Assembly (NCBI GenBank): GCA_937942875.1
Contig: CALEBT010000044.1
Location: 1,677-65,676, forward strand
DNA length: 64,000 bases
Direction of reading: 5' to 3'
Source of the DNA: an uncultured Ignavibacterium sp.
GTDB lineage: Bacteria; Bacteroidota; Ignavibacteria; Ignavibacteriales; Ignavibacteriaceae
The first letter of the stretch is position 1. Every line of letters starts with the position of its first letter. Positions 1-64,000 of this stretch are shown piece after piece. Below the pieces are notes generated by a model. The model was not told the DNA's origin and made no database searches. It saw only the letters and a program-made list of their open reading frames with translations. A program made the position numbers and the translations under genes.

Positions 1-275
1 GCCCGGGCATTACCTTGTATTAGTGCAGCCACAGTTCCTGATTGAACTTCATCACCATCTTTAGAAAATTTTTGGAAGGATATTTTTTTGTCTAATAAGT
101 GAAAAACTCTTTCAGCAACATCTAATCCACAAATAATTCCTTCAGATTTTACTAAAAAGATAGCTTCGGCTTTTTTTGATTTTGGAATAGTAAAATTGGT
201 TGTTATATCTCCAGAGCCAACATCTTCATTCAATGCAATTCTTAAAATAGTATCAGAATCTTTATTCCATTTCAT
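1..275 (-). CDS. nadC: Nicotinate-nucleotide diphosphorylase (quinolinate phosphoribosyltransferase), 5' part; runs off the window edge
   Basis: Not in the ORF track. Manual translation from ATG at 275 gives MKWNKDSDTILRIALNEDVGSGDITT..., the typical NadC N-terminal 'ALxED...GDITT' motif. ATGA overlap with the upstream thioesterase stop. Confidence 0.85.
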   Translation of the reverse strand, partial: MKWNKDSDTILRIALNEDVGSGDITTNFTIPKSKKAEAIFLVKSEGIICGLDVAERVFHLLDKKISFQKFSKDGDEVQSGTVAALIQGNAR

Positions 276-685
276 AGTTTGTAAAATTTTTCAATTGCAT
301 CAATAAAAAATTTGGGAGCGCGAGTTGGCCTCATAGTTTTTGAATTCATAAACGCCAGCTCAACATATCCTTTTACAATTTCTTTATTTCTCTCTAACGA
401 TTTGACAACGTGATCTATATGAACTTTTACTTTTGGAAATTCTGGAACAATTGTTTGAATTTCTAAAAGCTCATCATAAAAAGCCGGTGACAGATAAGTT
501 ATCTTTGTTTCTATTACCGGCATAAGAAAACCACTATTTTCAATATCTTTATATGGAAGTCCTATTTCACGCATCATTTCTGTTCTTCCAACTTCAAAGT
601 ATTCAAAGTACTTGCCGTTATAAACATATTTCATCTGATCAGTATCAGCATAACGAACACGAACAGTAGTTTTAAATATCATCAT
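272..685 (-). CDS. YbgC/FadM-family acyl-CoA thioesterase
   Basis: RVRYADTDQM..VYNGKYFEYFE.GR hot-dog fold motif. Confidence 0.85.
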   Translation of the reverse strand: MMIFKTTVRVRYADTDQMKYVYNGKYFEYFEVGRTEMMREIGLPYKDIENSGFLMPVIETKITYLSPAFYDELLEIQTIVPEFPKVKVHIDHVVKSLERNKEIVKGYVELAFMNSKTMRPTRAPKFFIDAIEKFYKL

Positions 686-702
686 TTTAATAAAGTTAGT
701 AT

Positions 703-1122
703 TTATTTGTTCAAAAGATAATCAGACATTTTTCCTAATTCTTTTATATCAAGATTATTGTATGCCGGCATAATCATCTTCGGATATTTTTCTTTATATT
801 CTTTGAATCTTGATTGCTCCATAAATGAATTAGGATTTCTCAGATAGCTAATAAGCATATCTCTGTCTTTCCAGTATTTCTTCAAATTTTCAAGAGCAGG
901 TCCCATAGGAGTGCCTTCCAGAGAGGCACCATGACAGTTTAGACAACCGTGTTTACTCATCAGATCATATCCGGAAAGTTCTGAACTAACTTCCTGATTG
1001 ATCATTGGAGAATTATTCATAACAATCGGAAGATTATCTGGTTTTTTGGTAGCTTTTTGTAAAATGAAAAGAGCAATAAATACTAACAAGAAAGTGGAGA
1101 CCCAGATCTGTGGTTTTGTCAT
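703..1122 (-). CDS. Membrane-anchored monoheme c-type cytochrome
   Basis: N-terminal hydrophobic helix, CLNCH heme motif, GP.L, distal MP. Confidence 0.8.
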   Translation of the reverse strand: MTKPQIWVSTFLLVFIALFILQKATKKPDNLPIVMNNSPMINQEVSSELSGYDLMSKHGCLNCHGASLEGTPMGPALENLKKYWKDRDMLISYLRNPNSFMEQSRFKEYKEKYPKMIMPAYNNLDIKELGKMSDYLLNK

Positions 1123-1146
1123 TTAGTATCCTGAATTAGTTTTTAG

Positions 1147-1887
1147 TTATTCTATTTGAAAAGACGCAGTAACAACACCGACAATTTCTTTTTCTATCGA
1201 ACTTAAATCGTTGATTCCATAATCAGAAACAGCATTTGAAAATTTAGGAGTTATTTGTAAAACTCCCATTCTGGCACTCCTCATCGGACCAAGTTCTCTA
1301 TCGGTAGCTTCAGCAATTTTTTGAGCCCTCACCATAGCATCCTTAGCTGCCTCTGCCTGAATTTCAATTTTCAATTCAGCCAATTTTGTGTAATGATATT
1401 CCGGTGGTTCTACAGAAAAATTGACACCCTGTTCAATTATTGAAGAAATATCTAAAGATAATTTTTTTATTTTATTTACATCATTGGATGAAATTTCAAT
1501 TCTCTGATTGTAAACATATCCAGATATCCTACCTGTAGAAACTCCACTTGCTGAGATTTCATAAATCGGATAACTGTTAATTGTATATAATTCAACTTTA
1601 TCATTAGGGAATCCATTTTTATCAAGATACCTCAACAAAGTTTTTCTCTGATTTTCAAGTTCTTTGAAAGCAAGTTCAGGAGAAGAATAAGTTACAGAGA
1701 TCGTTCCCCTCAAAATTCCGAAATCAGAAATAATTTCTTTCTTGGCAGATCCAGTTACTGTAATTGTTTGATTAGAGCTTTGGTTGGATTTCCAGGCTGC
1801 TGTAAAAATCAAAACGCCTATTATTAAGCTAACTCCAATTACTATAAATCCATAAAAATTATTTTTTTGCTCCATTTTAATATCCAA
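1147..1887 (-). CDS. SIMPL domain (DUF541) protein
   Basis: N-terminal TM, ITVTGSA, 'EAAKDAM.RAQKIAEA...LG' SIMPL signature. Confidence 0.8.
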   Translation of the reverse strand: MDIKMEQKNNFYGFIVIGVSLIIGVLIFTAAWKSNQSSNQTITVTGSAKKEIISDFGILRGTISVTYSSPELAFKELENQRKTLLRYLDKNGFPNDKVELYTINSYPIYEISASGVSTGRISGYVYNQRIEISSNDVNKIKKLSLDISSIIEQGVNFSVEPPEYHYTKLAELKIEIQAEAAKDAMVRAQKIAEATDRELGPMRSARMGVLQITPKFSNAVSDYGINDLSSIEKEIVGVVTASFQIE

Positions 1888-1991
1888 TTTTTATTTAATT
1901 TGGAAATAAACATATCAAAAAAGAGAAATTTAAACAACTTATTTTGAACTATCTATTATTAAAATAAATTAAATAAAGAAAAAGGGATTAA

Positions 1992-4094
1992 ATGTCTAAA
2001 AAAACTAATAGACTTATAAAAGAGAAAAGTCAATATTTACTTCAACACGCATATAATCCAGTTGATTGGTATCCGTGGGGTGATGAAGCATTTGAAAAAG
2101 CTAAAGCCGAAGATAAACCAATTTTTCTATCCATAGGATATTCTACCTGCCACTGGTGTCACGTAATGGAAAAAGAATCTTTTGAGGATGAACAAGTCGC
2201 AGAATTGATGAATGACGCTTTTATATCTATTAAAGTTGATAGAGAAGAGCGGCCAGATATTGATGGTATTTATATGAAAGTTTGTCAAATGATTACCGGT
2301 GGCGGCGGTTGGCCTCTTACAGTGATAATGACCCCTGATAAAAAACCATTTTTTGCCGGGACTTATTTTCCTAAAAGGCAAAGATTCAACAGAATAGGAA
2401 TGATGGAGTTAATTCCTAAAATCAATGAATTCTGGCAGACTAAAAAAGATGAGATTTTGCAAAGTGCTGATGAAATAACAAAAAGTCTGAATCAAATTTC
2501 AAATAGAAAAGTCGAAGGGAAAATAAATCCTGAAATAATTGACGTAGCATATAAGCAATTTGAAAAACGGTTTGACAAAATTTATGGCGGATTTGGTGAA
2601 GCTCCAAAATTTCCAAGCCCTCACAATTTAATTTTCCTGATGAGATATAATAATCTTACTCATACTCTTAATCTTACTCTTTCTCCCAATCAATCCTACT
2701 CTCTCCAAATGGTTGAAAAGACTTTAACTGCAATGCGACTTGGTGGAATATACGATCATATTGGATTTGGATTTTGCAGATATTCAACTGATCGCTTTTG
2801 GTTAGTCCCTCACTTTGAGAAAATGAATTATGATCAGGCAATGCTTTTAATGGCTTATACAGAAGCATATCAAATAACAAGGAATCAGTTGTTCAAACAA
2901 ACTGTCGAAGAAATTATTGATTATGTTTCAAGAGTATTGACCTCAGAAAATGGTGGTTTCTTTTCTGCAGAGGATGCAGACAGTGAAGGTGAGGAAGGCA
3001 AATTCTATCTCTGGACTAAAAGAGAAATAGAAGAACTTCTGCCAAAGGATTTTTTTGAATATTTTATTCAAATATTCAATGTTGAAAGTGGTGGTAACTT
3101 TTACGATGAAGCAAAAGGGATCCGCACTGGGAAAAATATTCTTCATTTGAAAAAATCATTAAAAGAAATTTCAGCAGAATTAAATCTGAATTATGAAATC
3201 GTTTTGAAGAAAGTCGAAGAGTGCAGAAGAATACTTTTTAATAAAAGAGAAAAAAGAATTCATCCATTAAGAGATGAGAAAATCCTCACAGACTGGAATT
3301 CATTGATGATTTCTGCTTTAGTTAAAGCATATTTAGTTTTTAACGATGAAGCATATCTGCTAAGAGCTGAAAATTCTTACAAATTCATTAAAAGTAATCT
3401 CTGGAATGGTGAAAAATTGTTTCATCGTTTCAAAGATGGAGAAGTAAAATTCGATGGAAATCTCGATGACTATTCTTTTTTAATTCAGGCAAATCTTGAT
3501 TTATTTGAAGCTACTTCTGAAGCAAAATATTTGAAATTTGCAATTGAATTAAATCTAATTCTTAAAGAGAAGTTTTGGGATAGTGAAGTTGGTGGTTATT
3601 TCTTCACAGGTTCTGATTCTGAAGAGTTAATATCCCGACAGAAAGAGCTTTACGACGGAGCAATTCCATCAGGAAATTCAGTCCAATTATTAAATCTGAT
3701 TAGACTCTCAAGAATCACCAATCATTTTAGCATTAACGATTTTATTGAAAAGCAAATTGATTTCTTTTCCGGTGAGGTTCAACGTTATCCGGCTGGATAT
3801 TCATATTTTTTAACAGCTTATAATAATTACTCTTCTCCTTCGGTAGAAATAATCATCAGTGGTAATGAGTCAAAAGTTAAAGAAGCAAAACAAGAAATAC
3901 TCAAATATTACATACCAAATAAAACTGTAATTACTATCACAAAATCAAATCAGGATGAGTTGATTGAATTGCTGCCTCATTTGAAAGATTATAAAACAGA
4001 AGATGAGTTGAAGATTTTTGTGTGCAATAATTTTGTTTGCAATAATCCGGTTAATAATGTTGAAGAAGCATTTAGGATCTTGAGAATAGAATAA
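1992..4094 (+). CDS. YyaL/SPATA20-like thioredoxin-domain (DUF255) protein
   Basis: NRL..EKS.YLLQHA.NPVDW, CHWCHVM, GGWPL, PHFEKM motifs. Confidence 0.9.
2652..2681 (+). repeat. Five in-frame tandem hexamers (AATCTT ACTCAT ACTCTT AATCTT ACTCTT) inside YyaL
   Basis: Direct reading; encodes [10 protein letters not shown]. Confidence 0.7.
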
Positions 4095-4111
4095 CAAAGC
4101 ATTTGATTTAT

Positions 4112-4141
4112 TGTAGAGACGGGGCATGCTGCGTTTCTACA
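4112..4141. repeat. GTAG-type REP-like imperfect palindrome between convergent genes
   Basis: TGTAGAGACG-GGGCATGCTG-CGTTTCTACA; GTAG at both ends, central GCATGC. Confidence 0.7.
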
Positions 4142-4160
4142 TATATATACAAATTAAATA

Positions 4161-4868
4161 TTAAATCTTATCTAACAAGAAAAAATCATTTTCTGACTTT
4201 TTATTCGTCATCAAGAAATTCTTGCTTGTATAATTACATAGCTTTTCAATTGGACAAATCGAACATTTCGGATTTGTTGGTAAACACAATTCCCTTCCCA
4301 ATCTCAACAAATTTGTATGCAATGAATGTCCGGAATCTTCTGGAATGAAGTCTTTGATAGCATAATAAGTTTTTTCAGGTGTATTTGTTTTTGTAATACC
4401 AACTCTGTTCAAAATTCTGTGGACGTGAGTATCAACTGGACATACATTTCGATGCATTGAAAAAAGTAAAACACAACTTGCAGTTTTAACTCCTATACCT
4501 TTAAACTTTGTTAGCTCTTCAATCATAGAATCATTATCATATTTTGATAAGTAGCTAAGAGAAACTCTGCCTTGAGATTTTTTAAGCTCATTGATTAGAG
4601 ATTTTATTGCCTCAGCTTTTTGTTTTCCTAAACCAGCAACTTTGATAATTTTTTCTAATGAAGATATATTAATGCTCAAAATCTCGTCCCAAGATTTGAT
4701 TTTCGATTTAAGATTTTTGTAAGCCTTGTATGAGTTCTTATCGTTAGTATTTTGGCTTAAAATTGTTCCAATTAAAATATCCAGTGAATTTGGCTTTGTT
4801 TTTTTTCTTTTCGGAATGCCAAAATATTCTATCAGTAAGCTATTTATTTCGGATAATTTTTCTTTCAA
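4161..4868 (-). CDS. nth: Endonuclease III (HhH-GPD glycosylase with 4Fe-4S cluster)
   Basis: ILSQNT, GIG.KTA, PVDTHV.R, C..P.P.C..CP....C cluster motif. Confidence 0.85.
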   Translation of the reverse strand: MKEKLSEINSLLIEYFGIPKRKKTKPNSLDILIGTILSQNTNDKNSYKAYKNLKSKIKSWDEILSINISSLEKIIKVAGLGKQKAEAIKSLINELKKSQGRVSLSYLSKYDNDSMIEELTKFKGIGVKTASCVLLFSMHRNVCPVDTHVHRILNRVGITKTNTPEKTYYAIKDFIPEDSGHSLHTNLLRLGRELCLPTNPKCSICPIEKLCNYTSKNFLMTNKKSENDFFLLDKI

Positions 4869-4874
4869 GAAATA

Positions 4875-5591
4875 TCAGTCAAAAAAATTACAGATAGAAA
4901 GCTCTACTTTTTCCTCTGAATAAAATGGTTCGCCATAATGTTTATGAATATGAAATCCATAAAATTCTGCACGTGCTTTTAAGTAAGATAAAAACTCGGG
5001 ACGACTGATAAAGGTTTGAGGTTCAGTGCTTTTAGGATTATAGAACTGCGATGCATAACATTCAATTGCTTTGAATTTTTGTTCAAAAGTTTCAGAAATA
5101 TCAATAATAAAAGTCGGTTCAAAAGTATAAGTCTGCATATAAAAATATACTTTTTTTGGTCTATGTGAATGCTGAGGAACTTCTTTATCGAAAGTTTTAA
5201 TCTTATCTAAACCTGAATTAAAAATTGCTCTTTTAATTAAAGCATTAGCATCGTTATGGTCGGGATGCCTGTCGTGATGATAAGGTGCAAAAATTATTTT
5301 TGGCTTATACTTTCTAATCGAAATAATAACCTTTGTCATATTTTCTTTATTTATTTTGATATCTCCATCAGGAATTTCCAGATTTTCCCTTAAAGCAACC
5401 TTAAGCAGAATTGCCGCATTGAAAGCCTCTCGTTGTCTTAACTCAGGGTTTCCTCGAGTACCAAGTTCTCCCCTTGTCAAATCTATCATACCAACTTTAA
5501 AGTTGTTTTTAGTAAGAAGTGCTATAGTACCACCCATAGATAATTCGGCATCATCGGGATGAGCCGAAAAGACAAGAACATCAAGATTCAT
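4875..5591 (-). CDS. bshB1: Bacillithiol biosynthesis deacetylase (PIG-L family)
   Basis: AHPDDAEL, DLTRGELGTRG, DRHPDH motifs. Confidence 0.85.
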   Translation of the reverse strand: MNLDVLVFSAHPDDAELSMGGTIALLTKNNFKVGMIDLTRGELGTRGNPELRQREAFNAAILLKVALRENLEIPDGDIKINKENMTKVIISIRKYKPKIIFAPYHHDRHPDHNDANALIKRAIFNSGLDKIKTFDKEVPQHSHRPKKVYFYMQTYTFEPTFIIDISETFEQKFKAIECYASQFYNPKSTEPQTFISRPEFLSYLKARAEFYGFHIHKHYGEPFYSEEKVELSICNFFD

Positions 5592-5626
5592 TTAGTATCC
5601 TTCAACAAAATTTGAAAACTTTTTAG

Positions 5627-5634
5627 CAAATCTA
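5627..5634 (-). promoter_or_regulatory. Putative TAnnTTTG promoter box upstream of bshB1
   Basis: Minus strand reads TAGATTTG, matching the Bacteroidota -7 consensus TAnnTTTG, 35 nt before the start. Confidence 0.45.
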
Positions 5635-5796
5635 AAGTCAATCATTTTAGATAAAAAATGCTTTCTAAAATCAATTTTTATCTTATTTAATTGTTGAAAT
5701 ATTCAATCACTAATTTTTATTAAAAAGTTTTGCCATTAAAAAATTATAAATTATCTTAGTTTCAAAAGGATAAATTATAACTAAAAGGAGAGAAAA

Positions 5797-7632
5797 ATGG
5801 CAGAATTACACGAATCAATTACTACTATTCCCCGCCTTTATAAATACCTTACTGAAACACTTGCAAATCAAACTACCAAACCCTTGATGAAACATAAAGT
5901 TGAAGGGAAATATACTCCAATCTCTTACGAAGAATTTAAAGAACATACTGATAGTCTTGCTTATGGGTTAGCTTCCCTTGGAGTTAAAGCTGAGGATAGA
6001 GTTGCTATTATTTCAGAAAACAGACCGGAGTGGGTTTATAGTGATATGGCTATTCTTTCTCTCGGAGCAATTGATGTTCCGCTTTATCCTTCATTAACTG
6101 CTGAGTCTGTAGAATTTATTATGAATAACTCCGAATCTAAAGGAATAATTGTTTCAAATAAATTTCAGTTGAATAAGTTCATTAAGATTAAAGATAAATG
6201 TAAGACAATTGAGTTCATTATAATTCTTAATGAAAAAGATTTTAACCCTGATTTGAAAAATCTTTTCACATTCAAACAAGTTCAGGAGTTAGGGAAAAAA
6301 TATCGAAAAGAAAATCCTGATCTTCTCAAGGATAGTATCGAAAAAGTAAAACCAACTGATATTTGCACTATAATTTATACCTCTGGAACAACTGGTGAAC
6401 CAAAAGGTGTGGTTCTAACTCACAATAATATTCTCTCTAATGTAAGAGCTGCTCTTCAATGTTTCCCAATTACTAAAGATGATGTATTCTTATCATTCCT
6501 TCCTTTATGCCATATATTTGAAAGAATGGCTGGTTATTATACTGCTTTCTCTTCTGGTGGGACAATCTGTTATGCAGAAAGTATTGAAACAGTAGCTCAG
6601 AACCTGATTGAAATTAAACCCACAATAATGACTACAGTACCAAGATTGTTCGAGAGAATTCATTCTAAGATTATTAAAAACGTTGAGTCTCAGCCCGAAA
6701 AGAAACAAAAGATTTTCAATTGGGCAATCGAAATAGGTAAACAATACGCAAAAGCTAAAAAACAGAAAAAGGTTTCTTTAGCTCTTGCCGCTAAACATAA
6801 AATCGCTGACAAACTCGTATTCGGGAAATTAAGAGAAAGAACCGGTGGAAGATTAAGATTTTTTATTTCAGGCGGCGCAGCACTCTCTAAAGATTTGGGC
6901 GAATTTTTCGAAGCAGTTGGAATACTAATAATCGAGGGTTATGGATTAACCGAATCTTCACCGGTTATTGCAGCAAACAGAGTAGATGATTACAAATTCG
7001 GTACTGTTGGAAAACCTTTCCCGGGCGTTGAAGTAAAAATTGCACCTGACGGTGAAATTCTTGCAAAAGGACCAAACATAATGCAAGGCTATTATAAAAA
7101 TCCAAAAGAAACTGAAGCAACAATTAAAGATGGCTGGCTTTACACCGGTGATATAGGTGAATTTGATTCTGAAGGTTTCTTAAAAATTACAGACAGGAAG
7201 AAACATCTTTTCAAAACATCTGCCGGTAAATATATTGCTCCAACTCCGATTGAGAATCTTTTCCTTGCATCAAAATATATTGACCAGTTTGTTCTTATTG
7301 GTGATAGAAGAATGTTCCTTACTGCATTGATTGTCCCAGATTTTGAAGCATTGAAAGAGTATGCAGATGCAAATAATATTAAATATACTAACGAAATTGA
7401 TTTGACTAAAGATGAAAGAATCTATAAACTTCTAGATGTTGAATTGAATCAAATGCAAAGAACTTTAGCTAACTATGAAAGAGTCAGAAAGTTTGCTCTG
7501 CTCGATAGACCTTTTACAATCGAGACAGGAGAAATAACTCCAAGTATGAAAATCCGTAGAAAGTACATTGAGGAAAGATACGGCGAACTTATTGAAAAGA
7601 TGTATGAAAGTTTAGAGAAGAAAAGTGAGTGA
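5797..7632 (+). CDS. Long-chain fatty acid--CoA ligase (AMP-dependent synthetase)
   Basis: YTSGTTGEPKG, EGYGLTE, TGDIG, DRKK motifs; AGGAG SD. Confidence 0.9.
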   Translation: MAELHESITTIPRLYKYLTETLANQTTKPLMKHKVEGKYTPISYEEFKEHTDSLAYGLASLGVKAEDRVAIISENRPEWVYSDMAILSLGAIDVPLYPSLTAESVEFIMNNSESKGIIVSNKFQLNKFIKIKDKCKTIEFIIILNEKDFNPDLKNLFTFKQVQELGKKYRKENPDLLKDSIEKVKPTDICTIIYTSGTTGEPKGVVLTHNNILSNVRAALQCFPITKDDVFLSFLPLCHIFERMAGYYTAFSSGGTICYAESIETVAQNLIEIKPTIMTTVPRLFERIHSKIIKNVESQPEKKQKIFNWAIEIGKQYAKAKKQKKVSLALAAKHKIADKLVFGKLRERTGGRLRFFISGGAALSKDLGEFFEAVGILIIEGYGLTESSPVIAANRVDDYKFGTVGKPFPGVEVKIAPDGEILAKGPNIMQGYYKNPKETEATIKDGWLYTGDIGEFDSEGFLKITDRKKHLFKTSAGKYIAPTPIENLFLASKYIDQFVLIGDRRMFLTALIVPDFEALKEYADANNIKYTNEIDLTKDERIYKLLDVELNQMQRTLANYERVRKFALLDRPFTIETGEITPSMKIRRKYIEERYGELIEKMYESLEKKSE

Positions 7633-7695
7633 ATTCAGGTTCAGGTTCAAGACTTTTATGCTGATTCTAAAGATTCACTAAAGTTCATAAAAATT

Positions 7696-7748
7696 GCCAC
7701 AAAGACACTAAGGCACAATGTTTCTTTGTGACTTTGTGTCTTAGTGGC
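7696..7748. repeat. Inverted array of ~8-nt CAC(A/T)AAG-type repeats forming a long hairpin; possible bidirectional terminator
   Basis: GCCACAAAGACACTAAGGCACAA...TTGTGACTTTGTGTCTTAGTGGC between convergent fadD and suhB. Confidence 0.7.
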
Positions 7749-7789
7749 TGATAAATTTTTTAACTGAACCTATTTCTACAGAGTTTTAC

Positions 7790-8557
7790 TTAATTTTCTC
7801 TTAGTATTGAAATCATTTTCTTATGAATTATTCCGTTAGAAGCTAGAATAGTTTTATTAAAAATATCAATTGGTTGACCAATAAAATCTGTAACCATACC
7901 ACCAGCTTCTTCGACCAATAATTTACCAGCACAAATATCCCAGGGATTTAAATGCACTTCCCAGAATCCATCAAAAACACCTTCGGCAACATAACAAAAA
8001 TCTATAGCAGCAGAGCCTAATCTTCTTACAGCACGGGCTGATTTTGTCATTGCTATAAATTTTTCAAAAGCATTTTCGGGATTTTCATTTATATTGTATG
8101 GAAATCCGGTCACCAGGAAACTCTTTTCAATTATTGAATTTTTACTAACAGATATTCTAACATTATCTCTGAATGCACCACTTCCCTTTTCAGCAGAGTA
8201 AAGTTTATCTCTCATAATATCATAAACTACACCAGCAACAATTTCTCTCTTAAACTGCAATCCAATTGAAACTGAGAAAATCGGGAGTCCGTGTGCGAAA
8301 TTTGAAGTACCATCAAGTGGATCAATAACCCACAGATAATCTGATTCCTTACTTTGTGAACCGCTTTCTTCGGCAAGTATTCCGTGTAAGGGATATTTTT
8401 TCTTTATGAACTCAATAATTGCTTTTTCAGATTCTTTATCTGCCTGAGTAACTAAATTCTTTACATCAGACTTGAATTCTACTGAAAAATTTTTACCGAA
8501 ATAACCACGAATTATTTCGCCTGCAGTCTGTGCAATATATTTTATATCTTCGATCAT
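7790..8557 (-). CDS. suhB: Inositol monophosphatase family protein
   Basis: WVIDPLDGTSNF, RRLGSAA, WDICAG motifs. Confidence 0.85.
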   Translation of the reverse strand: MIEDIKYIAQTAGEIIRGYFGKNFSVEFKSDVKNLVTQADKESEKAIIEFIKKKYPLHGILAEESGSQSKESDYLWVIDPLDGTSNFAHGLPIFSVSIGLQFKREIVAGVVYDIMRDKLYSAEKGSGAFRDNVRISVSKNSIIEKSFLVTGFPYNINENPENAFEKFIAMTKSARAVRRLGSAAIDFCYVAEGVFDGFWEVHLNPWDICAGKLLVEEAGGMVTDFIGQPIDIFNKTILASNGIIHKKMISILREN

Positions 8558-8597
8558 ATTAGCCCGTAGAAATTATGAAATTATTAATTTGTCTTAG

Positions 8598-8605
8598 CAA
8601 ATTTA
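8598..8605 (-). promoter_or_regulatory. Putative TAnnTTTG promoter box upstream of suhB
   Basis: Minus strand reads TAAATTTG 40 nt before the start. Confidence 0.45.
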
Positions 8606-8705
8606 ATGATTGAAACCTTAAGAGATATTTTGTCTGAGAATTATAAAATAACCTCATCTGCCATTTAGAAATCCAAATGAATTCCACAACCATCTTTTTC
8701 ATTCC

Positions 8706-8734
8706 TTGATAGCTCGAAGCAAATTGGATATATT
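8706..8734 (+). promoter_or_regulatory. Putative sigma70 promoter for lon-msrC-dnaX
   Basis: TTGATA-N17-TATATT. Confidence 0.55.
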
Positions 8735-8762
8735 AGAGCATTAAAAAAGGATTATTGATATA

Positions 8763-11207
8763 ATGAAAAGCACAGAAATTGCGGTCAAAATTCAACCTCA
8801 TACTAACAATATTATTGATGATTTACCTGAAATTTTGCCGGTTCTTCCTCTAAGAGATATTGTAATTTATCCATATATGATATTTCCGGTACTGGTTGGA
8901 AGAGAACAATCTATAAAAGCTGCCAATTTTGCAGTTGAGTCAACTAAATATATTTTTTTAGCAACACAGATTAAATCTCATATAGAAGATCCTCAACCTT
9001 CAGATATTTATGTTGATGGAACAATAGCTAAAATTGTTCAAATCTTAAAGTTGCCGAACGGATTGATGAAAATTCTTGTAGATGGATTAATTCAGGGCAG
9101 AATTATCGGCTTCACAAACAGAAAAGAGTTTTTTGAAGCAAAAGTTGAAGCAGTTGTTCCTGAAATTGAATATGATTCTGAAATGAATGCACTGCTTCGG
9201 CAAATGACTCAAATGTTCAAAGATTATGTTAAAATCAGCAGACATGTTCCAAATGACACAATAGCTGCTTTTGATAACATTGAAGAGCCCGACAGAAAAC
9301 TTTTTTATGCTGCAGCAAATATTATTCAACCAATTGAAGTAAAACAGTCTTTGCTTCAAAAAAGAAATGTTAAAGAACAATATTACGAACTGATTAAAAT
9401 TCTCAATACTGAAATAAGCATACTTAAAATTGAAAAAGAAATTGATACAAAAGTACAGGAGAACATTGCCCGTTCTCAAAGGAAATTTATCATACAGGAG
9501 CAAATAAAAATTTTGCAGGATGAATTGGGAGACGATGAAGAAGTCAATCCGGAATTTGCAAAACTTCGCGAATCGATAAAAAAAGCTAAAATGCCAAAAG
9601 ATGTTGAAGAGAAAGCATTAGAAGAACTAAACAAATTTAAGAAAACTCCTCCAATGTCTCCTGAATCAACGGTAATAAGAAATTATCTTGAATGGTTGAT
9701 TTCATTGCCTTGGACAAAACGGACAAAAGATAATCTTAATATCAATCACGTTCAGAAAATTCTTGATGAAGATCATTTCGGTTTAGAAAAACCCAAAAGC
9801 AGAATTGTTGAACACATCGCTGTTTTGAATTTAGTCAAGCAAATGAAAGGTCAGATTTTATGTCTCGTCGGACCTCCGGGAGTAGGGAAAACCTCTTTGG
9901 CTAAATCAATTGCCCGTGCACTGGGAAGAAAATTTGTAAGAATAAGTCTCGGTGGGGTTAGAGATGAAGCAGAGATACGAGGTCATAGAAAAACTTATAT
10001 TGGTTCTCTTCCAGGTAAAATAATTCAATCTATGAAAAGAGCCGGAACAATAAACCCGGTAATTCTGCTTGAGGAGATTGACAAAATGAGTATGGATTTC
10101 AGAGGAGATCCTTCTTCAGCAATGCTTGAAGTTTTAGACCCTGAACAAAATAATTCGTTTAACGATCATTATCTCGAAGTAGATTATGATTTAAGTCAGG
10201 TATTATTTATCACTACTGCGAATGTTCGTTATAATATTCCACTTCCACTACAAGACAGAATGGAAATAATTGAACTGCCAGGATACCTCGAAACCGATAA
10301 ACTTGAAATTGCAAAAAGACATATCATTCCGAAACAATTATCAGCTCACGGACTTAATAGAAAAGAGGTTATCTTCACTGATGATGCAATTCTTAAAATA
10401 ATCAGAGAATACACGCGTGAATCAGGTGTTAGAAATCTTGAAAGAGAAATAGCAACTATCTGCAGAAAAATTGCCAAAGAAATTGTTCTGAAAAAACAGA
10501 ATAATGGCAAATCTGCAAAGAGTCAGAAATTTATTGTCGAAGCAGACAAAATTGAAGATTATCTTAAAATTCCAAAATTCCGTTCATTAAAACATCAAAA
10601 GATTAACAAAGTCGGAAGCGTAACTGGTCTGGCTTGGACAAGCACTGGAGGTGAGATTCTGAGTGTTGAAGCTTCTATTATGAATGGACCGGGTAAACTA
10701 ACTTTAACTGGTCAGCTAGGGAATGTAATGAAAGAATCTGCTCACGCTTCCTTAAGTTACATTCGTTCACACGCCAGAGAATTAGACCTGAACCCGGATT
10801 TTTTCAAGGGCAGAGAAATACATATTCACTTACCTGAGGGAGCAATACCTAAAGACGGACCTTCGGCAGGAATTGCAATGACTATGGCAATCTTATCAGC
10901 CGTTTCCAATATTCCTGCTTCAAGTAATGTTGCTATGACAGGTGAAATTACTTTAACCGGTTCCGTTCTTGCTATCGGAGGTTTGACAGAAAAACTATTA
11001 GCCGCTAAAAGAAATGAAATTGAAACGGTTTTGATTCCAAAAGAAAATGAAATTGACCTAAAAGAAATTCCTGAAGAAGTAAAATCTAATTTGAATATCG
11101 TTTTGATTTCAAAGATTGAGGAAGCAATTGATTATGTTTTCCCAAATTACAGGAAGCAATTAAAAATTAAGAATAATAATGCAAGAAAAATTTCAAGTAA
11201 AAAATAA
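8763..11207 (+). CDS. lon: ATP-dependent Lon protease
   Basis: LON N-domain, GPPGVGKT Walker A, PKDGPSAG catalytic Ser. Confidence 0.97.
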   Translation: MKSTEIAVKIQPHTNNIIDDLPEILPVLPLRDIVIYPYMIFPVLVGREQSIKAANFAVESTKYIFLATQIKSHIEDPQPSDIYVDGTIAKIVQILKLPNGLMKILVDGLIQGRIIGFTNRKEFFEAKVEAVVPEIEYDSEMNALLRQMTQMFKDYVKISRHVPNDTIAAFDNIEEPDRKLFYAAANIIQPIEVKQSLLQKRNVKEQYYELIKILNTEISILKIEKEIDTKVQENIARSQRKFIIQEQIKILQDELGDDEEVNPEFAKLRESIKKAKMPKDVEEKALEELNKFKKTPPMSPESTVIRNYLEWLISLPWTKRTKDNLNINHVQKILDEDHFGLEKPKSRIVEHIAVLNLVKQMKGQILCLVGPPGVGKTSLAKSIARALGRKFVRISLGGVRDEAEIRGHRKTYIGSLPGKIIQSMKRAGTINPVILLEEIDKMSMDFRGDPSSAMLEVLDPEQNNSFNDHYLEVDYDLSQVLFITTANVRYNIPLPLQDRMEIIELPGYLETDKLEIAKRHIIPKQLSAHGLNRKEVIFTDDAILKIIREYTRESGVRNLEREIATICRKIAKEIVLKKQNNGKSAKSQKFIVEADKIEDYLKIPKFRSLKHQKINKVGSVTGLAWTSTGGEILSVEASIMNGPGKLTLTGQLGNVMKESAHASLSYIRSHARELDLNPDFFKGREIHIHLPEGAIPKDGPSAGIAMTMAILSAVSNIPASSNVAMTGEITLTGSVLAIGGLTEKLLAAKRNEIETVLIPKENEIDLKEIPEEVKSNLNIVLISKIEEAIDYVFPNYRKQLKIKNNNARKISSKK

Positions 11208-11715
11208 TGTTCCGAAAAAGGATTCTTATTCGCTTTTAATTTCACAGATTAGTCTATTGATAAATCCTGAAGAAAAGCTTATTAGTAACCTTTCAAATCT
11301 CTGTGCTGCTATTATGCAAACTTTCCCAAGATTTAATTGGGTGGGATTTTACATAAGAGAATCAGAACATCTTTATTTAGGACCTTTTCAGGGAAAAGTT
11401 GCTTGCACAAAAATAGAAATTGGAAAAGGAGTTTGCGGAACTTCAGCTGCTAAAAAAGAAACTATTATTGTTCCAAATGTTTATGAATTTCCAGGGCACA
11501 TATTCTGTGACTCTGATTCAAAATCTGAAATAGTCGTTCCAATTGTCATAAATGATTATGTCTGGGGAGTTTTAGATATAGATTCACCCGAATTCAGCAC
11601 CTTTGATGAAACAGATAAAAAATACTTAGAAGAAATAATCGAACACTTAAAAACTTTAATCTTAAAATATGAGTTATTTAGTAACAGCGAGAAAATGGCG
11701 TCCGCAAAGATTTGA
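11179..11715 (+). CDS. msrC: GAF-domain free methionine-(R)-sulfoxide reductase (fRMsr/YebR)
   Basis: NWVGFY, LGPFQG..AC, GVCG, HIFCD..SKSEIVVP motifs. Confidence 0.8.
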   Translation: MQEKFQVKNNVPKKDSYSLLISQISLLINPEEKLISNLSNLCAAIMQTFPRFNWVGFYIRESEHLYLGPFQGKVACTKIEIGKGVCGTSAAKKETIIVPNVYEFPGHIFCDSDSKSEIVVPIVINDYVWGVLDIDSPEFSTFDETDKKYLEEIIEHLKTLILKYELFSNSEKMASAKI

Positions 11716-13273
11716 CGAAGTTGTCGGACAGGACCACATAACAACCACGTTAAAAAATGCACTTAGGTCTAATCGTTTGGCTCACGCTTACATATTCACC
11801 GGCTCGCGGGGAGTTGGAAAAACAACAACTGCGAGAATACTTGCAAAAGCAATTAATTGCCTTAATCCAGTTGATTTTGAACCCTGTAATCAATGTGCTG
11901 TTTGTAAATCAATAAATGATTTTCAATCATTAGATATAATTGAAATTGATGGTGCTTCAAACAGAGGAATTGATGATATAAGAAATTTACGAGAATCTGT
12001 GCGATACGCTCCAACTGTTGGTAAATACAAAGTCTATATAATAGACGAAGTTCATATGCTTACAACGGAATCATTCAATGCTTTTCTTAAGACTCTTGAG
12101 GAACCACCTTCCCATACAATTTTTATTTTTGCTACTACTGATATTCATAAGGTTCCTTTAACAATAATATCCAGATGCCAGCGATTTGATTTCAGAAGAA
12201 TAAATCTTAACATAATTAAAGAGCAACTTAAAAAAATTGCTGAATCAGAAAATATTAAAATTAACGATAAGGCTTTGACAATAATTGCAAAAAAAGCTGA
12301 TGGAGCAATGCGTGATGCTCAGAGTTTTTTTGATCAGGTTGTAGCTTTTTGTGGTAATGAAGTTGATGCTGACACTGTTGCAAAGATTCTGAACATAATC
12401 GACCAGGAAATTTTCTTTAAAGTTTCTGACGCAATTATCGAAAAGAATTTTCAAGCAGCTTTTGATGTTATTGATTTAATACATAAGAGTGGTTGGGATT
12501 TTACAGATTTTTTAGAAGGTCTTGTTGAACATTTCAGAAATATATTATCTGTCCTGATTACTGAAAAAACTGATTTACTTGAAACAGCCGAAATTTATGT
12601 GCCGAAATACAATGCTTATCTTAATAGTTACAGTCAAAGCGATGTCCTCCGAATTTTGAATTTCTTAATTAAAAATCAATCTGAACTTAAATTTTCGAAT
12701 AATAAAAAAGTTAAAGTAGAGATTATTCTTTCTCATCTGATTGGATTGCAAAACTCGGTAACTATTTCAGAGATAATCAATGAAATTCAGAAAGATTCCG
12801 ATGATTCTCCTTTAGAAAAAAAAAAGCCATTAGAAATTAAGCCAGAGAAATCTGGAACAAACTTAAAAGTAAAATCAGAAGAGCAGAAGAAATCCGAGAA
12901 TGAATTACAGAATTCTGAAGTGACAATTATTAATCAAAACTTTGAAAATAGCTGGCAAATATTTGTAGATGAAGTTGCAAAAGAGAAAGCCCTCGTTTTA
13001 GGTTCATTAGTCAGATCTTTGAAACCCGAAAAAATTGAGAATAATACTATCTTTTTGAAAGACGTTGAACAGGAGGCAAAAGAAATTCTTGAACTAAATA
13101 ATGATTTTATTGAAAAAAAGTTAAAATCTGTATTTGGTAAGAAAATGAAATTCGAGTTTTCCTTTTATACGAAAAAACTTCCCGTTACTAATACAAATTC
13201 TGAAAACAGGAATTATTCTAATCCAATCGAAAAAATCATAATTGAGGAGCTTGGAGGGAAAAAAATTCTATAA
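11669..13273 (+). CDS. dnaX: DNA polymerase III subunit tau/gamma
   Basis: ARKWRPQ.F, GSRGVGKT, Zn motif C...C..C..C, DEVHML, SRC. Confidence 0.97.
   Translation: MSYLVTARKWRPQRFDEVVGQDHITTTLKNALRSNRLAHAYIFTGSRGVGKTTTARILAKAINCLNPVDFEPCNQCAVCKSINDFQSLDIIEIDGASNRGIDDIRNLRESVRYAPTVGKYKVYIIDEVHMLTTESFNAFLKTLEEPPSHTIFIFATTDIHKVPLTIISRCQRFDFRRINLNIIKEQLKKIAESENIKINDKALTIIAKKADGAMRDAQSFFDQVVAFCGNEVDADTVAKILNIIDQEIFFKVSDAIIEKNFQAAFDVIDLIHKSGWDFTDFLEGLVEHFRNILSVLITEKTDLLETAEIYVPKYNAYLNSYSQSDVLRILNFLIKNQSELKFSNNKKVKVEIILSHLIGLQNSVTISEIINEIQKDSDDSPLEKKKPLEIKPEKSGTNLKVKSEEQKKSENELQNSEVTIINQNFENSWQIFVDEVAKEKALVLGSLVRSLKPEKIENNTIFLKDVEQEAKEILELNNDFIEKKLKSVFGKKMKFEFSFYTKKLPVTNTNSENRNYSNPIEKIIIEELGGKKIL
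12815..12840 (+). other. Putative recoding site in dnaX: A10 run / A_AAA_AAG with nearby stops in both shifted frames
   Basis: GAA AAA AAA AAG (codons 383-386); -1 frame GCC ATT AGA AAT TAA; +1 frame AGC CAT TAG. Confidence 0.65.
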
Positions 13274-13322
13274 ATCCTTATTTTTTCTTAAGTTAAAATT
13301 TTCCTTAAAGCTCTAAAATATC

Positions 13323-13330
13323 TATATTTG
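13323..13330 (+). promoter_or_regulatory. Putative TATATTTG promoter box for cmk-rpsA
   Basis: TAnnTTTG match ending 6 nt before the cmk ATG. Confidence 0.5.
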
Positions 13331-13336
13331 CATTCT

Positions 13337-14017
13337 ATGATGGATAAACTAATTGTTGCAATTGATGGACCTGCAAGTTCCGGTAAAAGCACTACGGCAA
13401 AGCTTTTAGCAGAAAAACTTGGTTATCTATATATTGATACCGGAGCTATGTATAGAGCTATCACTCTTCTGGCTATTCGTCATAAAATTTTGGATAATCA
13501 GGAAGCAATTATCAGGCTAGCTAAAGAATCTGATATTCAACTGAGATTTGAAAAGGGTCAAACATCTGTATTTGTTGATGGAATTGATGTAAGTGAAGAA
13601 ATCCGCTCGATGGAAGTGAGTAAACAAGTTAGCCCAGTTAGTAAGATAGAAGAAGTCAGAAAAATTATGGTGCAAAAACAGAGATTGATGGGGGAAAAAG
13701 GTGGTGTGGTTATGGAAGGACGTGACATTACGACGGTGGTTTTTCCTGATGCTGATGTTAAAATTTTCTTAAATGCTACTATTGAAGAAAGAGCAAATAG
13801 AAGAGTTAAAGAATATCATTCAAAAGGTATTGACATCAGCTTAGATCAGGTAATTGAAAATATCAGAGAAAGAGATAGAATTGATTCAAGTCGGGAAATA
13901 AGTCCATTGAAGAAAAGTGAAGATGCAATTGAAATCGATACTACAAATCTGACTATTGATGAACAAGTTAATCTGATTTTACAAAAAGTTAAAGAAATAA
14001 TATCAAATAGAAATTAA
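13337..14017 (+). CDS. cmk: Cytidylate kinase
   Basis: AIDGPASSGKST, DTGAMYR, EGRDI; start moved from TTG 13328 to ATG 13337 (ATG 13340 also possible). Confidence 0.95.
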   Translation: MMDKLIVAIDGPASSGKSTTAKLLAEKLGYLYIDTGAMYRAITLLAIRHKILDNQEAIIRLAKESDIQLRFEKGQTSVFVDGIDVSEEIRSMEVSKQVSPVSKIEEVRKIMVQKQRLMGEKGGVVMEGRDITTVVFPDADVKIFLNATIEERANRRVKEYHSKGIDISLDQVIENIRERDRIDSSREISPLKKSEDAIEIDTTNLTIDEQVNLILQKVKEIISNRN

Positions 14018-14114
14018 ATTTTTTAGCCGGCAAATAATCAATGTTAAACTAATCACTGTTTTTTATAATTATCCGGCTTGATTATAAAATACAGTAAAAA
14101 TTATAGGAGGATTA

Positions 14115-15926
14115 ATGTCCGAAAAAAATGAAACGACTTTCAGCTCAGTGACTTCCGATGAAATTGAGAAAGCAAAAGTAAAATATCAACACGATCAGTA
14201 TTCCAATGAAGAGTTTGCCACTTTAGCAAAACTTTATTCTGAATCATTCAGAGATGTTAAAGAAGGTGAACTTGTCAAAGGAAAAATTGTCAGAATCCAA
14301 GAAGATAATGTGATAGTTGACATTGGATTTAAATCAGAAGGTGTAATACCGAAAAGCGAATTTACCCCCGAAGCAGAACTAAAAGTTGGACAAACAGTAG
14401 AAGTTGTTTTGCAAAGTGTTGAAGACAAAGATGGAAATCTGGTTTTAAGCAAACAAAGAGCAGATTTCTTGAGAGTCTGGGAGAAAGTAATTAATGCCTA
14501 TAACACCGGCGAAATTCTCAGAGGGAAAATTATTAAAAGAATTAAAGGTGGAATGGTAGTTGACCTTATGGGGTTAGAAGCATTTTTACCTGGTTCTCAA
14601 ATCGACGTAAAACCTATCAGGGATTTTGATGCATTCGTTGGTCAGGATATGGATTTTAAAGTAGTAAAAGTTAATGAGCCAAACGAAAATGTGGTTGTTT
14701 CTCATAAGGTTTTAATTGAAGAAGAAATGGCTGATCAAAGATTGGCTATCTTACAAGGATTAGAAAAAGGACAAATTCTTGAAGGTACAGTTAAAGCAAT
14801 TACTGATTTTGGTGTTTTCGTTGATTTAGGCGGTGTAGATGGTTTAATTCACATTACAGATTTAAGTTGGGGAAGAATAAATCATCCTAATGAAGTTGTA
14901 AAACTTGACGAAGTTATTAAAGTTGTTGTTACTGAATTTGATGAAGAAAAGAAAAGAATATCTTTATCACTCAAAAAATTATTACCTCATCCCTGGGAAA
15001 ATATTGAAGAAAGATTTAAGGTAGGTGATAAAGTTTCCGGAAGAGTAGTATCTCTTACAGAATACGGAGCATTTATTGAAGTTGAAAAAGGTATTGAAGG
15101 TTTAATTCATAATTCAGAAATGAGTTGGACTCAACACATCAAACATCCAAGTCAGGTTGTCTCAATGGGTCAAATGGTTGAAGCTGTTATTTTGAGCTTG
15201 GATAAAGACGAGAAAAAAATATCTCTGGGTATAAAACAGTTAGAACCAGATCCCTGGCAGACTTTATTGCAAAAATATCCTGTTAATTCGCGTCACACTG
15301 GTATCGCAAGAAATCTTACAAACTTTGGGGTGTTTGTTGAGCTTGAGCCTGGAGTTGATGGACTTATACACATATCCGACCTTTCCTGGACCAAGAAAAT
15401 TAGACATCCCGGTGAAGTTGTAAAGAAAAACGAAAAGATTGATGTTATAGTTTTGAATGTGGATGTTGAGCAAAGGAAAATTTCATTAGGACACAAACAA
15501 ATTACAGAAAATCCCTGGCCAAATTTCGAAAAACTATACTCGGTCGGTAAACTAACCACCGGAAAAGTTGTCAGAATCATTGAAAAAGGCTTAATTGCTG
15601 AGCTTCCAGAAAAAGTTGATGGATTTGTACCGACTACTCAATTAACTACCAGAAAGATAAAAAACATCGCTCCTCATTTTCCAATTGATTCAGAATTACC
15701 GTTAAAAGTGATTGAATTTGATAAAGATAGCAAGAAGATAGTACTCAGTGCTTTAGCTGCTCTGAAGGAAAAATCGGAAGATGAAATACAAAACTATATA
15801 AATACTTTTAAGTTAGATAAAGAGACCGTTGCGAATATAAAAAACTCAGAGACGGGGGCTATTGATACTACTGATTTCCCGATTTTTGAAGATTCAACAG
15901 AAGAAGTTAAAACCGAAAATAAATAG
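14115..15926 (+). CDS. rpsA: 30S ribosomal protein S1
   Basis: Six S1 repeats (FG.FV.L..G.DGLIHI.DLSW); cmk-rpsA synteny; GGAGG SD. Confidence 0.97.
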   Translation: MSEKNETTFSSVTSDEIEKAKVKYQHDQYSNEEFATLAKLYSESFRDVKEGELVKGKIVRIQEDNVIVDIGFKSEGVIPKSEFTPEAELKVGQTVEVVLQSVEDKDGNLVLSKQRADFLRVWEKVINAYNTGEILRGKIIKRIKGGMVVDLMGLEAFLPGSQIDVKPIRDFDAFVGQDMDFKVVKVNEPNENVVVSHKVLIEEEMADQRLAILQGLEKGQILEGTVKAITDFGVFVDLGGVDGLIHITDLSWGRINHPNEVVKLDEVIKVVVTEFDEEKKRISLSLKKLLPHPWENIEERFKVGDKVSGRVVSLTEYGAFIEVEKGIEGLIHNSEMSWTQHIKHPSQVVSMGQMVEAVILSLDKDEKKISLGIKQLEPDPWQTLLQKYPVNSRHTGIARNLTNFGVFVELEPGVDGLIHISDLSWTKKIRHPGEVVKKNEKIDVIVLNVDVEQRKISLGHKQITENPWPNFEKLYSVGKLTTGKVVRIIEKGLIAELPEKVDGFVPTTQLTTRKIKNIAPHFPIDSELPLKVIEFDKDSKKIVLSALAALKEKSEDEIQNYINTFKLDKETVANIKNSETGAIDTTDFPIFEDSTEEVKTENK

Positions 15927-15947
15927 TACATAATATTAAATTTCCTC

Positions 15948-15988
15948 GAGGCTGTTCTTGTAAATAAGTTTATAAGACAGCCTCTTTT
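15948..15988 (+). terminator. Intrinsic terminator after rpsA
   Basis: GAGGCTGT(T)CTTGTAAA-TAAG-TTTATAAGACAGCCTC-TTTT. Confidence 0.7.
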
Positions 15989-15991
15989 AAT

Positions 15992-17320
15992 ATGAATATG
16001 AATAAGACTGTTGCTTTACATACGCTTGGATGCAAACTCAATTTTTCTGAGACTTCAGCAATTGCCAACCAATTCATTAAGAATGGTTATTCAGTAATTG
16101 ACTTTGATAAAAAAGCAGATGTTTATGTTTTTAATACTTGTACTGTCACTGAAAATGCCGAAAAAGAATGCAGACAAATTGTTAGAAGAGCTTTAAGAAT
16201 TAATCCTGATGCTTATGTAATTGTAACCGGATGTTATGCTCAACTTCGTCCTGAAGAAATAGCAGAAATCGAAGGTGTTAATGCTGTTCTTGGCAGTGAA
16301 GAGAAATTTAAAGTTTTTGAAATATTAAATGATTTAAATAAAACTGATGTTTCCTGCATTTTCGTTTCTCCAACAGAATCCTTAAATGGATTTGGAAAAG
16401 CTGTCAGTAGTGAGAATGTTAATCGTACCAGAGCCTTTTTCAAAATACAAGATGGTTGTGATTATAAATGTTCGTTTTGTACTATCCCGCTTGCAAGAGG
16501 GAAAAGCAGAAGTATGGAAACAGACGAACTTCTAAAGGAATTCAAAAAAATAATTGATGATGGTTATAAAGAAATTATTTTAACTGGTGTAAATGTCGGA
16601 GACTACAAAACAAGTTCTGGAAACAATTTACTTAATGTTTTAGAAAAATTGATTAAAGTTGAAGGTGACTTCAGAATTCGCATTTCATCTATTGAACCTA
16701 ATTTACTGTCAGATGAAATAGTTCATATTACAGCAGAATCAAACAAAATTTGCAAGCATTTTCACATTCCTTTACAAAGCGGAAGTAATGAAGTACTAAA
16801 GAAAATGCAGAGAAGATATACAGTTGAAGATTACAGTACTTTAATAAATAAGATTAAAAAACTTATGCCCCATTCAGGAATTGGAATTGATGTAATTGTT
16901 GGTTTCCCTGGTGAAAGCGATATACTTTTTGAGGAAACGTACAAATTTCTTTCAGGTTTAGCTTTCTCATATTTACACGTTTTTACTTATTCAGAAAGAC
17001 CATTCACTAAAGCAATCTCATTGAGCGGAAGAGTAAAAGTAGATGAAAGAAGGAAAAGAAATCAGTTATTAAGGTCTTTAAGTGAACAAAAGAAAAATGA
17101 TTTTTACAAATCTATGTTAGGAACAAGACAAACAGTTTTGTTTGAAAGTGAAAACCATAATGGATTTTTAAAAGGTTTTACATCCAATTACATTAGAGTT
17201 GCTACTGAATTTAATCCTGAGCTTATGAATAAATTTCAAGAAGTTCAACTGAACGAAATAGAAGATGGATTAGTATTTAGTAATCCAGTAGAGATAAAAA
17301 AATACTTTGCTATCAAATAA
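15992..17320 (+). CDS. mtaB: tRNA t6A37 methylthiotransferase
   Basis: TLGCKLNFSE, NTCTVT, radical SAM CDYKCSFC, HVF.YS.R. Confidence 0.9.
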   Translation: MNMNKTVALHTLGCKLNFSETSAIANQFIKNGYSVIDFDKKADVYVFNTCTVTENAEKECRQIVRRALRINPDAYVIVTGCYAQLRPEEIAEIEGVNAVLGSEEKFKVFEILNDLNKTDVSCIFVSPTESLNGFGKAVSSENVNRTRAFFKIQDGCDYKCSFCTIPLARGKSRSMETDELLKEFKKIIDDGYKEIILTGVNVGDYKTSSGNNLLNVLEKLIKVEGDFRIRISSIEPNLLSDEIVHITAESNKICKHFHIPLQSGSNEVLKKMQRRYTVEDYSTLINKIKKLMPHSGIGIDVIVGFPGESDILFEETYKFLSGLAFSYLHVFTYSERPFTKAISLSGRVKVDERRKRNQLLRSLSEQKKNDFYKSMLGTRQTVLFESENHNGFLKGFTSNYIRVATEFNPELMNKFQEVQLNEIEDGLVFSNPVEIKKYFAIK

Positions 17321-17350
17321 TATCAGACTTATTATTCAAATAAAAAATTT

Positions 17351-18100
17351 ATGAATAAAATAAAACTGCAACATTTAATAGTACTGCTTTTTCTGGCACA
17401 GAATCTTTTAATTTCTCAAACAGGACAAAATTCCATACTTTATCTAAAGAATGAATTAAAGAGTATTGACGCCGGGGAAATTTCAACAACACTGGAAATT
17501 TTCAATTCGAATATGCAGCAAAAGAAAAATACAGGTTTAGCAATACTATATTCTTTATTATTACCAGGGATGGGAGAATTGTATGCCGAAGGTTACGACA
17601 GTGGAATTTATTTTACAATTGCCGATGGAGTTTTATGGAGTACAGTTATCGGAATGAATGTTTACGGAAACTGGCAGGAAGATCGTTATAAATCCTATGC
17701 TAAAGTTCACGCAGGAATAGATCCTGATGGAAAAGATAAAGATTTTTTTGCTACTATTAGTGCATATTCAAGCATTGATGATTATAATAACGAAAAAGCT
17801 TTTGAAAGGGACTTTAAATCAATGCTTGATAAGCAAAAATATTATTGGAATTGGAATTCTAATGAAGATAGAAGAACTTACAGAAATATGTGGAGCTCAA
17901 GCGAACAGACATTCAATAATATAAGATTTGCAGTTGGTGGATTAATTTTAAATCGCCTCATCAGTGCTATAAATGCAGTAAGATTAACATCTCGTTACAA
18001 TAAAAAGATAGAAGATGATAATTTGACAATGAATGTTTTTATCCGGAGAAATCTTTTCAATGAAAGTGAATTAACTTTTAATTTTCTGCATAAGTTTTAA
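17351..18100 (+). CDS. Exported/membrane hypothetical protein (DUF5683/TM2-like 'SLLLPG.G.LY' motif)
   Basis: Signal-peptide-like N-terminus, KKNTGLAILYSLLLPGMGELY, C-terminal Phe. Confidence 0.5.
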   Translation: MNKIKLQHLIVLLFLAQNLLISQTGQNSILYLKNELKSIDAGEISTTLEIFNSNMQQKKNTGLAILYSLLLPGMGELYAEGYDSGIYFTIADGVLWSTVIGMNVYGNWQEDRYKSYAKVHAGIDPDGKDKDFFATISAYSSIDDYNNEKAFERDFKSMLDKQKYYWNWNSNEDRRTYRNMWSSSEQTFNNIRFAVGGLILNRLISAINAVRLTSRYNKKIEDDNLTMNVFIRRNLFNESELTFNFLHKF

Positions 18101-18102
18101 GG

Positions 18103-18148
18103 AAAAAGCAACACTCACTCTGCCATCCATGGCTTTGTGAATGTTGCT
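18103..18148 (-). terminator. Intrinsic terminator after cheW with a GGA apical loop
   Basis: Minus strand AGCAACATTCAC-AAA-GCCA-TGGA-TGGC-AGA-GTGAGTGTTGCT-TTTT. Confidence 0.7.
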
Positions 18149-18164
18149 CCCCAGAAAATCATTC

Positions 18165-18650
18165 TCAATTATTTATCTGGCTCAACTCTTCTTTTTGCCT
18201 GAAATCCAGAACCTTTTCCAGATCTAAAAGAATTAATAACCTGTCTTCAAGCTTTCCAATAGCTGTAATATATTCTGAGTTCACACCTGATACTAATGAT
18301 GGTGGTGGCTCAGTGATATTTTTTGGAATTCGTAAAACTTCTCTTACTGAATCAACAATAAAACCAACTGTAATCCCGCTAACTTCAACAACTATAACTC
18401 TGGTATTATTATCGTGTTCTTTCCTGATTCTGTTTAGTCTTGTCCGTAAATCGATAATCGGAATAATTTTTCCTCTGAGATTAATTACTCCTTCAATAAA
18501 ATCCGGAGCATTTGGAATTTTAGTAATTGAAATAACTCTTATTATTTCTTCCACCTTTAGAATATCAATTCCAAACTCCTCATTATCAATATTAAAAGAA
18601 ACAAGTTGAAGTAATTCTTCTGATTCGTGATGTTTCTTTTCCAAACTCAT
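18165..18650 (-). CDS. cheW: Chemotaxis coupling protein CheW
   Basis: EFGIDI..V.EI, GVINLRGKIIPIIDLR, GFIVDSV. Confidence 0.95.
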   Translation of the reverse strand: MSLEKKHHESEELLQLVSFNIDNEEFGIDILKVEEIIRVISITKIPNAPDFIEGVINLRGKIIPIIDLRTRLNRIRKEHDNNTRVIVVEVSGITVGFIVDSVREVLRIPKNITEPPPSLVSGVNSEYITAIGKLEDRLLILLDLEKVLDFRQKEELSQINN

Positions 18651-18669
18651 TTTCCCTCCAATTAAACTT

Positions 18670-19035
18670 TCATTTCTGAACTGATTCTGGCTTTAAAGTT
18701 TTGAGATCTTCATTCACTTTAAATATTCTAACGGTTTCCCTTAAGTTATCAGTTAATCTATTCAGATCATCAACCGTACGAGCTACCTCCTGAATACCAC
18801 GTGCAGATTCATTAGTAACATTTCTCACATTTTCAGCAGTTCTGTTTGTATTCTTTGTTGTATGTAATATTGTTAAACTCATTTCTTCAATAGCACTTGC
18901 TTTTTCGTAAACCTGACTACTCAATTCTTGTGAACCAGTAGCCATTTCTTTAGCATTTGAGACAAATAATCTTGTTGAGTCAGATGTTTTTTACAAGAGT
19001 GATTCTACGGTTTTGTTAACTATTTTGTTAAACAT
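18670..19035 (-). pseudogene. Degraded methyl-accepting chemotaxis protein remnant (91-aa ORF 18670-18945 still open)
   Basis: In-frame MFNKIVNKTVESLL*KTSDSTRLFVSNAKEMATGSQE...; TAA at 18991-18993; MCP heptads retained but the signalling tip (QTNLLALNAAIEAAR) is absent. Confidence 0.65.
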
Positions 19036-19084
19036 TCTTGCCTTATAATTTTATTTATCGAATATCTCTTTTGGTTTTATATTA

Positions 19085-19111
19085 TTATCGAAATTTATTG
19101 AGGAAAGTTTA
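19085..19111 (-). promoter_or_regulatory. Sigma28 (FliA) promoter for the MCP remnant-cheW unit
   Basis: TAAA-N15-TTCGATAA; a second weaker TATA-N15-TTCGATAA at 19055-19081. Confidence 0.7.
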
Positions 19112-19212
19112 ATTTTTTTTAGAATGAATTAACTGATGTGAATGGACATAATTATTCAGAAGTATATTTGGTCACTAAAGAAAATAGGGAGAATCTTAGA
19201 AAATTTAAGCTT

Positions 19213-19461
19213 CTACGATTTTATTTCCTTAAGAATTTTTTCAGCAACTTTATTAAGCACCTCATCTGAACTATAGAAATTATTTCCCATCCGTTCTCTG
19301 ATTTGCTGAAGTTGTTGTTCTTTGGTTTTTTGAATTAAATCTTTAGCTTCTTTGGAAATTTCAAACACATCTACTCTCGAATTTTCTTTCTTTGATGAAA
19401 CTTTAACCTGATTCTTCTCATCAGGTAGAATCATTTTATTTAATATACCCCTTATTTCCAT
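19213..19461 (-). CDS. flgM: Anti-sigma28 factor FlgM-like protein
   Basis: 82 aa; D.FEIS.EA...IRER....FY.....KVAEKIL pattern; flagellar context. Confidence 0.7.
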   Translation of the reverse strand: MEIRGILNKMILPDEKNQVKVSSKKENSRVDVFEISKEAKDLIQKTKEQQLQQIRERMGNNFYSSDEVLNKVAEKILKEIKS

Positions 19462-19465
19462 ATAT

Positions 19466-19774
19466 TTACCTCATATAACTTAGTATTTTTTTCTTATTAC
19501 TGCTTGAAATAAGCATCTCCGAAATCTGACTTAATTTTTTTGTCCAAATTTTTATTTTATTATCGTATTCTTCTGAAATAAGTTTAGAGGTATAATCAAT
19601 TTTTTCGTTAATTTCTGGATTTTGTTCTAGAAATTGTGACTTTTCCAATTGAATAATTTCTTCTTTTAATTGAATCATTCGATTTTTAAGTGGATAGAAA
19701 TTCAATTCAAAATTATTTTCATCAATAGACTTTAAAGATATTAAAATATTTTCAAGTTCATTTATAATTTTCAC
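19466..19774 (-). CDS. Small helical protein, probable FliT-like chaperone
   Basis: Position after fliD, about 100 aa helical, ends K..LSY.R; inference from context. Confidence 0.4.
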   Translation of the reverse strand: MKIINELENILISLKSIDENNFELNFYPLKNRMIQLKEEIIQLEKSQFLEQNPEINEKIDYTSKLISEEYDNKIKIWTKKLSQISEMLISSSNKKKILSYMR

Positions 19775-19775
19775 T

Positions 19776-21551
19776 TTAAAATCCTTGCTGATTACTAATA
19801 TTATTCATAAAATAACTTTGATTTGAGATTAGAGCAGCTAACTGTGATTGCAGTTTTTGATACTCAGCTCGTAATCTTTCAGCAGACTTTGAGATATTTT
19901 TCTCTGACCTGTTGATTGTATCATTTACATAATTTACGCTTGAACTTAAATAATTCTGAGCCTTTTTAATATATCCTGCAGAACCAGAATATGGATCTAA
20001 GGCATCATATAGTAATTTGGAAAATCCTTGTGATGAATTGAAGAAATTTTCTACTTCAGATATATTATTCTCCACTAAGCTTTTTAACTGTGAATCGCTT
20101 GAGATACTCAAACCATTATCCACATTAAAAGTAATGCCTAATTTAGAAAGTGAATTCAGACTATTAGCTGGAAAACCCTGTAATGAATTAACGGCATAAT
20201 TATTTAATAAATTCAATAGTGAGCTTGCATTTGAATCACCTAATAATAGACCGCGTTTATCTTTCTTTGATGATGAGTTCTCTTTAAGAAACTTATAAAA
20301 TTCATTAAACGTTGAAATAAAACTTTCAATTTTTGATTTTACCGAGGATGAGTCATTGATTACAGTTAATATTACATCAGCTTCATTGGTTGCAGATAAT
20401 GAAAGTAATTTTAGATTTACACCAGAAATAAGATCATTTATTTCATTACTATTTCTTTGAACTTCCAGACCATTAAAGGTAAGTTTTGAATTCAATTGAT
20501 TTGTTTGATAAACAAATCCCGGAACATCATCACTGCTTTCATTCTGAACAAAGGTTGGTCTAGATGTTCCTATATTTAACCCAAAAGCCCCAAGCAGACC
20601 ATTTGTAGTGATATCTGAAATTTCAGTAAATCTGAAGTCATAACCTGAATTTTTAGTACTAAATGATATTTGAGTTTTACCAGAAATCGGCGAAAAAACT
20701 GAACTTGAAATAATTCCAGATGCAGCAAATTCTTTATCTGAGTTAATACCAAGTGAACTTAATAAATTATCACTATCATTTTTTAGTTGAATATATTTTG
20801 ATTTTTCAGAAGAAGTAATTTTTAATCCAAAAGAGCTTCCTGAAATTACCTTTTCTGCAGTAACACCATTTATAGAATTCAACTGACTTACAATGTTATC
20901 TATTATTTGTTCATAATTGCCTGCTGCGTAGTTAATTGTTTGTTCTGTTCCTCCATAGACAAATGTAAACGTACCACTATTGTTATGACTGCCAGATACA
21001 GTGTTGGATATTATTTCAGCATTATCATTATTAATTGCTTGATTAATTTTATTAGCAAGAGCTGAAAAAGAAATACTCCCATTGGAAAAATCGCTGGTAT
21101 TTAATGTAACCTTAACAATACTATTAAAAATTTCACCCTGACCATCACCCGCACGCAATTTAAATGAATATTCTCCGGGAGTAAATTCAGAAGTTAATTC
21201 ATTAGAGTTTTTATCTAAAGAAATTATTATATCATTTTTTGCAAGCTGATTAACTCTTAAACTATAATTTCCTGCAACAGCAGTTGAAGCAGCAGTAGCG
21301 ATAATCCTGCTTTCATTTGATGATTTTACTGTTTTTGCTTTAAAGACAGAATCTGTAGAATTATTTTTTAATACAGAAAGGGAATTCTTAAGAGAATCAA
21401 TGTAATTTAAAATTTTGCCGTAAGCCGAAGAGAGATTGTTATATTTTTCCTGTTTTGCCTTCAACGGATTAACTCTTTTTGACATTTCTGTCTGAATGTA
21501 AGAATTAACCAGTTGATTTATTCCCGAAGTTGTTAAAGCATTAATAGACAT
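19776..21551 (-). CDS. fliD: Flagellar filament cap protein
   Basis: SGI..LV, V.QLA, NG....R.SN.I.D.I.GV.L.L, G.L.GD motifs. Confidence 0.9.
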   Translation of the reverse strand: MSINALTTSGINQLVNSYIQTEMSKRVNPLKAKQEKYNNLSSAYGKILNYIDSLKNSLSVLKNNSTDSVFKAKTVKSSNESRIIATAASTAVAGNYSLRVNQLAKNDIIISLDKNSNELTSEFTPGEYSFKLRAGDGQGEIFNSIVKVTLNTSDFSNGSISFSALANKINQAINNDNAEIISNTVSGSHNNSGTFTFVYGGTEQTINYAAGNYEQIIDNIVSQLNSINGVTAEKVISGSSFGLKITSSEKSKYIQLKNDSDNLLSSLGINSDKEFAASGIISSSVFSPISGKTQISFSTKNSGYDFRFTEISDITTNGLLGAFGLNIGTSRPTFVQNESSDDVPGFVYQTNQLNSKLTFNGLEVQRNSNEINDLISGVNLKLLSLSATNEADVILTVINDSSSVKSKIESFISTFNEFYKFLKENSSSKKDKRGLLLGDSNASSLLNLLNNYAVNSLQGFPANSLNSLSKLGITFNVDNGLSISSDSQLKSLVENNISEVENFFNSSQGFSKLLYDALDPYSGSAGYIKKAQNYLSSSVNYVNDTINRSEKNISKSAERLRAEYQKLQSQLAALISNQSYFMNNISNQQGF

Positions 21552-21560
21552 AATACAATT

Positions 21561-21899
21561 CTAATTTTTAATTTGATTAAAAGCTTTAATCCAGGTCTCC
21601 CGCAATTCGGTTAAGATTCTTTTAACAATCTCATTATTGTTTTTTCTCATTTGATCTTGACAAAACTGATATATTCTGAATAAGCGTAATGAAATAGAGG
21701 CTACTTCTTCATTATCATAACGCAAAGCATTAATAAGAACCTGAATAGCATCATTTGTTTTTATCATATCTTTTTTCTCCGCATTAACAATAGCAAAATC
21801 ATAGACCTTAAGAAGCAACTTTTCTGGAGATGCATTCATTATCTCATTTATAAGATAAGAATTTGCTTTATGTGATTTATAAGTTAAAGTGTTTTGCAT
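21561..21899 (-). CDS. fliS: Flagellin chaperone FliS
   Basis: Y....IM.ASPEKLLL..YD.AI ... L.ELRE.W. Confidence 0.85.
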   Translation of the reverse strand: MQNTLTYKSHKANSYLINEIMNASPEKLLLKVYDFAIVNAEKKDMIKTNDAIQVLINALRYDNEEVASISLRLFRIYQFCQDQMRKNNNEIVKRILTELRETWIKAFNQIKN

Positions 21900-21921
21900 T
21901 TTTCATCCTCTGATTAAATTA

Positions 21922-21951
21922 TTAAAACCTCCCGAATAGATTCGGGAGGTT
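21922..21951 (-). terminator. Intrinsic terminator after the flagellin pair
   Basis: Minus strand AACCTCCCGAA-TCTA-TTCGGGAGGTT-TTAAT. Confidence 0.75.
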
Positions 21952-21965
21952 CGGTTGCTTAATAA

Positions 21966-22748
21966 TTATCTAAAAAGTGCAAGTAAATTCTGAGGAGCAA
22001 CATTAAGCTGAGCTAACTGCGCTGTACCAATCTGAATTCCTATCTGCCCTTTGGTTACGTTCAATTGCTCCAGTGCCATATCTGCGTCAAAGAACCTCGA
22101 TATTGTTGCAGTGTTGTTTGTTCTTGCCGCTGTTATGAACTCCTCTCTGGAATCAAATGTCTGTGCTTGATTACCAATATATCCCAAAGCTGTTTTAACA
22201 TTATTTCTGAAAGTAGTAATATTGTGTGTTAAGTTACCGCTGGTATTTTGTAACGCAGTGATATCTGAAGCATTATTACCAAGCTGTAAGCCAATATTAA
22301 CTGTCAGAGTTGTACCAGCTCCGAAGTTTTGGTTTGCTGAGGCAAGAACGTTAGCACCGTTAATTGATGTATTTGACAGGATGTTATTAATCTCGTCTGC
22401 CAACACTTGTACATCATTTGCGAGAGCAGCTTGATTTTTCAGTGGATCAAGTGCATCCTGTTGTTTTGCATCAATCTGATTGAGTTTATCAAGAACCTGC
22501 ATTAAGGCTGATTCACCGGTTGATAACCAGTTTTTTGCGGATGAGATATTACCAAGCTGGGCCTGATATCTCAAATTCTCGGCTTCCAATTCTTTACCAA
22601 CTCGGAATCCGGAAGTGTCGTCTGCTACTGAGTTGATTCGTTTCATTGTAGCAAGACGGAGTTGAGCTTTTGTTGTTTGAGCATTGACTTTTGCTAGTGC
22701 ATTATAAGCACTCAATGCATCAAGATTTGTGTTGATTTGGAAAGGCAT
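21966..22748 (-). CDS. fliC: Flagellin (minimal, 260 aa), downstream copy
   Basis: INTN..AL, RL....RINS.ADD, D.D.A.E, LAQ.N..PQ.LL.L. Confidence 0.9.
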   Translation of the reverse strand: MPFQINTNLDALSAYNALAKVNAQTTKAQLRLATMKRINSVADDTSGFRVGKELEAENLRYQAQLGNISSAKNWLSTGESALMQVLDKLNQIDAKQQDALDPLKNQAALANDVQVLADEINNILSNTSINGANVLASANQNFGAGTTLTVNIGLQLGNNASDITALQNTSGNLTHNITTFRNNVKTALGYIGNQAQTFDSREEFITAARTNNTATISRFFDADMALEQLNVTKGQIGIQIGTAQLAQLNVAPQNLLALFR

Positions 22749-22779
22749 AGATACCTCCTTGTTTGTTGTTTATAAATAA

Positions 22780-22799
22780 AACAAGCATCCTTGCTTGTT
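22780..22799 (-). promoter_or_regulatory. CsrA-type binding hairpin in the flagellin leader
   Basis: AACAAGCA-AGGA-TGCTTGTT, followed by a second GGA in the SD (AAGGAGGT). Confidence 0.75.
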
Positions 22800-22835
22800 A
22801 TTAATTAGGTGAAATCATAACCATAAATAGCAAAT

Positions 22836-22867
22836 TCCCTGGTCTAATCTAATTTCTAGACCAGGGA
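22836..22867 (-). other. Inter-flagellin stem-loop with only a weak U-tail
   Basis: Minus strand TCCCTGGTCTA-N10-TAGACCAGGGA followed by ATTTG. Confidence 0.65.
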
Positions 22868-22882
22868 TTAAAATCACTTAAA

Positions 22883-23665
22883 TTATCTGAAAAGTGCTAA
22901 TAAACTTTGCGGAGCAACATTAAGCTGAGCTAACTGCGCTGTACCAATCTGAATTCCTATCTGCCCTTTGGTTACGTTCAATTGCTCCAGTGCCATATCT
23001 GCGTCAAAGAACCTCGATATTGTCGCAGTGTTGTTTGTTCTTGCCGCTGTTATGAACTCCTCTCTGGAATCAAATGTCTGTGCTCGATTACCAATATATC
23101 CCAAAGCTGTTTTAACATTATTTCTGAAAGTAGTTATATTGTGCGTTAAGTTACTGCTGGTATTTTGTAACGCAGTGATATCTGAAGTATTATTACCGAG
23201 CTGTAAGCCAATATTAACTGTCAGTGTTGTACCAGCTCCGAAGTTTTGGTTTGCTGAGGCAAGAACATCTACTCCGTTTATAGTTGTATTTTGAAGAATG
23301 TTATTAATCTCATCGGCTAAAACAACAATATCATTTTGAATAGCAGCTTGATTTTTCAGTGGATCAAGTGCATCCTGTTGTTTTGCATCAATCTGATTGA
23401 GTTTATCAAGAACCTGCATTAAGGCTGATTCACCGGTTGATAACCAGTTTTTTGCGGATGAGATATTACCAAGCTGAGCCTGATATCTTAAATTCTCACC
23501 TTCCAACTCTTTACCAACTCGGAATCCTGATGTGTCATCTGCTACTGAATTGATTCGTTTCATTGTAGCAAGACGAAGTTGAGCTTTTGTCGTTTGAGCA
23601 TTGACTTTTGCTAGTGCATTATAAGCACTCAATGCATCGAGATTTGTGTTAATTTGAAATGGCAT
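22883..23665 (-). CDS. fliC: Flagellin (minimal, 260 aa), promoter-proximal copy
   Basis: As the downstream copy; 13 aa differences by manual alignment. Confidence 0.9.
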   Translation of the reverse strand: MPFQINTNLDALSAYNALAKVNAQTTKAQLRLATMKRINSVADDTSGFRVGKELEGENLRYQAQLGNISSAKNWLSTGESALMQVLDKLNQIDAKQQDALDPLKNQAAIQNDIVVLADEINNILQNTTINGVDVLASANQNFGAGTTLTVNIGLQLGNNTSDITALQNTSSNLTHNITTFRNNVKTALGYIGNRAQTFDSREEFITAARTNNTATISRFFDADMALEQLNVTKGQIGIQIGTAQLAQLNVAPQSLLALFR

Positions 23666-23698
23666 AACTACCTCCTTGTAGTTTTTTGTTAATGATAT

Positions 23699-23714
23699 TA
23701 AGCATCCTTGCTTA
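23699..23714 (-). promoter_or_regulatory. CsrA-type binding hairpin in the flagellin leader
   Basis: TAAGCA-AGGA-TGCTTA upstream of the AAGGAGGT SD. Confidence 0.75.
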
Positions 23715-23758
23715 TTTGTTTATTTGATCTTTAAAGAACAATTTTTAATTCTACCTTA

Positions 23759-23785
23759 TTATCGGAACTTAATTAAAAAAGTTTA
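23759..23785 (-). promoter_or_regulatory. Sigma28 (FliA) promoter for the flagellin operon
   Basis: TAAA-N15-TCCGATAA. Confidence 0.8.
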
Positions 23786-23928
23786 GTTTCTTTTTAATTT
23801 TCATTTCCATTAAAGAACAAAAGTAAATTCACTTTTATATTCGCAAGTGTATAGAAATAGTTTAGATGTAATTAGAAAAAAAATTTTATTTTTTTTGGAA
23901 GAGATAAATGAAGGATTTATTTAGCAGG

Positions 23929-24606
23929 TTATTCGAAATTATTTTGTTTAATTCTTCTTGCTCCCATATATCTTTTTGAATAATAATCTTCATCAAGTGA
24001 ATTGACTGTCACTCCATTTTTTGTATTAGCGTGAACAAAAAGATTATCCCATAGATAAATACCAACGTGTCCTGGCCTAACTCTTTTTCGAGTATTAAAA
24101 AACACAAGATCACCAAAATTTAAATCACTTTTATTATCAATAACTTCACCCTGAAGATATTGTTCACGGGCTGATCTGTTTAGATTTATTTCTAACACAT
24201 TTCTATAAATTGATTGAGTGAAACCACTGCAATCAATACCTTTTAATGAATTTCCGCCAAATTTATAAGGAGTTTTATAATATTTGACTATTTCCATCAG
24301 AAAGGCTTCTGTTTCACTAATTTTCTCAGAATTATTATTGTTGATACTCTCACTTTTAATTCGTTTTAATAAATCATATAAATCATAATTAGTTGAGTTA
24401 TCAGGTATATCACTAGGGTCTATTTCTTCAGGGACATCTTCATCATCTGCAATATAGGAAGTATCATTTTCAGAGGTAAATCGAATATCGGATTGTTTTT
24501 TGTTTTCTGTTTTATTCTTATTATAACGCTCAACTGATTGAACTGTAGAACATCGATAAAAAACCAATGACAGAAAAATAAATAACAACGAATATATTTT
24601 TACCAT
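23929..24606 (-). CDS. NlpC/P60 (C40) peptidoglycan endopeptidase, probable lipoprotein
   Basis: Signal peptide with Cys; PY.FGG....GIDCSG, GDLVFF, HVGIY, F.HA. Confidence 0.88.
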   Translation of the reverse strand: MVKIYSLLFIFLSLVFYRCSTVQSVERYNKNKTENKKQSDIRFTSENDTSYIADDEDVPEEIDPSDIPDNSTNYDLYDLLKRIKSESINNNNSEKISETEAFLMEIVKYYKTPYKFGGNSLKGIDCSGFTQSIYRNVLEINLNRSAREQYLQGEVIDNKSDLNFGDLVFFNTRKRVRPGHVGIYLWDNLFVHANTKNGVTVNSLDEDYYSKRYMGARRIKQNNFE

Positions 24607-24607
24607 A

Positions 24608-25459
24608 TTAACCTAAATATTGTTTAAGCTTTGAACTTATTTTTGAGCGTCTAAGTCTTCTCAAAGCTTTTTCTTTAATCTGTCTTACTCTTTCCCGGGT
24701 TAAATTAAATTTATCACCAATTTCTTCTAAAGTATGCGGTTGATTGCAATCTATACCAAAATATAATCTCAAAACTTCCTGTTCCCGCATAGTGAGAATT
24801 TTAATTGCTGTTTCTATTTCTTTGTGTAATGATTCCTTAATCAGTTCTCTATCAGGTGCTGGGGAATCTTCATTACTGAAAGTTTCGATATATGAATTCT
24901 CATCGTTATTAATAGGAGCATCTAAAGAAATTTTCCTTTGATTAATTCTGAAAGTCTCTTTGATTTCTTCAACATTCATATCAAGCAGTGCAGCAATTTC
25001 ATCAGAGCTGGGTTCTCTTTCGAATTCCTGTTCGAGTTTTGAATAAGTTTTACTTACTTTTGATAATGTCCCTACTCTATTTAAGGGAAGCCTGATAATT
25101 CTTGAATTCTCTGCAAGAGCCTGAAGTATTGATTGCCTTATCCACCAAACTGCATAAGAAATAAATTTAAATCCTTTGGTCACATCAAATCTTTTTACAG
25201 CTTTTATTAGTCCCACATTACCTTCATTAATCAAATCATTAAGAGATAATCCTTGATTTTGATATTGTTTAGCCACACTAACTACAAATCTGAGATTAGA
25301 TTTAATCAGTCTTTCTGTTGCCAGCTCATCTCCATTCCTGGCTTTAAGAGCTAGTTCAACCTCTTCATCAGGAGTTAATAATGGTTCTTTCGAAATATCA
25401 TTGAGATATTTATCTAAAGAAGCACTCTCTCTATTAGTTATTTGTTTAATGAGTTTCAT
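24608..25459 (-). CDS. RpoD/SigA-family sigma factor lacking region 1.1 (FCB type, 283 aa)
   Basis: [51 protein letters not shown]. Confidence 0.9.
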
Positions 25460-25476
25460 ATGAAAGTAAATTTTCC

Positions 25477-25854
25477 TTAAAGAAGAATAATCTCCACTTC
25501 TCCATCAGGATAAATATTTTTTCTTTTTGTAACTATTGCCAAATTATTAAAAAGCGCAACTAAATAAAACAAACAGTCCCTTGTATTATTAAAAAAAGCA
25601 GAATACTCGTTAACCTTCAAAGAATATCTTGGATGTAATCCCAAAACATTTATTGAATAAAGAAATTTAGTAACGGCTTCATTCTGAATTTTATTTTTGG
25701 TAAAAAAATATAATTCGCCTGCGTTTAAAACAGTAGTAAAACATTTACCTTCAGAAAGTATTTTCATCAAATCACTTTTTAGTTTTTCCCCATCATAATT
25801 CAGAAACTCAATAATTAAATCTGTTTCAATTAAAAATTGTTTCTCTTTCTTCAT
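25477..25854 (-). CDS. PIN-domain (VapC-like) protein, degenerate
   Basis: LIETD.II.FL ... AGEL ... DCL...A...N...VT spacing matches the PIN fold. Confidence 0.55.
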
Positions 25855-25862
25855 ATTAAAAA

Positions 25863-26090
25863 TTATCCAAGCATTAATGGATTATTCTTTAAAATACCTT
25901 CACAATCTATCAAGTCCTTAAGTTGAAACGGTTCAATTTTTTGAACTTTTAAAATTCTTTCCAGAATTTCTATCTCATTAGACGAAAAATCATTAAAGAA
26001 ATATTCAGGATTAAATAAATAATAATTTCTGCCTTTTTCAATCCTAAAAGGAATTTGATCGGATTTTTTTCTTTGATTTTCTTTATTCAT
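25863..26090 (-). CDS. Small hypothetical protein (possible antitoxin-like partner)
   Basis: 75-aa ORF filling the deoB-PIN gap with 6-8 nt spacers. Confidence 0.5.
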   Translation of the reverse strand: MNKENQRKKSDQIPFRIEKGRNYYLFNPEYFFNDFSSNEIEILERILKVQKIEPFQLKDLIDCEGILKNNPLMLG

Positions 26091-26096
26091 AATAAA

Positions 26097-27260
26097 TTAC
26101 TGATTCAAAAAACTCATACCAGGGAAAAAAGTTTTCAACTTATAATATTCCGCAACTGTTTTAGCTACATCCGAAAAAGTTTTCCGAGTGCCTAAACTGA
26201 AGCCTCTTTTATTTTTTCCGTAATAAAGAAGAGGGACATATTCTCTGCTGTGATCTGTGCTGGGTGTAGTTGGATCATTTCCATGATCTGCAGTAATAAT
26301 TAATCTGTCATCAGGATATAATAAATTAATTAAGTAAGGAATATATTCATCGAATTCCTGAAGAGCTTTATAAAAACCTTCAACATCATTTCTATGCCCG
26401 TAATAAACATCAAAATCGACTAAATTAGCAAAAATCAGGCTTGAAGAAACAATTTGTGAATACTCGAAAATTGCTTTTATCCCTTCGAGATTTGATTTAG
26501 TATGTTCTATTACATTAAATCCACGATTATTAAACAAATCAGCTACTTTACCAATTGAAACTGTATTAACTCCATTTTTCTTTAAAACATCGATGAGAGT
26601 TTCCGAAGGTGGATCAATAGAATAATCTTTTCTGTTTGTTGTTCTAACATAATTTCCCTCTGAACCGACAAAAGGTCTGGCAATTACTCTGGCAACATTC
26701 AAAGGACTTTTTAAAACTTCTTTTCGGGTTATTTCACAAACCCTATACAGATTGTCTAAACCAAATGTTTCTTCGTGTGCAGCTATTTGAAAAACTGAAT
26801 CTGCCGAGGTATAAACGATCGGAAAACCAGTATCACAATGTTGTTTACCTAACTCTTTTATTATTTCAGTTCCGGAAGCTGCTTTGTTTCCAAGAACTCC
26901 TTTACAACCGGTTAATTCAATAAAAGATTTAATAATATTTTCAGGGAATCCATTTGGAAAGTAGTCGAAATCTTTATCTACTTTTAAACCTGCCAGTTCC
27001 CAATGGCCTGTTGTACTATCTTTTCCTTTTGATACTTCTGCAAGTTTTCCGAAAGAGGCTAAAGGGGCAGGATTCTTACTGACTCCTTGAATATCGGTAA
27101 TATTTCCCAAACCCAGTCTTTGAAAATTTGGTAACCAGAGTTTACCAATATGTTTACTAATGTTTTTTAGAGTATTGCTTCCTTGATCGCCATAATTACT
27201 TGCATCAGGCAGCTCACCAACTCCTACTCCATCTAATACAATTATTATAAAATTATTCAT
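26097..27260 (-). CDS. deoB: Phosphopentomutase
   Basis: VLDGVG.G, KDSTTGHWE, YTSADSVFQIAAHE, TADHGNDP, DHSRE. Confidence 0.95.
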   Translation of the reverse strand: MNNFIIIVLDGVGVGELPDASNYGDQGSNTLKNISKHIGKLWLPNFQRLGLGNITDIQGVSKNPAPLASFGKLAEVSKGKDSTTGHWELAGLKVDKDFDYFPNGFPENIIKSFIELTGCKGVLGNKAASGTEIIKELGKQHCDTGFPIVYTSADSVFQIAAHEETFGLDNLYRVCEITRKEVLKSPLNVARVIARPFVGSEGNYVRTTNRKDYSIDPPSETLIDVLKKNGVNTVSIGKVADLFNNRGFNVIEHTKSNLEGIKAIFEYSQIVSSSLIFANLVDFDVYYGHRNDVEGFYKALQEFDEYIPYLINLLYPDDRLIITADHGNDPTTPSTDHSREYVPLLYYGKNKRGFSLGTRKTFSDVAKTVAEYYKLKTFFPGMSFLNQ

Positions 27261-27271
27261 TAACGAAGAGT

Positions 27272-29134
27272 CTAATTGTTGTGTAAAACAGTATTCCCAC
27301 CTTTTTCTACAGCTTTACTTAGAGCCAAATCTGCATTTTCAATAACTTCGCTAATATCTGTTTTTCCTGTGGTAGAGCAAAGTCCAACAGAAATTGTATA
27401 TGTATTTTGCTTCATATCAACTGAAATCGGGTGTCGTGCGACTTTAATTCTAAGTTTTTCAGCCCAGACAAAAATATTTTTCATCTCATAATTAAAGAAG
27501 TGAGCCGCAAAAACTCTTTCACTTAATCGTCCCAAAATTACGTGAGGGTATAATTCGTTTTTAATAATTCCCAAAATTTCTTTTAATACTTTTTGAAACG
27601 GATCGCCTTCAAACAGATTACTTTGCTCAAGAAAATCGTCAATTTTTATTAGTGCAAGAACTCCCTTTGCTCCAACTGAATTTAATTTTATGAGTTCATC
27701 TTCTAATCTCTGCCTGAAAGATTCGTCATTAAGAGTAAGAGTTTCAATATCAAGAGAGATTAGTCGTTCCATCATTTTCTGTGAATAAGCATTATGTAAT
27801 ATGTACGCAGTAAACTTGCTTATACTTTCTATAAACCTCATATCAGAATTTGTGAAATGATTGTTTTTCAAACTCTCAAAACAAAACGCTCCGAAAGGCT
27901 TTCCCGTAAAGTTTATAGGCACAACCATAAAGGAGCCAAATCCAATCAGGTCCTCTGCTTTATTATATCTATAAATCTTTTCAATACCAATCTCATCAAT
28001 TTTGTTTGAAGTATTTGCAGTAATTGACTTACCGACAAAAGTACCGGTCAATTCTACTTTAAAACCTTCTCCAACATATTTCAAATTTGTATTATTAGTA
28101 AGCTTTATAATTTTATATACTTTTTCTATTGAATCATAAAATACTATTGAAAAAACATCCCATTCAAGAATATCTCTAAAAGTATTTGATATCGAATTAA
28201 GAATACTTTCATAAGAATCAGATTCGATTTCAACATTTAAAAAATTCAACAAAGTATTTAATCTTTTTTGAGAGAGTTGTTCTTTATGTCTCTCGTCAAA
28301 AATTTGAATTATTAAAGTGATAACTCTAATAAATCTTCCCAATGAATAAATAGTTTCAACTCCAAATGAATCTTTAACGATTGAGTCAACAGCAATAATT
28401 GCAACTAATTCCCCTTCATAGTAGAGAGGCACTCCAACAAAGCTCTTAATTCCTTGAGGCTTTTCATAATATCTGATATTATCATATTCAGCATTAGGTA
28501 GAATATCACTTAGTAACTGAGGTTCATTTGTTTGAACAATTTTACTGAGGATATCGTCCTCAAGTTGGAATTTCCTCATTAGTATATCATTACTTTTTGA
28601 TAAATATTTATGTAAGCTAAGTTTTTGAGATTTTTTATCGTACCAAAAGAATACCACAGAGTAAGCGTTAAAAGTCTCATTTATTACAGCAAGTATTTTT
28701 TCAAGGGCAAAAGAAAACTTACCGCCACTATCAAGTTCAGGTGAAATTGGTTCATTTGCAATCTCGTCAAACCTATCTTTAAGATCAGGTGGTTTTAGTT
28801 TTTCAGTAAATGTAAGACGAGAAGATTTCTGCGCTGAAGATTTAATTACTTCTATATTTTTAGTTTTAGAAATAATTTCGAATCCACCTTCTTCCTCGAG
28901 CCCGGATGAATCAATAGGAATATCATCACCATCTACTTCATCAACAGTAAACTTTCTGTCAATTCTTAATGAGTCTCTCAGAAAAATAATGAAGCCAACG
29001 TAAATCAGAAGAAGAAAAATCAGAAAAATTCTAGTTAGTATATCGTCCGTAATGAAAGAAAGTGAGGCAATAATCGGAACAAGTAAAAAAGTTATTATTC
29101 TATTTCTTTGTCTTTTATTCATTGTTAAATACAA
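27272..29134 (-). CDS. Membrane-anchored tandem-GAF protein with a degenerate GGDEF-like C-terminal domain
   Basis: Two N-terminal TM helices; SF.GVPL and SFMVVPI GAF motifs; D.ET.TLN, IDDF, T.SVG, AD.AL..A...G.N; A-site reads GRLSERVF. Confidence 0.75.
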   Translation of the reverse strand: MYLTMNKRQRNRIITFLLVPIIASLSFITDDILTRIFLIFLLLIYVGFIIFLRDSLRIDRKFTVDEVDGDDIPIDSSGLEEEGGFEIISKTKNIEVIKSSAQKSSRLTFTEKLKPPDLKDRFDEIANEPISPELDSGGKFSFALEKILAVINETFNAYSVVFFWYDKKSQKLSLHKYLSKSNDILMRKFQLEDDILSKIVQTNEPQLLSDILPNAEYDNIRYYEKPQGIKSFVGVPLYYEGELVAIIAVDSIVKDSFGVETIYSLGRFIRVITLIIQIFDERHKEQLSQKRLNTLLNFLNVEIESDSYESILNSISNTFRDILEWDVFSIVFYDSIEKVYKIIKLTNNTNLKYVGEGFKVELTGTFVGKSITANTSNKIDEIGIEKIYRYNKAEDLIGFGSFMVVPINFTGKPFGAFCFESLKNNHFTNSDMRFIESISKFTAYILHNAYSQKMMERLISLDIETLTLNDESFRQRLEDELIKLNSVGAKGVLALIKIDDFLEQSNLFEGDPFQKVLKEILGIIKNELYPHVILGRLSERVFAAHFFNYEMKNIFVWAEKLRIKVARHPISVDMKQNTYTISVGLCSTTGKTDISEVIENADLALSKAVEKGGNTVLHNN

Positions 29135-29189
29135 CTAAAACATGCACTAAAAAAAAGTAAACAATTTTTTATCAAAGATAATAAATTCA

Positions 29190-29783
29190 CTAAGAATTTT
29201 TGTAAAAAGATTGAGATAACAAAGAACTAATTTCTTTTTTACCCACCTTTGTAACAGAGGAATAAAAAATTGTGTTTTCATCTAATACTGATTCCGGAAA
29301 TATTTTCTTAAAGTCGTTAAAATATTTTTTCCTGTCAGAGGATTTTATTTTATCAACTTTATTCAGAATAAAAATGTAAGGAAGATTTAATTCCAATAAA
29401 AGCTTATTCATTTGAATATCAAGCTCTGTGGGTATATGACGACTATCTATTAAATGAAAGACTAATTTTATATACTCCGACTTTAATAGAAAATCACCTA
29501 TTAAAGATTGCCACTTTTTTCTTTCCTCAATACTGGCTTTAGCAAAACCGTAACCTGGCAAGTCTACTAAATAGAAAATATCATCAATTGAATAAAAATT
29601 AATTGATCTCGTCTTTCCGGGTGTAGAGCTAGTTTTAGCTAAATTTTTCTTATTAAATAGTGAATTTATAAATGAAGATTTGCCAACATTCGATCTGCCG
29701 CAAAGCACTACCTCCGGAAGACGATGTTTTGGTAATTGATTTAATGAGTAAACTGTTTTAACTAAATACTGTCGATTTAACAT
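29190..29783 (-). CDS. engB: Ribosome biogenesis GTPase YihA/YsxC
   Basis: GRSNVGKSS, PGKT, DLPGYG, NKVD. Confidence 0.95.
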   Translation of the reverse strand: MLNRQYLVKTVYSLNQLPKHRLPEVVLCGRSNVGKSSFINSLFNKKNLAKTSSTPGKTRSINFYSIDDIFYLVDLPGYGFAKASIEERKKWQSLIGDFLLKSEYIKLVFHLIDSRHIPTELDIQMNKLLLELNLPYIFILNKVDKIKSSDRKKYFNDFKKIFPESVLDENTIFYSSVTKVGKKEISSLLSQSFYKNS

Positions 29784-29787
29784 AAAT

Positions 29788-29819
29788 AAAAAAGAGTAAC
29801 CGATTTCTCAGTTACTCTT
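29788..29819 (-). terminator. Intrinsic terminator ending the alpha operon
   Basis: Minus strand AAGAGTAACTGA-GAAA-TCGGTTACTCTT-TTTT. Confidence 0.8.
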
Positions 29820-29841
29820 CCTAAAAAGTTTTGTTTAGCTT

Positions 29842-30312
29842 TTATTGAGCAGACTGCTGTTCTGCTAGTTGCTCTTCCTGTTTTGATTTTTCTTTTTCCT
29901 TAGCTTTTTGCTCTCTTTGAGATTTTCTTTCTTCAGCTTTTAGATTTGCAGCTTCGTTGTAATCTACCAATTCAAGAATTGCCATTTGAGCAGCATCGCC
30001 TAATCTTGTACCTAATTTAACAACCCGGGTATAACCGCCTGGTCTTTCAGCAATAGTAGTAACGATTTCAGAAAATAATTCTTTAATAACATCTTTGTCT
30101 TTGATTTCACTCATTACTAATCTTCTTGAATGAAGATCGCCTTTTTTAGCTTTGGTAATTATTTTTTCAACAAAAGACCTGGCTTCTTTTGCTTTAGCTA
30201 ATGTTGTTTTGATTCTTTTGTGCTTTAATAATGAGGTTGCCAATGCACGCATCAAAGCTGCCCTATGGGATGCTGTTCTCTTTAATTTTCTACCTCTAAC
30301 TCTATGTCTCAT
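29842..30312 (-). CDS. rplQ: 50S ribosomal protein L17
   Basis: MRHR...RKL.R, RPGGYTR. Confidence 0.97.
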
Positions 30313-30329
30313 TTTTAACCTACAAAAAT

Positions 30330-31325
30330 TTAATTGTTATCAGTGTTTTCTTTTAAATATTTGTCAACATTCATTCCAAACTCCAAGCCCATATTTTCTA
30401 TTAGTTCTCCAAGCTCTGCTAGTGATTTTCTTCCAAAGTTTCTGAAGCGTAATAATTCCTGTTCATCTTTTCTAACTAAATCAGCGATCGTCTTAATGTT
30501 AGCCGCTTTCAAACAATTATGTGCTCTAACACTTAACTCAAGGTCATCTACTTTTGTTAACAATACTCTTTTTATTTTTTCAAACTCAGTATCTTTCTGC
30601 GGAGCTGGTTTAACATCTTCCGGTTCTACATCAAAGTTTATAAAATACTGAATATGATCTTTTAATATTTTACCTGCCTGGGTTAATGCATCATCTGGAG
30701 TAATAGAACCATCTGTTTGAATCTCTATGGTGAGATTTTCATAGTCATTTTTATCACCAATTCTAACATTACTAACTTCATATTTGACATTTCTGATTGG
30801 AGTGAAAATTGAATCAATAGGAATAACTCCAATTGTCTGATCCGGCTGGATGTTTTCATTAGCAGGGACAAAACCATATCCACGACCCACTTTCAATTCA
30901 ACATCAAATTTTGCGTTCTTATTTAATGTTGCAATATGCAGCGTCGGATTAAGAATTTCTACATCATTACTTGCTTTTTGAATATCTGCTGCAGTCCATT
31001 CACAAGGTCCATGAAAAGATAAATTTATTTTCTCAGGTTTCTTACTCAAAAGTTTCATCCTTACCTGCTTAAGATTAAGTATAATTTCAGAAACATCTTC
31101 AACTACTCCATCAATAGTGGTGAACTCGTGCAATACCCCGCTAAATTTAACAGCTGTTATCGCTGAACCGGGAAGAGAAGATAGAAGTACTCTTCTGATT
31201 GAATTACCAAGAGTTACTCCAAATCCTCTTTCTAATGGTTGTAATGAAAACCGTCCAAATGTATTTGAGTAACTAGATTCATCAAGTACGATTGCGTCTG
31301 GCATCTTGAATGAAAATCCGCTCAT
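30330..31325 (-). CDS. rpoA: RNA polymerase alpha subunit
   Basis: PLERGFG.TLGN..RR.LLSS, LSVRA.NCL, NFGRKS. Confidence 0.98.
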
Positions 31326-31356
31326 TTATATTCCTTTGTATTATTCTAAAAATTAA

Positions 31357-31983
31357 TTATTTGGAGTAAAGTTCAACAACTAACTGCTCATTAGCATCCA
31401 AAGGTACATCTGCTCTTTCAGGAATCTGAACAAAAGTACCAGAAAGCGTTGCTTTATCAACAGTAATCCAATTATAGGTGTTATCCTTAACTCTTTTTAA
31501 GGAGTTATGAATAGCATCAAGTTTCTTGCTCTTTTCTTTAATCTGAACCAAATCTCCAACTTTGACCAAATAAGATGGTATATCAACAGGTTTCGAGTTA
31601 ATAAGAATATGCCCATGTTTAATTAACTGTCTTGCCTGTTTTCTTGAAGAAGCAAAACCAATTCTGTAAACAACATTATCAAGTCTTCTTTCAAGTAGCT
31701 TTACTAGATTTTCACCTGTCTTACCTTTTTGTTTTACAGCTTTTTCAAAATAGTTTCTGAATTGAGTTTCTAATAAACCATAAACTCTTTTAATTTTTTG
31801 TTTTTCTCTCAGCTGAACACCATATTCAGAAATTTTAGTTCTTCTTGAAACTCCGTGTTGTCCAGGTGGATAGTTTCTTTGCTCAATGGGGCATTTATCT
31901 GTATAACATTTTTGACCCTTGAGAAAAAGCTTTTGTCTTTCTCTTCTACATAATTTACATACAGCGTCTGTATATCTTGCCAT
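31357..31983 (-). CDS. rpsD: 30S ribosomal protein S4 (Cys-containing form)
   Basis: CKLCRRE..KC...KC, LERRLDN. Confidence 0.98.
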
Positions 31984-32000
31984 TTATTCTCTCCGTTAAA

Positions 32001-32387
32001 TTAAACTCTTCTACGTTTAGGTGGTCTGCATCCATTATGAGGAATTGGAGTAATATCTTTGATAGAAGTAATCTCCAAACCTGCGGTATGCAAAGCTCTG
32101 ATAGCAGCTTCACGACCGGAACCAGGACCTTTAATATAAACCTCAACTTTCCTGAGTCCCATATCATAAGCTTCTTTAGCAGCTGCTTCTGCTGAAACCT
32201 GTGCAGCAAAAGGAGTATTTTTTCTTGATCCTTTGAATCCATTCTTACCGGCAGAAGACCAAGAGATTGTATTTCCGTAAATGTCAGTAATAGTTACCAA
32301 AACATTATTAAAAGTTGCTTTAATATGTGCAACTCCATTAGAATCTACGTGTGAACGTTTTTTAACTTTTTTTGTTGATTTAGCCAA
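32001..32387 (-). CDS. rpsK: 30S ribosomal protein S11 (TTG start)
   Basis: [15 protein letters not shown]. Confidence 0.98.
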
Positions 32388-32410
32388 TGATTATCCTCCG
32401 GTTAAACTAA

Positions 32411-32794
32411 TTATTTCTTAGAAGGAGCTTTTTTCTTTCCAGCAACAGTTTTTCTCTTACCTTTTCTGGTTCTGGAGTTAGTTCTGGTTCTCTGACCCCG
32501 TACTGGTAAGCCTCTTCTGTGTCTTAATCCTCGATATGCTCCAATATCCATTAATCTTTTTATATTTTGCTGAACTTCAGACCTTAATGCACCTTCCACT
32601 TTGTAATCTGAAGTAATAACAGAACGAATTTGAGCTACTTCTTCTTCAGTTAATTCCGAAACTTTTTTCTCGGGATTTACATTAGCTTTCTGAAGAATTT
32701 CACCTGATATGGTTCTACCTATTCCAAAAATGTATTGGAGACCATATAAAACTTTTTTTGATTTCGGTAAATCTACACCTGCTATACGCGCCAA
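32411..32794 (-). CDS. rpsM: 30S ribosomal protein S13 (TTG start)
   Basis: [15 protein letters not shown]. Confidence 0.98.
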
Positions 32795-32814
32795 AGATTA
32801 ATCTCCTTTTTTAT

Positions 32815-32928
32815 TTAACCTTGTCTTTGTTTATGCTTTGGGTTCTGACAAATTACTCTTACAACGCCTTTTCGTTTTATAATTTTACATTTGTCACAAA
32901 TCTTTTTAACAGAAGCTCTTACTTTCAT
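32815..32928 (-). CDS. rpmJ: 50S ribosomal protein L36 (Zn-binding form, 37 aa)
   Basis: Not in the ORF track; manual translation [37 protein letters not shown]. Confidence 0.97.
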
Positions 32929-32936
32929 TTTAAATC

Positions 32937-33155
32937 CTATTTATATCTATAAGTGATTCTTCCTTTTGATAAATCATATGGTGAAAGCTCAACAGAAACT
33001 TTATCACCAACCAATATTTTTATATAATGCATTCGCATTTTACCAGAAATATGAGCAAGAATTTCATGACCATTATCCAACTTTACCCTGAATGAAGCAT
33101 TCGGTAAAGTTTCAGTAATTATTCCATCAACTTTTATTGGACCTTGTTTAGCCAT
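32937..33155 (-). CDS. infA: Translation initiation factor IF-1
   Basis: MAKQ..I...G, HISGKMR; TAATG overlap with map. Confidence 0.97.
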
Positions 33156-33916
33156 TAGCAAACTGTCAATATTTCCGGTTCTTTATCAGTTATTAAAATT
33201 GTATGCTCAAAATGTGCTGAATCGCTTCCATCAGCAGTTTTAATCGTCCATCCATCAGAAGCTACAATAATCCTCCAGTCACCGACATTAACCATTGGTT
33301 CGATTGCTAGTGTCATCCCTTTTCTTAACGATGGACCCACACCTTTTTTCCCATAATTTGGAATTGATGGGTCTTCATGCAAATATTTTCCAACTCCGTG
33401 ACCACATAAATCTCTGACAACTGAAAAACCGTTTGATTCGACATAGCTCTGAATTGCAAAAGATATATCCTGCAATCTGTTTGATTCTTTTGCTTGCTCA
33501 ATTCCGATATACAAAGAGCGTTCGGTTATTTCCATAAGTTTTTGTTTAATCTCAGATACTTTTCCAACACCAACTGATATTGCAGCATCACCGTAAAAAT
33601 TATTTTTAAGTACACCGACATCTATCGAAATCAAATCACCATCTTTTAACTCATAATTTCCTGGAATTCCGTGTACAACATCATTATTAACAGATGTACA
33701 TAAAGAAGCCGGAAATTTAACTCCGTTTCCCTGAGAATATCCTTTAAATGCTGGTATAGCATTATTGCTTTTTATATAATCCTCTGCAATTAAATCCAGT
33801 TCCTTAGTCGTTACCCCAATTTTTATTTTTGACTTTACAAGTTGCAATGTTTCAGCAACTATTTTACAACTCTCACGAATAAAATCAATTTCTTTTTTAG
33901 TCTTAATTAAGATCAC
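33155..33916 (-). CDS. map: Methionine aminopeptidase type I
   Basis: HGIP, GHGVG..HE.P, AIEPM, SAHFEHT. Confidence 0.97.
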
Positions 33917-33921
33917 TAATA

Positions 33922-35256
33922 CTAACGTCTGCCTTTTATTTTACCAGATTTCATAAATCCATCATAATGTCTCATCAAAAGATGAGATTCTATCTGCTGT
34001 AAAGTATCTAACGCAACACCAACAATAATCAACAAACTAGTACCACCAAAAAATTGTGCAAATTGACCTGTAACCCCCCAGGCTGAAACGAAAGCAGGTA
34101 AAATTGCCACTATAGCTAAAAATATTGAACCGGGCAAAGTAATCTTTGTCAAAATATTGTCAATAAAATCTGATGTTTGTTTTCCCGGTCTAATACCAGG
34201 TATAAATCCACCTTGTTTTTTCATATTATCAGCAACATCTTTCGGATTGAAAGCAATCGCTGTGTAAAAATAAGTGAAGAAAATAATCATTAAGGCATAA
34301 ATAATTGAATAAACAACGGACTGATAATGAAATAAGTTTGCAACACTCTGAAGAAATTCATTGTTCGGGAAAAATGATAATACAGTATTTGGAATAAACA
34401 TAATCGCCTGAGCAAAAATGATAGGCATTACGCCAGCTGTATTAACTCTTAACGGAATATACTGAGTAACACCACCATAGACTTTTCTTCCAACAACTCT
34501 CTTTGCATACTGAACAGGGATTCTTCTGGTACCTTGGGTTACTAAAACAACTCCAGCGATTATTAAAAACATAAAAGCAAAAATGATAATTTCAACTATC
34601 AAAGATCTTTGGCCTGCCTGAATAAGTCTGTATTCATCCAATAATGCAAAAGGAAATCTTGCAATAATACCAATAAAAATTATAAGTGAAATTCCGTTTC
34701 CAATTCCTCGCTCTGTAATTTGCTCACCCATCCACATCATAAAAATAGTACCGGCAATCAGGATTATGATAGTAGTAACCACCCAACCAATTCCCTGAAC
34801 CGGGGCAGGAATAATTGGCATCCCACTAACTTCGATATTTAATAATCTAACTGTAACACCCCACGCCTGCATTGCTGAAATTAAAACTGTTCCATATCGG
34901 GTTAACTGAGTAATTTTTTTCCTTCCCTCTTCACCTTCCTGCTGTAATTTCTGAAAATACGGGACAACTGCTCCTAAAAGCTGAATTATAATTGATGCAG
35001 ATATGTAAGGCATAATTCCAAGTGCAAATATTGCAGCATTGCCAAAAGCGCCGCCAACAAATAAATCATATAACCCAAATAAAGTATCGGATGATTGATT
35101 CTTTATACTTTCTGCAAGTAAAGCAGAATCAACACCAGGTATTGTAAGATGCGAACCAAGTCTTACGATAAATAAAAGTGCCAGTGTGTAAATTATTCGT
35201 TGTCTGAGTTCGTGTATTTTAAAGATATTTCTGAAAGTATCTGTAAGTCTTGACAT
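33922..35256 (-). CDS. secY: Preprotein translocase SecY
   Basis: ALGIMPYI.ASII, GIGNG.SL, IPGIRPG. Confidence 0.98.
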   Translation of the reverse strand: MSRLTDTFRNIFKIHELRQRIIYTLALLFIVRLGSHLTIPGVDSALLAESIKNQSSDTLFGLYDLFVGGAFGNAAIFALGIMPYISASIIIQLLGAVVPYFQKLQQEGEEGRKKITQLTRYGTVLISAMQAWGVTVRLLNIEVSGMPIIPAPVQGIGWVVTTIIILIAGTIFMMWMGEQITERGIGNGISLIIFIGIIARFPFALLDEYRLIQAGQRSLIVEIIIFAFMFLIIAGVVLVTQGTRRIPVQYAKRVVGRKVYGGVTQYIPLRVNTAGVMPIIFAQAIMFIPNTVLSFFPNNEFLQSVANLFHYQSVVYSIIYALMIIFFTYFYTAIAFNPKDVADNMKKQGGFIPGIRPGKQTSDFIDNILTKITLPGSIFLAIVAILPAFVSAWGVTGQFAQFFGGTSLLIIVGVALDTLQQIESHLLMRHYDGFMKSGKIKGRR

Positions 35257-35267
35257 TTAATCCCACA

Positions 35268-35726
35268 CTATAACTTAGTTATTGAACCACCAACAGCTTC
35301 AATTTTCTGCTGGGCTGATTTACTAAATGAGTTAGCTTTCAAAATTAGTTTAGACTTCAACTCACCTTTACCTAAAATTTTTACAGGTTTCTTCAAAGTA
35401 GAAATGAGGCCATATTTTTTTAAGTCTTCTAAAGATAATTCCTTATTTTCTAATTCATATTTGGAAGCAATTCTCTGTAATGCATTGAGGTTAATGATCT
35501 GATACTCTACTTTAAATATGTTCGTGAACCCGAATTTTGGAATTCTTCTTTGAAGAGGCATTTGTCCACCTTCAAACCAACTCTTAAATTTGGCACCAGA
35601 ACGGGATTTCTGACCATTCATTCCTCTTGTTGATTGACCACCGTGTCCTGAGCCTTCACCTCTACCGACTCTTTTTCTTTTTTTCCTCGAGCCTTCTGCG
35701 TATTTAAGATTTCCTAAAATATTCAT
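35268..35726 (-). CDS. rplO: 50S ribosomal protein L15
   Basis: R.GRG.GSG.G, FEGGQMPL. Confidence 0.97.
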   Translation of the reverse strand: MNILGNLKYAEGSRKKRKRVGRGEGSGHGGQSTRGMNGQKSRSGAKFKSWFEGGQMPLQRRIPKFGFTNIFKVEYQIINLNALQRIASKYELENKELSLEDLKKYGLISTLKKPVKILGKGELKSKLILKANSFSKSAQQKIEAVGGSITKL

Positions 35727-35738
35727 ACTAAAACCTGT

Positions 35739-35924
35739 TTATTCGTTTATAGTTTCTGTTTTAACCAAATGACTAACTTTTCTAATCATTCCTCTAATCT
35801 GAGGGGTATCATTATGAATTTTTGAGTAATTTGGTCTTCCTAAACCTAAAGCTTTAATAGTTCTTTTTTGGTCTTCAGGTCTGTCAATTATACTTCTAAT
35901 CTGAGTTACTTTAATCTTAGACAT
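35739..35924 (-). CDS. rpmD: 50S ribosomal protein L30
   Basis: MSKIKVTQIRS.I...LGL...GMI.KV.HLV; start moved to ATG 35924. Confidence 0.95.
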   Translation of the reverse strand: MSKIKVTQIRSIIDRPEDQKRTIKALGLGRPNYSKIHNDTPQIRGMIRKVSHLVKTETINE

Positions 35925-35934
35925 TATCAATACC

Positions 35935-36456
35935 TCATTTGGAAACAAATAAATCTTTAACTGTTACACCTCTCTTTGAGGCCATTTTTCTTGCATCAAT
36001 CTGACTAACCAGAGCATTAAGCGTTGCTTTAACCTGATTGTGGGGGTTACTAGAGCCGAGAGACTTCGTAAGAATGTCTGTTACACCAGCAGCTTCAAGA
36101 ACCGCGCGAACGCCACCACCGGCAATTAAACCTGTACCGGGTGAAGCTGGTCTCAATAAAATCTTACCTGCTCCATATTTTCCAATTATTTCGTGCGCAA
36201 CAGTACCTTTTATAACTGCTACCTGAACAACATTCTTTTTAGCATCATCAACGCCTTTAGCAATTGCATCAGTTACTTCATTAGCTTTTCCTAATCCGAC
36301 TCCAACAACTCCATTGCCATTACCTACAACAACAATCGCATTAAAACTGAATCTTCGACCACCTTTAACAACTTTGGCAACGCGGTTAATGTGAACAACT
36401 TTTTCTTTAAGTCCTTCAACATCTGTTGGTCTGATAACTTTATTTTTGTTTTCCAC
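35935..36456 (-). CDS. rpsE: 30S ribosomal protein S5 (GTG start)
   Basis: [12 protein letters not shown]. Confidence 0.98.
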
Positions 36457-36488
36457 TATTTTTCTCTAAAATTATTTATTGTTACTTG

Positions 36489-36559
36489 CTGCCGGAAGAG
36501 GATTCGAACCTCTACATACGGCTCCAAAGGCCGCTGTCCTACCGTTAGACGATCCGGCA
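36489..36559 (-). tRNA. tRNA-Gln(UUG) inside the spc operon
   Basis: TGCCGGA TC GTC TAACGGTAG GAC A GCGGC CT-TTG-GA GCCGT ATGT AGAGG TTCGAAT CCTCT TCCGGCA G; full cloverleaf, 71 nt, CCA not encoded. Confidence 0.95.
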
Positions 36560-36563
36560 AGGA

Positions 36564-36929
36564 TTAAAATTTTAATCCACCTTCACGAGCTGCATCAGCA
36601 AGGGCTTTAATTCTGCCGTGATATCTGAAACCGTTTCTGTCAAAAACTACTTCGGTGATTTTATTTTCAAGTGCAATTTTGGCTATAAGATTTCCAACAA
36701 TTTTGCTTTTTTCGATTTTACCTTTAGCTGATTTAATTTGCTCTGCCACTTCTTTTGAAAGACTAGAAGCACTAGCAACTGTCTTTCCATTATCATCATC
36801 AATTATCTGAGCATAAATCTGATTTAAACTTCTGTAAACCGAAAGTCTTGGTTTATCAGTAGTTCCATAGATTTTCTTTCTTACTCTAACTTTAATTTTT
36901 TCTCTTCTTTTATTATCTGTTTTAAACAT
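36564..36929 (-). CDS. rplR: 50S ribosomal protein L18
   Basis: [17 protein letters not shown]. Confidence 0.98.
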
Positions 36930-36944
36930 AAAATCTCCTAAGAA

Positions 36945-37484
36945 TTATTTGCCAGCAGTTTTACCAGCTTTTCTACGAATAATTTCTGTAGAATACTTAA
37001 TTCCTTTACCTTTGTAAGGCTCTGGTTTTCTAAATGAACGAATTTTTGATGCTACCTGACCAACTAATTGTTTGTCAATACCGGAAACTATTATTTGAGT
37101 TGGAGTTGGAGTTTCCAATTTAATTCCGGTTGGCGGAATAAAATAAATCGGATGAGAATAACCCATAGAAAGCAATAAATTATTTCCTTTTAATTCTGCT
37201 TTATATCCAACACCTACTATATCTAAAATCTTTTTGTATTCCTCGGTAACGCCTTTAATCATATTTTGAATCAAAGCTCTGGTCAAACCGTGTAAAGATC
37301 TGTTTTCCTTAAGATCATCAGGTCGGGTAACTTCTATAACGTTATCCTTAAAACTTACGCTAATATTCTGATGATATGTTATTCCCAACTCTCCTTTGGG
37401 TCCTTTAATCTTAATATCATTCCCATTGATTGTTACCGTAACACCTGACGGAACCTGTATTGGTTTTCTTCCTATTCTTGACAC
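36945..37484 (-). CDS. rplF: 50S ribosomal protein L6 (GTG start)
   Basis: SRIG..P, PEPYKGKG. Confidence 0.98.
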   Translation of the reverse strand: MSRIGRKPIQVPSGVTVTINGNDIKIKGPKGELGITYHQNISVSFKDNVIEVTRPDDLKENRSLHGLTRALIQNMIKGVTEEYKKILDIVGVGYKAELKGNNLLLSMGYSHPIYFIPPTGIKLETPTPTQIIVSGIDKQLVGQVASKIRSFRKPEPYKGKGIKYSTEIIRRKAGKTAGK

Positions 37485-37505
37485 CTTATTACTCCAATAA
37501 ATAAT

Positions 37506-37901
37506 TTACCAAATATAACAGATTACCTCACCACCAACAGACTGTTCTCTTGCCTGTCGATCTGTTAATAATCCTTTAGAAGTTGAAATAACTGCCAAAC
37601 CAAGACCGTTCAGAACTCTTGGTAGCTGATCAGCAGATTTATAAACACGTAAACCAGGTTTGCTGATTCTCTTCAAACCTGAAATAGCAGATACACCATT
37701 TCTGTATTTCAATTGAATTCTGATAACGTTTTGTTTATTATCTTCAATAATTGAAAAATCGTGAATAAAATTTTCGTTCTTTAAAATTTCAGCAATTTTA
37801 ATTTTTAATTTTGATGCCGGGATATCGACTCTAAATAATTTTGCTTTAGAGGCGTTTCTAATTCTTGTTAAAAAATCTGCTATAGGATCAGTTACAGCCA
37901 T
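37506..37901 (-). CDS. rpsH: 30S ribosomal protein S8
   Basis: DPIAD.LTRIRN, SKPGLR.Y. Confidence 0.98.
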
Positions 37902-37914
37902 TTATAAACTCCTT

Positions 37915-38184
37915 TTACCAACTTGATTTTTTTAATCCAGGTATTTCACCACGCAAAGCCATTTCTCTTAGTACTAAACGTGAAACACCAAACTTCCTAT
38001 AATAGCCTCTTGACCTACCAGTAAACATACATCTGTTCTTCAATCTTGTAGGAGAAGAATTACGTGGTAAAGCTTGCAGCGCTTCAAAATCACCTTTTGC
38101 TTTTAATTCAGCACGCAATTTTGCATACTTTTCATACATTTTTTTTCTCTTTTCTTCTCTAACTTTTGAACTAAGTCTTGCCAT
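37915..38184 (-). CDS. rpsN: 30S ribosomal protein S14 (89-aa Zn-free form)
   Basis: [15 protein letters not shown]; only one Cys. Confidence 0.96.
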
Positions 38185-38199
38185 AGATTTTCCTTATAC

Positions 38200-38853
38200 T
38201 TAATTAATTTCCTTTTTTCTGAACGGGAAACCAAAACCTTTTAATAATTCATAAGCTTCATTATCGGTAGGAGCAGTAGTAACAATAGTAATATCCATAC
38301 CAATAATTTTATTCACTTTATCAATATTAATTTCCGGAAAGATAATCTGTTCTTTAATTCCTAAGGTATAATTACCCCTTCCATCAAAAGATTTATCAGA
38401 TAAACCTCTAAAGTCTCTGACTCTGGGTAAAGCTATATTGATTAACCTATCAAAAAACTCATACATTTTTTCTCTGCGCAGAGTAACCATAGCACCTATA
38501 TTCATTCCAGCTCTTAACTTAAAGTTAGAAATGGCTTTCTTTGCCTTTCTTATGCTGGCTTTTTGTCCAGTAATTGCTTCTAATTCTCTGACGGCTTCTT
38601 CTAATATTTTCGGTTCAGTAACAGCATCTCCAAGTCCCATATTAACAACAATCTTGGAAATTTTAGGCACCTGCATAATGCTTTTGTAGTTAAATGTTTT
38701 CATCAATTCTGGTACAACGTTGCTTTTATAAAATTCAGCTAAACGGCACCTAACCTTAACTTCTTTTTCAGCTTTTGCCTCAGAAGGTTGTTTTGCTGAC
38801 GGCTTTTGTTTTTGTTGTGTTGAATCAGATTTTTTTGTTTTCTTATCAGCCAT
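38200..38853 (-). CDS. rplE: 50S ribosomal protein L5 with an N-terminal extension
   Basis: [14 protein letters not shown]; AAGGA SD before ATG 38853. Confidence 0.96.
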
Positions 38854-38866
38854 TGTTCAATATCCT

Positions 38867-39193
38867 TTATTGTAACATTTCACCGCTTTTTTTACTAATG
38901 CGGGCGGATTTCTTTTTACCAGTTTTTTCATCCAAAATAATTTTAGCCCCAATTCTTGAAGGTTCATTAGTTTTTGGATCTAAAATCATAACATTTGAAA
39001 TATGAATTGGCGCTTCCTTTTCAAATATTCCACCCTGAGGATTTTTTTGAGTTGGTTTGGTGTGGCGCTTTCTAATGTTAACACCTTCAACAATAACTCT
39101 GTTTTCCTTCGGGAATACTTTTAATACTTTACCGGTTTTGCCCCTATCATTACCGGCTATAACCATTACATTATCATTCTTTTTAATTTTCAT
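38867..39193 (-). CDS. rplX: 50S ribosomal protein L24
   Basis: KOW motif, EAPIH.SNV. Confidence 0.97.
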
Positions 39194-39202
39194 TTTTCAA
39201 TC

Positions 39203-39571
39203 CTATAAAACTTCTGGAGCTAATGAAACAATTTTAAGAAATTGTTTATCTCTCAATTCTCTTGCAACAGGCCCAAAAATTCTTGTTCCTCTTGGTTCTC
39301 CCTGATTATTTATAAGTACAGCTGCATTTTCATCAAACCTGATGTAAGTACCATCTTTACGCCTTACTTCTTTGGCAGTACGTACAATAACTGCGCGTGA
39401 TACTTCGCCTTTTTTTACTTGACCATTAGGTATTGCAGATTTAACTGAGACGACAATAGTATCACCAACAGTGGCATATCTTCGATTGCTTCCACCTAAA
39501 ACTCTAATGCATCTAACTCGTTTAGCTCCCGAGTTATCAGCAACTACCAGATTAGTTTCTTCTTGAATCAT
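39203..39571 (-). CDS. rplN: 50S ribosomal protein L14
   Basis: [15 protein letters not shown]. Confidence 0.98.
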
Positions 39572-39583
39572 TCTTCAAACTCC

Positions 39584-39841
39584 TTATTTGGCTTTTTCAA
39601 CAATTTCTACTAAACGCCAGCATTTTCTTTTACTTAAAGGACGAGTCTCCATAATTTTTACTTTATCACCAATATTACAAATTTCTTGTTCATCGTGAGC
39701 CATTAGCTTTGTAGTTTTTTTGAAATATTTTTTATAAATAGGATGCGGAACTCGTTTTTCAATTGCAACAGAAATTGTTTTTTTCATTCTATTACTAACA
39801 ACAATTCCAATTCTAACTTTTCTAAGATTTCTTTTTTCCAT
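39584..39841 (-). CDS. rpsQ: 30S ribosomal protein S17
   Basis: HP.Y.K, ETRPLSK.K. Confidence 0.97.
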
Positions 39842-40068
39842 TATTGAGTAACTCCGCTTTTACTTGTTAGAGCTTTTGCATCCTTTTGTCGCTCCGATAA
39901 AACTGTTTTCATTCTTGCTATATCTTTTTTAACCAGTTTTAATTTTGCAGTATTTGTCAACTGCTTAAGTTGATGAGAAAATCTCAAATCAACAAGATTC
40001 AGTTCTTCTTCCTGAATTCTTTTTACGATTTCATCTGTGGACATTTCTCTTATTTCTCTAATTTTCAT
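39841..40068 (-). CDS. rpmC: 50S ribosomal protein L29
   Basis: MK..EIR, LRF, K.IAR..T; start moved to ATG 40068. Confidence 0.94.
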
Positions 40069-40072
40069 TTCT

Positions 40073-40492
40073 CTATCCTTCGTAATCTGGTCTTTGAACA
40101 ATTTTTGTTTTAACAGGCAGTTTATAAGAACAAAGCTTAAGAGCCTGATGCGCTAATTCTTTAGATACACCTGATACTTCAAACATTATTCTGCCAGGTT
40201 TAACGACTGCTACCCAGAATTCAGGAGCACCTTTACCTTTACCCATTCTGGTTTCGAGAGGTTTTTTACTTACAGGTTTGTCAGGAAAAATTCTGATCCA
40301 AACCTTACCGTCTCTTTTCATAGAACGTGACAGAGCAACCCTACAGGATTCAATCTGTCTGCTTGTAATCCAAGCTGGTTCTAAGGTCTTTAATCCAAAA
40401 TCGCCAAAAGCAACCGATGAACCGCGGTAGGCTTTTCCTTTCCTTCTGCCTCTTTGTGCTTTTCTGAATTTAACTCTTTTTGGCATTAACAT
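40073..40492 (-). CDS. rplP: 50S ribosomal protein L16
   Basis: RMGKGKG. Confidence 0.98.
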
Positions 40493-40514
40493 AATTGAAA
40501 ACTCCTATGTAATT

Positions 40515-41156
40515 TTAGTCAGAGGCTCTTTTTCCAAGAATTTCGCCTCGACAAATCCAAACTTTAATTCCAATTGAACCATATATTGTTTCTGCCCTGC
40601 CTTGAGCATAATCAATATCAGCTCTTAATGTATGTAAAGGAATTCTTCCTTCCTTATATTGTTCAGCTCTTGCTATTTCAGCACCAGCTAATCTGCCTGA
40701 GCACATTATTCTTATTCCTTCAGCTCCCATTCTCATAGCCGCAGTAATTGCCATTTTCATAGCTCTTCTATAAGAAACTCTGTTTTCTATCTGATTAGCT
40801 ATATTCTCGGCTACTAAATAAGCATCCAATTCAGGTCTTTTAATTTCAGATATTTGAACTTTAACTTCTTTATTACTAACTGTTTTTAATTCTTGTTCTA
40901 ACTGAGTAATCTCTTTACCACTTTTTCCAATAACAACACCGGGTCTGGAGGTATGAATATTTATAATTATATTTTTTGATGTTCTATCTATAACCAGTCT
41001 TGAAATACCTGCTTTAGTTAATCTATTTCTGATATAAGCTCTTAGCTTATTATCTTCTTTCAGCTTGGTTGCATAAGATTTTCTTTCGTACCAATTAGAG
41101 TCCCAGCCTCTAATAATACCGACTCTAAGACCAATAGGATTTGTTTTCTGTCCCAA
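40515..41156 (-). CDS. rpsC: 30S ribosomal protein S3 (TTG start)
   Basis: [18 protein letters not shown]. Confidence 0.98.
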
Positions 41157-41167
41157 AAATTTACCTC

Positions 41168-41515
41168 CTAATTAGATTTACTGGCAACGACTACCGTTAA
41201 ATGACAGGATCTTTTTCTAATTCTGTAAGCTCTTCCCATCGGAGCTGGTGAAATTCTCTTTAAAGTTGGACCCTGATTAACAAATATTTCTTTTACATAA
41301 AGATTTTCAGCTTCAACTCTTTCGTTTTCATTCAGATTCATAGCATTAGCTAATGCTGATCTTAAAGTTTTTGCAACATCTTTAGCAGCAACTTTTGGAG
41401 TGAAGTGTAAAATGTCTAAAGCTTTATCTACCGACATTCCTCTGATTAAATCAGCAACCAACCTCATTTTTCGAGGAGATGAACCTATATATCTATTAAT
41501 TGCTCTGGCTTCCAT
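41168..41515 (-). CDS. rplV: 50S ribosomal protein L22
   Basis: SPRK.RLV.D.IRG. Confidence 0.97.
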
Positions 41516-41529
41516 AGATTAAATTCCTA

Positions 41530-41817
41530 TTATTTTCCTTTAGCTGCTTTGTCAGCTTTTGTGCCCGGATGACCTCTAAAAATTCTTGTAGGAGCAAATT
41601 CTCCAAGTTTATGACCGACCATATTTTCTGTTATATAAACTGGTATATGCTGTTTCCCGTTATGAACTCCAATTGTATGACCAACAAATTCAGGGATTAT
41701 AGTTGAAGACCTTGACCAGGTTTTGATGATTTTTTTCTGATTGGTTTCATTCAACTTCTGAATTTTCTTAAAAAGTTTTACGTCAACAAAAGGACCTTTT
41801 TTTACCGATCTTGGCAT
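41530..41817 (-). CDS. rpsS: 30S ribosomal protein S19
   Basis: KTWSR, GHKLGEF. Confidence 0.98.
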
Positions 41818-41832
41818 ATTTGTTTCCTAATC

Positions 41833-42657
41833 CTACTTGCGTCTTTTTATAATTAATTTATTTGATTGTTTTTTTCGTTTTCTCGTTTTAAGTCCTTTAG
41901 CTTTTTGACCCCAAGGAGAAACAGGATGACCTCCACCGGAAGTTTTTCCTTCACCACCACCCATTGGGTGATCAACAGGGTTCATAGCAACTCCTCTGGT
42001 ATGGGGTCTTCTACCTAACCATCTGCTTCTACCAGCTTTACCTAAGCTTATATTCTCGTGTATTGCATTTCCAACGCTACCATAGGTAGCCATACAATCA
42101 ACTCTAACCATTCTGACTTCACCCGAAGGCAATTTCAAGGTTGCAAAGTCACCCTCTCTTGCCATTAACTGCAAAGATGAACCGGCACTTCTTCCAATTT
42201 GTCCACCTTTACCTGGTTTCAATTCAACATTATGAACGAAACTGCCAAGAGGCATTTCTTTTAATGGCAACGCATTACCAATTTTAATTTCACTACCTGA
42301 ACCTGATGTAAGAATATCACCAACCTTTAAACCATCAGGAGCGATAATATATCTTTTTTCTCCATCAGCATAATGTAAAAGAGCAATTCTGCTTGAACGA
42401 TTCGGATCATATTCTATGGCTACAACTTTAGCAGAAATACCAAACTTATCTCTTTTGAAATCAATGATTCTGTATTTTCTTTTATGTCCGCCGCCTCGAT
42501 GTCGCGCAGTAACCCGACCTAAATTGTTTCTTCCACCAGATTTTTTTAATGGAACTAACAAAGATTTTTCAGGTTCTGATTTTGTTATTTCTTCGAACGT
42601 GAAATTTGTCCTGAATCTTGTTCCCGGCGTAACTGGTTTTAATTTTTTAATACTCAT
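41833..42657 (-). CDS. rplB: 50S ribosomal protein L2
   Basis: [18 protein letters not shown]. Confidence 0.98.
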
Positions 42658-42669
42658 TTTTTATCCTGA

Positions 42670-42963
42670 CTAAGCTTGCTCAAACAATTCTATTGTTTCA
42701 CCTTCTTTAAGGGTGATGATTGCTTTTTTATATTTTGAAGTTTTTCCAGTAAATCTTCCACTTTTTCTGAACTGAGTTTTAGTTTTTCCGGAATAATTCA
42801 TAGTTCTAACCTTCACAACGTGAACATTAAATTTTTTCTCAATAGCTTTTTTAATCTCAATTTTATTAGCATCAGTGCTAACAATAAATCCATACTGACC
42901 TTTATCAGCAGTAAGATTAGTCATTTTTTCAGTAACTAGTGGTTTAATTAGAATATTATGCAT
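42670..42963 (-). CDS. rplW: 50S ribosomal protein L23
   Basis: P.VTEK, KKAI.TL; GAGGTG SD favours ATG 42963. Confidence 0.96.
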   Translation of the reverse strand: MHNILIKPLVTEKMTNLTADKGQYGFIVSTDANKIEIKKAIEKKFNVHVVKVRTMNYSGKTKTQFRKSGRFTGKTSKYKKAIITLKEGETIELFEQA

Positions 42964-43609
42964 TTTCAACCACCTCTTTCTTAGTAACTAAATTTTTCTC
43001 AATTACTTCAACAGCACCTTTTTGTAAAAGTAATACCTGATTATTCAAAATATCGTAAGTAGATGCTTTTGAAGCTTCCAATACCTGAACTTTAGGAATA
43101 TTCCTTCCGGATTTATAAACTACATTGTTATAATCAGTAGTTAAAAGAAGAACCTTCTTACCTGATATTTTTAAGTTATTAAGAATCTGAACAAAATCTT
43201 TAGTTTTTGGCTGTTCGAAAGAAAAGTCCTCAACAACCATTAATTGATTATCTTTAATTTTATAACTTAAAGCAGATTTTCTGGCTAATTGCTTAACTTT
43301 TTGAGGAAGTTTCTGACGATAATCTCTTGGTCTCGGACCGAAAATAGTTCCACCGCCAACCCATAAAGGAGATCTAATTGTACCCGCTCTGGCTCCGCCT
43401 CTTCCTTTTTGTCTCCACGGTTTTTTACCTCCGCCGCTTACTTCTCCTCTCTCTTTCGCTTTATGAGTTCCTTGTCTCTGATTTGCTAAGTAAGCTTTCA
43501 CATCGAGATAGATAGCGTGATCATTTGGTTCAATAGCATAAATATCATCAGACAGATTTAATTTTTCTTCTGCTAATGAACCATCTATTTTATAAACATC
43601 TATTGTCAT
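42956..43609 (-). CDS. rplD: 50S ribosomal protein L4
   Basis: RQGT, KP.RQKG.G.AR.G. Confidence 0.97.
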   Translation of the reverse strand: MTIDVYKIDGSLAEEKLNLSDDIYAIEPNDHAIYLDVKAYLANQRQGTHKAKERGEVSGGGKKPWRQKGRGGARAGTIRSPLWVGGGTIFGPRPRDYRQKLPQKVKQLARKSALSYKIKDNQLMVVEDFSFEQPKTKDFVQILNNLKISGKKVLLLTTDYNNVVYKSGRNIPKVQVLEASKASTYDILNNQVLLLQKGAVEVIEKNLVTKKEVVENA

Positions 43610-43620
43610 TTTTTTACCGA

Positions 43621-44244
43621 TTAATTCTTTATCAATTCTACAATGGAATTATTTGCTCCAGGAATTGCTCCCTTAACAAATATTAAATTATTCTCTTTTT
43701 CAACTTTGACTATTTTAAGATTTCTAACTGTGGTATTAGCATAACCCATTCTGCCTGCCATTCTTTGACCTTTGAACACTCTGGATGGGTACGAACTTCC
43801 TCCGATAGAACCTGGGGCTCTGACTCTATCGCTTTGTCCGTGAGTTGTCATTCCTATACCACCAAAACCGTGTCGTTTAACGACACCTTGGAAACCTTTT
43901 CCTTTACTTTTAGACCTAACTTTAATTAAATCACCTTCACTAAAAACAGAACAATCTAAAACATCGCCTACCTTAAAACCAGAAATATCATAACCTTTGA
44001 ATTCAATCAAAACTTTCTTTGCTTCAACTCCATTTTTTTTGAAAAAACCTTTTAGTGGTTTATTCAAGCGCTTTTCTTTAACATCGCCAAAACCAAGCTG
44101 TAAAGCATTATAACCATCCTTTTCATACGTTTTGATATTTGTAACTAAACAAGGACCAGCCTGAACAACAGTAACAGGGATAATATCACCACTACTGTTA
44201 AAAATACTTGTCATACCAATTTTTTTTCCAATTAAACCAGACAT
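43621..44244 (-). CDS. rplC: 50S ribosomal protein L3
   Basis: G.K.GMT, KGKGFQG..KRH. Confidence 0.97.
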
Positions 44245-44259
44245 CTTAGCTCCGCTTCA

Positions 44260-44568
44260 TTATAACTTTATTTCGATATCAACACCCGCCGGAATATCAA
44301 GTTTACTTAATGACTCGACGGTCTTGTTATTTGAATTATGTATATCTATTATTCTTTTATGTGCCCTGGTTTCAAATTGTTCACGTGATTTTTTATCAAC
44401 GTGAGGGGATCTTAAAACAGTAAATACTGTTTTTTTAGTTGGTAATGGGATAGGTCCCGATACAAATGCACCAGTACTTCTTACTGTTTTGATAATCTTT
44501 TCTGTAGATTTATCAATCAAAATATGATCGTAAGATTTTAACTTAATTCTTATTTTCTGCCCGGACAC
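44260..44568 (-). CDS. rpsJ: 30S ribosomal protein S10 (GTG start)
   Basis: GPIPLPT, RSPH..K.SREQF. Confidence 0.98.
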
Positions 44569-44591
44569 TTATAATTCTCCTTTTAATAGAT

Positions 44592-44617
44592 AAGAAAAGG
44601 GAGATATGTCTCCCTTT
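44592..44617 (-). terminator. Terminator/attenuator between tuf and rpsJ
   Basis: Minus strand AAAGGGAGA-CATA-TCTCCCTTT-TCTT. Confidence 0.7.
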
Positions 44618-44638
44618 AGCTTCAATATTTTGAAAAAT

Positions 44639-45844
44639 TTATTCAATAATCTTTGTTACAACACCAGCACCGACAGTTCTTCCACCTTCTCTAATAGCAA
44701 ATCTTAAACCTTCTTCCATAGCAATTTCTGAAATCAAATCAACTTTAAGATTTACTTTATCACCTGGCATAACCATTTCAGTGCCTTCCGGAAGTGTAGC
44801 TACACCAGTAACGTCAGTAGTTCTGAAATAAAATTGAGGTCTATAACCACTAAAGAATGGTGTGTGTCTTCCACCTTCTTCTTTTGAAAGTATGTAAACT
44901 TCACCTTCAAATTTTTTGTGGGGTGTAATTGAACCTGGTTTCGCAAGCACCATTCCTCTTTCAATTTCTTTTTTATCAATACCTCTTAATAATAAACCAG
45001 CATTATCACCGGCAATAGCCTCATCTAATTCTTTTCTAAACATTTCAACACCGGTAACTACAGTTTTTTTATGAACGCCAAGTCCAATTAGTTCAACTTC
45101 TTCTCCAACTTTAACTTTTCCTCTTTCTACTCTGCCTGTGGCAACAGTTCCACGACCTGTAATTGAAAAAACGTCTTCGACTGGCATAATAAATGGCTTA
45201 TCGATACTTCTTTCAGGAATAGGTACATAATTGTCAACAGCGTCCATTAACTCCCAAATACAATTAAATCTTGGATCTGAAACATCAGCATTAGAAGTAC
45301 CAGCTTCTAAAGCTTGTAAAGCAGAACCACGAATAATTGGGATTTCATCACCAGGGAACTCATATTTACTTAAGAGCTCTCTTAATTCCATCTCTACTAA
45401 ATCAATTAATTCTGCATCGTCAACCATATCTACTTTATTTAAAAATACAACTATACGAGGTACACCAACCTGTCTTGCCAAAAGAATATGCTCTCTTGTT
45501 TGAGGCATTGGACCATCGGTAGCAGCAACCACTAAAATAGCACCATCCATCTGAGCAGCACCTGTGATCATGTTTTTTACATAGTCTGCGTGACCAGGGC
45601 AGTCAACGTGAGCATAGTGTCTATTCGCGGTAGAATACTCAACGTGAGCGGTTGCAATAGTAATGCCTCTTTCTCTTTCTTCCGGAGCGTTATCAATACT
45701 ATCGAAGGTTCTGACTTGTGACAAACCTTTTTTAGCAAGAGCCATAGTAATAGCAGCGGTTAATGTAGTTTTTCCGTGATCTACGTGACCGATTGTACCA
45801 ACATTAACGTGAGGCTTACTCCTATCAAATTTTTCTTTAGCCAT
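44639..45844 (-). CDS. tuf: Elongation factor Tu
   Basis: [20 protein letters not shown]. Confidence 0.99.
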
Positions 45845-45888
45845 CTTAATCTCCTTTTATATTTTTTTGTTTAATTCTATATTAAAAA

Positions 45889-47982
45889 CTAAGCTGTTGA
45901 TTTTTTACTTAAGTTTTTTTCTGATATTTCATCTGAAATAGATTTTGGCACCGAAGAATAATGATCAAATTGCATAGAGTAAATAGCACGTCCCTGAGTC
46001 ATAGATCTTAAAGTTGTGGCATATCCAAACATTTCGGACAAAGGCACATAAGCTTTAATCACTTGTGCGTCTTTTCGGGCAGAGAAACCTTCAATTTTTC
46101 CTCTTCTGGAATTTAAGTCTCCCATAACATCGCCCAAATATTCTTCAGGAGTAATAACTTCAACAGCCATTATTGGTTCGAGTAATACAGGATTAGCTTT
46201 TTTTGCTGCATTCTGAAAAGCCATCGAACCAGCAACTCTGAAAGATATTTCATCAGAGTCAACATCATGATAAGAACCATCATACAATTTAGCTTTAACA
46301 TCAACTATCGGATAGCCAGCAATAACGCCATTTTTCATTGCATCTTGAATACCTTGAGAAACTGCTGGTATATATTCTTTCGGTACAGTTCCACCTACAA
46401 TAGCATTTATAAACTCAAAGCCTTTTCCAGGCTCATTAGGCGAGACCTCAATCCAAACGTGGCCGTATTTTCCACGACCACCAGATTGCTTAACAAACTT
46501 ACCCTCCGCCTGAACGGTTGAGGTAATTGTTTCCCTGTAAGCTACCTGAGGTTTACCAACGTTTGCTTCGACCTTAAACTCACGCTTCATTCTATCAACA
46601 ATTATTTCAAGATGCAACTCACCCATTCCACTAATTAAGGTTTGACCAGTTTCTTCATCAACCTTTACTTTGAATGTCGGATCTTCATCTGATAACTTTG
46701 ATAATGCTTCAGATAATTTATCCTGATCAGCCTTTGTTTTAGGTTCAATTGCAATTTGAATAACTGGTTCAGGGAAAGACATTCTTTCCAATATAATGGG
46801 ATCATTCTCTGTGCATAAAGTATCGCCAGTCTTTGTAAATTTTAATCCCACTGCAGCTGCAATATCACCAGCTTTTACTTCATTTATTTCTTCTCTATGA
46901 TTAGCGTGCATTTGGAGCAAACGACTAATTCTTTCTTTTTTCCCACTCACTGAATTAAAAACATAAGATCCACTTGTAAGTTTTCCAGAGTAAACTCTAA
47001 AAAATGTTAATTTACCAACATAGGGATCATTCATAATCTTAAAAGCTAATGCAGTAAATTTTTCATCGCTACTGATTTTTCTTTTGACAACATCATTTAA
47101 TCCCGGATGATGAGCTTCAATTTCAGCTAAATCAGCGGGCGATGGTAAGAAATCAACAACTGCATCTAAAAGTTTTTGTACACCTTTATTTTTGAAAGAA
47201 GAACCACAAAGAACAGGAACAATTTTTAACTCAATCGTTGCCCTTCTTAAAACATTGGTAATTTCTTCGGGAGTAATTTCTTTCCCATCAAGGTATTTTT
47301 CTAAAAGAGTATCATCAACATCAGAAACAGCTTCCAACATTTGGGTTCTATATTTATTGGAAATTTCCAAAAGATCTTTTGGAATTTCTATTTCATCATA
47401 AGTAGTACCTAAACTGTCTTCGTGATACATTCTTGCGTTAAACTTAATTAAGTCTATTACTCCGACAAAAATATCACCTTCGCCAATTGGAAGATTAATT
47501 GGGATAGCATTTGCACCTAATCTATCTTTCATCATCTGAATAGCGTTATAAAAATCAGCACCAATTCTATCCATTTTATTAACGAAAGCGATTCTTGGAA
47601 CACCATATTTGTCTGCTTGTCTCCATACAGTTTCTGATTGAGGTTCAACGCCACCAACTGCACAAAACAAGGCAACAGCTCCATCTAAAACTCTGAGAGA
47701 TCTTTCAACTTCAACAGTAAAATCTACGTGCCCCGGGGTATCAATAATATTTATTTGATGGTCATTCCAGTAACAGGTAGTAGCAGCACTTGTAATAGTA
47801 ATTCCTCTTTCTTTTTCCTGCTCCATCCAATCCATCGTGGCTGCTCCATCGTGCACTTCACCTAACCTGTGAGTTTTTCCAGTATAATACAGGATTCTCT
47901 CAGTTGTGGTGGTTTTACCAGCATCAATGTGAGCCATTATCCCGATATTTCTTACTTTTTCTATATTATGCAAACCTGACAT
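45889..47982 (-). CDS. fusA: Elongation factor G
   Basis: [23 protein letters not shown]. Confidence 0.99.
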
Positions 47983-47991
47983 TGTATATCC

Positions 47992-48459
47992 TTACCACTT
48001 AAAATGGGCAAAAGCTTTATTTGCTTCGGCCATTTTGTGAGTATCTTCCTTCTTTTTTACTGAGTTTCCTTCATTATTTGAGGCTGAAATTAGTTCTCCA
48101 GCCAATTTAGCAGCCATTGATTTTTCACCTCTTGAACGAGAATAAGTTTTTATCCATCTCATTGCTAAGGCAGTCCTTCTCTCAGGTCTTACTTCAGTTG
48201 GCACCTGATAAGTAGCTCCTCCAACTCTTCTACTTCTAACTTCTATTACTGGGGCAACATTAGCTATAGCTTTTTTAAAGGTTTCTAAGCCTGATTTTTT
48301 AGTTTTTTCTTCAATAATATTAAACGCAGAATAGACTATCTTTCTTGCAACTGATTTTTTACCCTCCAGCATTAAACTATTGATAAATTTAGCGACTAAT
48401 AAATCGCCATATTGAGGATCTGGTTTAATATACCGTTTTTCAGCTCTTCTTTTTCTCAT
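47992..48459 (-). CDS. rpsG: 30S ribosomal protein S7
   Basis: [18 protein letters not shown]. Confidence 0.98.
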
Positions 48460-48461
48460 AC

Positions 48462-48839
48462 TTATTTAGCTTTTGGTTTTTTTGCGCCGTATTTAGAACG
48501 ACCTTTTTTTCTATCTTCAACTCCACTTGTATCGAGAGTGCCTCTGATAATATGATATCTTACTCCAGGCAAATCCTTTACTCTTCCACCTCTGATCATA
48601 ACAAGCGAGTGTTCCTGCAGATTATGACCTTCCCCGGGAATATAAGCGGTTACTTCAATATTATTTGTTAATCTAACTCTTGCTACTTTTCTTAATGCTG
48701 AATTAGGTTTTTTGGGGGTAGTAGTATATACCCTGGTGCAAACCCCTCTTTTTTGAGGGCAAGCATCTAAAGCGGGTGCTTTACTTTTTCCCAAAATTCT
48801 AGTTCTACCTTTTCTTACCAACTGATTTATCGTCGGCAC
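48462..48839 (-). CDS. rpsL: 30S ribosomal protein S12 (GTG start)
   Basis: [15 protein letters not shown]. Confidence 0.99.
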
Positions 48840-48874
48840 ACTTACCTCGTTATATTTTATAAAAATTCAGACTT

Positions 48875-48905
48875 CAAATATATCTTTAATTCACAAATAT
48901 GTCAA
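48875..48905 (-). promoter_or_regulatory. Sigma70 promoter of the str/S10 operon
   Basis: TTGACA-N17-TATATTTG. Confidence 0.75.
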
Positions 48906-48950
48906 GAAAACTTGGCTATTATAATTAATTTAATTATCTATAACCATTTT

Positions 48951-51900
48951 CTATTGTTTTATTTCGTCAACTTCTTTGTCTTCTTTAAGTTCCTGCTGCT
49001 CTTTTTCTCCTAAAATCAGGTTACGATACTTCTTCAAACCTGTACCTGCCGGGATTAAGTGTCCCATAACAATATTTTCCTTTAATCCATTAAGATGATC
49101 TGTCTTTGCTTCGACGGCAGCATTTGCAAGAACTTTGGTAGTTTCCTGAAATGAAGCAGCCGATAGCCAGCTCTCTGTTGAAAGAGCAGCTGATGTAATT
49201 CCGAGCAAAATGTTTTCGAATGTTGCTGGTTCTGTTTCCCTGGTTATAATTTCTTTCTTACCTTTTTTCTTAAGATCGCTATTAACTTCTCTGATTTTTG
49301 CTTTGGATATCAACTGTCCATTTTTATACTTCGAATCACCTTTATCTACGATGTAAAGTAAATTGCTAATGCGTTCATTTTCTTCTAAAAACTTAACTTT
49401 ATCGACTAGATCTTCTTCTAAAAATTTTGTATCACCCGGATTCCTTACCTTAACTTTTTGAAGCATTTGTCTAACAATTACTTCAATATGTTTATCATTT
49501 ATTTTTACTCCCTGTAGGCGATAAACTTCCTGAATTTCATTCACTAAATATTCCTGAACAGCATTAGTACCTTTTATTGAGAGTATATCGTGAGGGTTAA
49601 CCGGTCCGTCAGTAATTTTCTCACCTGCAGGTATTTCATCACCTTCCTGAACCAATATATGTTTTTGTAGTGGAACACTATAACGTTTTTCGTCTGAACC
49701 ATCTGCAGCAGTTACAATAATTTCTCTTGTACCTTTTTTCCTTGCTCCAAACTTTACAATACCTTCAATTTCTGATACAATAGCTGGATCGTGAGGACTT
49801 CTTGCTTCAAAAAGTTCTGTAACTCTGGGCAGACCACCAGTAATATCTCTACTTTTTGCTGTTTGCTTGGAAATTTTGGCCAGAACGGTACCAGCTGAAA
49901 TAGTTTCGCCTTCATCAACGCTAATGAAAGATCTGATAGGCAAGTTGAATGATTTGATTTCGCCTGATGGACTCTCTATTAAAATACTAGGAGTAAGAGT
50001 CTTATCTTTTGATTCAATAACTACTTTTTGAACGTGAAGAGTTTGTTCGTCAGTTACCTGTTGAAGGGTTATTCCTTCAATTAAATCAACATACTTAACA
50101 ATACCACCTGTATCAGAGACAACCACAGAGTTATATGGATCGTGATTAAAAAGTGCTTGTCTCTTTTTAACGAAATCACCTTCATTAACTAATAATTCGG
50201 CACCATAAGGAACATCATATTTTTTAATTTGCCTATGATTTTCATCTATTATTTCTATTACACCTCTTCTACCTATAACTACTTTTGTCACTGTATCATT
50301 TAGATCAAGAGGATTTTTAGTTCTCTTCTCGACAAATTGAATTTTATCGAATCTAATATATCCCTCAATATTAGTCTCTAACTGAGATTGGGAAGCAATA
50401 CGAGATGAAGTTCCACCCAAGTGGAAAGTTCTTAGGGTTAACTGAGTTCCAGGCTCACCAATTGACTGTGCGGCAATTATTCCTACAGCTTCACCAACTT
50501 CAACTAATTTTCCTGTAGTCAGATTTCTTCCATAGCATTTAGCGCAAACACCTCTTTTGGATTCACAAGTTAATACTGTTCTGATATATACTGTATCAAT
50601 ATTAGAGTCTTCAATCTTTTCAGCTATATCATCAGTGATCATTTCTCCGGCAGATACAATTAACTCGTCGGTTTTGGGATCGTAGACATCTTGCTGAGCT
50701 ACTCTTCCCGAAATTCTTTCTGCAAGCGGTTCTCTTTCTTCTTCAACATCCTTTAAAGCTTTAACTTCAATTCCTAAGATAGATCCACAATCAATTTCAG
50801 AAATAATCACATCCTGAGCAACGTCAACTAATCTTCTTGTAAGATAACCAGCATCAGCAGTTTTTAATGCAGTATCGGCCAAACCTTTTCGAGCGCCGTG
50901 CGTTGATATAAAATATTCAAGTACTGAAAGACCTTCTTTAAAGTTAGCAACAATCGGATTTTCAATAATTTCTCCTGCCTGACCAGTTAGAGATTTCTGG
51001 GGTTTCATCATTAATCCTCTCATACCTGCTAATTGTCTAACCTGCTCCTGTGAACCTCTCGCACCTGAGTCAACCATCATATGAAGAGAATTAAATCCCT
51101 GATTGTGCTGTTTAATTTTATCAATCAATGCTCTGGATACATTATTTGTTGTATGAGTCCAAACATCTATAATCTTGTTATATCTCTCTGCATCAGTAAT
51201 AACGCCCATTTCATGTTCATTTAATATTGATTCGACTTTTCTGTTTGCCTGATCAATTAGTTTTTCTTTTTCTTCCGGAACCACCATATCTATAAAACTA
51301 ATTGAAATACCACCAAGCGATGCATACTTAAATCCAATATCTTTCAAATCATCCAGAAATTTTGCTGTTACTTTGTTGCCAAGCTTCATAAACATTTTGC
51401 CAATCAAAGAGCTGAAGTTCTTTTTGACAAGAAGCTGATTGATGAAGCCCATTTCTTTCGGAACGATTTGATTGAAAATTACTCTTCCAACAGTAGTTTC
51501 AATTAGTTGTCCATCAATCCTGACCTTAATCTTTGCGTGCAATCCAACAACGCCGGTATCATAAGCAATAATAACTTCTTCTGTTGAAGGGAATAGCATT
51601 CCTTCCCCTTTATCACCTTCCCTCATTTTTGTAAGATAATAGCAACCCAAAACTATGTCTTGAGTCGGAAGGACAATTGGACTGCCATTTTGAGGGGAGA
51701 GAATATTATGGCTACTAAGCATCAAGAGAATAGCTTCAAGCTGCGCTTCATAAGACAATGGAACGTGCACAGCCATTTGGTCCCCGTCAAAGTCGGCATT
51801 GAATGCTGTACAAACCATCGGATGTAACTGGATTGCTTTTTCATCAATTAATATCGGCTGAAATGCCTGAATTCCTAATCTGTGCAAAGTTGGAGCTCTA

Positions 51901-53204
51901 TTTAATAATACCGGATGCCCTTCAATAATCTTTGCAAGGATTTCCCAAATAATCGGATCTTTTCTATCTACAACTTTTCTTGCACTTTTAACAGTTTTAT
52001 TATGACCTCTTTCAATAAGTTTACGAATGATAAATGGCTTGAACAATTCAACAGCCATATCTTTGGGCAATCCGCATTGATGAAGTTTCAATTCCGGACC
52101 AACAACAATTACTGAACGACCTGAGTAATCCACTCTTTTACCAAGCAGGTTCTGTCTGAAACGCCCCTGCTTTCCTTTAAGCATATCACTGAGCGATTTT
52201 AATGGACGATTATTATCACTTCTTACAGCACTTCCTCTCCTTGAGTTATCAAAAAGTGCGTCAACAGCCTCCTGAAGCATTCTTTTTTCATTTCTTAATA
52301 TCACCTCAGGAGCTTTAATATCCATCAAACGCTTTAATCTATTATTTCTGATAATAACTCTTCTGTACAAATCATTAAGATCACTGGTTGCAAATCTACC
52401 GCCTTCTAATGGAACTAATGGTCTTAATTCGGGTGGTATGACAGGTATATAGCTAAGAACCATCCACTCGGGTTTATTGGGAATTTTATTTTCTTCTTCT
52501 TTAAAGGATTCGATCACTCTTAATCGTTTCAATAAATCAGCTTTTTTCTGCTGAGATGTTTCAGTAGTTAATTGTTCACGCAACTGGAATGCAAGTTGTT
52601 CTATATTAGTTTTTTTCAGAATTTCTTTAACTGCATCGCCACCTATTCGCGCAACGAATTTTCTTGGGTCTTCATCATCAAGTTTTTCATTTCCATCTGG
52701 AAGTGAATTTAAAACTTCATAGTATTGCTCTTCAGAAATAAGGTCAAGTCTTTTAAGTCCGGTTGGACCTGGATTGAGGACGAGATAAGATTCATAATAA
52801 ACAACTTTTTCTAATTCTTTTAGACTAATTCCGATTATATTACCAATTTTTGAGGGCTGAGTTTTGAAGAACCAAATATGAACAATGGGAACTGCAAGAG
52901 ATAAATGGCCCATTCTTTCTCTTCTGACACTTTTTTGTGTAACTTCCACTCCGCAACGGTCGCAGATAATTCCCTTGTATCTGATTCTCTTATATTTGCC
53001 GCAGTAACATTCCCAATCTCTTGTCGGTCCAAAAATCTTTTCACAGAACAAACCATCTTTTTCTGGTCTGAAAGTTCTGTAGTTTATTGTTTCCGGTTTA
53101 GTAACTTCTCCGCGTGACCTATTGAGTATGTCATCAGGACTAGCTAAACTGAGAGTAATATAATTTATATCTTTTATTAAATTTTCTTGAACTTTGAACG
53201 CCAT
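48951..53204 (-). CDS. rpoC: RNA polymerase beta' subunit
   Basis: NADFDGD, Zn fingers, GKQGRFR. Confidence 0.99.
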
Positions 53205-53243
53205 TGTTAAATTTCTCCTAAATTCTTATACGTTAAAACGCAT

Positions 53244-56200
53244 TTAATTTATTTTCAATTCTAATCCCAGACCCTGTAATTCTTTAATCATAACATTGAA
53301 CGCTTCAGGAATATTTGGTTCAGGTAAGTTTTCACCTTTAACCAAAGCTTCATAAACTTTAGCTCTACCATTAACATCATCACTTTTCACAGTAAGGATT
53401 TCCTGTAAAATATGAGATGCGCCATAACCTTCTAATGCCCACACTTCCATTTCTCCGAATCTTTGACCACCAAATTGTGCTTTACCACCTAATGGTTGTT
53501 GTGTAATAAGTGAATATGGACCAATTGACCTTGCGTGAATTTTATCATCAACTAAGTGACTAAGTTTGAGCATATAGATATATCCGCAAGTTACTTTTTG
53601 ATGGAATTTTTCGCCGGTTCTTCCATCAAACAATTCGGTTTTTGATCCGGGGTCAATGCCTGCTTTATCTAAATATTTTTCTACATCTTCAAGAGTTGCA
53701 CCATCAAAAATCGGAGTAGCAAACCTTACACCAAGCTTCTTTCCGACCCAACCTAAAACAGTTTCATATAATTGACCCAAATTCATTCTTGAAGGGACAC
53801 CAAGAGGATTTAATATAATATCAACAGGAGTTCCGTCAGCTAAAAACGGCATATCTTCAACCGGGACAATTTTAGCAACAACACCTTTATTACCGTGTCG
53901 TCCGGCCATTTTATCACCAACAGTAAGTTTTCGCTTTTTAGCAACGTAAACTTTTGCGAGTTGAACAATCCCTGGAGGGAGTTCATCACCACTTTGAATT
54001 TTAATTTTTTCTTTTTTGTATTCTTCTTCGATATCTGACTTTATATCAAAATAATTTCTGAATAAAGTAGATATCATATTGTTTATTTTTTTCGATTCAA
54101 ACCATTCAGAAGTGTAATCAAGTTTTGTCACGTCTTCCATATCGGAAAAGGTATTGGATTTTATGATCGTTCCACTTCTTAAAACCAAACTACCATCGAG
54201 GTCTCTGATGCTTGTTGTAGTGTGTCCTTCAGTTATTTTTGTTAACTTTTCAACCAGCTTATTATAATGTTGATTTAATCTGTTATTATAATCTTTTTCT
54301 AACTGCTCGAATATGGATTTTTCGTGCTTTTTAGATTCTCCATCTCTTTTCTTTCTACTGAACAATCTTGTTTTAATAACCGTGCCGCGAAGTCCTGGTG
54401 AAGCACGTAGGGATGCATCCTTAACATCACCAGCTTTATCTCCGAAAATAGCTCTTAATAATTTTTCTTCAGGAGTCGGATCGGTTTCACCTTTTGGAGT
54501 TATTTTACCAATTAAGATATCCCCTTCTTTAACAACAGCACCTTCTCTGATAACACCATTTTCATCCAGATTTTTTACTGCCTCTTCACTTACGTTCGGA
54601 ATTTCGCGTGTAAGTTCCTCTTCACCTCTTTTAGTTTCACGTACTGATAATTCAAATTCCTCTATATGAATTGATGTATAAACATCTTCCTTAACTATTT
54701 TCTCACTAATAATAATAGCATCTTCAAAGTTATAACCTCGCCAGGGCATAAATGCAACAAGTACATTTCTTCCTAAAGCTAATTCTCCGCCATCAGTAGC
54801 AGCACCATCAGCGATAACATCACCTTTTTTAATTCTTTGTCCTTCTTTGACTATTGGCTTTTGATTTATACAAGTTTCCTGATTAGTACCCTGGAATTTT
54901 AAGAGATTATAGATAACCTCTCTAGTTTCATTAAAGCTAGTGAGAGCTTCAAAACTATTTGGATTTATGTCATATTTAACTATTACTTTCGTTGAATCAA
55001 CATAGCTTACAAGACCATCATCCTCAGCGATTATTAGAGACCTTGAATCTCTTGCAATTTTTCCCTCCATACCAGTCCCAACAATTGGAGCTTCTGGTTT
55101 AAGGAGAGGAACTGCCTGACGTTGCATATTCGAACCCATCAAAGCTCTGTTAGCATCGTCATGCTCTAAAAACGGAATTAAGGCTGCTGCCGCACTAACA
55201 ATCTGAGACGGAGCAACATCCATATAATTTATTTCCTCAGGATGAACGATTGGAAATTCACCCTTAAATCTTGACTTAACCCGTTCATTCAGAAAACTTC
55301 CCTGTTCATCAATTGGAGCATTTGCCTGAGCTATAATAAAATTGTCTTCTTTTTCAGCAGAGAGATATTCAACTTCATTTGTCACTTTGCCTTTAACTAC
55401 TTTTCGATAAGGTGTTTCCAGAAATCCATATTTATTAACACGAGCATAAATTGTTAACGAAGATATCAAACCAATATTCGGACCTTCGGGTGTTTCAATA
55501 GGACATAATCTTCCGTAATGCGTATAATGAACGTCACGAACTTCAAATCCTGCTCTTTCACGTGTTAATCCACCAGGACCTAAAGCGGACATTCTTCGTT
55601 TATGTGTTAACTCTGCTAATGGATTGGTCTGATCCATAAACTGAGAGAGTTGATTTGTTCCGAAGAATGCATTAATAACACTTGATATTGTGCGGGCATT
55701 GACTAAATCCTGAGGAGTAAACTTTTCGTTATCTCTCATATTCATTCGTTCTTTAATAGTCCTTGCCATACGAGCCATACCTACATTAAGCTGTTGAGCA
55801 AGCTGTTCACCAACAGTTCTAATTCTTCTATTACCTAAATGATCTATATCATCTACCGGAGCATCACCATTCTTTAAATCGATAAGATATTTCATTATTG
55901 CGACAATATCCTGCTTTGTAAGAACGGTTGTTGTTTCAGGAATATCTAACTTCAACTTATTATTCATTCTATTACGACCAACTTCACCTAAATCGTAACG
56001 TTTATCGTTGAAGAATAATTTATCAATCAATTGGGCAGCTGTTTCTAAATCCGGTGCTTCGCCGGTTCTTAATTGTCTGTAAATCGAAAAAAGCGCTTCT
56101 TCTCTTGATGTTGAAGTGTCTTTCTGAAGTGTATTTACAATAAGATTTTGTTCTGGTGTTCTTTCTTGTTTTACAAACTTTAATACTTCAACTTCTGCTT

Positions 56201-57002
56201 CTTTTACTCTTTCGATATCTTCTTCGCTAAAAATAGCACCGCGGGTCAGGAAAATTTCACCAGTTGATAAATCAAAAATATCACTACCAATCATTCTTCC
56301 GATAAAATTTTCAAGCTTTGCTTTTTTAACAACAACTTCTTCAATCATATCAAATAGTTTAAGAATCTGCTCATCAGACTCATACCCGAGAGCACGTAAT
56401 AATGTAGTGGCCGGGAATTTCTTACGTCTATCAATGTAAACATACATTACGTAGTTGATATCAGTTGCAAATTCTACCCAGGAACCTTTGAAAGGAATAA
56501 TTCTCGCAGTATAAATAGGGGTACCATTAGGATGTATCGTCTGGGAGAATGCAACACCAGGTGACCTATGAAGCTGGGAAACTATTACTCTTTCAGCACC
56601 ATTTATAATAAATGTTCCTCTGAAAGTCATAAAAGGAAGGTTACCAAGATATACTTCCTGTTCAATAGCATTAACAAATTCCCCAGTATCAATATCTTTT
56701 TGAGTCAATCTTAATTTTGCCTTGAGGGGAGCAGAGTAAGTCAAACCTCTTTCAAGACATTCCTGAAGTGTAAATCTGGGTTTCTCAATGTAATATTCTA
56801 CAAAATCTAATCTGAAAAGTTCTTTGTTATCCAAAATGGGAAAATTTGAAGTGAAAACTTGTTGCAATCCTTTATTTTCTCTTTTTGAAGGATGGTGATT
56901 TAATTGCAGAAACTCTTCAAACACCTCAGTTTGAATGCCCAATAAATCAGGCATATCAATCACAGCATTTATTTTACCAAAATTTATTCGATTACTATCC
57001 AA
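53244..57002 (-). CDS. rpoB: RNA polymerase beta subunit (TTG start)
   Basis: GDKMAGRHGNKG, SQFMDQ; start moved to TTG 57002 after the AGGAGG SD. Confidence 0.97.
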   Translation of the reverse strand: MDSNRINFGKINAVIDMPDLLGIQTEVFEEFLQLNHHPSKRENKGLQQVFTSNFPILDNKELFRLDFVEYYIEKPRFTLQECLERGLTYSAPLKAKLRLTQKDIDTGEFVNAIEQEVYLGNLPFMTFRGTFIINGAERVIVSQLHRSPGVAFSQTIHPNGTPIYTARIIPFKGSWVEFATDINYVMYVYIDRRKKFPATTLLRALGYESDEQILKLFDMIEEVVVKKAKLENFIGRMIGSDIFDLSTGEIFLTRGAIFSEEDIERVKEAEVEVLKFVKQERTPEQNLIVNTLQKDTSTSREEALFSIYRQLRTGEAPDLETAAQLIDKLFFNDKRYDLGEVGRNRMNNKLKLDIPETTTVLTKQDIVAIMKYLIDLKNGDAPVDDIDHLGNRRIRTVGEQLAQQLNVGMARMARTIKERMNMRDNEKFTPQDLVNARTISSVINAFFGTNQLSQFMDQTNPLAELTHKRRMSALGPGGLTRERAGFEVRDVHYTHYGRLCPIETPEGPNIGLISSLTIYARVNKYGFLETPYRKVVKGKVTNEVEYLSAEKEDNFIIAQANAPIDEQGSFLNERVKSRFKGEFPIVHPEEINYMDVAPSQIVSAAAALIPFLEHDDANRALMGSNMQRQAVPLLKPEAPIVGTGMEGKIARDSRSLIIAEDDGLVSYVDSTKVIVKYDINPNSFEALTSFNETREVIYNLLKFQGTNQETCINQKPIVKEGQRIKKGDVIADGAATDGGELALGRNVLVAFMPWRGYNFEDAIIISEKIVKEDVYTSIHIEEFELSVRETKRGEEELTREIPNVSEEAVKNLDENGVIREGAVVKEGDILIGKITPKGETDPTPEEKLLRAIFGDKAGDVKDASLRASPGLRGTVIKTRLFSRKKRDGESKKHEKSIFEQLEKDYNNRLNQHYNKLVEKLTKITEGHTTTSIRDLDGSLVLRSGTIIKSNTFSDMEDVTKLDYTSEWFESKKINNMISTLFRNYFDIKSDIEEEYKKEKIKIQSGDELPPGIVQLAKVYVAKKRKLTVGDKMAGRHGNKGVVAKIVPVEDMPFLADGTPVDIILNPLGVPSRMNLGQLYETVLGWVGKKLGVRFATPIFDGATLEDVEKYLDKAGIDPGSKTELFDGRTGEKFHQKVTCGYIYMLKLSHLVDDKIHARSIGPYSLITQQPLGGKAQFGGQRFGEMEVWALEGYGASHILQEILTVKSDDVNGRAKVYEALVKGENLPEPNIPEAFNVMIKELQGLGLELKIN

Positions 57003-57052
57003 TTGGATTCCTCCTAAACAATTTCTATTTGCAAAACTCAAATAATAAATAC

Positions 57053-57092
57053 AACAAAGCGATAAAATGCTTTTGCACTTTATCACTTTGTT
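57053..57092 (-). terminator. rplL-rpoB attenuator-like hairpin
   Basis: Minus strand AACAAAGTGATAAAGTGC-AAAA-GCATTTTATCGCTTTGTT-GTATTT. Confidence 0.65.
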
Positions 57093-57112
57093 AAAAAGAG
57101 TAAGAAAACTGA

Positions 57113-57493
57113 TTATTTTACAGAAACAGTTGCGCCTGCTTCTTCTAATTCTTTTTTAATTTTTTCTGCTTCGTCTTTTGAGATACCTTCTTTAACAGTT
57201 TTTGGTGCACCATCAACCAAATCTTTTGCTTCTTTTAATCCTAAACCGGTATGAGCCCTTACAACTTTAATAACGTTAATTTTCTTGTCACCTGCTGCTT
57301 GAAGAATAACATCAAATTCTGTTTTTTCTTCAGCTGCTGCTGCTTCGCCACCCGCAACCGGACCACCAGCGACAACAACAGGTGCAGCTGCTGTTACTCC
57401 AAATTCATTCTCTAATGCTTTTTTTAATTCTGAAGCTTCCATTAAAGATAAAGCTTTAATTTTTTCTACTATTTCTGCAATTTTTTCTGACAT
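57113..57493 (-). CDS. rplL: 50S ribosomal protein L7/L12
   Basis: [16 protein letters not shown]. Confidence 0.98.
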
Positions 57494-57520
57494 TTTATAT
57501 TCTCCTATTATTTTATTTTC

Positions 57521-58039
57521 TTATGCTGCTTTTTTTGATATTTGATCTATAACGCTGATTAAATCACGAATCACAGCGTTAATTGAACCAACAATTCCCG
57601 AAGCCGGAGCGTTTATACTTGATAAAATTCCAGCAACAATCTCACTTTTAGTTGGCAAGCTTGCCAAAGCATCAAGTTGATTCCCACTGAAAAATTCAGT
57701 TTCTATATAACAAGCCTTCAATGAAAATTTCTTGTTATTATCCGTAAATTTCTTGATTATCTTAGCAGGAGCAGTTGGATCTTTAGTGGCAAAGGCAAAT
57801 CCTGACATCCCAACTAAATTATCTGCTAATTTTGGATATTTGCCAGCCTCAACAAGAGCTCTTTTAAATAAAGTATTTTTAAATACTTTGTATTTAACTC
57901 CTTCTTTCCTAAACTGATTTCTTAAATCTGTAATATCTGCTACATTTATTCCGGAATAATCAGCAACATAGACAGCATTAGATTCTTCAATCAGTTTTCT
58001 CGCTTCGTTAATTATTTCAGTTTTTTCGTTCTTTTTCAT
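57521..58039 (-). CDS. rplJ: 50S ribosomal protein L10
   Basis: DY.G..V, KNTL, LA.LP; synteny. Confidence 0.96.
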   Translation of the reverse strand: MKKNEKTEIINEARKLIEESNAVYVADYSGINVADITDLRNQFRKEGVKYKVFKNTLFKRALVEAGKYPKLADNLVGMSGFAFATKDPTAPAKIIKKFTDNNKKFSLKACYIETEFFSGNQLDALASLPTKSEIVAGILSSINAPASGIVGSINAVIRDLISVIDQISKKAA

Positions 58040-58112
58040 AAATCTCCTGATTCAGAATTTATATAAATCGAGACATTTGTTTGAAGCATTTATTTTTTGA
58101 GTGCGTAATTTC

Positions 58113-58817
58113 TTATTTAGTCTGCTGAGTTTGAATTTCTTCTTTGGAAATTTTTATTCCAGGTCCCATTGTTGATGAAAGAAATAAACTTCTGACATAT
58201 TGACCTTTTGCAGTTGAAGGTTTCATCTTCAAAATTGTATTAATGAATGCCCGGGTATTATCTGCAAGCTGATTTACATCAAAATCTAACTTACCTAACA
58301 TTGCGTGAACGATACCACTTTTATCAACTCTGAATTCAATTTTACCTGCTTTAACTTCCTTAACAGCTTTTGCCACATCCATTGTAACAGTACCACTTTT
58401 TGGATTAGGCATCAAACCTTTCGGGCCAAGAATTTTTCCAAGTTTTCCTAATTCAACCATAGAATCCGGAGTAGCAATAACAACATCCACATCAGCCCAG
58501 CCACCTTTTATTTTCTCAATATATTCTTCAAATCCTGCGAAATCAGCTCCCGCATCGAGTGCTTCCTGAATTTTAGCTCCTTTGCATATCACCAATACTT
58601 TAACTTGTTTTCCGGTTCCGTGTGGAAGTGAAACCGTACCTCTGACCATTTGATCTGCATGGCGTGGATCAACTCCCAACCTTATGGCACAATCTAAAGA
58701 TTCAACAAATTTTACAGAGGAATTATCCTTTAATGTTTTTATAGCTTCTTCTATTGTATATTCTTTAGATAATTCGACTTTTTCTCTTATTTTTTTAACT
58801 CTTTTTGAGATTTTCAT
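58113..58817 (-). CDS. rplA: 50S ribosomal protein L1
   Basis: LGP.GLMPNPK.GTV, STMGPG. Confidence 0.98.
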
Positions 58818-58840
58818 AATTCACCTAAATTTCTATTAGA

Positions 58841-59266
58841 TTATTCTTCAACAGTAATACCCATACTTCTGGCTGTACCAGCTATCATACTGGCTGCATG
58901 CTCTATATCGAAAGCATTAAGATCAGGCATTTTTAGTTTGGCAATTTCTTCAACCTGAGCTTTTGTAACTTTTCCGACTTTTGTTTTATTTGGTTCAGCG
59001 GAACCTTTCTCAATTTTAGCAGCCTTTGTCAATAAGACTGCTGCTGGAGGTGTCTTGGTTATGAATGTAAAAGATTTATCACTGAAAACAGTTATCACTA
59101 CCGGAATAATCAATCCTTCTTTATCCTGAGTTCTTGCGTTAAACTGTTTACAGAACTCCATAATATTTACACCTTTTTGACCGAGAGCAGGACCAATTGG
59201 AGGCGATGGATTAGCCTTACCAGCCGGAATTTGTAATTTGATATAACCTTCTATTTTCTTTGCCAT
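58841..59266 (-). CDS. rplK: 50S ribosomal protein L11
   Basis: P.PP.GPALGQ.G. Confidence 0.98.
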
Positions 59267-59283
59267 AATAAATTTCCTAAATA

Positions 59284-59820
59284 TTATTTTTCTAATTCAG
59301 CTTGAATAAAATCTATTTCAACCGGAGCTTTTCTCCCGAATATTGAAACCATTACTTTAATTTTCATTTTTTCTTCATTTACTTCTTCAACTGTTCCGAT
59401 AAAATTATTGAATGGTCCATCAATAATTTTAACTAAATCACCTGTTCTGAATATAGTTTCAATTCTCTCACCACTACCATCCTGCATTATTCTGCCAACA
59501 ATTCTTTTTACTTCATCAGGTTGCAGTGGATTAGGAGTTTTCCCAGTACCTAAAAATCCCATTACTGATGGTGTGTTAAGTATAAAGTCTTTTACTCTGT
59601 TATCTAAGTCTGCATTAATAATCAAATAGCCGGGGAAAAAGTTTTTAGTTTTGCTTCTTTTTTTTCCATCTTTAACTTCAATTACTTTTTCAGTTGGCAC
59701 TAAAACATCGTGTATTTTAGCTTTTAACTCTTCATCATTCTTCATCTCTGCTTCAAGCAAAGCTTTTACTTTATTTTCGTGTCCTGAAAAAACTCTGAGG
59801 ACATACCATTTATGATCCAT
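59284..59820 (-). CDS. nusG: Transcription termination/antitermination factor NusG
   Basis: WY....SG.E, FPGY, KOW GPF..F.G, IFGR. Confidence 0.97.
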
Positions 59821-59824
59821 AATA

Positions 59825-60007
59825 CTAAAAAATCCCTTTCAAAACCTGATTTATGAGCATATCAATCACATAAGTAAATACTGATAAAATTAAGCAAGCA
59901 ACGATCACAATTTTAGTGGATTCGAAAAGTTCTTCCTTGGTTGGCCAAGTAACTTTTTTCATCTCTTTAACAACATCCTGGAAAAAATTGATTATTTTTT
60001 CTTTCAT
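59825..60007 (-). CDS. secE: Preprotein translocase SecE
   Basis: EMKKVTWP.K.EL plus one TM helix. Confidence 0.95.
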   Translation of the reverse strand: MKEKIINFFQDVVKEMKKVTWPTKEELFESTKIVIVACLILSVFTYVIDMLINQVLKGIF

Positions 60008-60033
60008 ATTAAATCTTCATTAAATTATTAAAG

Positions 60034-60106
<73 letters not shown>

Positions 60107-60107
60107 A

Positions 60108-60272
60108 TTATTTAGTCTCTTTAAAGATCACGTGTTTTCGGGCGACCGGATCATATTTTTTATATTCAACTCTGGCAGGATGAGTTCTTTTGTTCTTTGT
60201 TGTTGTATATCTATATCCAGTACCAGCGGTGCTTTCCAAAACTATAATTTGTCTTGTGTTTCCTTTTGCCAT
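60108..60272 (-). CDS. rpmG: 50S ribosomal protein L33 (Zn-free form, 54 aa)
   Basis: Not in the ORF track; [54 protein letters not shown]. Confidence 0.96.
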
Positions 60273-60294
60273 AGATTAAATCTCCATTAAATTG

Positions 60295-60367
60295 AGCTGA
60301 TGACCGGGATTGAACCGGTGACCTCATCCTTACCAAGGATGTGCTCTACCAACTGAGCTACATCAGC
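60295..60367 (-). tRNA. tRNA-Thr(GGU)
   Basis: GCTGATGTAGCTCAGTTGGTAGAGCACATCCTT-GGT-AAGGATGAGGTCACCGGTTCAATCCCGGTCATCAGCT. Confidence 0.96.
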
Positions 60368-60386
60368 AAGATTTTTTTTATAATTG

Positions 60387-60459
60387 AGCGGGAGACGGGA
60401 CTCGAACCCGCGACCAACAGCTTGGAAGGCTGTGACTCTACCATCTGAGTTACTCCCGC
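60387..60459 (-). tRNA. tRNA-Gly(UCC)
   Basis: GCGGGAGTAACTCAGATGGTAGAGTCACAGCCT-TCC-AAGCTGTTGGTCGCGGGTTCGAGTCCCGTCTCCCGCT. Confidence 0.96.
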
Positions 60460-60506
60460 TTGTATTCTATCAATCACAAAATTTTTAAGAGCATCGACTA
60501 AATAGC

Positions 60507-60531
60507 AAAAAATACTCCCACTTGGGGAGTA
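60507..60531 (-). terminator. Intrinsic terminator between tRNA-Tyr and tRNA-Gly
   Basis: Minus strand TACTCCC-CAAGT-GGGAGTA-TTTTTT. Confidence 0.75.
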
Positions 60532-60540
60532 AGAATGAAG

Positions 60541-60624
60541 TGGGCGGCGAGGGATTCGAACCCCCAAAGGCTCACGCCAACGGATTTACAGTCCGCCCCG
60601 GCTCTCCAACTCCGGCGTCCGCCC
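60541..60624 (-). tRNA. tRNA-Tyr(GUA), atypical core
   Basis: GGGCGGA CG CCGG AGTTGGAGAG CCGG G GCGGA CT-GTA-AA TCCGT TGGCGTGAGCCTTT GGGGG TTCGAAT CCCTC GCCGCCC A. Confidence 0.9.
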
Positions 60625-60785
60625 AAATAAAGAGCATTAATTATGGTTGACGAAAAAACAAATTTTTTTCGGACTTAAAAAATAATAATTATTTTAACTT
60701 ATGCAAAATTTTTCTTAAATAAATTTGTACTTTAAATAGTTAATATTTAATGAAAAGGTTAATAATTGATATTAAATAACAGATT

Positions 60786-62324
60786 TTAGTGTTTCCAGAG
60801 TTCTCTGTCAAGACTTCTGTATTGAATTGCTTCACTTAAATGTTGGGGAAGGATTCTTTCGCTTGTGTCTAAATCGGCAATCGTCCTGCTGACCTTCAAA
60901 ATTCTATCATACGCTCTGGCTGAGAGACCAAGTTTAGTCATTGCCATCTTCAACAATTCTTCGCCAGCCGAGTCAATTTGGCAAAATTCTTTTATTTCTT
61001 TAGAGCCCATATCTGCATTTGAAAAAATGTGTTTAATACCAGCAAATCTTCTTTGTTGTATTTCACGAGCAGAGATAACCCGCTCTCTAATTACTTCAGA
61101 TTTCTCTCCGGAATTTTTGGATGCTAATTCTTTATATTTTACTGCGGGGACTTCAATATGAATATCAATTCTATCTAAAAGCGGTCCGGATATTTTTGCC
61201 ATATACTTTTGAATCTGAACTGAAGTGCAGGTGCATTCTTTAGACGGGTCTGTATAAAAACCACACGGACAGGGATTCATTGCGGCAGCTAACATAAAAT
61301 TTGCAGGAAATTCTAAGGACATTTTAGAACGAGATACAGTTACCTTAAAATCTTCTAATGGCTGGCGCAATACTTCAAGAACATTCTTTTTAAATTCAGG
61401 TAGCTCATCTAAAAATAGAACTCCGTGATGAGCAAATGAAACTTCCCCAGGTTTAGGGAAAGAACCTCCACCAACTAATGCAGCATCAGAAACTGTATGG
61501 TGTGGACTGCGAAATGGTCTTTCTGTTACAATAGCTTTTTCTCGTGAAAGGATTCCGGCAATAGAGTGAATTTTAGTGGTTTCTAAAGCTTCTTCAAAAG
61601 TCATTGGAGGCAAAATAGTAGGGATTCTTTTTGCGAGCATTGTTTTTCCGGAGCCGGGCGGTCCGATCATAATTATATTGTGAGCTCCCGCAGCAGCAAC
61701 TTCTAATGCTCTTTTTACATTCTCCTGACCTTTTACATCAGCAAAATCCAGGTTGTATTTATTTATTACAGAGAATAAGTCGGTTTTATCGACGGTGGTT
61801 TTTTCAATCTTTAAATCATCATTTAGGAAAGATATTACCTCAGACAGATTATTAAGCCCATAAACATCTACTCCATCAACAATAGCTGCTTCATTTGCAG
61901 ATTCGGTAGGCAGGATTATTCTTTTAATACCTTTACTCTTTGCTTCAACTGCAATGGGAAGTGCTCCTTTTATATGTCTTAGAGTTCCATCTAACGAAAG
62001 TTCACCAAGAAAAATTGTATCGAGTAAAGAATCCTGTTGAACCAAATCTATAGCTGACAAAATTCCAATAGCAATCGGGAGATCAAAAGCACTTCCTTCT
62101 TTTTTGATATCGGCCGGAGCAAGATTTATTGTGATTTTCTTTATGGGAAAATCTATACCAGAATTTTTTATTGCAGCGATTACCCTTTCACGGCTTTCTT
62201 TTACAGCGTTATCTGGCAATCCAACAATTATAAACCCAGGAATTTGTTTTTCGACGTGAGCTTCAACTTCAACAAGATAAGCTTCTATTCCATAAGTTGC
62301 ACTGCTAAGAACTTTTGATAGCAT
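60786..62324 (-). CDS. comM: YifB/ComM Mg-chelatase-like AAA+ ATPase
   Basis: [42 protein letters not shown]; ATG 62324 preferred over GTG 62336. Confidence 0.9.
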
Positions 62325-62363
62325 TATTTTACTCACTCATAAGGAGTGATTTTAGAAATTGAA

Positions 62364-62873
62364 TTATTTATATTTCCTCAAAAATTCTATTCTGTCCTGA
62401 AGTTGATCAACCGGTACTAACAATTTATCTTTTCCATAAATTGCATCATCACGATTTGTGAATGCTAATTCATAATCTTTGCTCATTACAATCGCTTCTT
62501 CCGGACAAACTTCTTCGCACAATCCACAAAAGATGCATCGCAACATATTAATTTCAAACTTTTCAGGATATCTTTCTTTTTCTCTCTCTGTCTCAGCAGC
62601 CTGAACTTCGATGGCTAATGCAGGACAGACACGTGAGCATAAACCGCAAGCTACACATCTTTCATCCCCTGAACGTTCCATAACTAACACTGGTCTGCCT
62701 CTGTAGGACGCAGGGGGAATGAATTTTTCTTCAGGATATTCCATTGTGAATTTAGGTCTGAGCATATTTTTCATTGTAAGGGACAGACCTTTAATTATTT
62801 CAGGTATGTAAATCCTTTGCCAGAATGTTAAATCTTTTTTACGCTTCTTTAATGAATTATTTATTTGAGTCAT
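62364..62873 (-). CDS. nuoI: NADH-quinone oxidoreductase subunit I
   Basis: CVACGLC...CP and CIFCGLC...CP; start moved to ATG 62873 after GGAG. Confidence 0.93.
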
Positions 62874-62896
62874 TTGCACTCCAAAAACATTTCTGA

Positions 62897-63928
62897 TTAA
62901 ATCTTGAAAATCATTATTAAGGCTGCAACCCAAACAATGTTAATAAGTGATAACGGGAACATAACTTTCCAGCCTAAGTTCATCAACTGATCATATCTGA
63001 ATCGTGGAATACTCCAACGTATCCATATAAAGAAAAACAGTAAAGCACCCATTTTAACAAAGAATGAAGTAATCTGAATCACTGTAATTAACCAAGCAGG
63101 AAGACTTAAAGTTTCAATATATGGAACGTGCCATCCGCCAAGATATAAAGTAACAATCAAAGCAGAGGCAATAATCATATTGGCATATTCTGCAAGGAAG
63201 AAAGCTGCAAATTTCATAGAGCTATATTCTGTATGAAATCCTCCGACTAATTCTGGTTCCGCTTCTGGCAAATCAAATGGTAATCTGTTTGTTTCAGCAA
63301 AAGCAGAGACAACAAAAGTTATAAATCCTATCGGTTGAATAAATGCATTCCACATCCAGCCAGCCTGTGAGTTAACTATGTCAATTGGTCTTAATGATTC
63401 CGCAAGAAGTAAAACACCACCAATTGAAAATCCCATTGAAATTTCATAAGAAATCATTTGAGCCGAAGAACGAATTCCACCGAGAAGTGAATATTTGCTT
63501 CCTGATGACCAGCCTGCAAATGTTATTGCATAAACTCCTAATGATGTTAATGCTAAGACATAAAGAATTCCCATATTGATATCTGCCACGACTAATTGAA
63601 TTTCGTAGCCAAATACATTTATATCAGGACCAATGGGAATAACTGCATAAGTTGTAAATGCAACAAAGAGTGCAATCATTGGAGCAATTGCGTGAACATA
63701 TTTGTTAGCTCTTTCTGGAACAATATCCTCTTTTAACAAAAGCTTGAAAACATCTGCAAAAGGTTGAAGAATACCCTGCCATCCGACACGATTCGGACCA
63801 AGACGATTCTGTGCCCAGGCACTGATTTTCCTTTCAAAATAAACAGAATATGAAACAGTGAGCAACATCGCCGTGAGTATGAAAAGTATTTTAATAATTG
63901 TAATAATTACTATTTCAAGTATGCTCAT
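62897..63928 (-). CDS. nuoH: NADH-quinone oxidoreductase subunit H
   Basis: ERK.....[31 protein letters not shown]. Confidence 0.97.
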
Positions 63929-63952
63929 AAATTCTCCTGTATCAGAATTACA

Positions 63953-64000
63953 TTAAATTTTAACTTTATCAAAAGATAATTCCTTGCCAAGCAAACCTAT
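63953..64000 (-). CDS. 3' end of an upstream gene (possibly NuoG-like), truncated by the window edge
   Basis: Open frame ...IGLLGKELSFDKVKI*; identity inferred only from position before nuoH. Confidence 0.35.
   Translation of the reverse strand: MGLLGKELSFDKVKI

What the first reader, a model, noticed from the sequence alone, without database searches (positions are those of the whole stretch)
36457..36566. Intact tRNA-Gln gene inserted inside the spc operon between rplR and rpsE
Seen: a complete 71-nt tRNA-Gln(UUG) begins only 4 nt after the rplR stop and ends 32 nt before the rpsE GTG. It is on the same strand, with no intergenic promoter space, no terminator and no encoded CCA. It has U1-A72, the GatCAB transamidation determinant. 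Established: rplR-rpsE are directly adjacent in nearly all bacteria I know, and tRNA maturation needs RNase P at the 5' end and, for CCA-less precursors, typically RNase Z at the 3' end. Inference: each maturation event cuts the S10-spc-alpha mRNA (organelle-like tRNA punctuation), leaving rplR with a 4-nt unprotected 3' UTR and rpsE-rpmD-rplO-secY-map-infA with a new 5' end. A ribosome terminating on rplR would overlap the acceptor stem, so translation and tRNA release could compete, linking tRNA-Gln supply to ribosome synthesis.
Basis: partly seen in the sequence, partly recalled or inferred. Interest (0 to 1): 0.8.

Follow-up and report, generated by a model that had tools for sequence, protein, structure and literature searches.

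The report
Glutamine tRNA inside ribosomal-protein operon
In many Ignavibacteria, including this one, the only gene found for the tRNA that reads the glutamine codon CAA sits between two ribosomal-protein genes and is likely cut out of their long shared messenger RNA; the position seems undescribed, but tRNAs embedded among protein genes are a known arrangement and the proposed regulatory switch is not supported.

Summary
Observation confirmed. A 71-nt tRNA-Gln(UUG) (36559-36489, minus strand) starts 4 nt after the rplR stop and ends 32 nt before rpsE. It is old and conserved: 39 of 39 nearest genomes with rplR, 13 of 28 sampled families of the class, 0 of 39 families of other classes. It was the only UUG gene in 46 of 47 carriers. 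Carriers lack the tRNA-Gln in front of prs-rplY (0 of 38), where 26 of 28 non-carriers keep a different 72-nt allele. No lineage-type promoter lies near it; the nearest strong one is 12.3 kb upstream, so excision from the polycistronic mRNA is the best reading (inferred, no usable RNA data). The same window has tRNA-Trp 1 nt after rpmG. Closest known case: E. coli secG-leuU. My literature searches found no description of this position; this scan reported it three times before on other genomes.

The parts
36564..36929 (-). rplR (uL18), 121 aa; TAA stop at 36566-36564
   Evidence: TIGR00060 126 bits, over cut-off
36560..36563 (-). 4-nt spacer; U at -1 of the tRNA; predicted RNase P cut between 36560 and 36559
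   Evidence: U at -1 in 134 of 164 loci and A at -2 in 92 of 164; cut site inferred
36489..36559 (-). tRNA-Gln(UUG), 71 nt, U1-A72, G73, no encoded CCA; only tRNA-Gln among the 26 tRNA genes found in the 71%-complete assembly
   Evidence: 99.8% standard pairs and compensatory changes at 13 of 21 pairs across 81 distinct orthologous sequences
36457..36488 (-). 32-nt AU-rich unstructured 3' trailer: C74 then AA, and the rpsE ribosome-binding region; likely site of an RNase E/G or RNase Y cut
   Evidence: fold energy 0.0; C74 in 164 of 164 loci, CCA in 41; enzyme assignment inferred
35935..36456 (-). rpsE (uS5), GTG start
   Evidence: TIGR01021 210 bits
48875..48905 (-). lineage-type promoter-like site (TTGACA, 17 nt, TATATTTG) upstream of rpsL; the only strong site (21.2 bits) on this strand of the window, 12.3 kb upstream of the tRNA
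   Evidence: function inferred
29789..29822 (-). terminator-like hairpin after rplQ, likely end of the unit

Best explanation
This is an intact, conserved tRNA-Gln(UUG) gene, the only CAA-reading tRNA gene found, lying between rplR and rpsE; it is likely transcribed as part of the long str-S10-spc-alpha mRNA and likely released by RNase P at its 5' end and by an RNase E/G- or RNase Y-type cut in the AU-rich trailer followed by trimming and CCA addition. SHOWN: gene anatomy, conservation, single copy, absence of a tRNA at the prs locus in carriers, enzyme inventory. INFERRED: co-transcription; each mature tRNA made splits one transcript into a rpsL...rplR part and a rpsE...rplQ part; charging by GlnRS; the benefit, if any, is passive growth-rate coupling of tRNA supply to ribosomal-protein transcription, not a switch. 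History (inferred): a 71-nt allele unlike the resident 72-nt prs-linked gene entered the rplR-rpsE spacer in a large branch of Ignavibacteria and the prs-linked copy was lost wherever the spc copy is kept.
For: Functional constraint: 99.8% standard pairs, 13 of 21 pairs with compensatory changes over 81 distinct sequences (most loci were collected with patterns that fix the T-loop and anticodon, so invariance there is partly by selection). Sole copy: exactly one UUG match, at the spc site, in 46 of 47 verified carriers among 80 genomes, including six single-contig genomes; CAA is 9793 of 16475 Gln codons in long open frames of the own genome. Distribution: 39 of 39 nearest genomes with rplR; 33 of 33 order members of the phylum sample; 13 of 28 families of the class, none mixed; 0 of 39 family representatives of other classes. 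Reciprocal loci: 0 of 38 verified carriers have a tRNA-Gln before prs, 26 of 28 non-carriers of the class do (prs/rplY/pth identified). No internal promoter: lineage-trained model scores 2.2 bits upstream of the tRNA and -4.3 upstream of rpsE against 6.6-21.2 for held-out training sites; 5 of 163 loci reach 9 bits upstream of the tRNA versus 3 of 163 in a control stretch. U at -1 in 134 of 164 (RNase P preference recalled). RNase P RNA and RNase E/G in 4 of 4 closed relatives, RNase Y and a CCA-type nucleotidyltransferase in 5 of 5 genomes. Precedent: RNase P separates leuU from secG leaving 14 nt after the stop (PMC2241853).
Against: No RNA ends or expression were measured; the one RNA run holds only contigs of relatives. 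rnpB and rne were not found in the own 71%-complete assembly. The promoter model is trained mostly on orthologous prs promoters and weak real sites score as low as 6.6 bits, so a weak or alternative-sigma promoter is not excluded. A terminator-like hairpin lies between tuf and rpsJ (44617-44596), so the transcript reaching the tRNA may start closer than rpsL. In two families promoter-like sites do flank the tRNA (f65 upstream in 3 of 4 loci, f16 downstream in 6 of 6). RNase PH and RNase J are below cut-off in 5 of 5 genomes, so the 3' trimming enzyme is not identified (PNPase-sized frames were seen in the 4 closed genomes). The secG-leuU lead came from earlier notes of this scan as well as recall. 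Carriers do not form one clade (6 changes; AU p 0.039), so a single clean gain is doubtful.
Confidence: 0.7

Rival explanations
1. Regulatory coupling: ribosomes terminating on rplR cover the acceptor stem and compete with RNase P, so translation of rplR sets tRNA-Gln supply and the cut sets the ratio of upstream to downstream ribosomal proteins.
For: Spacer of 8 nt or less in 88 of 164 loci, mode 4 nt, within the recalled reach of a terminating ribosome. In naked-RNA folding of the window's own sequence the rplR tail competes with the cloverleaf (acceptor-stem probability 0.06 with 60 nt upstream, 0.93 without the coding part). After RNase P cleavage the E. coli secG mRNA decays in under 30 s (PMC2241853 section 15), so a cut can matter for mRNA stability.
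Against: 59 of 164 loci have spacers over 15 nt, up to 184 nt. The competing fold is not conserved (0.95 and 0.97 in L002 and L004; mean 0.44 versus 0.53 with shuffled upstream sequence, 163 loci) and would make translation help, not hinder, folding. No conserved protective hairpin (12 of 68 long 5' spacers beat shuffles, Wilcoxon p 0.30; 11 of 88 short-spacer loci). 15 sampled families of the class do without the insert. A 1-nt spacer at rpmG-tRNA-Trp varies 1-10 nt among 5 genomes, so tight spacing is ordinary compaction.
Confidence: 0.1
2. The tRNA and/or rpsE have their own weak promoters, so the gene only sits inside the cluster and most operon mRNA is never cut.
For: Promoter-like sites of 9.8-11.7 bits end 19-29 nt before the tRNA in 3 of 4 f65 loci, and sites of 10.8-12.6 bits lie between tRNA and rpsE in 6 of 6 f16 loci, against 0 of 157 control stretches inside rpsE. 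Generic sigma-70 matches exist inside rplF and rplR (7 found, 3.6 +/- 1.8 expected).
Against: In the window's own sequence and order no such site scores above background; a promoter for the tRNA would have to lie in rplR coding sequence; even with one, read-through transcripts would still carry an RNase P substrate as no terminator precedes it.
Confidence: 0.17
3. Artefact, pseudogene or remnant of a mobile-element insertion.
For: One carrier (G090) has a GUG anticodon on the Gln body; the allele resembles tRNAs of other classes (up to 96%), as an imported gene would.
Against: 101 of 120 loci of a GTDB-wide pattern scan show the same rplR-tRNA-rpsE order; compensatory stem changes; no other UUG gene; no extra DNA, integrase or repeat in the 107-nt gap.
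Confidence: 0.03

Closest known systems
E. coli secG-leuU mixed mRNA-tRNA operon (Mohanty and Kushner, PMC2241853; abstract, section 15 and passages read)
   Same: tRNA gene a few bases after a protein gene's stop, no own promoter, 5' end made by RNase P, 3' side cut by RNase E/G in an A/U-rich stretch, upstream mRNA left with a short 3' tail (14 nt there, 4 nt here).
   Different: leuU is the last gene before a terminator and encodes CCA; here 12 genes (rpsE to rplQ) follow, so the 3' cut would also create a new mRNA 5' end; processing here is inferred, not shown.
tRNA-Thr - rpmG - tRNA-Trp - secE - nusG - rplK cluster (seen in this window; a tRNA-Trp figure legend in PMC13092985 lists tufA, rpmG2, secE, nusG, rplK, one passage read; wide distribution recalled)
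   Same: A tRNA wedged between a ribosomal-protein gene and the next protein gene of a translation-machinery operon; 1 nt after the rpmG stop and 26 nt before secE here.
   Different: Different tRNA and operon; widespread in bacteria (recalled), whereas the rplR-rpsE site was found only in Ignavibacteria.
tRNA-Gln(UUG) - prs - rplY - pth operon
   Same: Same isoacceptor co-located with a 5S-rRNA-binding ribosomal-protein gene; it is the locus used by 26 of 28 non-carriers of the class and by 6 sampled genomes of other classes.
   Different: There the tRNA heads the operon next to the promoter, so release does not truncate an upstream mRNA; the Ignavibacterial prs allele is 72 nt and only 60-73% like the spc allele on average.
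Mitochondrial tRNA punctuation (RNase P plus RNase Z/ELAC2; recalled, no paper read)
   Same: tRNA excision would define the ends of flanking mRNAs; CCA not encoded in this genome.
   Different: One tRNA in a roughly 34-gene unit, 32-nt trailer instead of abutting genes, no canonical RNase Z.

Membership tests
functional bacterial tRNA-Gln(UUG) | cloverleaf with UUG anticodon above the Rfam threshold | tested here: met
   (64.2 bits, cut-off 29)
functional bacterial tRNA-Gln(UUG) | stems maintained by selection | tested here: met
   99.8% standard pairs, 13 of 21 pairs with compensatory changes in 81 sequences
functional bacterial tRNA-Gln(UUG) | mature, charged tRNA detected | not testable with these tools
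   only contigs available
mixed mRNA-tRNA operon (secG-leuU type) | same-strand tRNA right after a stop codon, no terminator between | tested here: met
mixed mRNA-tRNA operon (secG-leuU type) | no promoter of its own | tested here: inconclusive
   lineage model finds none (2.2 bits) but weak sites cannot be excluded; promoter-like sites occur in families f65 and f16
mixed mRNA-tRNA operon (secG-leuU type) | RNase P and RNase E/G encoded | tested here: met
   4 of 4 closed relatives; not found in the 71%-complete own assembly
mixed mRNA-tRNA operon (secG-leuU type) | co-transcription and RNase P cleavage shown on RNA | not testable with these tools
   no raw RNA reads were offered
mixed mRNA-tRNA operon (secG-leuU type) | tRNA is last in the unit, before the terminator (as in secG-leuU itself) | tested here: not met
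   12 genes follow; terminator-like site only after rplQ
organelle-type tRNA punctuation | RNase Z makes the 3' cut | tested here: not met
   no TIGR02651 match over cut-off in 15 of 15 order genomes and 27 of 28 verified carriers; best own hits are 256-261-aa metallo-hydrolases at 94-99 of 293 bits
organelle-type tRNA punctuation | tRNAs abut most mRNAs of the transcript | tested here: not met
   one tRNA between 29842 and 48839
GatCAB transamidation route to Gln-tRNA | U1-A72 pair (determinant recalled) | tested here: met
   161 of 164 loci
GatCAB transamidation route to Gln-tRNA | no glutaminyl-tRNA synthetase in the genome | tested here: not met
   glnS over cut-off in G000 (751 bits) and 25 of 28 verified carriers; gatB also present in G000, so a parallel route is not excluded

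The most novel reading that the evidence does not exclude
A foreign 71-nt tRNA-Gln allele spread more than once among Ignavibacteria into the rplR-rpsE junction, each time displacing the prs-linked gene, and made cleavage of the main ribosomal-protein mRNA obligatory: every CAA-reading tRNA costs one cut, which sets separate lifetimes for the two halves of the operon, by an RNase Z-, RNase PH- and RNase J-independent 3' pathway; family f16 answered by evolving a re-start promoter for rpsE.
Probability: 0.2. Interest if true: 0.6.

Novelty: new variant of a known kind. Interest (0 to 1): 0.3.

Why it matters
The S10-spc-alpha gene order is among the most conserved in bacteria, and an essential single-copy tRNA inside it gives a natural test of how an obligatory RNase P cut in the middle of a very long mRNA is tolerated, and of how 3' ends are made in a lineage that appears to lack RNase Z, RNase PH and RNase J. 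The strict either/or between the spc and prs loci is also a clean rare genomic marker for families of Ignavibacteria. It does not, on present evidence, reveal a new regulatory mechanism, and the group has few cultured and no genetically tractable members that I know of (recalled).

Tried and rejected
RNA evidence: the only RNA run found (X20, sludge metatranscriptome, 0.05 of words) holds contigs of relatives, one running from inside the tRNA through rpsE and one from an rplR-like end into the tRNA; contigs cannot show a single transcript or ends, so not used. Generic sigma-70 scan: at chance level (59 found, 66 expected), replaced by a lineage-trained model. First distribution pattern missed 8 of 33 true carriers in the order and all of f5, f11, f15, so absence was judged from fetched spacers only. 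Simple relocation of the prs-linked gene: rejected, the alleles differ in length and sequence. One clade of carriers: weakly rejected (AU p 0.039, LG+G4, 45 of 63 rows kept, 18 near-duplicates of families dropped); two FastTree trees also interleave carriers and non-carriers. Protective hairpin after the rplR stop: present here (36578-36561, -6.0 kcal/mol) but not conserved. Conserved alternative fold: not found. RNase Z candidates in the own genome: short metallo-hydrolases nearest to Apyc1-like structures. Literature: no paper on this arrangement in searches (open-access library only); the B. subtilis RNase Z paper PMC202377 was not held, so inhibition by C74 is recalled only. The GTDB scan stopped at 120 loci, covers Gln and spacers of about 2-32 nt only, and cannot exclude convergent cases in other phyla.

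Full report
1. Observation. The minus strand carries rplR (36929-36564), a 4-nt spacer, a 71-nt tRNA-Gln(UUG) (36559-36489), a 32-nt trailer and rpsE from GTG at 36456. The tRNA scores 64.2 bits in Rfam and folds as a cloverleaf (z -2.2). U1-A72 and G73 are there; CAA follows G73. No terminator-like site lies in 35900-37300. All other gaps between rpsL and rplQ are 70 nt or less except this one (107 nt) and the one holding rpmJ. Contigs of run X4, from another study than the possible source, cover both junctions in two overlapping pieces.

2. Organism and distribution. The window's L18 is 74-79% identical to loci titled Ignavibacterium, so it is an Ignavibacteria genome. Of 41 nearest genomes, 39 have an rplR match and all 39 have the tRNA behind it. 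In an even sample of 401 genomes of the phylum a pattern hit 36; it missed 8 of the 33 order members, all 8 of which proved to be carriers on inspection, so I judged absence from fetched spacers. Result: carriers in 4 of 4 families of the order and 9 of 24 other families of the class; no family was mixed; none in 39 of 39 family representatives of other classes (two more had no rplR match), and no pattern hit in 302 genomes of other classes. A GTDB-wide scan stopped at 120 loci; 101 are true rplR-tRNA-Gln-rpsE junctions and 19 are chance. 78 of the 101 are titled Ignavibacteriota; of 26 not titled class Ignavibacteria, 25 could be scored and all have their nearest L18 in carrier families. The scan was cut, so other phyla are not excluded.

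3. It is the working, single CAA reader. It is the only tRNA-Gln among 26 tRNA genes in the own 71%-complete assembly. Among 80 genomes searched for Gln tRNAs, 47 are verified carriers; 46 have exactly one UUG match, at the spc site, with a CUG gene elsewhere in most; six of them are single-contig genomes. The exception, G090, has a GUG anticodon. One presumed carrier (G477) has an extra UUG gene in a tRNA array. Across 81 distinct sequences 99.8% of stem cells pair and 13 of 21 pairs show compensatory changes. CAA makes up 9793 of 16475 Gln codons in long open frames. That UUG alone can read CAA is established decoding knowledge.

4. Where it came from. In non-carriers tRNA-Gln(UUG) heads the prs-rplY-pth operon (26 of 28 class members with both loci seen; two f8 genomes have it elsewhere), while 0 of 38 verified carriers have a tRNA there and their prs promoter-like site sits directly before the gene. 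No genome with both was seen among these 66. The spc allele (71 nt) is on average only 60-73% like the 72-nt prs allele of the class but 85-86% (up to 96%) like the prs-linked tRNA-Gln of four families in other classes. So it is a replacement, not a simple move. All carriers fall in one well-supported branch (SH-aLRT 99) interleaved with non-carriers: 6 changes, 3 forced by starred branches, AU p 0.039 against one clade (45 of 63 rows, 1380 columns, simple model, columns include the flanking genes). Either both genes coexisted and were lost reciprocally, or the junction spread sideways; I cannot tell.

5. How it is likely expressed. prs leaders and own tRNA leaders give a lineage promoter, TTGAC(A/T)-17-TATATTTG (35 sites, mostly orthologous). 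On the minus strand of the window the only strong site (21.2 bits) lies before rpsL, 12.3 kb upstream of the tRNA; two hits of 9-10 bits within the cluster are inside rplC and rpoA. The best scores are 2.2 bits before the tRNA and -4.3 before rpsE; held-out training sites score 6.6-21.2. Over 163 loci, 5 reach 9 bits before the tRNA versus 3 in a control stretch of rplR. A terminator-like hairpin follows rplQ, and another lies between tuf and rpsJ. Exceptions: promoter-like sites flank the tRNA in families f65 (3 of 4) and f16 (6 of 6). Inference: in this order the tRNA is cut out of the polycistronic mRNA.

6. Enzymes. RNase P RNA and RNase E/G: 4 of 4 closed relatives, not in the incomplete own assembly. 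RNase Y and a CCA-type nucleotidyltransferase: 5 of 5 (best family CCA transferase, below its cut-off). RNase PH and RNase J: 0 of 5 over cut-off. RNase Z: 0 of 15 order genomes and 1 of 28 verified carriers over cut-off, while 6 of 8 genomes of other classes pass; the own best hits are short metallo-hydrolases. PMC1874595 (passages) states that B. subtilis RNase Z is blocked by CCA and that RNase P can act first on CCA-less precursors; 41 of 164 loci encode CCA and all 164 encode C74. The trailer is AU-rich and unstructured (GC 0.25), like the A/U-rich RNase E site after leuU (PMC2241853, section title and passages). GlnRS is present in the own genome and 25 of 28 verified carriers; AsnRS in 5 of 5; gatB in 4 of 5. 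U1-A72 therefore does not indicate transamidation (E. coli tRNA-Gln, charged by GlnRS, has it too; recalled).

7. The proposed switch. Spacers run from 3 to 112 nt in 164 loci (88 at 8 nt or less, 59 over 15) and to 184 nt in a further family. No conserved hairpin or alternative fold was found. The own rplR end does form a 7-bp hairpin ending 1 nt before the cut, so its 3' end need not be bare, but only 11 of 88 short-spacer loci have one. A ribosome stopping at rplR would overlap the acceptor stem for a moment (footprint recalled), but nothing shows selection for that. tRNA-Trp sits 1 nt after rpmG and 26 nt before secE in the same window, so cells of this lineage already handle a tighter case.

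8. Comparison and novelty. It works like E. coli secG-leuU, where one RNase P cut frees the tRNA, leaves 14 nt after the stop and the mRNA decays in under 30 s (PMC2241853), but it is internal rather than terminal. It fails the tests for organelle-type punctuation. Nine searches of the open library found no description of a tRNA at rplR-rpsE; subscription papers and supplements were not seen, and public annotations of cultured members presumably show the gene. Earlier notes of this scan report the same feature in three other genomes and name secG-leuU; I had reached the reading before looking and checked the paper myself.

9. Verdict. Real, ancient, lineage-restricted placement of an essential tRNA; new variant of the known mixed mRNA-tRNA operon; co-transcriptional excision likely (0.7); regulatory competition unlikely (0.1). 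Interest 0.3.

Noticed in passing
window 60272-59825 (minus strand): tRNA-Trp starts 1 nt after the rpmG (bL33) stop and ends 26 nt before secE; tRNA-Thr ends just before rpmG. Same order with 1-10 nt spacers in 4 of 4 closed relatives.
   Followed up: yes
own genome, all 26 tRNA genes found: Every gene encodes C74 after the discriminator but only 2 encode CCA; together with no RNase Z, PH or J over cut-off this points to an unexplained 3'-maturation route.
   Followed up: partly
L057, L360-L363, L375 (family f16) and L352, L355, L358 (family f65): Promoter-like sites have appeared between the tRNA and rpsE (6 of 6 f16 loci) or just after the rplR stop (3 of 4 f65 loci).
   Followed up: partly
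L070 / L427 1356-1427 (G090): The spc tRNA has a GUG (His) anticodon on a Gln body and no other Gln(UUG) gene was found in that genome; assembly error or anticodon shift.
   Followed up: partly
L269: A second, CUG-anticodon copy of the 71-nt allele lies in the same rplR-rpsE spacer: tandem duplication with anticodon change.
   Followed up: no
window 44617-44596 (minus strand): Terminator-like hairpin between tuf and rpsJ, 28 nt before the rpsJ start, with no lineage-type promoter after it; possible partial terminator or S10 leader element.
   Followed up: no
own genome contigs C21, C67, C37, upstream of tRNA-Asn, tRNA-Arg(UCG), tRNA-Met: Partial duplicates of the tRNA 5' ends interrupted by other sequence lie just upstream of the intact genes; possible small-element insertion scars.
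   Followed up: no
L082 (G340): A non-carrier with a roughly 300-nt rplR-rpsE spacer containing short direct repeats and no tRNA.
   Followed up: no
L413 (G477 contig C6): An array of 11 tRNA genes including a second, divergent tRNA-Gln(UUG); looks phage- or element-derived.
   Followed up: no
own genome C43 9883-11448, C96 924-2186, C62 5236-6657: GlnRS, AsnRS and GatB are all present, so GatCAB looks redundant; closed relative G012 has no gatB over cut-off.
   Followed up: partly
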